DNA of 37,603 bases. Origin: Guillardia theta CCMP2712. Its lineage: Eukaryota > Protista > Cryptophyta. The stretch is from positions 90,616-128,218 of the forward strand of contig NW_005434633.1 in NCBI RefSeq assembly GCF_000315625.1. Direction: 5' to 3'. Of the stretch, positions 1-37,603 are shown piece by piece (positions within the stretch are counted from its first letter, which is position 1; the number at the start of each line of letters is the position of its first letter). The translations under genes were made by a program, and so were the position numbers. The notes under the pieces were generated by a model. It did not search any database, was not told the origin of the DNA, and saw nothing but the letters and a program-made list of their open reading frames with translations.

Positions 1-77
1 TCCGTCCGTCCTCCTCCTCCTCCTCCTCCTCCTCCTCCTCCTCCTCCCTCCCTCCCTCCCTCCCTCCCTCCCTCCCT
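1..77. repeat. (CCT)n/(CCCT)n pyrimidine microsatellite, probably intronic
   Basis: Pure tcc/tccc tandem run at window start. Confidence 0.95.
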
Positions 78-241
78 CATCTCATTCTGCTGATCTGTAA
101 ACGTCTTCCTTCTTGAATGACCTGAGATGTTGCAGCCAGCGAAGCCCGAGAGCGAAGTTCCGCCCACAGGGGAGGAATCGGAAACAAGTGATCTCTTGAC
201 ATGTCTCGTAAACTTGTTGCAGTAAAATAAAACTTTCGCAG

Positions 242-2338
242 GTGACGTGCAGAAAGATGCTCCGACGAGCTCGACCAAACCTTCATGGCTGAGTAAGAGG
301 TCCTCGACGACTCTGGAGGAGCAGAAACGGCTGGCGCGGGAGAGGGGGAGGCAGAGGGCTCTACTGCGGCAGTTGAGCATGAAAGAGCAAGAGAAGCAAG
401 AGTTTGGGAAACAAGAAGCTGACAAGGGAAGTCACTTGCCCGAGGTCTTGAAGCCTCCACATGCTGCAGCTGAGGGAGAGGACAGGGGTAAGGAGTCTTG
501 CTCCTTGCCTGAGGCGCAACAGAGCCAAGGGAAGGAGGAGGCAAACTCTGTTGGAGATGCTCGTCCCCACTCGTCTCCTCCTCCTCCTCCTGCTCTTCAC
601 TCCTCCTCTTCCATCTCAGCCCCGCACAAGGTGGAGGACGGTGAGCTACGTCTATCCGATCTCTCCCCTCCGTCCTCGGTCGACAGGCCTCTGGCAGGAT
701 TCCAGCTGCAGTCTGCGAGCCGAGCTGCCTCCTTTGCTGAGCAGAAGAGACTTGCGAGGGAGAGGGGGAGGAAGAAAGTGCTTGAAAGGCAGCAGGCTCA
801 GAAGGAGGAGGAAGAGAAGAAGGGGGAAGGGGAGTCGAAACCGACTGTCTCCTCTGACGTTCCGAAGGAGGTGAAGAGCGCATGGTCATCGCCAGAGGAA
901 GCTTCAAGGAAGGAGGAGAAGGAGGAGGTGGATGGGAGCTTGAGGAAGTTAGAAGGGTTCGAGGAGCAAAAAAGGCTGGCGCAGGAGAGAGGAAAGCAGA
1001 AGGCGTTGGAGCGAGAGGCACAGAGGAGGGAGCAAAGCAGGCTGGCAGCTGAGGCTCGAAAGGCCGAGGAGGAGCGGGCGAGAGAGCAGGAGGCGATCGA
1101 GCGGAAGAAGCAGGAGGCAGAGGCGAGGAGGAGGAAGGAAGAACAGGAAGCGAGGGCGAAGCTCGAGGCAGAGATCGCGGCGAGGATGCGAGCGGAGGAG
1201 GAGAAGAGAGAGAATGAGCGACAGCTACATCGGAAGAAGGGGATGGAACTGTGCGAGGACGCGAAGACTGCGGCTGAGAAGAAGCAGTTCGGCAACGCAA
1301 AGTCGCTGCTGTCAGCGGCGCAGGAGGAGCTGCGGAGGTCGGGGATGGAGGAGGACGAGGAGGAGGTGATCACGCGGGGTCTGCGACAATTCATCGAGAG
1401 GAAACAGGAAGAGCACCTGCAGGTCCTGCGGGAGGAGGAGGAGAGGCTTCTGCGGCAAAAGGAGGAGAGGATGAGGGAGCTGGAGGAGGAGGCGAGGCGT
1501 GCCAATGAGAGAGCGATCGAGGAGGCGAGAAAGAGGACAGAGCAGGCCTGGTTTCGAGCCGCGGAACAGGGAAAGCACCACAAGCTGGATGCCATGATAG
1601 AGGACGGAAGCATAGTCGACCCTGACCTCCGGGACGAACACTTCCGTACTGCTCTGCACGTAGCAAGCACGTGCGGGCAGAAGAAGGCAGTTAGGACGCT
1701 GTTGAGGAGAGGAGCGGAGATCGACAACAAGGATGCAGAGGGGAGGACGGCGCTGGTGCTTGCTGAGCTTCACCGGCATGAAGAGGTGGCGGATTACCTC
1801 CGAGAGAAGGGAGCAGACACCAGCATGCTGGAGGCGAGCAGGCGGCGGGAAGGAGGAGCAGCAGGAGCAGCCGGAATGGAGGCGACCTCGGATCCCCTGG
1901 AGAGGGTGAAGCAGCGATCTTGCAGCGGCAAGGTCAGGGGATGCGAAGGAGCTGCAGGAGCTGCTGGGCAAAGGGTGCATCCTGATGTTGAGGACGGGCA
2001 GGGTAACTCGGCGCTGCTGCTGTCGACCGTCTTCGGGCATGAGGAAGCAGTGGATGCTCTGATTCAGTCAGGGTGAGCGTCGTGGAGCAAGATCTTCCCT
2101 CCGATCCTCCTGCTCATGCTTCCTGTGATCTCCTCGTGTTCAATGCTCCTCTCCTCTCCTCTCCTCTCCTGTTAGAACATCTAGCTAACTCGACTACTCT
2201 CCTCCTCCTCCTCCTCCTCCTCCTCCTCCTCCTCCTCCTCCTCCTCCCCTCCTCCTCCTCCTCGCTCCTCCGTCCTCCTCCTCCTCCTCCTCCTCCTCCT
2301 CCTCCTCCTCCTACCTCCTCCTCCTCCTCCTCCTCCAC

Positions 2339-2435
<97 letters not shown>

Positions 2436-4262
2436 CATCCTCATCATCCCTACTGAGTGCATCTCTCTCACCCTTGTTTCCGCAGTTGCAACTTGAATCC
2501 TTCCAACTCTGCAGGCGAGACGCCGCTGACCCTTGCAAGAAGCTGCCATGCCCTTTCCCTTGTGCGCGGCAAGGAGGCAGAAAACTACAAGAACATCGCT
2601 GCCATTCTAGAGCAGAACGGGGCGTCTGAGAGTCCTTCCTACATGACCATACGCACCAGGAACCCAGCTTCCTCCTCCTCCACCGACCACCACCATCGCC
2701 CTCCCTCCGCCTCCTCCTCTGCTCAGAAACACTCCAAGAAGAGGCCGGGGACCGCGACGGTGATGAAGGCAGCTATGAACTTGTTCTCAGTGTTCGACAA
2801 GAGCAAGGCGAAGAAGGAGGTGCTGAAACTGGAGGAGGAAGTGAAGGACCTGGACAAGGCTCGAGCTAAGCTTTCGAAGGCTGAGAAGGTCTTTCGCAGA
2901 ATTCTCTCCTCTATCCGTTCCTATGCTCCTCCCGTCCGCTTCCTCTCCTCTCCCTCCTCCTCCTCTCTCTCCTCTCTCACCTCCTCCCCCCCCATCTTGC
3001 CTCCCTCCCATGCTCTCCTCCCCTCTCCCCCTCCCTCCCTCCTGCTTCCCCTCCTTGACGGCTCTGCAGAAAGCCAACGAGGCGGCTGAAAAAGCCTCCA
3101 AGGCTCATCAGGAGCTGCTGGCCCGCGCCGAGCGTTTTGCTCCTCAGATCGAGCGAGTGAAGGAAACGATGAGGGCGATGAGAAACTTCGACGACGCCAA
3201 GTCGCTGCTAGCGGAAGCTAAGGCTCTGGAGAGGGAGGGAGCGCTGTCGAAGGAGGCGCTAGAGGCGTTTGCATGGCCCAAGGAAGAGCTGATGCTGCTG
3301 CAGAGCATAGTTGACGTACAGGTGAGAGAGGAGGGGAGAGATGGACCCTAAAATGATGTCATGTCATGTCATGTCATGTCATGTCATGTCATGTGCTCGA
3401 CATGGTATGATGTCATGTCATACATGCTTGTCCCCTCTCTCTCCTGCGCCTCCTGATTTTCCCTCGTGCAGAACGACTTGAACTCGTTGCTACGAGCCTG
3501 CCGCCACCTCGACGCCGAAGATGATCCGCACAGCAGCAACCTGCGAAAGAATCTCAAGTTTGCCATCAAGGTGATGCCGAGCAGGCGAAGTTTCGCTACT
3601 GAGATCTCCTCGTCTACCCTTTCCCCTCCTTCCGTCCTTCTCCTCCTCGATACTCCACCCTCTCCACCCTCCTCCTACCCTCCTTCCTTTTCCTCCCGCT
3701 TCTTCCTCCCACTCCTTCCTCCTCTTCCTCTTTCTCTTCCTTGCCAGACACTCTCCCCCTCCTCCTCCTCCTCCTCTCTTTCCACAGGAGCTCGTGGAAG
3801 TTCTGTTTCAGAAGACTCTCGAGGCAGAAGAGAAGCTCAGTGACACGTCACGCGGCAAGAAGGCCATCAAGAAGGACATCCAAGTCGCCTATGATCTGCT
3901 GGACAAGGCGCTCGATCTCCTCTGCTGCTTCATCTCCCTCATCTCATCTTGCCCCGTCGTTCCCCTTCCCCACATACTGTCCTCTCAACTCTCTTGCCCT
4001 CTCCTGTCCTGCTCTTCCCTTGTCCGCTACTCCTCCTACTTATCCTCCTCTACTTGTCCTCCTCCTTCTACCTCCGCTACCTGCTCATCTCTCCTCCTCC
4101 ACTTCTCCTCACTATCCTTCAGGAAAGTCTCTCCCTCAACATCGTTTCTCCATCATACGAGGAGTGCCAGGTGATCTCCGATCTTCTCCTTCCCCTCTGA
4201 CAAGTGCATGGCAGAGGAGGCTCAAACTTCTAGAAACCCAGTACGCGCATATTCTCTTCTAG
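242..4262 (+). CDS. Ankyrin-repeat protein with long charged coiled-coil region; multi-exon, 5' end probably upstream of 242 or outside the window
   Basis: Ankyrin consensus in ORF 247-2076 (RTALHVASTCGQKKAVRTLLRRGAEIDNKDAEGRTALVLA; GNSALLLSTVFGHEEAVDALIQSG) continuing after an intron (CNLNPSNSAGETPLTLA). Inferred exons ~242-2072, 2486-2889, 3070-3321, 3472-3570, 3789-3907, 4123-4170, 4215-4262 (ends ...YAHILF*). Confidence 0.8.
2198..2448. repeat. Compound intronic microsatellite (CCT)n followed by (CAT)n
   Basis: Directly visible tandem runs inside the 2073-2485 intron. Confidence 0.95.
3356..3393. repeat. (ATGTC)n pentanucleotide repeat, intronic
   Basis: About 7 tandem atgtc units, with degenerate copies to ~3425. 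Confidence 0.9.
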
Positions 4263-4322
4263 TCACAATGACATGTTGTATCATGATGAATGAATGTATA
4301 TTGTTCTTACCAGACCGTCTCG

Positions 4323-7300
4323 CTATCTCAAGCTCCACAGCATCACTAACAATGCCAGCAGTGCAGCGCACCCAGTCATCTCTCGTTGAGCAGCGCTAGT
4401 CTGGGAGCCGGCAGGCGTTGTCGCTATCGAGGTACCTTCACATGTCTCTCAGGTCAAGCACGTCAAACGACCAACAAGTCAAACTCACCGCTGACGTTGC
4501 AGATGTCAACATTGCAGTACTGACCCGTGTAGCAGGACTTACACTGACACAGCGCTTGACCTCCCAGCGTCTGGAAGTTGTACTGAGGTTCCTTGGGGAT
4601 ACACTGCATGCCGCAGTCTGGCCCCGTGTACCCGTTGGTGCACGTGCAAGTCCCGTCGTTCTCACAGTCGTAGAGCTCTGCGTCGCAGAACTGACAGGCC
4701 TGAGGGCAGTCGTTGGCAACGAGGGTACCCGGACATCCTGACTTGGTTGACGTCTCCGAAGTCTTCAACCCCACGCACGTGCCGTTGTTGTTCCACAGGC
4801 CCTGCCGAGCGAGCGAGTCGAGGTAGCTCTTACAGGTAGCTCGATCCCCGACTCGGTTCGACTTGTCGAAGGTCCCCCTGTTGCTGCACGGGCTCGCCGT
4901 CCCCCCGTTGCAGCGGATGTTGCAGTCCGGCCCTTTCCATCCCCTCCGGCAGTTGCAGAGACCGTCGTAGGTGAAGCCTGCTCCCACGCACTCCGTCGCC
5001 ACTACCGAGTGATGCAGCCCGGCGGCAACGAGCGACACAGGGCGCATTGCCTTGTTGTCCTTGGGCGGCAGCGTCTTGATGCTGTCTCCGAGCCCGTCCA
5101 AAGGGCTGACGTTGGGGGCCGGGAGCTCTGCGGCCTCGAAGTAGGGGACCTTGGTGGGAGCGTCGCTGAAGATATGATCGCCCTTTCCCAGCTCGCCGTA
5201 GTAGTTGGAACCCCACACCAGCAGCGTGCCGTCGCTCATGATCAGCAGGTTATGATCCTCCCTCGCCGTTACCTGGGTGGGCTTGGACACCATGGTGGAC
5301 CCCAAGAAGGGGAAGACGGAGGGCATGTAGGGGAGGAGGGGAATGGGCCTGTCGCTGTTGAGCCGGATGGGGAGAGGAGAGTCTGGGCACATGCGTTGGC
5401 TGGGGCTGTTGACGTTCTCACCTCCCGAGCAGTTGGTCCCCAGCTGACCCCTCACGTTGCTGCCCCACGTGTAGATCTCGCCATCCCTCGCGATGCAAGG
5501 GGTCGTTGAGAGGATGTCGGCGGACGCTCCCAGCATCGTGTTGCGACTCCTCGCCCCTCCGTCGCAGTCACAGTCAGCGCGAGAGAGCTTGAGCGTGCTG
5601 CAGAGCGAGGGCATTGGGCAGCTGGCGCAGGAGGCCGTGATGAGGACGTTGTGGAAGGAGCCAGAGACGAGGTCGAGGGGGCTGAACACCATCCCAGAAT
5701 CCCCTAGGGGATCAAACATGCTCAACTTCCGGGGGATGGACATGCAGCGCACGTTGGAGCCCGAGCAGGGGTCGTTAAGAACAGCAGCTTGTGGCCAGTT
5801 GCCCCGAGTCCCGGGCCCCTGCAGCGTCCAGGGGCACTTGACGTCTCCTGAGATGACGAGGCAGCCCAGCTGACCGAAGGAGTTGTCGCCCCACCCCCAC
5901 ACCTCGTGCGCCCCTGCGTCTCTCTGCACCACCACCAGCGAGTGATAGGCGCCAGCCGAGACCTTGACGGGCTTGAAGGTGCAGGGCAAGACTGCCGGCA
6001 GGGCGGCGCAGTTGGGGTCGATCTTACCACAGATGCATGGGTCCCCGTTCTGCGCCGAGGTGACGGCGCTCTGGAGGAAGCGAACCCTGGTGGGGGTCGT
6101 CCTAATCGAGAGATCGCCCTGCCCGAGCTGTCCCAGGTTGTTCGCCCCCCACGTGTACACGTCCCCTGACGTGGTGACGGCGATGCTGTGGTAGGCCCCC
6201 GCGTCAAAGTCGAGGATGACAACTCCGTCGAGGGACGTGATAAGGTTAGGAAGATCCTTGTTGACTGCGTCCCCCAGTCCCAGCTGGCTGTAGAGGTTGA
6301 ACCCGAACGTGTCCACCCCCCCGCTCTGACCGAAGTTCTGGAAGTTCCAACTCAGCACCTCGTGTACGCTGTATGCATCTCCCGTGGAGGAGGTGAAACC
6401 GATCCACGCTTTCCCGTCCTTGACGCACGAGTAGGCGAGGCAGGTGACTGTGTCCACGGCTCCTCCACAGACTGCCCCGCCGTCGCACTTGCATGCAGCT
6501 CCTTGCTTCGGGCCAGCGCTGCAGACGTAGGAGGAGATGTGAGATCGGAGGTCCAGGTCGTGTCTTATCTTGGGGCTCCTCGTGTCGTCCAGGAAGATTT
6601 CGATCACAAACGGGCGGTAGACGATGAGCAGCTGATGCATTGCCCCGTCCTTCACGTCCTCCATCTAATCCCACACGTCATGACTCGACCTCTGCCAGCA
6701 CACAACTTACAAAGCACGAGTTGACCGTTTGCAGCTGCGCGTCGGAGCAGCAAGTCTCAGGACGGTACACGTTGCAGGTGGATCGAGGCTTCCACTCGCC
6801 TGGAAGCTCATGACTTGTACTGGCACATCACACAGAAGCAAGGAGCTCACTCTGAACCAAGAAGCAGTTCTGTTGAGAGCCAGCAGTGATGGTCGTGTAG
6901 GGCGCGCCGTAACAACCTCGGACGTTGATCCCTCCCTTACCAGGCGCCGTCGAGATTTCAATACCAAAGGAGTTTGGGATTCCATCCGAAAGCGAAGTCT
7001 TGGTAGACCTCGCTATCCCAAGATCGCTGTCGAGGAAAGGCAAGACATCAGCGGACAGGCATGTCCTCCTTCCCTTGTCACCTTCCGGATCCTCCCAGCG
7101 GTCTCTCTTGCTCTTGTATGCCATGGTTCTGAATGGCAAACACTATCCCGTTGCCGCCCCCTGTCGGGTCGTTCTTGGAGATCGAGAAGAAGAACCCGCA
7201 CTGCCAAGCATCGTACACGTTGACCTTTTGCTGTTCCCACGTCAGGACAGACTGCCGGCGCTCAGCACTGGCTAGGAACCTTTCGCCATATCGCTCCGCT

Positions 7301-8636
7301 GGTTAGCCTAAGAGGAGGGTTTGGGGTAATGCTGAACAAGGCGAGGTCGCTGCATGGCGAAATCCACCAGTTGATGCCGATAGGAGCCTTCAGGGCGCTC
7401 GAGCAAGGCTGCCACGTCACAGTCAAGCAACAGGCTCGACCAGCTTCTGACAAGCACCTGAGCAGCAAACTGTCCGATCCAGCACCAGGTGTTGACAAGC
7501 TTGATGCCGTTGGCGGCAGCCCAGCTGGGGCTGTAGCACTGCCTTCCGCTGTAGGTCTGCTTGACGCCTGCAGGCACCGGCGTGCCTTCCCATGGGACGC
7601 ATCTGGGACAATCAGTCGCAGGGGCTATCGGCTGCGAAGCTTGTCCGTAGAAAACAAAGTCGTTCTGCGCGCCAGCAAACCCATCGTACTCGAAGAAGTC
7701 GACTGCCAGAACAGCGAGTAAGAGAGAAACTGCAAGCTCTGCCTCACCTGCCGAAGGAGGAGTCGTCAACACCGTGTGCTGGAAGCCCATCGCCAACTCA
7801 ACGATTGAGATCGGCTGAACCTCGTTCGGAAGAGTGTCGTTGTAATGCGCTCCCTGCGTCAGCAAGCCCGTCAAGCACACGCGTCGCTAGCACCTTTGAC
7901 GCGCGTCACCTGACCCAGCTGACCGTGATCGTCTCTCCCCCATGAGTAGAGGGTGTTTGGACCCTCCCACTGCAAGATGCAGGACTGAGCTCCACCTGCT
8001 CTTTCAGTCACCAACTGCCTCACCAGACTCTCCCGCATGTCACATCGAAGTTTGCTTATTCGCGCGTACACGGTTGACAAGGGCGTTGGCTCCTTCCTGT
8101 CGACATAATCTCCCACTCCTAGCTGAGCATAATTGTTGCGACCGAACGCCTGGGACAGAACTCAACAGCAGCTACATGGCGCACCGACAACTCACGTATG
8201 TGACCATCCCGTACTTGCAGAACTGATCGGGTACGCAATGTTGCGACGGAATCCTTGAAAGGAAGAGGTTGATAAGGTCAGCCAGCAGGAAGTTAGCTGA
8301 CCTCTTGGTCCCGTTGTCGTAGGTGACAGCAGACCACTCCTGCGAGGCCGGCGGAGGAGCTCCTTTGAGACTCGCTGAGTGGGGTAGGAGAGCAAGGAGG
8401 AGGGGTGGTACCAGTGAAACCGATCGGAACAGCATCGCACAGGTATGTGATGGGCGGCCTGCGGCAATGTTCATCTCCTCACTTTTCTCATGGCGTAAAG
8501 ACCTGCCGCAGACAGAGTTGGGGATCTTGAACCGTACCATGGCTGCTTCCTCCAGGTACAGAAGGCATACCAAGGCCACTTGGACCCAGCGTCGCTGCCC
8601 GCCAAGGCTTCCAGAGCAGGAAGCCATTGCGGGCAT
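4323..8636 (-). CDS. Secreted/cell-surface protein: signal peptide, 7 RCC1-like repeats interrupted by an L-type (legume) lectin-like domain, EGF-like repeats, GPI-anchor-like C-terminus
   Basis: N-terminal hydrophobic stretch (WVQVALVCLLYL); RCC1 motifs (AFGRNNYAQLG, YSWGRDDHGQLG, YTWGANNLGQLG, WGWGDNSFGQLG, YTWGSNVRGQLG, VWGSNYYGELG; AGAYHS); lectin-like motifs (FFEYDGF, FGIEIST, AWIGFTSSTGDAYSVHEVLSWNF); EGF-like CxCxxGxxGxxC; last exon after intron ~4437-4489 reads ...SQTSAAQREMTGCAALLALLVMLWSLR* (stop 4323-4325). Confidence 0.8.
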
Positions 8637-9374
8637 CAACTTTGAGCAGCAGCAAGACTACAGGAGACAAGAGATCAAGTTCATCCTGCAACTACATGCA
8701 GGCTGATGCCAGGGAGCGACCTGTCTGTCATGTCATGCCGTTTGCAATCAGAAGGTCCTCAGAGCTTCAAACTCGATGGAAATCGTGTCCTTGCACACTG
8801 TGACAACCAAGAATGAGCACAACATAGTTTTTTGATGATCGTCATCGTCATTGTTTCCACCACCTACTAATTTCATCAAAAATTCCATGCGAACCTATGA
8901 GGCCCGAAAAAGACACTTCCATCACTGTTCTGCTCTTTCTTCTTCTCACCTGCAAAGATTTTCTCTTCGCATGCATCATCTTCTCTCATCTCACTCCTCT
9001 CTTCTCCTCCTCCCAGCTCTCATCGTCTCCTCCCTCTCTTCCTCCTCCTCCTCTCAGCACTGGTCTCTACTCTCCGCCCTGGTCGTTGCCTCATCCTGCT
9101 CTACCCCAGGCTGGGACTGTACCCCCCTTCTTTACTGCAAACTGACCCCTCTTCCCCCTTTCATGAAACTGAGGGGGGCTCGAGAACTGTCCAGGAATCT
9201 CACCGATGCCGCACGGTCAGAACAAACTCACTGAGTCACCATTGGCTATCAAGTGCCGATCGGACCCGGCCGCTCACGGTCGGACTGACGGTCCGGGCCC
9301 GGCCATCATCGGCGAACTTGTTTTCCCCTTGAGTCCGGCGTATGCCAGGCCCGGGCCGCGGGCACCGGCGGGAG

Positions 9375-9416
9375 TCTCCTGATTGTCCTCGTACTGATTT
9401 TTAACTTAACTTTGAG
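9375..9416 (+). repeat. Copy 1 of a 42-nt direct repeat TCTCCTGATTGTCCTCGTACTGAT(T/C)TTTAACTTAACTTTGAG
   Basis: 41/42 identical to 9761-9802. Confidence 0.95.
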
Positions 9417-9760
9417 CCTAAAGGACGGAGGATTCAGTGGTCTCTTGGCCTCGCAAGACGTCTCAGGTGATCCGACTTGCAAACGCATCCGGTCCAGGAT
9501 CTTTCGTCAGCTCAAGGCCTCCCTGTCCTACGCTGCCATCATCGCCCGGGGTGCATCCCGGTATGCGTCTCATTCCTTCGGCGGCGGCCACTGCGACATC
9601 GCTGGCATGGCTGCGCGGGGGGATTGTCCAGCGCGCCGTTAAGTGAAGGTATCAGTTAAGTTTGGGGGCAGCAGTTGGCAGGATTGGGTTTGGTTCTCGC
9701 TGTCTTTTCTCTTCTCGCCGTTTGGCCTGTGCGACAGTGTCAGGGTCAAGCCTCCTCGAC
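9417..9760 (+). mobile_element. Possible 5'-truncated retroelement or retrocopy fragment between the 42-nt direct repeats
   Basis: 344 bp bracketed by near-identical direct repeats; carries an ORF remnant without ATG (to stop 9642; ...IFRQLKASLSYAAIIARGASRYA...) loosely resembling the C-terminus of CRE-like non-LTR ORFs; no poly(A) tail seen. Confidence 0.3.
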
Positions 9761-9802
9761 TCTCCTGATTGTCCTCGTACTGATCTTTAACTTAACTTTG
9801 AG
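9761..9802 (+). repeat. Copy 2 of the 42-nt direct repeat (spliced-leader-like, followed by TAAAAC)
   Basis: 41/42 identical to 9375-9416. Confidence 0.95.
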
Positions 9803-10313
9803 TAAAACTTGCAGTCAGTCAGTGACGACTCGGCGTCCGACCGTAACCAGTAACGGTCGCCCGGGAGCCGCTGGGTCTCAGTGAGTTGAGAAGCCGGCCG
9901 GGTCCCCGGCCCGGGCCGCCGAGCCTGTTAACTGAAAGGGGGTGGAGGGGGGGGGAGGGTTATTAAGGTACCGGTGTGATAGAGCCTTGTATCGCTACGA
10001 AGTACCGGGTGTACGAGGACACAACTGAATTGTGTGTTGTACGGGTTGTGCAATGGTTGCGGTTATTCCACAAAATGGTGGGCTGCAGGAGTTGGGAAGG
10101 TGGAGATGGAGATGGAGATGTTGATTGAAGAGTTGACATGATCCACATGAGGATCAGAATTGACATGAGGAACAGGACGTAGAAAGTGAAGTAGAGTGAT
10201 TGGGGAGAGAAATTTATGGTTTAATGACTGGGGAGAGACATTTATTGTTGATTAGCAAGGGGATACCGCCAATTACGTATGGCTTTTGTGACGGCGTGAT
10301 TGACATCAGGAAG

Positions 10314-10901
10314 ATGTCGGAGGAGGCTGCCAGCTCCAAGAGTCCCCATAGAGACGAGGGTGAAGAAGATCCCGTTCCGAGAAATGAGCTTGGGGGAGTA
10401 TACGGTCTGGGCTACTAGCATCTCCCTGTTCTGTTTGTGAATCATGACACAGTGGACGAGGAGGAGCTCAAAGCAGCCTTTGACTTCTTTGATGTGCACA
10501 AGAAAGGTGTTCTGACCCCTGCAGATCTGAAACAGAGGTGAGAGGGCATATGAACGACCCGCTCTGTGCTGACTGAGAGCAGATTGAGTGTATTCTACAA
10601 GAATCTCCCAGCACGAGAATACAAGTTTCTCATCAGTGAGCCCGATTTCACGTGAGTAAAGATGGGAGAAGCAGCAGGGGCAGGGGCGTAGGAAACAGCA
10701 AGGGCAGGGGCAGGGGCAGGGGCGGGGGTGGGGGCAAGAGGGAGGACATGAGTGATCGGATCGAAAGGGCTGATGTGTCATGCTAGGTTCAACACGCTGA
10801 AGAAGCTTCTGGTCAATAACGAGCTGAAAGATTTCGATCCAGTCAAGGAGGTGGGATAATGACGAGGATGATGATGATGAAGAAGAAGATGTTATGGAGA
10901 C

Positions 10902-10979
<78 letters not shown>

Positions 10980-11388
10980 ATGATTTACTTGAATCCTCCA
11001 ACACACTCACACGCTGGTGCTCACCAAGGCTTTCAAAGTATACGACCCGCATGAGACAGGATATGTCGACATCGAGGTACTTCGCTCCATCTTCATCAAG
11101 TAATGTCTAGTCTCTCTGCTCCTCCTTTCTTTCATGACACGTTGCAATCAATTAGCTTGGGGTTTGGAGAAGTGACCAACGAAGATGTTGCTGTTCTGAT
11201 AGAAACAGCAGATGTTGGTAAGGCAATCCTTGTATTTACTTCTCCCTGTATTGAGTACGATACCTCATGCAGATGGCGATGGCAAGATCAGCTTGGCTGA
11301 TTTCCGTAAGATGGTGACAAACTCAAAGAAAGTCGAGGCAGACTTGGAGTCACTACACAACTCGATACTCTCGGTCAAGAAGAAGTGA
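10314..11388 (+). CDS. Calmodulin/centrin-like EF-hand protein (about 7 exons)
   Basis: Spliced reading: MSEEAASSKS...|VDEEELKAAFDFFDVHKKGVLTPADLKQR|LSVFYKNLPAREYKFLISEPDFT|FNTLKKLLVNNELKDFDPVKE|AFKVYDPHETGYVDIEVLRSIFIK|LGFGEVTNEDVAVLIETADVD|GDGKISLADFRKMV...KKK*; EF-hand loops in the calmodulin pattern with GT-AG introns. Confidence 0.85.
10901..10982. repeat. (GAT)n intronic microsatellite
   Basis: Tandem gat run within an intron of the EF-hand gene. Confidence 0.95.
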
Positions 11389-11842
11389 AGTGACATTTAA
11401 CATGTATCAGTTCCGTCGAGGGTTCTTACATGCATTCCCGTCTCATAATTCCATCCTATAGAAAGAAGCCATTCTAATCAAGTTTGAAATCATCATTGCC
11501 ATACCAAGGGACATGGGAGACATCATCAGAAGGCAAAGGTAGAGGGTGTTCAATAAGGTATCAGCGTGTAAATCAGGACGGCAAAAGAATTCGACAGAGT
11601 TCAAATGCGTTCGTTTTATATAAACTTAATCGACAAAGCAAACGACCCCCAGCACAAGAAGATGCGTGCGATAGTAATGCAAAGGCACACGCGATGACAT
11701 GGAACGTGTATCTCCCCTCAACAGATGAATAATGTCTCAATCTCGTTCTCAGCACTTGCTCGTGCAAGTTACAACCAAACGACAACTCAGTGCCTACGCA
11801 AACGTCAACTATGAATCAAAGACGCACGCGAAGACAATATAC

Positions 11843-13284
11843 TCACTTTCCGTGGACGGCCTCCCTGAGACGACGTTCATGGCGCTGATTCTCTTCCAAT
11901 CGGATTTTCTCAGCCTGAAATACACAAACACTTCAGAACTTGAATAGGATGCGAATATTGACACAAGGCACCTGTGCCTTCTTGAAATCCTTGGCTTCGA
12001 GGAACTTGCGATCAGTACGATGGCGCGAGTCTGACTTGAGCATGTCGGCAGGAACACTCATCGGGGTCTTCTCCGTTGTTCGGATGTCCCAGTAGCGTGT
12101 CTTGTCGAAGTCCACGAACCCTAACCAGCTTCCCTGCACCTGATGCAACGCGGTTCCCGGAGCATCGGGGTTCTTGGAGTCGAATTGCTCGATAACACCC
12201 TCAAAGAAGTCGTTGGGGATTCCTTTTCTGTTGGAGGGGTTTCCAAACTCCAACCTGCAGCGAATGCCGTTCTTCTCATCGGTGAACGTCTGTGTCCCGA
12301 TGGTTTGATGAACCATATCACCCCAGAACACATTGATCCATCGGTCCTGAGGAAAGTCCAGGCTGATGGAGCTCCCGTCGGAGAACGTCACAGTGCGAAC
12401 ACCCTGCGCTCAACAGCGTCAGTCACCTCGTTCACTCACTCACGTGCTGTACGCCTCACCTGATTTGTCAAGAACATCTTGTTGTATCCCCATCCAACGT
12501 TGAAGGTCTGATAACCTGAGACAGTGTACGATTGCGATGGTGGGACCAGGCAGAAGGAGGACACTGGCGGGTGATGGCAAGTCTGCTCCATGTACAACTT
12601 TGAGCCATCTCCGTAGTCCACCTGCAGCGTTTCGCCAAGGATGGGGTTGAGAGGCTTGAGGAAGTTGCCGGATGTCAGCGGCATCGCAGCAACGAAGCAA
12701 GCCACAACGTTCTTCATGCGCTCAACGGGATCCTTCGTAGCAGCAGCACGAGGCAAATAAATGTGCGTGAACTGTCCCATCTGGGCTCCGATCTCCAACA
12801 CAGTCCTGGGCTGACAGCACTGGATGGGGAAACTGACGTTCATCACATTCCCACCACTGAGAAGGTTGCGACCCATCTGGCTGATCATCAAGGAAAGCAC
12901 GCTCCTGCAAGCCTTGGCATGCTCAGGATTCTGAATGCCAACTCCGCCGGCCTTGACCGCGAATGGCGACCTACATGACAGGACGGCGGCGAGGAGATCC
13001 TGGTCCTCCTTGGAAGCAGGAGTATCAACGAGGCCAGAGCTCTTGGCCAAGTTCACACTCCTCCTGTACAGGCCCTTGCCGACTTTGCCCAGCCAGCTGC
13101 GCTTCTTCTTCTCGCCCTTGCCCGTGGGGGTGCCAGAATCCTCCTCGTCATCACTGTTGCCTTCGTCACCGTAGAAATCTTCTTGAGGAAGGTCTTGCAA
13201 GGCTGCTGCTGCCATGTCATCGCTCACAGCTTCCACTGCCTTGCAGATGTCGTCTGCATCCGACGCACTTCTAAACTGAAGCAT
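11843..13284 (-). CDS. Oxysterol-binding protein (ORD-only, short OSBP/ORP type), 3 exons
   Basis: OSBP signatures KPLNPILGET and EQTCHHPP (canonical EQVSHHPP), SDSRHRTDR, last exon AEKIRLEENQRHERRLREAVHGK*; ORFs 12436-13284 and 11933-12391 joined by short introns. Confidence 0.92.
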
Positions 13285-16200
13285 TGCTCACGAAGGTCCT
13301 CAAGATATCCTAACACGACTAATGACGCTCGGTAAACGAGCCAGACTTTGCGATTTAGTCGGAGCTCCTCGAGTTCAACACGATCCTTCGAAGGGTTTAA
13401 CCGTGACCTGGAATCGAGCAGATTTAGAACTAGTTGTCAGCAGCCAAATGGACGCCATGAATAACACATCATCAATGCTCGAAAGATCTACAAATCATTT
13501 TCAAACTCTCATGAATTTTCATGCAAAAACGTATTTTTTTCTTAACCCCACTATTCTGAACATGAATTCTGCTTGTGTCTGACCCAAAATCCTCCCGAAC
13601 ACTATCAACATCTCATCGCAACGATCGTGCGACCCAGTTCCCCAAGGACCAAATTCACTCCCGTTTCCATCACTCCATCATCACTCTTGAAAAGAGCTTC
13701 TCCATGCATTTTCGTCACTTATCAAAACCTCTCATGCACGATCCCCTCCTTCTTTCGCAACCTCTCCTCTCACTCCCTTCGCTCTCTCTTCTTCTTTCTT
13801 CCTCCAGTTCATATCGGCACTGCCATGCATAGCCCATTCTCCCCAGGCATAACCCCACCCCCCTTCCCTACCAAAACCCTACCCCCTTCGATTCCAACAC
13901 ACCGACCCACCCCATGCACTTCCCTTTACTACCCTTCCACCTCCCAATATACCCCAACATATTCCGTACCCCCTGGGAATAGCGTTACAACCCACCATGT
14001 TCATATTTCCCTGCCCGGTATCTTTCACCCCACCCTGTCATCGCAGCTAAGAATGTACCCTACCCCCAGTCGAATCTATCAATTTCATACATACAACCCC
14101 TGCTGTACTGAGCAATAAGTACCCCACCCTCACGAAAGTCGGATAACCCATCTACAACCCTCGCGCCCACAACCTCTTGCTTCAGCTCCAAACCAAATCT
14201 GAAATCTTATTTCTGAAATATCTGTACCAGTGAAATACCCCCACCTAGCAATTCCAAGTGTTATGGTTGGGAAAAGACCCCCTCATGTCCTCATTTCAAA
14301 CATTTCAAATAGATAAGATAAATTTTCTAATTCGTGAATCACCCCATGGGGCCCATGGAAATATACCCCACCCATTCCCATGCCACCCCCACCCAATCCT
14401 GATAACCAAATCAATACCCTACCCCCTTACCAAACAGGTCCATTTTTATGCCCTAGTATCCTTTCATGACCCTGCAGCCACAGTACCACCCCTGTACCAA
14501 TGGAAGTTTGCAAGTCTTGGAGACACCGGGTATTACTAGTGTAATATGGTCTTTAAAAGTATGGTAAGGTGTATCACCCTACCTACATATCTCAATTCAA
14601 ACTTTACCACCTCTCTCCGTTTGGCCATTCTATCTTGAAGTGGTTTTCACCCCTCCTTTCCTGTTGAATATGACCCCACCCTTTGATTCGATTCTCCTCC
14701 ATTTTTCACATCCCTGCTGCTCCTCCGGACCACCCCAACGACTCTGGTACCCAACCCCTCCATGCATATACCCCTCACTCACCCTCAGAGTACCCCCCTA
14801 TCAAGGAGACCACACCATGACATTCCTCTGGTCAGAGTCCCGTCCCTCGATATTGGTTCAACTTGAGATACCCACCCACCCCCATCCAGCCTATCAAAAA
14901 ATGAGCCCCACCCTACCTTCGGTCCGAACCCACCCCTGTATCGAACTTAAGTTGATCCGGTCCTCTACCCCCTCTTACGACGCAAATCGAACCAGAACCA
15001 CTACCATGAGGACAAGTTATATTACTACCCCACCCCCCATGGGGATGACCAACCCCCACCCTAGAACTTGACCTGAAAGTTTCAAAGTCACTACAAGGGG
15101 TCTTTTGACCTTGTGTTAGGAAAGGGCATCGTATGAAAAATGAAGGGTGGGGGGTTATATGCCTGGGGTACCTGAGCGTTGAAGCACAACTGACCGTCAG
15201 ATACCCCTTCACAAAAAGGCTTTGTAGGGGGTGAAAGAGGGATATTCTGTATCGTAGGGGGTAGATAGACCGCGAATAGGAAAGAGGGTGGGTAGACTAG
15301 CAAACTTCGCTTACAGGTTCGTAATCGGCACTACGTTTGCATCCGAGATTTTAGTGAGGGGGGGGGGGGGTTATAATTTGATGGATCCAGTGAAATTGTA
15401 TGGTAGGGGAAGTCAGACTATCAGAATCAAGTGGTGAATAGAGGGTACTTTTGTGGATTTAATGGGGGTAGGGGTATTTTGTAGTTTACTTTGCTCGGAA
15501 TTTTTTTCACGGAATTCAAAGTGCAACCACCGCCTGACACTGACAAGAGGACCCTACCCTTCACGATTGTGGAAGTTAAACCATTGAACCATAAGTTGAC
15601 GCCCGGCCGCCACGGCCGGGCCGGGCCGGGCAGTCGGACCGGGCCAACGGCGGCGTCCCCAGTGAGCCGGGCTTCAAGTACCGGACGGTGGCGCCGGGTA
15701 CCCTGCCAAGTGCCAGAGTCGGGCCGCCCGGCCCTTGAACTTCGAACGGAAGTTTACCGGCGTGGCCCGGCGCGCCGCGGTCTGGTCACAGTGCGGCACC
15801 GGCGTGGACTCAGTCACCGTGGCACTGTCAAGTGAACTTCACGAGTCCCGGCGAGTTCCGAGCGGGAGCCCGGCCGCCGGCGGCGCGGGCCGCCACTGGG
15901 CGTCACAGTGCCGCAGGCCGGCTCACATTGCTAGACTGACAATTCCGAGCGAATCATTTTCTTGCTGGGCCGGGCGCTGACATCAGCCGCGCATCATCAA
16001 GTTCTGTCGCATTTCGCCAAGGAAAAGTGGCTGTCTGTCAGGTCTCTTTGCACATTCTTTTTTTCATGGGCGGCTTGAAATGATTCGCTCCCGTCACTTC
16101 ATGCAGAACGAGCGCAAAGAATTTGAAAAATCTGATTGAGAGTCAACAACGGTCACTCCCGCAAGGCTCACCCTGAGTCAAAGCTCAGCAAAGTAACATC

Positions 16201-16377
16201 TTCATCTTTTGTTCTTTCTCGACATGACAAGCACTGAGATGCATTCTACTCTCACGCAGACAACAGCCCTCAGGACTCTGCAGTCGATAGCGCATCCTAT
16301 ATCACTCTTCTGGAACCTGGATCGACCAGACGAGAGGTAAGACTAGCGCTCCCCAGTTCGGTCCTCAGCCGCCATCT

Positions 16378-17475
16378 TCACCCGATCACCATTGCATCGT
16401 CCTGGGGCGCCGCAGCAAGCTCTTTTCCACCCTCTGACACCTGCTCATTGAAGAAGAATGGGTTGGGTTTGCGAACTTCGCACAGAAGGCTGTTGAACTG
16501 TTCCTTGCCATACCGCGATGGGGCACCGTGGTTCCATGCAAGCAGTTCCTCCCTGTAACTGTCGTACACATCTCTGGCGACCTGCATCTCACTTCTCAAT
16601 CGCTTGAAGCAGTGAACAAGATGACATGCGTACATGGAGCTCGAAGTTGGTAAGGAACAAGAACTCAATCTCAAGAGTGTTCAATTCTACATTTGGAACT
16701 CCTCCGATCTGAAGGCACAAACGGAATGAGCACAGACAGCAGCGAGTGACTACAATAGATTCTCACCTTCGCCCAAAACTCATTAGAGTAATAGAAGTCG
16801 TCAAGGAACTTTGCAGCAACCATCACACTGTTCAAGAGTGAGGAACAAAGGGAGAAAGCGAGATTTCTCAACCTCGCCAAAAGTAATCGATGCACATTCA
16901 AAGAGTTGATTCTGAAATCCCTCTCTAGCATCCTTTGCCGCTGTATAAATCTATCCATGTAGATAACGCCCACGACAAAACAGCAATAGCTGCATGAAGA
17001 ATATTTGGCGATTCTACGATTCCAACTCAAGGATCATTACTTAGAAACACTTCCCCTACCTTTCAGCATAGTCGATGACATTCACAGCAGGCGCCTTCTG
17101 CGCATGGAATACAGTGATGTGCTCACGGTCTGTAGCAACCTGTACAACGCCGAGCGTAAGAAGAACATGCGAGCTGCCCGACAACGAAAGTTAGCTTACC
17201 TTGTCATTCGCTTCTACAAGCTTGGCAAGCAATTCGGCAACTATCGGGATGAGAGACTTTTGACTGTCAGCATCCCTCTTCATCTCTTCAGTGAATGCTG
17301 CCATTGAGAGACGAGGTTTATTCTCCTCCAAAGCCTCCATGTGCTTGATCTTCTCATGCCACGCCTTGTTCGCCTCCGCCGCTGCTTTCTGGCGATCTTC
17401 TACGCTGTTAGACATCTTGGGCTTCTCCACTTTCTGCTCGGTCTTCCCTCTCCCATAAAACTTGGAAGTAAACAT
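16378..17475 (-). CDS. PHO80/CYCU (P/U-type) cyclin, multi-exon; start codon uncertain (17475 or 17415)
   Basis: Spliced reading ITVFHAQKAPAVNVIDYAER|IAKYSSCSYCCFVVGVIYMDR...NSLNVHRLLLA|SVMVAAKFLDDFYYSNEFWAK|IGGVPNVELNTLEIEFLFLTNFELHV matches the Pho80-like cyclin box. Confidence 0.9.
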
Positions 17476-18734
17476 TCGAAAACTAGAAACGCCAAAAGGG
17501 ATTCCAGCAGCTGACACTCAAGGACTGTGCCGGCGGAAAGCTGGGAAGTTGTACGGATCAGAGCTGTGACTTTCCTTGCTTCAAGGCATAAAGAGAAGCT
17601 GTGCAGACAAGTGTGCAGGGATCATCCCTTGCACAATCGAAACACGCGTCCAGGACAAGTTCATGTACGTGAGACTTGACAGTCCGGACTGTTCAAACTG
17701 CGATGTGCAATGCTGGTAACACTCAATCGTTTGTACTGGCCTTACAGGCCCAACATGAAGCTCGGGTTCTCCAAACTGACACCTGCAGACAAGCATCACA
17801 CAATTAGATCAATTTGGATGTCTCTGCTCTGGTCGATGTCAGCGCATGGACGTGATGTTTGCATGCGGCATATCAGAACTCAGGGCTCACTCTACTCATT
17901 TCGTCATGGGCAGCATGATTTCGACAACTCCCGCAGTGAATAACTCTCGTCTCACTGTCTTAGACTATCAGGTCTCACGGGAAAGGGATGAGACCATAAG
18001 ATCATCGCTCCTCTTCATGCAGACTTCAATTTTCCTGTTTGGCAAGAAAGGAGTCGCAAGACAGTTCGAGCTACTGAAAGGTTGATGGCCGTCCCTCTGA
18101 GGACCACAGATGCCTCTATCCTCACAATTCCTCTTTTCATTCTCTCTTTCGGACACTATGACACTATTGGAACGTTATCATTCAGGAGGCATCCGCTGAT
18201 TCCCTTAAACTACCATCATGGAGGAATTTCATGAAAGTTGTGTTATTCTTCGTTCGCTCATCTGCACGGATACGACACCATTGTAAACTTTTCTTCCTCT
18301 ACAGATCAATCAACAACTCAGAAAGTCACTCAAACTTGCTGAACATCCTCATGAGCCATGAAATCAATACTCGAGAAATCCTCTGCATGAAATCCTCCCA
18401 TTGGATCTTCAGCCATCTCTCCCCGTAGCTCTCCATTCTGGTCCCGCCCATTCTCCTCCTCCCTCCTCCACTGACTGAGCAAGCTTCCCTGACCTTCTCG
18501 TCCCTCCCCTGCTCCAGCCGAACGCCCATTACCCCTTATCTTCCACTCTACGACTCTGTTGCAGCATGGCCGCTACACGTGAGCAGCTCCAAAGCTCCAA
18601 AATCATTATTTGACGGTTACAATAACCGTTACAATTGGTGCAAACTATGCTGGTGCGTGCAAGGTCGTGCAGTCACAGCTAGCGTGTCGGGGAGGTGAAA
18701 GTGAAAGCCGGTCATGTCAATGGACAGCTGGCTA

Positions 18735-18771
18735 GAGGAGCAGGAGGAGGAGCAGGAGGAGGAGCAGGAGG

Positions 18772-18815
<44 letters not shown>

Positions 18816-18849
18816 CAAGAGCAGGAGCATCAGCAGGAGTATAAAGAGT

Positions 18850-18905
<56 letters not shown>

Positions 18906-18939
18906 CAAGAGCAGGAGCATCAGCAGGAGTATAAAGAGT

Positions 18940-18997
<58 letters not shown>

Positions 18998-19020
18998 CGA
19001 AGCAAAAGGAGCAGTGGTGT

Positions 19021-19062
<42 letters not shown>

Positions 19063-19096
19063 CAAGAGCAGGAGCATCAGCAGGAGTATAAAGAGT

Positions 19097-19133
<37 letters not shown>

Positions 19134-19225
19134 TTGAGAGTAGGAGCAGGAGCATGAGCATTGAGAGTAGGAGCAGGAGCAGGAGCATTGAGAGTAGGAG
19201 CATTATGAGGAAGAGGAGCAGGAGC
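18735..19225. repeat. (GCAGGA)n hexamer array with higher-order duplicated variant blocks
   Basis: Variant block agcagcaagagcaggagcatcagcaggagtataaagagtagg at ~18811, 18901 and 19058; gagcattgagagtag three times at ~19129-19197. Confidence 0.95.
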
Positions 19226-19586
19226 ATCAAGGGGGACAGGTGAGGAACGGTAAGAGGAACAGTTGAAGGAGTTGCATTATGAGCAGGAAGAGGATTGAGA
19301 GGAGCTTCAGCAGCATTGGAGGGGAGATGAAAGAGTTCAGGAACAGGGCACTTGAATAGATGGTGGTGCGATCCACGTGATAAACAAAATAGGCCTGAAA
19401 GGTATTGATCGTTATCCATATGCGTTGCTACTTCAAGGGCATGAAGCGAATGATGCATGTAGCGTATTGTATGCAAGCAACATTTGACAAAACATGTCGT
19501 AGATCTGTATCGTTCCTCCGTTGACGCTTGAAATGATCACCGACCTTCGTCTCTGAGATCGAACTTCTCGTTCCTGCGGTTCCGGC

Positions 19587-22064
19587 ATGTCTTGCCTCAA
19601 ACAGCTCAAGGAAAAACTCTCACAGAGCGGGAGGAAGGAAGTCGGGGACTGCAGTCTGCTCGCAGCTGCATCCACCTTGCGGTCACCGGGGAAGGGCGTG
19701 TTTGCTCAGGCATACGAGCTAGCGCTGAAGAGCTGTATCCTTGCCCCCATGTTCTCTCGGTTTGATATCAGGGGAGGGAAGGTCTTCCCTTCGGACGACC
19801 TGTTCGACTGCCGAAAGCTTCGAACTTTTCTCTTCTCCGTGGATGCTGCCGACGTCCCGAGCTCCAACAACCATCCCTTCTCAGATTGGATGGACAGGCT
19901 GAAGGACTACACAGGTACACATGGTCTTTCCCCTGCCCCTCTCGTCCCTTGGATCGTGCACAGCGGTACAGTGCTACACTCGCTCTCGTGCTGCCTGGTG
20001 GGCGTCGAGATGTACTGGCACGCTCTGGCACATGCTGTGCAGGCTGAGCTGCAAGGGGCGAACTCTGTCAAGTTTGACAGGATCCTGAGGAAAATGAGCA
20101 GCGATGTGGAGGGAGCATGGCAGCAGGTGCTGTCCTGTGTCCGGCTGAACGCCGGTGACTGTCCCCCCGGAGGAGAGGTTGAGTACCATCCCGTCATCCT
20201 GCAAGCGGCAGCCAACGTGCTGCAGCGGGTGATTGTGCTGCTTGACATTCTTGCGAGCGATCAGGAGAAGAGGAGCAGGGAGCGAAGGTGGAGGGAGACA
20301 ATCTTCATACCATGGACGTGGGAAGGAGGGGGGAAGGAGGAGGGGGTCCAGAAGTTGCCTCCGCTGTTCATAGCATGGGAAGGGGAGGGCAGATGTATCC
20401 CTTTGACCCCCTCCGGCTGCGACAAGGCAACTTGCTTCTTCCCGGACCAGTTCTTCCCTCAGTCCGTCTTCTTCAGCCAGGAGAACTTAGCAGCCGTCAA
20501 GAGCAAGTGGCTCCCGCTCGACGGCAAGCAGAGAGCCCAGCTGTCTTCCAGCTCGTCCAAGTCCATGAAGTGGAGCCGGCTGCGAGCTCTTAACGACGTG
20601 ATGGGCGGGAAGTTCCATGAGTGCACTGGGCTGGCTCTGCAGACTGTCTGTGACTTCCAGGCGCTGCTGCTGGACCTCGATGTCCATTCCGTCTCCATCC
20701 TAGAGCTGCTGCAGGAGACGAGGAGGGCGCTGAAGGAGGAGAGGCTCTTCTACGATGGAGTCTCCTGCCAACTCACCCCCACCCGCGGCCTCTGGTCTCG
20801 CCAGGACCTGGCGAGAGGAGGGAAGCTGTACGAGTCTGCGATGCGGCTGCTCGCGATGACGGTGAGGCTCCATGGGCGCGAGACCCTCGATCCCTNNNNN
20901 NNNNNNNNNNNNNNNNNNNNNNNNNNNNNNNNNNNNNNNNNNNNNNNNNNNNNNNNNNNNNNNNNNNNNNNNNNNNNNNNNNNNNNNNNNNNNNNNNNNN
21001 NNNNNNNNNNNNNNNNNNNNNNNNNNNNNNNNNNNNNNNNNNNNNNNNNNNNNNNNNNNNNNNNNNNNNNNNNNNNNNNNNNNNNNNNNNNNNNNNNNNN
21101 NNNNNNNNNNNNNNNNNNNNNNNNNNNNNNNNNNNNNNNNNNNNNNNNNNNNNNNNNNNNNNNNNNNNNNNNNNNNNNNNNNNNNNNNNNNNNNNNNNNN
21201 NNNNNNNNNNNNNNNNNNNNNNNNNNNNNNNNNNNNNNNNNNNNNNNNNNNNNNNNNNNNNNNNNNNNNNNNNNNNNNNNNNNNNNNNNNNNNNNNNNNN
21301 NNNNNNNNNNNNNNNNNNNNNNNNNNNNNNNNNNNNNNNNNNNNNNNNNNNNNNNNNNNNNNNNNNNNNNNNNNNNNNNNNNNNNNNNNNNNNNNNNNNN
21401 NNNNNNNNNNNNNNNNNNNNNNNNNNNNNNNNNNNNNNNNNNNNNNNNNNNNNNNNNNNNNNNNNNNNNNNNNNNNNNNNNNNNNNNNNNNNNNNNNNNN
21501 NNNNNNNNNNNNNNNNNNNNNNNNNNNNNNNNNNNNNNNNNNNNNNNNNNNNNNNNNNNNNNNNNNNNNNNNNNNNNNNNNNNNNNNNNNNNNNNNNNNN
21601 NNNNNNNNNNNNNNNNNNNNNNNNNNNNNNNNNNNNNNNNNNNNNNNNNNNNNNNNNNNNNNNNNNNNNNNNNNNNNNNNNNNNNNNNNNNNNNNNNNNN
21701 NNNNNNNNNNNNNNNNNNNNNNNNNNNNNNNNNNNNNNNNNNNNNNNNNNNNNNNNNNNNNNNNNNNNNNNNNNNNNNNNNNNNNNNNNNNNNNNNNNNN
21801 NNNNNNNNNNNNNNNNNNNNNNNNNNNNNNNNNNNNNNNNNNNNNNNNNNNNNNNNNNNCTCGGCATCCTTGTCATGGTCATGTTAACAGGCGAATTCCA
21901 CATTGATGTGCAACAAGATTTGACTGAGAAGAGAACAAACATCGGCGTACAAGGTTCGTTCCTCTTCACCTCCCATCGCCATTCTCCCTCTTCCTCTTCC
22001 TCTTCCCTCTTTCTGCTACCTTGTCTTCACCTTCTCCACTAATACTACCACCACCACCTTTATC

Positions 22065-22118
<54 letters not shown>

Positions 22119-23400
22119 ACAACAACAACAACACCAAACTTCTCCTCCTCCTCCCTCGCCTCCTCCCCTCCTCTTTCCCTTCCTTCTTTCGTGAGCTCGC
22201 AAATGGCAGGAGCGGAGAACTATGCAGACGGCATTCTCCTCCCCGAGGAAAACCTGGAGAGGTTTGTATTTGTGGGTGGAGTCTTGAAGCCCAAAGAAAT
22301 TCCGCCATGTCGCATGAGAGGTGAAACGAGAAGTTTCTTCACCCTATCCTCTCCTTTCTCTCCCCTCCTTTCTCCCCCTCCTCTCTCCTCCCTCCTCTCT
22401 CCTCCTTCCTCTCCCTCCCCTCCCCTCCTTTCTCCTCTCCCTCCTCTCCCTCCTCCTCTCCTCTCCTCTCCTCTCCTCTCCTCTCCCCCTCCTCTCCCCT
22501 CCTTTCTTCTCTCCTCTCCTCTCCCCTCTCCCCTCTCCCCTGTCCCCTCCTCTTCCTCTGTCCTCCCTCCCTCATTTCTCTGCTATCTTGTATGTATTTA
22601 CGTCATCATCACTCTGAAGGAATCAAGGATGACATGCGGCCGGTTGACATTCATGGAGTACCTCAGTACCAGGATGGAGATTGCACGTTGAACAGCTCGG
22701 TGATGTAGCAAGCACGTTGAAATCATGACAAGTTTTCATCCTTCCTCCCCTCCCTCCCTCTCCTCCCTCTCCTCCTTCTCCTCCCTCCCTCCCTCCTTCT
22801 CATCGTTTTCTTCCAACAGGCTCCAGGGTCTTGCTGCGACCGCAAACACTGGTGGGCAGGAAGGCGAGACTGACTGCCGTCCCTCCATCTCCTCTGACAG
22901 TCACAGCAGGGAGTACGACAACTATCCCATCATTTTCCGATTATCCCTGAACTGCCCGACCCACTTCGAGCCATCGGGAAAGGTTTATCTCCTCCTCCTC
23001 CTCCTCCTCCTCNNNNNNNNNNNNNNNNNNNNNNNNNNNNNNNNNNNNNNNNNNNNNNNNNNNNNNNNNNNNNNNNNNNNNNNNNNNNNNNNNNNNNNNN
23101 NNNNNNNNNNNNNNNNNNNNNNNNNNNNNNNNNNNNNNNNNNNNNNNNNNNNNNNNNNNNNNNNNNNNNNNNNNNNNNNNNNNNNNNNNNNNNNNNNNNN
23201 NNNNNNNNNNNNNNNNNNNNNNNNNNNNNNNNNNNNNNNNNNNNNNNNNNNNNNNNNNNNNNNNNNNNNNNNNNNNNNNNNNNTCTTAGCAGGCTGTTGT
23301 CACCATCATATGGCACGAAGGCGAGTCGAACCCTCAGGTGTTCTTCTCTGACTCCCTTCCCTGCCTCCCATCTCCTCAGCTTGGACTCCTATCAGCTTTA
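19587..23400 (+). CDS. Hypothetical protein, multi-exon, interrupted by two assembly gaps; both ends uncertain
   Basis: At least 436 codons of non-repetitive open frame with coding-like composition (19587-20895); small GT/AG-bounded exons follow the gap (~21891-21953, 22210-22320, 22620-22699, 22820-22851, 22909-22982); no family recognised. Confidence 0.55.
20896..21859. other. Assembly gap (N run)
   Basis: Ns in sequence. Confidence 1.
22065..22135. repeat. (CAT)n(CAA)n intronic microsatellite
   Basis: Tandem runs visible. Confidence 0.95.
23013..23283. other. Assembly gap (N run) starting in a (CCT)n tract
   Basis: Ns in sequence. Confidence 1.
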
Positions 23401-24832
23401 CTCCTCCTTCCTCTCCTCCTCCTCCTCCTCCTCCTCCTCCTCCTCCTCCTCCTCCTCCTCCAGCACCTCCTCTTCCTTCCCCTCCCCTCTTATTCCTTCC
23501 ACTCCTCCTCCTCCTCCAGCGCCACCGCCTTGTCAGAGTCCCTGCTCAATTCTCTCCTCCTTCCTCTCTTTCCCCTGCCTGATCTTCCTGTTGTTGCCAC
23601 TACTGCCGCTCCTCCCATTTCTCCTCGTCTCCTCTCCTCCTCCTTTGCCTCCTCCTTCCTCCCTTCTCCCTCCGTTCTCATGCCCTTCATCAGCTCAACA
23701 CAACAGTCTATCACGTCGCGTCCAACATCGTCCAAACATTCTGGTAAGCCGCCCAATCTCCTCTCCTCCCCCTCCCTCCCCCTCCTCCTCTCCCTCTTTC
23801 CACCTTCTCTTCCTCTCAGCTTCTTCTGCTCTGCCCTCCCACTTCCCTTCTCTTCCTCCTCCTCTTGCTTTCACTGACTCTCTTCCTCACGATCAGGCCG
23901 GACGAGCCTGAATGTCCATGGTGGGGATGGGAATCGCAACTTAACGAGGTCAGGAAGAGGAAGAGAGAGGGGAAGGGAGAGAAAGCCGATGGATGTAGCG
24001 GATCAGGATGAAACACACGGAGGAGCGAGGAGTTAGAGCAAGAGGGGACAAGGAGAGCACGAGCAGGGGCGAGGAGGAGATGAGTAGCACCACCAGCAGC
24101 AGGAGAGGAAGGCGGGAGAGAGAGGGGGGAGTGAGAGAGGGCGAGGGAGAGCGAGAGCGAGAGGAAGAGCGAGAAGAGGGGGAGTGAGGGGGAGAGAGGG
24201 GGAGAGCGAGAGCGAGAGCGAGGGAGGGGGAGGGGGAAAGGAGGGGGAGGGGGAGGGGGGGAGGAAGAGCAAGAGCGTGAGCGAGGGAGAGGGAGAGGGA
24301 GAGGGAGAGGGAGAGGGAGAGGGAGAGGTAGTGTCGGTTCGTCTCACCATCCTCCAGGTCATTCTCAGGGAACTTCCTCCTGCTAAGTCCCGCAAGTGCC
24401 CGCGCAGGTGACGGCAGCTGGGGAGGATGCTAGTGCTGACGTGGCAGCAGGAGTTACCTCGATGGGTACGTGGGAGGTGTAGATGTGAACTACTGAGAGG
24501 AGCCGACGGTTGTAAATAGATGGAATCCTGCTCCTGCCTCCTGCCCCTGCTACTACCTCGTGTTCCTGCTCCTACCTCCTCCTACCTCCCGCTCCTCCTT
24601 CTCCTCCTCCCTCTCATATTCCTACTACGGCTGCTCCTGCATCTTCTGCTTCTCTTGACCCCTCTCCTCTCATTCTCCTCGTCCGCACGTCACCCGCCCG
24701 ATTACTCTCTCGCTTCTCTTTCCTCCCATTTCCTCTCCTCATCGCCGCTCCCCTTCCTCGCGCCTCAATTGCTCTGCTCAAAGGACAACCCTCCTCCTCT
24801 CCTGCAAACTGACACTGCGAACTCGGCTCTGT

Positions 24833-24878
24833 CATCAAACGCGTTTCAAAGTTTCCATCAAACGCGTTTCAAAGTTTC
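24833..24878. repeat. Perfect 23-bp tandem duplication CATCAAACGCGTTTCAAAGTTTC x2
   Basis: 24833-24855 identical to 24856-24878; each copy contains the palindrome AAACGCGTTT. Confidence 0.95.
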
Positions 24879-25064
24879 AATCCACACTATCTAGCAATAC
24901 ACGGGAAATTCAACTTCTATCCCCTCCGTCGCTTCCTTCCATCCCCCTCCTCCACTCAACCTCCCCGCCATCCCACCTCCTCCCCTTCTCCTCTCCTTCA
25001 GCTCAGGCCCAGATCCTGTCTGCGGCGTTATCGCATCCTGCCGGCCCACTCGCTCCGACTGGAA

Positions 25065-26388
25065 CTACTGGTATGGATTCTCTTCCCCTGCCAGCGACGA
25101 CCAAGATAGATCGCCTAGTGCAGCATGTGAGGCCGGGTAGGCGAAGCAGAAGGAGGAAGGAAGAGTAAGCCGGAAGCTTCGAAAGTCCACAAAGTGGACG
25201 AAGCAAGAAGAGTGGGGAGCAGGAGCAGGAGCAGGAGCAGGGGCAGGGGCAGGAGCAGGAAAGATAAAGAGGGTAGACGAGGAGGAGGAGGAGGCAGTAA
25301 GGCAACTCACCCGGACCGTAGGAACCGTACAAGGGCATCTGATATGGAGGGATTCCTGGTTGGGATTCGTAAACATCTCGCGCCCACATGGCGTTATAAG
25401 TATGTCCTGTGATGCAAGTCAGCCATGTCGTTCGGTCAAAGTGCGATCATCTCCATCTTCATCTCCATCATCAGCACAATCACCGCCATGTTCATCGTTA
25501 ACCACAAGAGTATCAAAGCACTTCATACACCAACGTCATTTCTCGACATTGCAAGAACAAAACTCCCCCCAAAATCTCATCCTGCCCACCACCAGCATCA
25601 CCTGACGGGTTGGGATACTCCGGGTAATAATCAAAGCTGTAGTCGTTGGGCGCAACATAAACAGCCTTGGGGTCACCGTACTGGTACACTCCAGTCTCAG
25701 GATGGAAGACAGGAGGGTTGGCTGGGCAGTTGATGCCCGTGTTCGACGACCAGCGCTGGTATAGCGCGACATTGCACGAGGGAGTACATCCGTTGCTCAC
25801 GAAGCACTTGCAGGTGGATATAGTTCGCAGCTCTGTCGCCCTAAACGGCGAGACCTGGTACATGTTGGAGGTCAGCGCCTCAGAGGACTTGATGCAGGCC
25901 ATGGCTGTGTCGTAGCAGATCTCCGCAGACTCTCCTCCTCCACACTCAAACTGAACTTGGTGAGGAAGCATCTCCGTGGTGCCATTGACAGCATAGCGCT
26001 CGCGATCCGACGTACAACCCCTCCAGCTCGAGCATTCAGTGTAGTTGGTGGCGTTGCCCGTTGCGGAATCTGCTGCCATCGCCTCCGTCGCAGCTGCCAA
26101 CTGCATACCGAGCGCAGCCTTCCATGCAGCTCGTGAAGCTCCCTTGGCCCTGACCCGCATCCCTCGTCCGAAGGCGCTGGCTGCTGCCATAGCCTGCCTG
26201 TGCCTGGCTGCTGAGCCAGAGCGCATCTGGCGCTGCCATGCTGAGGGAACCGACAGCATCACTGCTCTACCTCCTCCTCTTCTGACGGTCTGCGACGAAG
26301 CAAGGAAGATCACCATGATCAGGGCGGCCCCAAACCCAGCAGCCGCTGCCACCACCATCGCTGCCCCCCCCCGAGCACTCCTCGCCAT
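25065..26388 (-). CDS. Hypothetical type II membrane or secreted protein with a Cys-rich domain and Tyr/Pro-rich tail (3 exons)
   Basis: N-terminal hydrophobic segment (VVAAAAGFGAALIMVIFLA), 10 Cys, N-X-S/T sequons; exons ~26388-25602, 25408-25311, 25120-25065 (ends GDLSWSSLAGEENPYQ*). Confidence 0.7.
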
Positions 26389-28519
26389 CGTGACTGCCTC
26401 TTCGTGAAACAGTTACAGATCCGTTAAAACTTATGTTTCCGTTATGATCCGTTGTTTCGAGTTCCGAAACTTGTTACGGTGAGAGCGCGGGGATGAGGGC
26501 ACGTACCGGAGCGGGTGCGGAAAGTACCCCCACCCCCTATGTCATGACGAAAGGGAAGGAGATGTACGGGTGATGTATTAAAAATCGTTTTTGGGGTCGT
26601 AAAACAGTGTCCTGGTAGTTGTTTTTAAATTCTTAAAAATATTTATGGAATTGGTGAAAATGAGGGTCCTGAAAACGTTAAAACAAGCTAAAATAGGGTG
26701 GTAGGGTGGTAGTGATAAAATGCCCTTGTAGAACCGAACAGTAAATTACTTCAAACGTCCTGAAAATAGAGTGTATCATCAAAAATTTTATTTAAAGGGA
26801 CATACTATAATCTAAAAGTTATTTTTAGTATTTTAGGGTGCCCTACTCATAAAAGCTTCTACGAGATTTATCTTTCTTAAAAATATGTCTAATGAGTCTT
26901 TTGAACCATTATAATATATGTAATATAATATATATTTAAGTTTACAAGCTATTTTAATATCGCCGGTTGGGGCCAAAACCCACAAAAACAGCAAGAGCAC
27001 CCCTACCTCCAATCGAACAACCCCCCCGGGATTGGAACCCCCCTTCCTGAAACATACCCACTGATTTGAACAATTACTGCAGTCAGACCCTATCTTTCCC
27101 ATGTACAAGTAGGGGTACTTGTTCTGCATTGTGAAACTCTACCCCAACTTGTCATTAATTCCGTGACCCCCACCCACCCTTGCTCTTCCGTCCCCCGTTA
27201 CCTCTTCTCCTCCTCCCATGTCCCTTACACCCCCGTGATGATCCCACAAGGTACCCCCACCCTCGTCATATTCACCCTACCCCCTTGCGTAACACTCCAC
27301 TGAATGACTAATAGGACCCCCCTGTGACCCACCTTACTGCAAACTTGTCAACATATGACCACCCTCTCGGATCGAGTCTCCCATCCCCTCTACTACCCCT
27401 GTCAAATTGCCCAACCACTCAGTCGAGTACCCCCAACATTTCATTTCTACCCACAAAATTTCAGATGAAGTATCAGGTAACAACTGAAAATATTGAACAC
27501 CCCACCCACTCGTAGGCAATGGGCGACTACTTTAGACGCATCCATTACCCCTACCCCCATGATTCCCAGAGTCTTTTCATACGTTCCACCCCAACCCCCG
27601 TACCTCCAGGATTCCACTACCCCCACCCGTACCAAATGAACCACTACCCCCTTTTTGTCACCCACCCCTTAAGCCTGTCACCTCCCAACACTCATAATGA
27701 AGCTCTTTCAATGGCAGCAAATCACCGAACATGCCGCCGCCGCTCTATCTCAGCCGCATTCTATGCGAAATCCCCTGCATTCATCCTCACCATTCCTCGC
27801 TCCTAGTTTCTTCCTGCCTCCCATGCCGATGATCTTCCTGTTGCATCCTGCCTTGCCATGGCTGCACCAGATCACCAGCTCCGATCCTCCTGTCTCTACC
27901 ATTTCATTCTCGTCAAGATGCTGTTCCATACACTCTGTCTTGTTCTGGTGTTTGTTTTGCATGTACCTGTTCAGAAAGGAGCGCCAATCATTGCCCCCTG
28001 ATGCCGAATTTTCCTCACACATGCACGTGCAAGAATCGATGACGTTGCTGGATCCAGACGTATCGATCGCTTGATCTGGTTGCGTTCCCTCCATCTGTAC
28101 TGTTTGGCTTCCCCTCTCTTCATCTCGGATCTCATTCTACATCTCCCGCACCCCTGAATTTGCTGTCAGAACATGTGTATCTGTCCTGAGCTCTCATTTT
28201 CCCATGCGCCCGCTGCGGTATACCGTGCATTCTTGTAGGATGTTTCATGCTCAACTCCGCTGCTCCTGATTGACGAGGTTTCCTTATCTGAATTTGCCCC
28301 CTCTTCCTCAGGTTTCTCGCGTGTCCTGGCACAAATTCCAAGGAGGGGTTTCCCCGCAAAGCAATCCCTAGGTATCAAGTACTTCTGCAGACAGTGATGA
28401 AAGCTCTTTCTTGTACCTTCAAGACCAGGAGCATCGTCCTGGTTTGTAATTGCTACATCCTCTTGTCCTCTGTGAGCCTGCTGGTTGGGGCAAGCTGCAC
28501 ATCCGATGCAAGCTGCGGC

Positions 28520-30439
28520 ATGGCGGGGGGGCTCGGGCTGGGGAAGCGATGGAACGGCATCCTAAAGGCGCTGGAGAATTCCTTCAAGGCCCACAAGGAG
28601 AACCTGAGCAGCGTCAAGAAAGACTTCGAGGAGTACTGCAGTGCTCTAGAGAACATCAAGGGAGCGAGCGTGATCGAGTCGCTGCCGCGATCGCCGCCGG
28701 TGGAGATCAGCTCCAAGTTTGCTGAGTTGCGGAACCATCACGTCAAAGGGATCCTGGACGAGCTGGACAGGAATGGGGAGGACAACAGCATCTCCTCAGT
28801 CACCCCGGGGCCCGACGGATCCCCGAGTCCCCCGGACTTGGTGAACGCCAAGGTCTCGAGACTGACGCAGGTGTCACGCGCTGATCCGCCAAGGTTGACG
28901 AAGTACACGAGGAGGACGTCGATGGAGGACATTGTCGTTCCTGATGTGCATTATGAGAAGCCGGTGGAGGAGATTGTTTGCTTTCTCGACATCGACAAGT
29001 GCTCGATCTACGGTGAGAGTGCCGTGCGTTGCGATGATGAGCTGGTGATGGTGATGGTGATGGTGATGGGAACATGATAATTGCGATGTTGATGATTGCG
29101 ATGTTGATGATTCCCCAGGGCAAGACGGAAATGACCTGGCAATTGCCATGCAGTGGATGCAGAAACCATTCCCTGTCCTTGTAGAGCTTTATCGGCGACT
29201 CCTCAACCCTCGTCTCAAGTCAGCACACATAGCTCATCTCCCCTCCTTATCCCCTCACACTCCTCCCTCCCCCCCCTTCCCCTGCCCTCTCTCCTATCTG
29301 CCCTGTTCTTCCTTTGTATCCCTCCTTCCCCGTCTCTCCTCCCTCCTCCCTCCTCCCTCCTTCCTCCTCCCTCCTCCCTCCTCCCTCCTCCCTCCCTCCC
29401 TCCTCTCTCCTCATCTGATTCTTGAACTCCCCTACAGGCAACTGTTTTCCCAACTTCGAATGACCGTAAAGAATCTCCCGGTCGTTCTCTACACCATGAG
29501 ACCTCAGCTGCTCCAGTATCGGTGACGACGCCCGAGCAAGTGCAGAGGAGAGGTGCTAACGTGCAGTGCTTGCGCAGCTCTGCTTGCAGAGAGGAGAGGT
29601 TCACGTTGAGATGGAAGACGGAGTGGCATCATTCGGTGGACCAGGTCGTTCCTGTCCTCGTTGTCCTCTCTTGTTGAAGTCCTGTCAGGTCCTCATTCCC
29701 ACCGACATCTCTGATCCTTCGGAGATCTTGGCTGAGTACAGCGGAAGGTGAGAGAGTGAGAATGGGGGAACGGGAGGGAGGGAGGGGGGGAGAGAGAGCG
29801 GGGGAGGGAGGGGGAGGATGAGGGTTGGAGGAAAAGAGAAACGTGGGGGAGGGAGGGGAGGAGGGGGAGAGGGGGGGCGGGGAGTTTCCTCCTGACTCGT
29901 CAGAGCTGCCTGACGTCTCCTCATCACAGTGTCTCCTTGTGGGATCCTGAGAAGCAGGACCTGTACATGTCGTTCCAGCGTTTGCTTGGTGACTTACAGC
30001 CTTGTCCTCTGCACTTCTTCCTCCTCTACCTCTCTACCACTTGCCGCATCCCTTCCCTTCCCTTCCATTCCCTTCCCTTCCCTATCCTCCATCTGTCCGT
30101 TCTTCTCCCTACTCTCTGTCTTTCCTGTTTTCGCTGCATTTTCGCGATGTTGATCGGAATGTTCAGCCATCCGTCAAGTCATCCAAGAAGAGCTGGAACT
30201 GGAGAGCGTTCCTGAGTTGGTAGGACGATCATGATGATGGAATGATGATGACGGAGGAGGAGGAGAAAGTTATGATGATGCTGTTGATGATGAAGAACAA
30301 GCAGAATTGAGAGACGAAGAAGATGCTGATGATGGTATGATGCAGGTGGTCACCTCGGTGATGAAGGATGTACAAGGAACAGCGGTAAGACCATGAAGGG
30401 GAAGCAGAAGAGTAGGAGGCAGGAAGGAAGGAGGACGAG

Positions 30440-30477
<38 letters not shown>

Positions 30478-31095
30478 GGAGGAGGAGCCTCTGACGGATT
30501 GTGCAGATCAAACTTGGGCATCGACCAGAGAAATGCTATTTGTGGGATGACAACCAAGTGCTGGAGGGACAACCACACGGTGATGATGAATGTGGTGGTG
30601 GTGGTGGTGGTGATGATGATTACATGTTGTTTGTTGTTAATTGGTTTCTTGTCCTCCTGCTCGTCCTCCAACACCACCTCATTGTTATCTCCCCTCTCAC
30701 TCTCCTCCTCCTCGGCCTACTTTTCCTTCTGACATCTGCTTGCTAGTTCTCACCGTCGAGCCTTTCGTCGCAATGGATCCCCATGGGAAGAATTCCCTGC
30801 TGCAATTCCTTCGAGACGAGGTCATTCATCTTCACACTCCCTCCTCCTCGCCCTCCACCACCTCCTCCTCCTCCTCCTCCTCCTCCTCCACCACCACCAC
30901 CACCACCACCACCTCCTCCTCCTCCTCCTCCTCCTCCTCCTCTCCTTTCTCTTCCTTTTCTTCTCACTTTCCGTCTCTGCAGCTTCCCGAGCACGAGCTG
31001 ACTGAAGAAGTCGCTGAGTTCATGATTGGCGCCAAGCCGGAAATGCGATCGTTGGTCGAGAGCGAAAACTGCAACGGTGAGGAAGATGAACATTC

Positions 31096-31139
<44 letters not shown>

Positions 31140-31956
31140 ATTATGTTCAATGTCACGATGTTGATTGGTTTCCTGATGATGGAAATGAGAACGGGAAAGA
31201 GAAGTTTGAAGAGGTTGAGAATGCGGATGTTGATTGTGGTATTCAGTGTTCATTTTCTTGTGCTCCCATGGACTCTCTTCCTTCATTTCCATTTCCTCCC
31301 CTTCTCATTCTTTCTCCTCCAGGTTTTCAATACCTCGTGCACGAATGTAATGAGATCAATCGATTTCCCATCCCCGACCTGCCGGTCTACTACACTCGAC
31401 CAAGATACACAGGTAGAGGAGGTGATAGGAGGAGCCAATCTAGAGTAACGTTGCTTCCTTCCTCCTCGTCCTCTCTCCCTCCTGCTCCTCCTCCTTCCTC
31501 GTCTTCTCTCCCTCCTCCTCCTCTCCTGCGACTTGTCGCCTCCCTCTACAGAGATGCAAACCTTCCGAGAGGCGATGAGAGAGAAAGACGCGAACAAGGA
31601 GGGAGGATACAACAGGTTGGTGAAAGAGAATTTATCGCTTGCTCCTCCTCCTCCTCCTCCTCCTCCTCCTCCTCCTCCTCCTCCTCCTCCTCGTCCTCCT
31701 CCTCCTCCTCCCGTATCTTCGACTTGTCTTTAATTTCTCACTCAGCGCCATCATCGAGTTCTGGACACCACGAGGAGTTTTAGAACGAGACGAGCAGGTG
31801 AGAGGGGAAGCAGCAGGGGAAGGAGAGGAGTGAGGGGACAACGAGGAGGACGGGGAGGAGGATGAGGGGAGGGAGGTGAACGGTTGTATCTTGCTAACGC
31901 TTCAGCAGTTGGAGGCTCTCCATCAATGGCAGGAGAAAGTTGAGATGATATGGTGA
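28520..31956 (+). CDS. HAD-superfamily, FCP1/SCP/NIF-like phosphatase-domain protein (about 15 small exons)
   Basis: Spliced reading gives HAD motifs in order: IVCFLDIDKC (motif I), LLNPRLK|QLFSQL, VVLYT (II), KDV (III), CYLWDD (IV), VLTVEPF; N-terminal coiled-coil-like exon 28520-29012; stop 31954-31956. Confidence 0.65.
31096..31140. repeat. (GAT)n intronic microsatellite
   Basis: Tandem run visible. Confidence 0.95.
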
Positions 31957-32305
31957 AGGCCGTTGGTTCTGTCTTGTAGACTAGTGTACATACGTGTGAG
32001 ATAATCGACATGCTTTGTTGTGTTAAAACGAACTTGTTTGCGTCCTGTTGCGGCTTTGACATGAAAGGGAGGGAGAGGGGAGGGGAAAGAGTCAACTTGT
32101 GAGTTGATCAGGACGACGGGAGCGAGGATGGGGAAATGAAGAAATGAGAGGAATGGGCGTTGGTTGGTAAGGATGGGGGTATTGGGTAGTGGGGACACAG
32201 TAGGCTGACAGAGCAGGTGCAGGTGCAGGAGAAAAGGAGCAGGAGCAGGGGCAGGGAAAATCTTCACACGTAATCTTTCTTATACAAGGAGCTTCAGCTA
32301 ACGTC

Positions 32306-32502
32306 TCAATCCAAGTAGACGGTCCAGCCGTAGGGGTCAGGCACTTTGCCGGTCTGGTGAGAAAGTCAGAGGGGATAAAGAGGGAGGGGAGGAAAAAAGA
32401 TAAACAAATGAAGCAGCGCAAGAAAACAAAAGGGCAAGCAGGAGCAGCAGCAACGACAATCACAGCAGCAGCAGAAGCAGGAATGAGGAGCAGCAGAACC
32501 AA

Positions 32503-32552
<50 letters not shown>

Positions 32553-34373
32553 ATGACCTGGATGCCGGTCAAGGTGGAGTAGATCTTGGAGGTCGCAGGT
32601 CCAGCTCCCTCCTCGAACTTCCACGACCAAGTCTCACCCTTGTAAGTGACGGCGCCGATGGGGGAAACCTGAACACCAGCAGGTGAGGACGAGAGCACGG
32701 GCGACAGAAGAGGAGCGAACAAGAAGACGACGACTAGGTGAGGGTGAAGGAGGAGGAGCAGCAGCAGCAGCAGCAGCTCACCACAACGGCGGTTCCGACG
32801 GTGAAGGCCTCGTCTGCCTCCTTAAGGAGGGTGAAGGGTACCCTATCCTCGACGACTTCGTAACCAGCGTCCTTGGCAACCTGAACAAGAGGGAAGATCA
32901 GGACAAGGATAGGAGCTGGTGCAGGGGCAGGGGAGTTGCAGAGGCGAGAGCAGGGGCAAGATGAGGGGTATCAAGAGCTTCAGGAGGGTGAGGAGAAAAA
33001 GAAGGAGAAAAAGGAGGAGGAGCAGGAGGAGGAGCAGGAGGAGGAGCAGGAGGAGGAGCAGGAGGAGCAGAAGGAGGAGGAGGAGGAGGAGGATCGCTGT
33101 AGAAATCTCAGGATTCCTGACCTGGATGACGCTGTCACGAGTGACACCCTCGAGGATGGTGTCCATGGGGTCTCCTCCTCCCTTGAGGGCGGGAGTGTAG
33201 ATCTTCTTGCCCTTGACGACGAAGATGTTGGAGGTGCCAACCTGAGAGGAGAGTCAGAGGGAGACAGGGAGAGTCAGAGGGAGAGCGAGAGAGCGAGAGG
33301 GAGAGGGAGAGCGAGAGGGAGGCAGGAAGAGGAAGAGGAAGAGGAAGGGGCAGAGGAAGAGGAAGAGGCAGAGGGGGAAGGGGGAAAGGGGGAGGAGAGG
33401 GGGAGGGCACGGGGGGATCGCAAGGCTGATGTCTTGACCTCCTCGAGATACTTCTGCTCCGACGCATCCAAGTAAATCACATTGTCAAACCCTTCCTTCT
33501 TGGCGATGGTCTGCGCCCAACACGTCAGGCCCTGCCCCCCCCTCGCAGAGCCGATACCTGAGGGAGGAGGGAGGCAGCGTAGTTCCCGACGGCCTTGATC
33601 CCTCCCGATCCTCCCTTGGCAGCCCTGGAGTACGCGTGCTCGATCTTGAGCTTGATGGGGGAGAGCTGATTACCCTTGAAGTACGACCCCACAGGGGACA
33701 CGTACACGAGGAATGTGTAGCTGGGAGCGGGAGCAAGCCCAAGGATGGGCCCAGTCCCGATGATGAGGGGGCGGATGTAGAGCGATCCCTTGCCGCATGG
33801 CGGCACCCAGTTGGCATTGGCCAGCACACAGCTCTTGATGCTCTCGACAAAGGTATCCTCGGGCACAGGGGGCATGCATAACCTCTCGCAGCCATAGCGG
33901 ACGCGCCGCGCGTTCTTGTCAGGGCGGAAGATGACGATCCTGCCGTCCTCGGTCCTCTGAGCCTTCATGCCCTCGAAGACTCCCTGCCCGTAGTTCAAGA
34001 CTCCAGCACGCGGCGAGATCTCGAGCGGACCGTAAGGTTTCACTTCAGCCTTGCCCCATCCTGCTCCCTCAGTCTTGCACACAGTCATGAAGGAGGTCTC
34101 GATCGATCCCCATGGCTTCTTGCCGAGCTCCTCCCAGTCCATGGCCGTCGGCTCATGCTCCTTCCTCGTTCCACTCGCCACCATGCTCGCTCCAAGAAAA
34201 CGCCTCCTTTCCGAACGGGGTGAGAACTGAGAGACAGGACTACGGAGTGAGGAGGAGGAGGAGGACAGGAAGGAGGGACGGATCCCTGCTCCTCTCATCG
34301 GTACATTGAAGGCTCCTGCCTCTTCTCCCGCCATCATCGCCGCCGCCATCGCGGCCCACCACACTGCCCGCAT
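32306..34373 (-). CDS. ilvE: Branched-chain amino acid aminotransferase (PLP fold IV), plastid-targeted
   Basis: VLNYGQGVFEGMKA, FRPDKNARR, GSLYIRP, GGIKAVGNYA (catalytic Lys), IYLDASEQKYLEEVGTSNIF, TILEGVTRDSVI, AFTVGTAVV, VSPIG, last exon TGKVPDPYGWTVYLD*; presequence MRAVWWAAMAAAMMAGEEAGA-FNVP followed by a Ser/Arg-rich transit peptide. Confidence 0.95.
32503..32551. repeat. (GCAGGA)n intronic microsatellite
   Basis: Tandem run in the last BCAT intron. Confidence 0.9.
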
Positions 34374-35200
34374 GCTTTCGGCCTCTAACGACACCACCCC
34401 GTAGATCCACCCTAGTTGGAAACCACCCCACCACCCTAGGGTCCTAAACACCAATTGCACCCACCCCTGCAATTGGAACATTTCCTTATTGAAAGTACCC
34501 CACCCTTCTGTAAAAACTGGGTACCCGACAATCACCACCACCCAGTTCACTACTACCCTACCCAGGAAGGATTCATACTGACATTCCCCAAAACCCCACC
34601 CCTCCTCCCCCCCCAGGAGCTTTATTAGATACTACCCCTACCTACTCATATCCCTGAATTTACCCCTCTTTGCCTCCGACACTCTGTCTACCCACCCGGT
34701 GGTATGACATGAAGGAGCCCACCCCACCTACCCTACATTTCTCCCTTTGGAGTACGGGTAACCATCAACACCCGTAGCAAATTGCAGGTAGGGGTAGGGG
34801 TATGTGATATGGGGTAGGGGAAAGGGGGGTGGGTAAGGGGTGTTTACGCAATGATGAGGGTGTGGTGAATGAGGGTGATGAAATGATTGTGCGGGGATGA
34901 GGGTAAGAAATTTGGAGGATGAGGTCACACTAGGGGAAGACAAGAAAAATGCTGGGGGCCGGGCGGGTGGGGGGCGGGTGATGGCGGGAACAGGGAGGAG
35001 GGGAGAGGAGAGGAGAGGAGAGGAAGAGAAGGAAGAAGGTTGTATGATGCTCTTCTGCTGCTTACTGAAGCTCTCTCCTTCAGGGCGCGGAGGTCAGGCA
35101 AGACCGAGGGCTTCATACAGGAAGGGAGAGGAGGTACAAACAGCATTTCTGCATAGTTGCGCAAGGGCAGACTGTGGAGACTGGACTTCTTCGTTGTACA

Positions 35201-37603
35201 ATGAGCGCAATGGAAGGAGGAAGCTCGCACAATCCTCAGCCACAGGAAGTTCTTCCTCCAGGCAATGCAGACGTAAGTCAACAGGCGCATGCGCAGGGCC
35301 ACGGGGAGTCCGGAGAAAGATGGGAAACGAGCAGGAGACGATGCAGTGGGGATGCAGACAGGGCGGTGGTAGTGAGATGAGGTCAAGGGAAGGATGGTTT
35401 GGACGGAGCAAGTGATGAGTTCAGCCGCGGTGTTGTGGAGAGGGGGAGGAGAATCTAGATGGGTTGCAGCCAAGGTTTGACTTGTTTCTGGCAGCATGGA
35501 ACTCTGGGAGACAAGATCGTGATCGCGCTAGTTGGTCTTCCTGCCCGAGGAAAGACTTACATAGCAAAGAAGCTGCAGGTGGAGGTGGAGGCCGCTGGTG
35601 GCCATGGCTGACTGGGCTTTCCCTGTGTCCTAGCGGTACCTGTCGTTCTTCCATGGAGCGCCGACCAGAGTTTTCCACTTGGAGACGTACAGGAAGAAGA
35701 GATTCAGCGAGAGGAACGAGAGCGACTTCTCGTTCCTCTCCGACGAGACGAAGGAGAGGGAGGTGAGGGTAGGGACATGGCGGGCGTGACGGACTGACGG
35801 GACGTCAAAGGTGTGCGTGTTGGACGCGCTAAACGACATCAAAGACTTCATTGAGGTGAGCGGAGCGATCAGAGCATGAGCGGGGAGCGATGCGGATGCT
35901 GCCGATGCTCCTTCCTTGAGATGTCGCTGTCCGCTCGAATGCTCGCTTCTCTGCGCTTGACTGCCCTCTTGAACCTGCTTCCTCCTGATTTTCCTCCTCT
36001 TCTCCACTGCACACCATTCTGGAGCATTACTCTCGCTCTGCTCCTGCCTTGTCCTGCTCAATCCTTTCCTCTCAAATCCTCACCTACTCTCTCCTCTTTC
36101 CCTTCTTCCCGTTCCTCTCCTCCTTCCCTTCCCCCCCTGCCTCTCCTCCTTCCCTTCCCCCCCCCCTGCCTCTCCTCCTTCCCTTCCCCCCCTGCCTCTC
36201 CTCCTCCCCTTCCCTTCTGTATCCCCTCTAATTCTCCTCGCCTCGCAGGCGGGAAGGACAAAGGGCTTGTTGCCATCTTCGACGCTACCGACGGGACCAG
36301 ATGTCGCCGGAGGTGGCTCGTGGACGAATTGAGCCCGATCCTCCAGGTTCCGCTCTCCTCCTGCTCCTCTTCCTTCAGTGACAGGAGGGGCAGTCCAAGT
36401 CCAACATCATCTTTGTGGAGTCCGTGTGCGAGGATCAGACGATCGTCGAGCAGAACATCAGGTGAGGGCTGGTGTCTGTGCGAGTGAGGGAGAGGGAAGG
36501 TTGCCGACTGACCCTTCCCTCCTCGCTTCCTCTCCTTGTCCCTCCTCCTCCTTGTCCCTCCTTCTCCTCCCTCTACTCCTCCCACTCCTCCTCCTCCTCC
36601 CACTCCTCCTCCTCACTCCCACTCCCTCCCCTCCCCATTCCTCTTTCATTCTCCCAGGGCCACGAAGTTAAACCTGCCGACCTACCATGGCATGTCGGAG
36701 GACAGCGCGATCGAGGATTTCCGCAATGTATGCGAAGGCGGGAGGTGGGAGCAGGAGCTGACGATGGTCGCGAGCAGAGGATCCTGAACAACACAAGTCA
36801 CTACCAGACCATGTGTGAGGCAGACAAGGACTTCAGTTGGATCAAGACTGTTGACGGGGGGAAGCAGGTGATTGATTGTGTAGGAACCTGCCCTCTACTG
36901 TCATCCTCCTCCTCTCCCTCTTGGGCTTTTACTCTCCTCACCTCTCCTCTCCCCCTCGCTTCCCCTCGTCTTCACTCTCTCTCTCTCCCTCTCCATCTCC
37001 CTCCCCCTCCCCCTCTCCATCTCCCTCCCCCTCCCCCTCTCCCTCTCCCTTCCTCCTCTCCTCCCCTCTCCCCCTTCCGCTTCCAGCAACCTCTCAAGGC
37101 AACTTCCCAGGTCGTCTTGAACAAGATCTTCGGGTACCTCCCCGGCCGCATCGCCTCGTTTGTCATGAACCTGCACACGACTCCCAAGAGCATCTACCTC
37201 ACCCGCCATGGCGAGAGTAACTACAACGTAAAGCAGAAGATCGGAGGAGATACAGAGCTTTCTCCACATGGCGAGGAGTTCGCTACCTGCCTGGCCAGGT
37301 GGGTGCAGGACAACGTGGTAAAGCACCATCCGAGAGCAAGGCTCTGGACAAGCACGCTCCGTCGCTCCATTCAGACAGGTGAGGAGGAGCAGGAGGAGGA
37401 GGAGGAGGAGGAGGAGGAGGGAGGCAGAGAAGGAAGGAGGAGAGAAGAAAGGAAGAAGAGGGGTTGGGGGAGGACGGAGGGAGGAAAGAGGAAGGGGGAA
37501 GAGAGAGCAGGAGACAAGAGAGCAGGAGGCTAGCGCGAACATGTCTTCCCAGCCCGCCACATCAGGCAATGATAAAGTTTTGATCAAGGGGGAATCTTGG
37601 ATC
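35201..37603 (+). CDS. PFKFB: 6-phosphofructo-2-kinase/fructose-2,6-bisphosphatase (PFKFB-type); multi-exon, runs off the window end, start codon uncertain
   Basis: Walker A IVIALVGLPARGKTYIAKKL (~35515-35578), AIFDATDGT, IIFVESVC, DFRN|RI, SWIKTVDGG, then histidine-phosphatase IYLTRHGES and LWTSTLRRSIQT. Confidence 0.92.

What the first reader, a model, noticed from the sequence alone, without database searches (positions are those of the whole stretch)
9375..9802. 42-nt spliced-leader-like direct repeat bracketing a 344-bp insert: candidate SL-targeting retroelement relic or SL-capped retrocopy
Seen: two copies (41/42 identical) of TCTCCTGATTGTCCTCGTACTGATYTTTAACTTAACTTTGAG lie in the divergent intergenic region. 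They are AT-rich against GC-rich flanks. Copy 2 continues ...TTTGAGTAAAAC, resembling an exon|GTAA donor. Copy 1 is fused directly to an ATG-less open frame (…KRIRSRIFRQLKASLSYAAIIARGASRYA…stop 9642) followed by ~120 nt. An 11-nt inverted partial copy (GTACGAGGACA) lies at 10011-10021. Established: SL trans-splicing has been reported in cryptomonads; nematode SL1 ends TTTGAG|GTAAAC; CRE-clade non-LTR elements (SLACS, CRE1, CZAR) insert site-specifically in trypanosomatid SL genes with long target-site duplications; dinoflagellates carry SL-bearing retrocopies. Inference: either (a) the 42-mer is the SL exon, duplicated as a long TSD around a 5'-truncated site-specific retrotransposon, or (b) SL-capped cDNAs were reintegrated in tandem. 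I cannot confirm the SL identity from the sequence. No poly(A) tail and no clear downstream Sm site are visible.
Basis: partly seen in the sequence, partly recalled or inferred. Interest (0 to 1): 0.8.

Follow-up and report, generated by a model that had tools for sequence, protein, structure and literature searches.

The report
Retrotransposon tail, not a spliced leader
The repeated 42-mer is the 3' end of a high-copy R2-like jumping gene (a LINE with a restriction-like endonuclease) in the alga Guillardia theta, present here as two broken copies side by side, and it is not the organism's spliced leader, so the locus itself is ordinary.

Summary
The direct repeat is real: 45 nt, 43/45 identical, at 9372-9416 and 9758-9802. 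It is not a spliced leader. The genome is Guillardia theta CCMP2712. Its published SL is a different 17-mer, which occurs 21 times followed by GT. An RNA contig shows that SL trans-spliced at window 10308, about 500 bp downstream of the finding. The 42-mer is the 3' terminus (...TTTGAG-TAAA) of a non-LTR retrotransposon of about 4.35 kb. The element has one 1350-aa ORF containing an RT, a CCHC motif and a restriction-like endonuclease (RLE) whose predicted fold best matches R2 proteins. The genome holds 1,198 exact 17-mer tails but only about 18 5' ends, so nearly all copies are 5'-truncated (median about 84 nt). Short TSDs of 6-10 nt follow the tail. In the window, 9372-9422 is a 51-nt stub copy, 9423-9437 is a spacer, and 9438-9806 is a 369-nt copy. 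Close pairs of copies are typical of the family: 66 tandem, 38 head-to-head and 15 tail-to-tail pairs within 400 nt, against 2-3 expected. The SL, long-TSD and SL-targeting ideas are refuted. The element is a new member of a known kind.

The parts
9372..9422 (+). Stub copy: the last ~49 nt of the retrotransposon (element positions 4281-4329) with a 2-nt CC insertion (9417-9418) before the TAAA tail (9419-9422). It carries the T variant at the polymorphic site (9399).
   Evidence: BLAST to the full-length element: 9372-9416 = element 4281-4325, 95.6%. The sequence read shows CC+TAAA+G.
9423..9437 (.). 15-nt spacer between the two copies. It matches nothing else in the element and starts with G, as the genomic flanks of most copies do.
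   Evidence: family homology starts at 9438. (G follows the A-run in 45 of 56 tails).
9438..9806 (+). 369-nt 5'-truncated copy of the retrotransposon (element positions 3963-4329, 95.7% identical to the intact copy in L065, up to 98% to other copies). It carries the C variant at 9785.
9439..9642 (+). The last 67 codons plus stop codon of the element's single ORF. It has one extra codon (R) relative to the intact copy.
   Evidence: 62/67 identical to the C-terminus of the 1350-aa ORF. table 4 (other copies lack 3 nt at 9546).
9643..9806 (+). The element's 3' UTR (~165 nt). It ends in the 45-nt repeated segment (9758-9802) and the TAAA tail (9803-9806). There is no poly(A).
   Evidence: Its fold is not significantly more stable than shuffles (z = -1.7).
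10307..10316 (+). Context and positive control, not part of the element: the trans-splice acceptor (cAG, 10307-10309) of the downstream gene, followed by its ATG (10314-10316). The genuine G. theta SL is joined here in an RNA contig.
   Evidence: table 7 (run X3, loose end before 10308 reads ...CTCGGCGGCTGGTCA). The SL sequence is from PMC5619915.

Best explanation
The 42-mer is the 3'-terminal sequence of a young, high-copy non-LTR retrotransposon of Guillardia theta. The element is about 4.35 kb and has one 1350-aa ORF with a central reverse transcriptase, then a CCHC knuckle and a PD-(D/E)XK restriction-like endonuclease, which is the R2/CRE/NeSL-type layout. It ends in ...TTTGAG-TAAA(A) without poly(A).

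[quoted passage not shown] The endonuclease nicks the target with only weak sequence preference: TSDs mostly start with GA, just after the tail. The nick primes cDNA synthesis from the RNA's 3' end. Synthesis usually aborts early, so almost all copies are 3'-terminal fragments that share the tail.

The window holds two such fragments in the same orientation, 15 nt apart: a 51-nt stub (9372-9422) and a 369-nt copy (9438-9806). That arrangement produces the apparent '42-nt direct repeat bracketing an insert'. The pair most likely arose by two successive insertions, because new copies land next to old ones far more often than chance. A single compound event with template switching is the main alternative.

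Shown: the family anatomy, protein domains, TSDs, clustering, and the fact that the 42-mer is not the SL. Inferred: the TPRT mechanism (from the family's known biology), the weak T|GA nick preference, and the order of the two insertions.
For: - Family: 614 hits to the 35-mer core and 1,198 exact 17-mer tails, against 0-1 for reversed-pattern controls.
- The 3' end is constant and the 5' ends vary. 29 of 30 unbiased copies are shorter than 235 nt, and the median is 84 nt. Only about 18 loci hold the 5' end.
- Two copies share 4,330 nt at 98% identity. One carries an intact 1350-aa ORF.
- RVT_1 matches at aa 594-737. The best PDB sequence hit is the R2Bm RT, 8gh6.
- CCHC (C1112, C1115, H1127, C1131) and D1186 are invariant, with a conserved D/E and a downstream K.
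- The AF2 model of aa 1085-1320 gives R2 proteins as its top six PDB hits, followed by Prp8 and viral PD-(D/E)XK nucleases.
- TSDs of at least 6 nt occur in 14 of 52 copies, against 2.0 in the re-paired control.
- The window's frame equals the ORF's C-terminus.
- Clustering within 400 nt: 66 tandem, 38 head-to-head and 15 tail-to-tail pairs, against about 3.3, 1.65 and 1.65 expected.
- TSDs around single members of compound loci (L005, L018, L049) show successive insertion.
- Not the SL.
Against: - Neither window copy has a convincing TSD of its own, so the order and number of events at this locus is not shown.
- RLE-type elements are usually strictly site-specific (PMC4640811), whereas this family is dispersed.
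- No N-terminal zinc finger or Myb domain was detected.
- RT motif C reads YADN rather than YADD, which is unexpected for an active RT.
- The RLE fold match is moderate (model pLDDT 71, TM 0.48), and the alignment behind it has only four sequences.
- The clade within the RLE group was not determined.
Confidence: 0.93

Rival explanations
1. Same element, different history: the stub and the 369-nt copy were laid down in one compound TPRT event. On reaching the broken 5' end of the first RNA, the RT switched to the 3' end of a second RNA, copied about 50 nt and then joined the target. R2 RT is known to make such template jumps in vitro (from my own knowledge).
For: Head-to-tail pairs are about 20-fold over-represented, and many junctions have spacers of only 0-10 nt. 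Fused head-to-head stubs with 0-10-nt spacers look like twin priming within one event. Neither window copy has its own clear TSD.
Against: The 15-nt spacer is long for untemplated addition, and it starts with G as ordinary genomic flanks do. The two copies differ at the T/C subfamily site, and only copy 1 has the CC insertion. In three compound loci the TSDs bracket one member only, which shows successive insertions.
Confidence: 0.33
2. One reading: the 42-mer is the spliced-leader exon with a GTAA donor. It is either duplicated as a long TSD around an SL-gene-specific retrotransposon, or it marks SL-capped cDNAs that reintegrated in tandem.
For: TTTGA|GTAAA looks like a 5' splice site. The element is of the RLE type, as are CRE, SLACS and NeSL, which do target SL genes (PMC4640811).
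Against: - The G. theta SL is a different 17-mer. It occurs 21 times in this genome and is seen trans-spliced at 10308 in this window.
- The sequence after TAAA(G) is unique at every locus, with no conserved intron or Sm site.
- The 42-mer follows a common body rather than preceding varied mRNAs.
- Truncation points run straight through the 42-mer, so it is not a discrete unit.
- Full-length copies have no upstream 42-mer.
- No RNA read or contig is joined at the putative donor, and loose ends after 9416 continue with TAAA.
- The SL loci lack the element.
Confidence: 0.01
3. The 42-mer is the terminal repeat of another class of element: a Penelope-like pseudo-LTR, an LTR/TRIM, or the terminal inverted repeat of a MITE or DNA transposon.
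For: Partial head-to-tail tandems resemble Penelope pLTRs. Inverted pairs of the 42-mer exist.
Against: - Full-length copies carry the sequence only at the 3' end, with no 5' copy, direct or inverted.
- Pfam finds no GIY-YIG domain, integrase or transposase.
- The C-terminal domain folds like the R2 endonuclease.
- Rfam finds no hammerhead in 8500-11000.
- Inverted pairs enclose varied element 3' fragments and unique DNA rather than a shared internal sequence.
- TSD length varies from 6 to 10 nt.
Confidence: 0.02
4. A simple local segmental duplication of a 386-bp unit, unrelated to transposition.
For: There are two direct copies 386 bp apart.
Against: Only the 45 nt are shared, not a 386-bp unit. 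Both pieces belong to a family with about 1,200 copies. The copies carry different subfamily variants.
Confidence: 0.01

Closest known systems
R2 non-LTR retrotransposons (R2Bm, R2Tg; PDB 8gh6, 9dou, 9nl3)
   Same: A single ORF with RT, then CCHC, then a C-terminal PD-(D/E)XK restriction-like endonuclease. R2 gives the best PDB sequence hit for the RT and the top six structural hits for the C-terminal domain. Like R2, the element has no poly(A) tail and frequent 5' truncation, and it presumably uses TPRT primed at the RNA 3' end.
   Different: R2 inserts at one site in 28S rDNA and has N-terminal zinc-finger/Myb DNA-binding domains. The G. theta family is dispersed at over 1,000 unique sites with only a weak T|GA preference. 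No N-terminal ZF or Myb domain was detected. RT motif C reads YADN. Sequence identity is only about 12% in the endonuclease region.
CRE1/CRE2/SLACS/CZAR and NeSL-1 (SL-gene-specific RLE retrotransposons)
   Same: The same supergroup architecture: RT plus an RLE at the C-terminus. One distant sequence relative (P0005) carries a Ulp1 protease domain, as NeSL and some Utopia elements do (PMC4640811).
   Different: Those elements sit inside SL exons. This one does not: six of the 21 genuine SL loci hold no copy except one 25-nt stub. TSDs are 6-10 nt, not tens of nt. In P0005 the protease is C-terminal, whereas in NeSL it is N-terminal. Clade membership was not tested by phylogeny.
Guillardia theta spliced-leader RNA genes (Roy 2017, PMC5619915)
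   Same: A short, multi-copy sequence followed by GT.
   Different: The real SL is a 17-nt sequence in about 20 invariant copies, with a conserved 23-nt intron start and a U-rich Sm-like motif, and it is found on mRNAs. The 42-mer has about 1,200 copies, is preceded by the retrotransposon body, is followed by unique DNA, and is not joined to any mRNA in the data examined.
L1-type 5' truncation, twin priming and template switching
   Same: Extreme 5' truncation, short variable TSDs, fused head-to-head fragments with tails pointing outward (as in twin priming), and head-to-tail compound copies.
   Different: L1 uses an APE endonuclease and a poly(A) tail. This element uses an RLE and a fixed non-A tail. 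Copies are far shorter (median about 84 nt), and about 20% of tails lie within 400 nt of another tail.

Membership tests
Spliced-leader RNA gene / SL exon | The sequence is found at the 5' ends of many unrelated mRNAs, joined at AG acceptors | tested here: not met
   The published G. theta SL is a different 17-mer, and it is seen joined at window 10308. No joint occurs at the 42-mer's 3' end. Contigs and reads that run past it continue with TAAA plus mixed flanks. This rests on four runs, not an exhaustive 5'-end survey.
Spliced-leader RNA gene / SL exon | The exon is followed by a GT donor and a conserved intron segment with an Sm-binding site | tested here: not met
   Homology among 69 distinct tails ends at TGAGTA+A(2-4). 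From the second base after the A-run the flank composition is near random.
Spliced-leader RNA gene / SL exon | A discrete unit with its own 5' boundary (transcription start) | tested here: not met
   Upstream sequence is the retrotransposon body in most copies. Truncation points form a continuum that also falls inside the 42-mer.
Non-LTR retrotransposon (LINE) | Encodes a reverse transcriptase | tested here: met
   RVT_1 E = 6e-8, above the gathering cut-off. Aligns to the R2Bm RT.
Non-LTR retrotransposon (LINE) | Constant 3' end, variable 5' truncation, no terminal repeats on full-length copies | tested here: met
Non-LTR retrotransposon (LINE) | Variable short target-site duplications that flank individual copies | tested here: met
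   14 of 52 copies have a junction match of at least 6 nt, against 2.0 in the re-paired control. The rest have none or shorter ones.
RLE-bearing group (R2/R4/CRE/NeSL/HERO/Utopia) | A CCHC zinc knuckle plus a PD-(D/E)XK restriction-like endonuclease C-terminal to the RT | tested here: met
   Invariant C1112, C1115, H1127, C1131 and D1186, with a conserved D/E and a downstream K. The AF2 model's top six PDB hits are R2 proteins (E from 9e-5 to 5e-3), followed by Prp8 and bunyaviral endonucleases. Model confidence is moderate (pLDDT 71).
RLE-bearing group (R2/R4/CRE/NeSL/HERO/Utopia) | N-terminal zinc-finger/Myb DNA-binding motifs | tested here: not met
   Pfam finds nothing in aa 1-480 at E <= 0.1. 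No C2H2-like spacing is visible in the translation. Divergent motifs could be missed.
SL-gene-specific elements (CRE/SLACS/CZAR/NeSL-1) | Site-specific insertion within SL genes | tested here: not met
   Six genuine SL loci of 3 kb each hold no copy except a 25-nt stub in L072. Flanks of more than 60 copies are unique.
SL-gene-specific elements (CRE/SLACS/CZAR/NeSL-1) | RT phylogeny places the element inside the CRE or NeSL clade | not testable with these tools
   No reference set of clade RT sequences (Repbase/RTclass1) was available. Only four relatives were found.
Penelope-like elements | GIY-YIG endonuclease, pLTRs and hammerhead ribozymes | tested here: not met
   No GIY-YIG domain. The endonuclease is R2-like. 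No Rfam hammerhead in 8500-11000. Full-length copies lack an upstream repeat.

The most novel reading that the evidence does not exclude
This may be an RLE (R2-supergroup) LINE that has lost strict site specificity and N-terminal DNA-binding fingers. It runs on an RT whose catalytic box reads YADN instead of YADD. It preferentially re-inserts at or beside its own earlier copies, so that about 20% of its roughly 1,200 tails sit in compound clusters. If that self-homing is real, guided by RNA-DNA or protein-DNA recognition of its own tail, it would be an unusual targeting mode for this group and a compact natural system for studying abortive TPRT and target choice.
Probability: 0.2. Interest if true: 0.45.

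Novelty: new member of a known kind. Interest (0 to 1): 0.22.

Why it matters
For the finding as posed, the result is negative. There is no second spliced leader in G. theta and no SL-targeting element, so the locus is an ordinary pair of LINE fragments in an intergenic region. This 42-mer recurs about 1,200 times in the genome and will keep being flagged, so the result is useful for annotation.

The family itself has some value for transposon biology. RLE-type LINEs are reported to be mostly site-specific (PMC4640811), whereas this one is abundant, dispersed and recently active, with copies 98-99.7% identical and one intact ORF. It shows extreme 5' truncation, strong clustering of copies and a conserved YADN RT motif. 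The searchable literature has no description of it, and I could not check Repbase.

Tried and rejected
- Rfam scan of 8500-11000 at E <= 1 gave only sub-threshold chance hits, with no SL RNA, hammerhead or snRNA.
- The SL hypothesis is rejected.
- The long-TSD hypothesis is rejected: full-length copies have no upstream 42-mer.
- The apparent truncation hot spot at the start of the 42-mer is largely an artefact of my 35-mer probe, which cannot detect shorter copies. Shorter stubs of 19-33 nt do exist.
- The tail is not more conserved than the element body (0.95-0.99 against 0.93-1.0), so there is no sign of separate constraint on it.
- The 3' UTR fold has z = -1.7, which is not significant. The predicted closing stem between the stop-codon region and the tail is only a lead.
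- The 11-nt inverted match at 10011-10021 is at chance level.
- The 7-nt identity (GGTCAAG, 9744-9750) between the element's 3' UTR and the real SL's 3' end is too short to mean anything.
- TIR/MITE, Penelope-like and segmental-duplication readings are rejected (see rivals).
- The search of earlier findings returned nothing.
- Literature searches for this family in Guillardia returned nothing.
- The atlas search gave only generic RVT_1 clusters scoring below 0.9.
The number of intact copies and the exact 5' end (about 13-26 nt upstream of my first boundary) therefore remain approximate.
- The big representative-protein search and complex prediction were not used, because they were not needed for the claim.

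Full report
**1. The observation**

Window 9372-9416 and 9758-9802 hold a 45-nt direct repeat (43/45 identical). No match appeared in 100 shuffles of the window.

Two details need correcting. First, copy 1 is followed by CC, then TAAA (9419-9422) and a 15-nt spacer before the downstream homology starts at 9438. It is therefore not fused directly to the open frame. Second, the 11-nt inverted match at 10011-10021 has no matching flanks, and BLAST of the window against the full element does not recover it.

**2. The organism and its real spliced leader**

The window is contig 41 of an 87.1-Mb, 669-contig genome. A protein fragment of the element is 100% identical to GUITHDRAFT_110080 of Guillardia theta CCMP2712.

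Roy (2017, PMC5619915) showed that G. theta uses a 17-nt SL, CTCGGCGGCTGGTCAAG. It is encoded by about 20 invariant genes that have a conserved intron start and an Sm-like motif. I found 21 exact copies of this SL followed by GT in the genome.

When RNA-derived contigs were laid on window 8900-10400, one contig of run X3 carried ...CTCGGCGGCTGGTCA joined at window 10308. This is the acceptor cAG at 10307-10309, with an ATG at 10314. The genuine SL is therefore used about 500 bp downstream of the finding, and it is unrelated to the 42-mer.

**3. What the 42-mer is**

- The 35-nt core occurs 614 times in the genome with up to 3 mismatches. The exact 17-mer TTTAACTTAACTTTGAG occurs 1,198 times. 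Reversed-pattern controls gave 0-1.
- A search with window 9300-9900 showed a dispersed family. Its matches all end at window 9806-9811 but begin at many different points. This is the signature of 5'-truncated LINE copies.
- Some copies extend at least 1.8 kb further upstream than the window's copy. Two copies, in L062 (reverse strand) and L065, share 4,330 nt at 98% identity.
- The L065 copy has one intact ORF of 1350 aa. Only about 18 loci hold the element's 5' end, so roughly 1-2% of copies are full length.
- Full-length copies have no 42-mer at their 5' side.
- In an unbiased sample of 30 tails, 29 copies are shorter than 235 nt. Over 52 copies the median length is 84 nt.
- Truncation points also fall inside the 42-mer, giving stubs of 19-33 nt. 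The 42-mer is therefore not a discrete unit. Its apparent boundary in the window is simply the length of the upstream stub.
- The tail reads TGAGTA followed by 2-4 further A's, and a G follows in 45 of 56 cases. After that the flanks are unique.
- The tail is no better conserved than the element body.

**4. The protein**

Pfam finds RVT_1 at aa 594-737. The only PDB sequence match is the Bombyx R2 RT, 8gh6.

Alignment with three distant relatives shows an invariant CCHC motif (C1112, C1115, H1127, C1131). It is followed by an invariant D1186, a conserved D/E and a downstream K. This is the layout of the restriction-like endonuclease (RLE) of R2/CRE/NeSL-type elements.

An AlphaFold model of aa 1085-1320 (pLDDT 71) has R2 proteins from zebra finch, silkworm and turtle as its top six PDB matches, at E from 9e-5 to 5e-3. 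Prp8 and bunyaviral PD-(D/E)XK endonucleases follow.

No APE, GIY-YIG, integrase or N-terminal zinc-finger domain was detected. One distant relative (P0005) carries a Ulp1 protease domain, which recalls NeSL and Utopia elements (PMC4640811).

RT motif C reads YADN in all three independent G. theta copies and in the 33%-identical relative.

**5. Integration features**

Junction matches of at least 6 nt (TSDs) occur in 14 of 52 copies, against 2.0 expected when flanks are re-paired. They begin right after the TAAA tail, usually with GA, and the base before the TSD is often T. This fits TPRT with a weakly specific nick.

The element does not target SL genes. Six SL loci hold no copy apart from one 25-nt stub.

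Copies cluster strongly. Expectations were computed from the 1,198 tails in 87.1 Mb.

| Pair type (gap ≤400 nt) | Observed | Expected |
|---|---|---|
| Same-strand tandem | 66 | about 3.3 |
| Head-to-head | 38 | about 1.65 |
| Tail-to-tail | 15 | about 1.65 |

Many head-to-head stubs are fused with spacers of 0-10 nt, which resembles twin priming. In L005, L018 and L049 a TSD brackets only one member of a compound locus. That shows a newer copy inserted at the edge of an older one.

**6. The window locus**

- 9372-9422 is a 51-nt stub, matching element positions 4281-4329. It carries the T variant and a CC insertion before the TAAA tail.
- 9423-9437 is a spacer.
- 9438-9806 is a 369-nt copy, matching element positions 3963-4329 at 95.7% identity to L065. 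It carries the C variant.
The frame's upstream extension through the stub is fortuitous.
- RNA reads and contigs cover only the element-derived parts and mostly carry other copies' variants. The unique flanks (9053-9358 and 9818-9970) have no coverage. No joint occurs at TTTGA|GTAAA. Loose ends after 9416 continue with TAAA and then mixed sequence, as expected from read-through of other genomic copies.

I favour two successive insertions at this locus. The spacer begins with G as genomic flanks do. The two copies carry different subfamily variants. Successive insertion is shown directly at three other compound loci. A single event with template switching remains possible, at roughly one chance in three, because neither copy shows a clean TSD.

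**7. Comparison and novelty**

The element works like, and by domain order and fold belongs with, the RLE-bearing non-LTR retrotransposons. These elements are reported to be mostly site-specific (PMC4640811), whereas this family is dispersed and shows no detectable N-terminal DNA-binding motif. Its clade (CRE, NeSL/Utopia, R2, R4, HERO or new) could not be determined without reference RT sets.

I found no description of the family in the searchable literature, and Repbase could not be consulted. I rate it a new member of a known kind. As an explanation of the flagged repeat it is ordinary.

**8. Limits**

- The RNA evidence comes from four runs only.
- The RLE model rests on a four-sequence alignment.

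Noticed in passing
window 10307-10316: This is the trans-splice acceptor (cAG) of the downstream + strand gene, with its ATG at 10314. An RNA contig of run X3 carries the genuine G. theta SL joined here. Contigs of runs X1 and X2 start further upstream (10016 and 10054) without it, which suggests alternative or unprocessed 5' ends.
   Followed up: partly
L065:7763-7777 (aa 695-699 of the ORF); also L062, L074, L075: RT motif C reads YADN instead of the canonical YADD. This holds in all three independent G. theta copies examined and in the 33%-identical relative from an unrelated SRA assembly. The family is clearly recently active, so this RT tolerates Asn at the second catalytic-box position.
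   Followed up: partly
G000:C269:41975-42283; G000:C35:508505-508643; G000:C56:2595-2836: Short stubs of the element together with their flank have been amplified into small tandem arrays, for example a 64-nt unit repeated at least 4 times and a 34-nt unit repeated 3 times. LINE stubs therefore seed minisatellites in this genome.
   Followed up: no
window 20896-21859 and 23013-23283: Runs of N (assembly gaps). They explain the GC dip in the composition profile.
   Followed up: yes
window 10894-10980: A long (GAT)n/(ATG)n trinucleotide repeat lies inside the transcribed region downstream of the SL acceptor. If it is in frame with the ATG at 10314 and no intron intervenes, it would encode a poly-Asp tract.
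   Followed up: no
L074 (ENA metagenome assembly ERZ930064, 4,042-nt contig): A contig from a metagenome assembly carries a copy of the element that is 99% identical. It is preceded by a 3' fragment of another copy. G. theta, or a very close relative, is therefore present in that sample.
   Followed up: no
L075 (Logan SRR22388310 contig, 4,961 nt): The closest non-Guillardia relative (33% identity, 1511 aa, same RT-CCHC-RLE order) has an unrelated 3' end that runs into a (TG)n microsatellite. It may be a microsatellite-targeting member of the same lineage.
   Followed up: no
L065:9731-9898 (the element's 3' UTR): The predicted fold pairs the region just after the stop codon (GTTAAGTGAAGGTATCAGT) with part of the 42-mer (ACTGATCTTTAACTTAA), which closes the whole 3' UTR. 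The overall z-score is only -1.7. This could be the RNA handle recognised by the protein, but covariation was not tested.
   Followed up: partly
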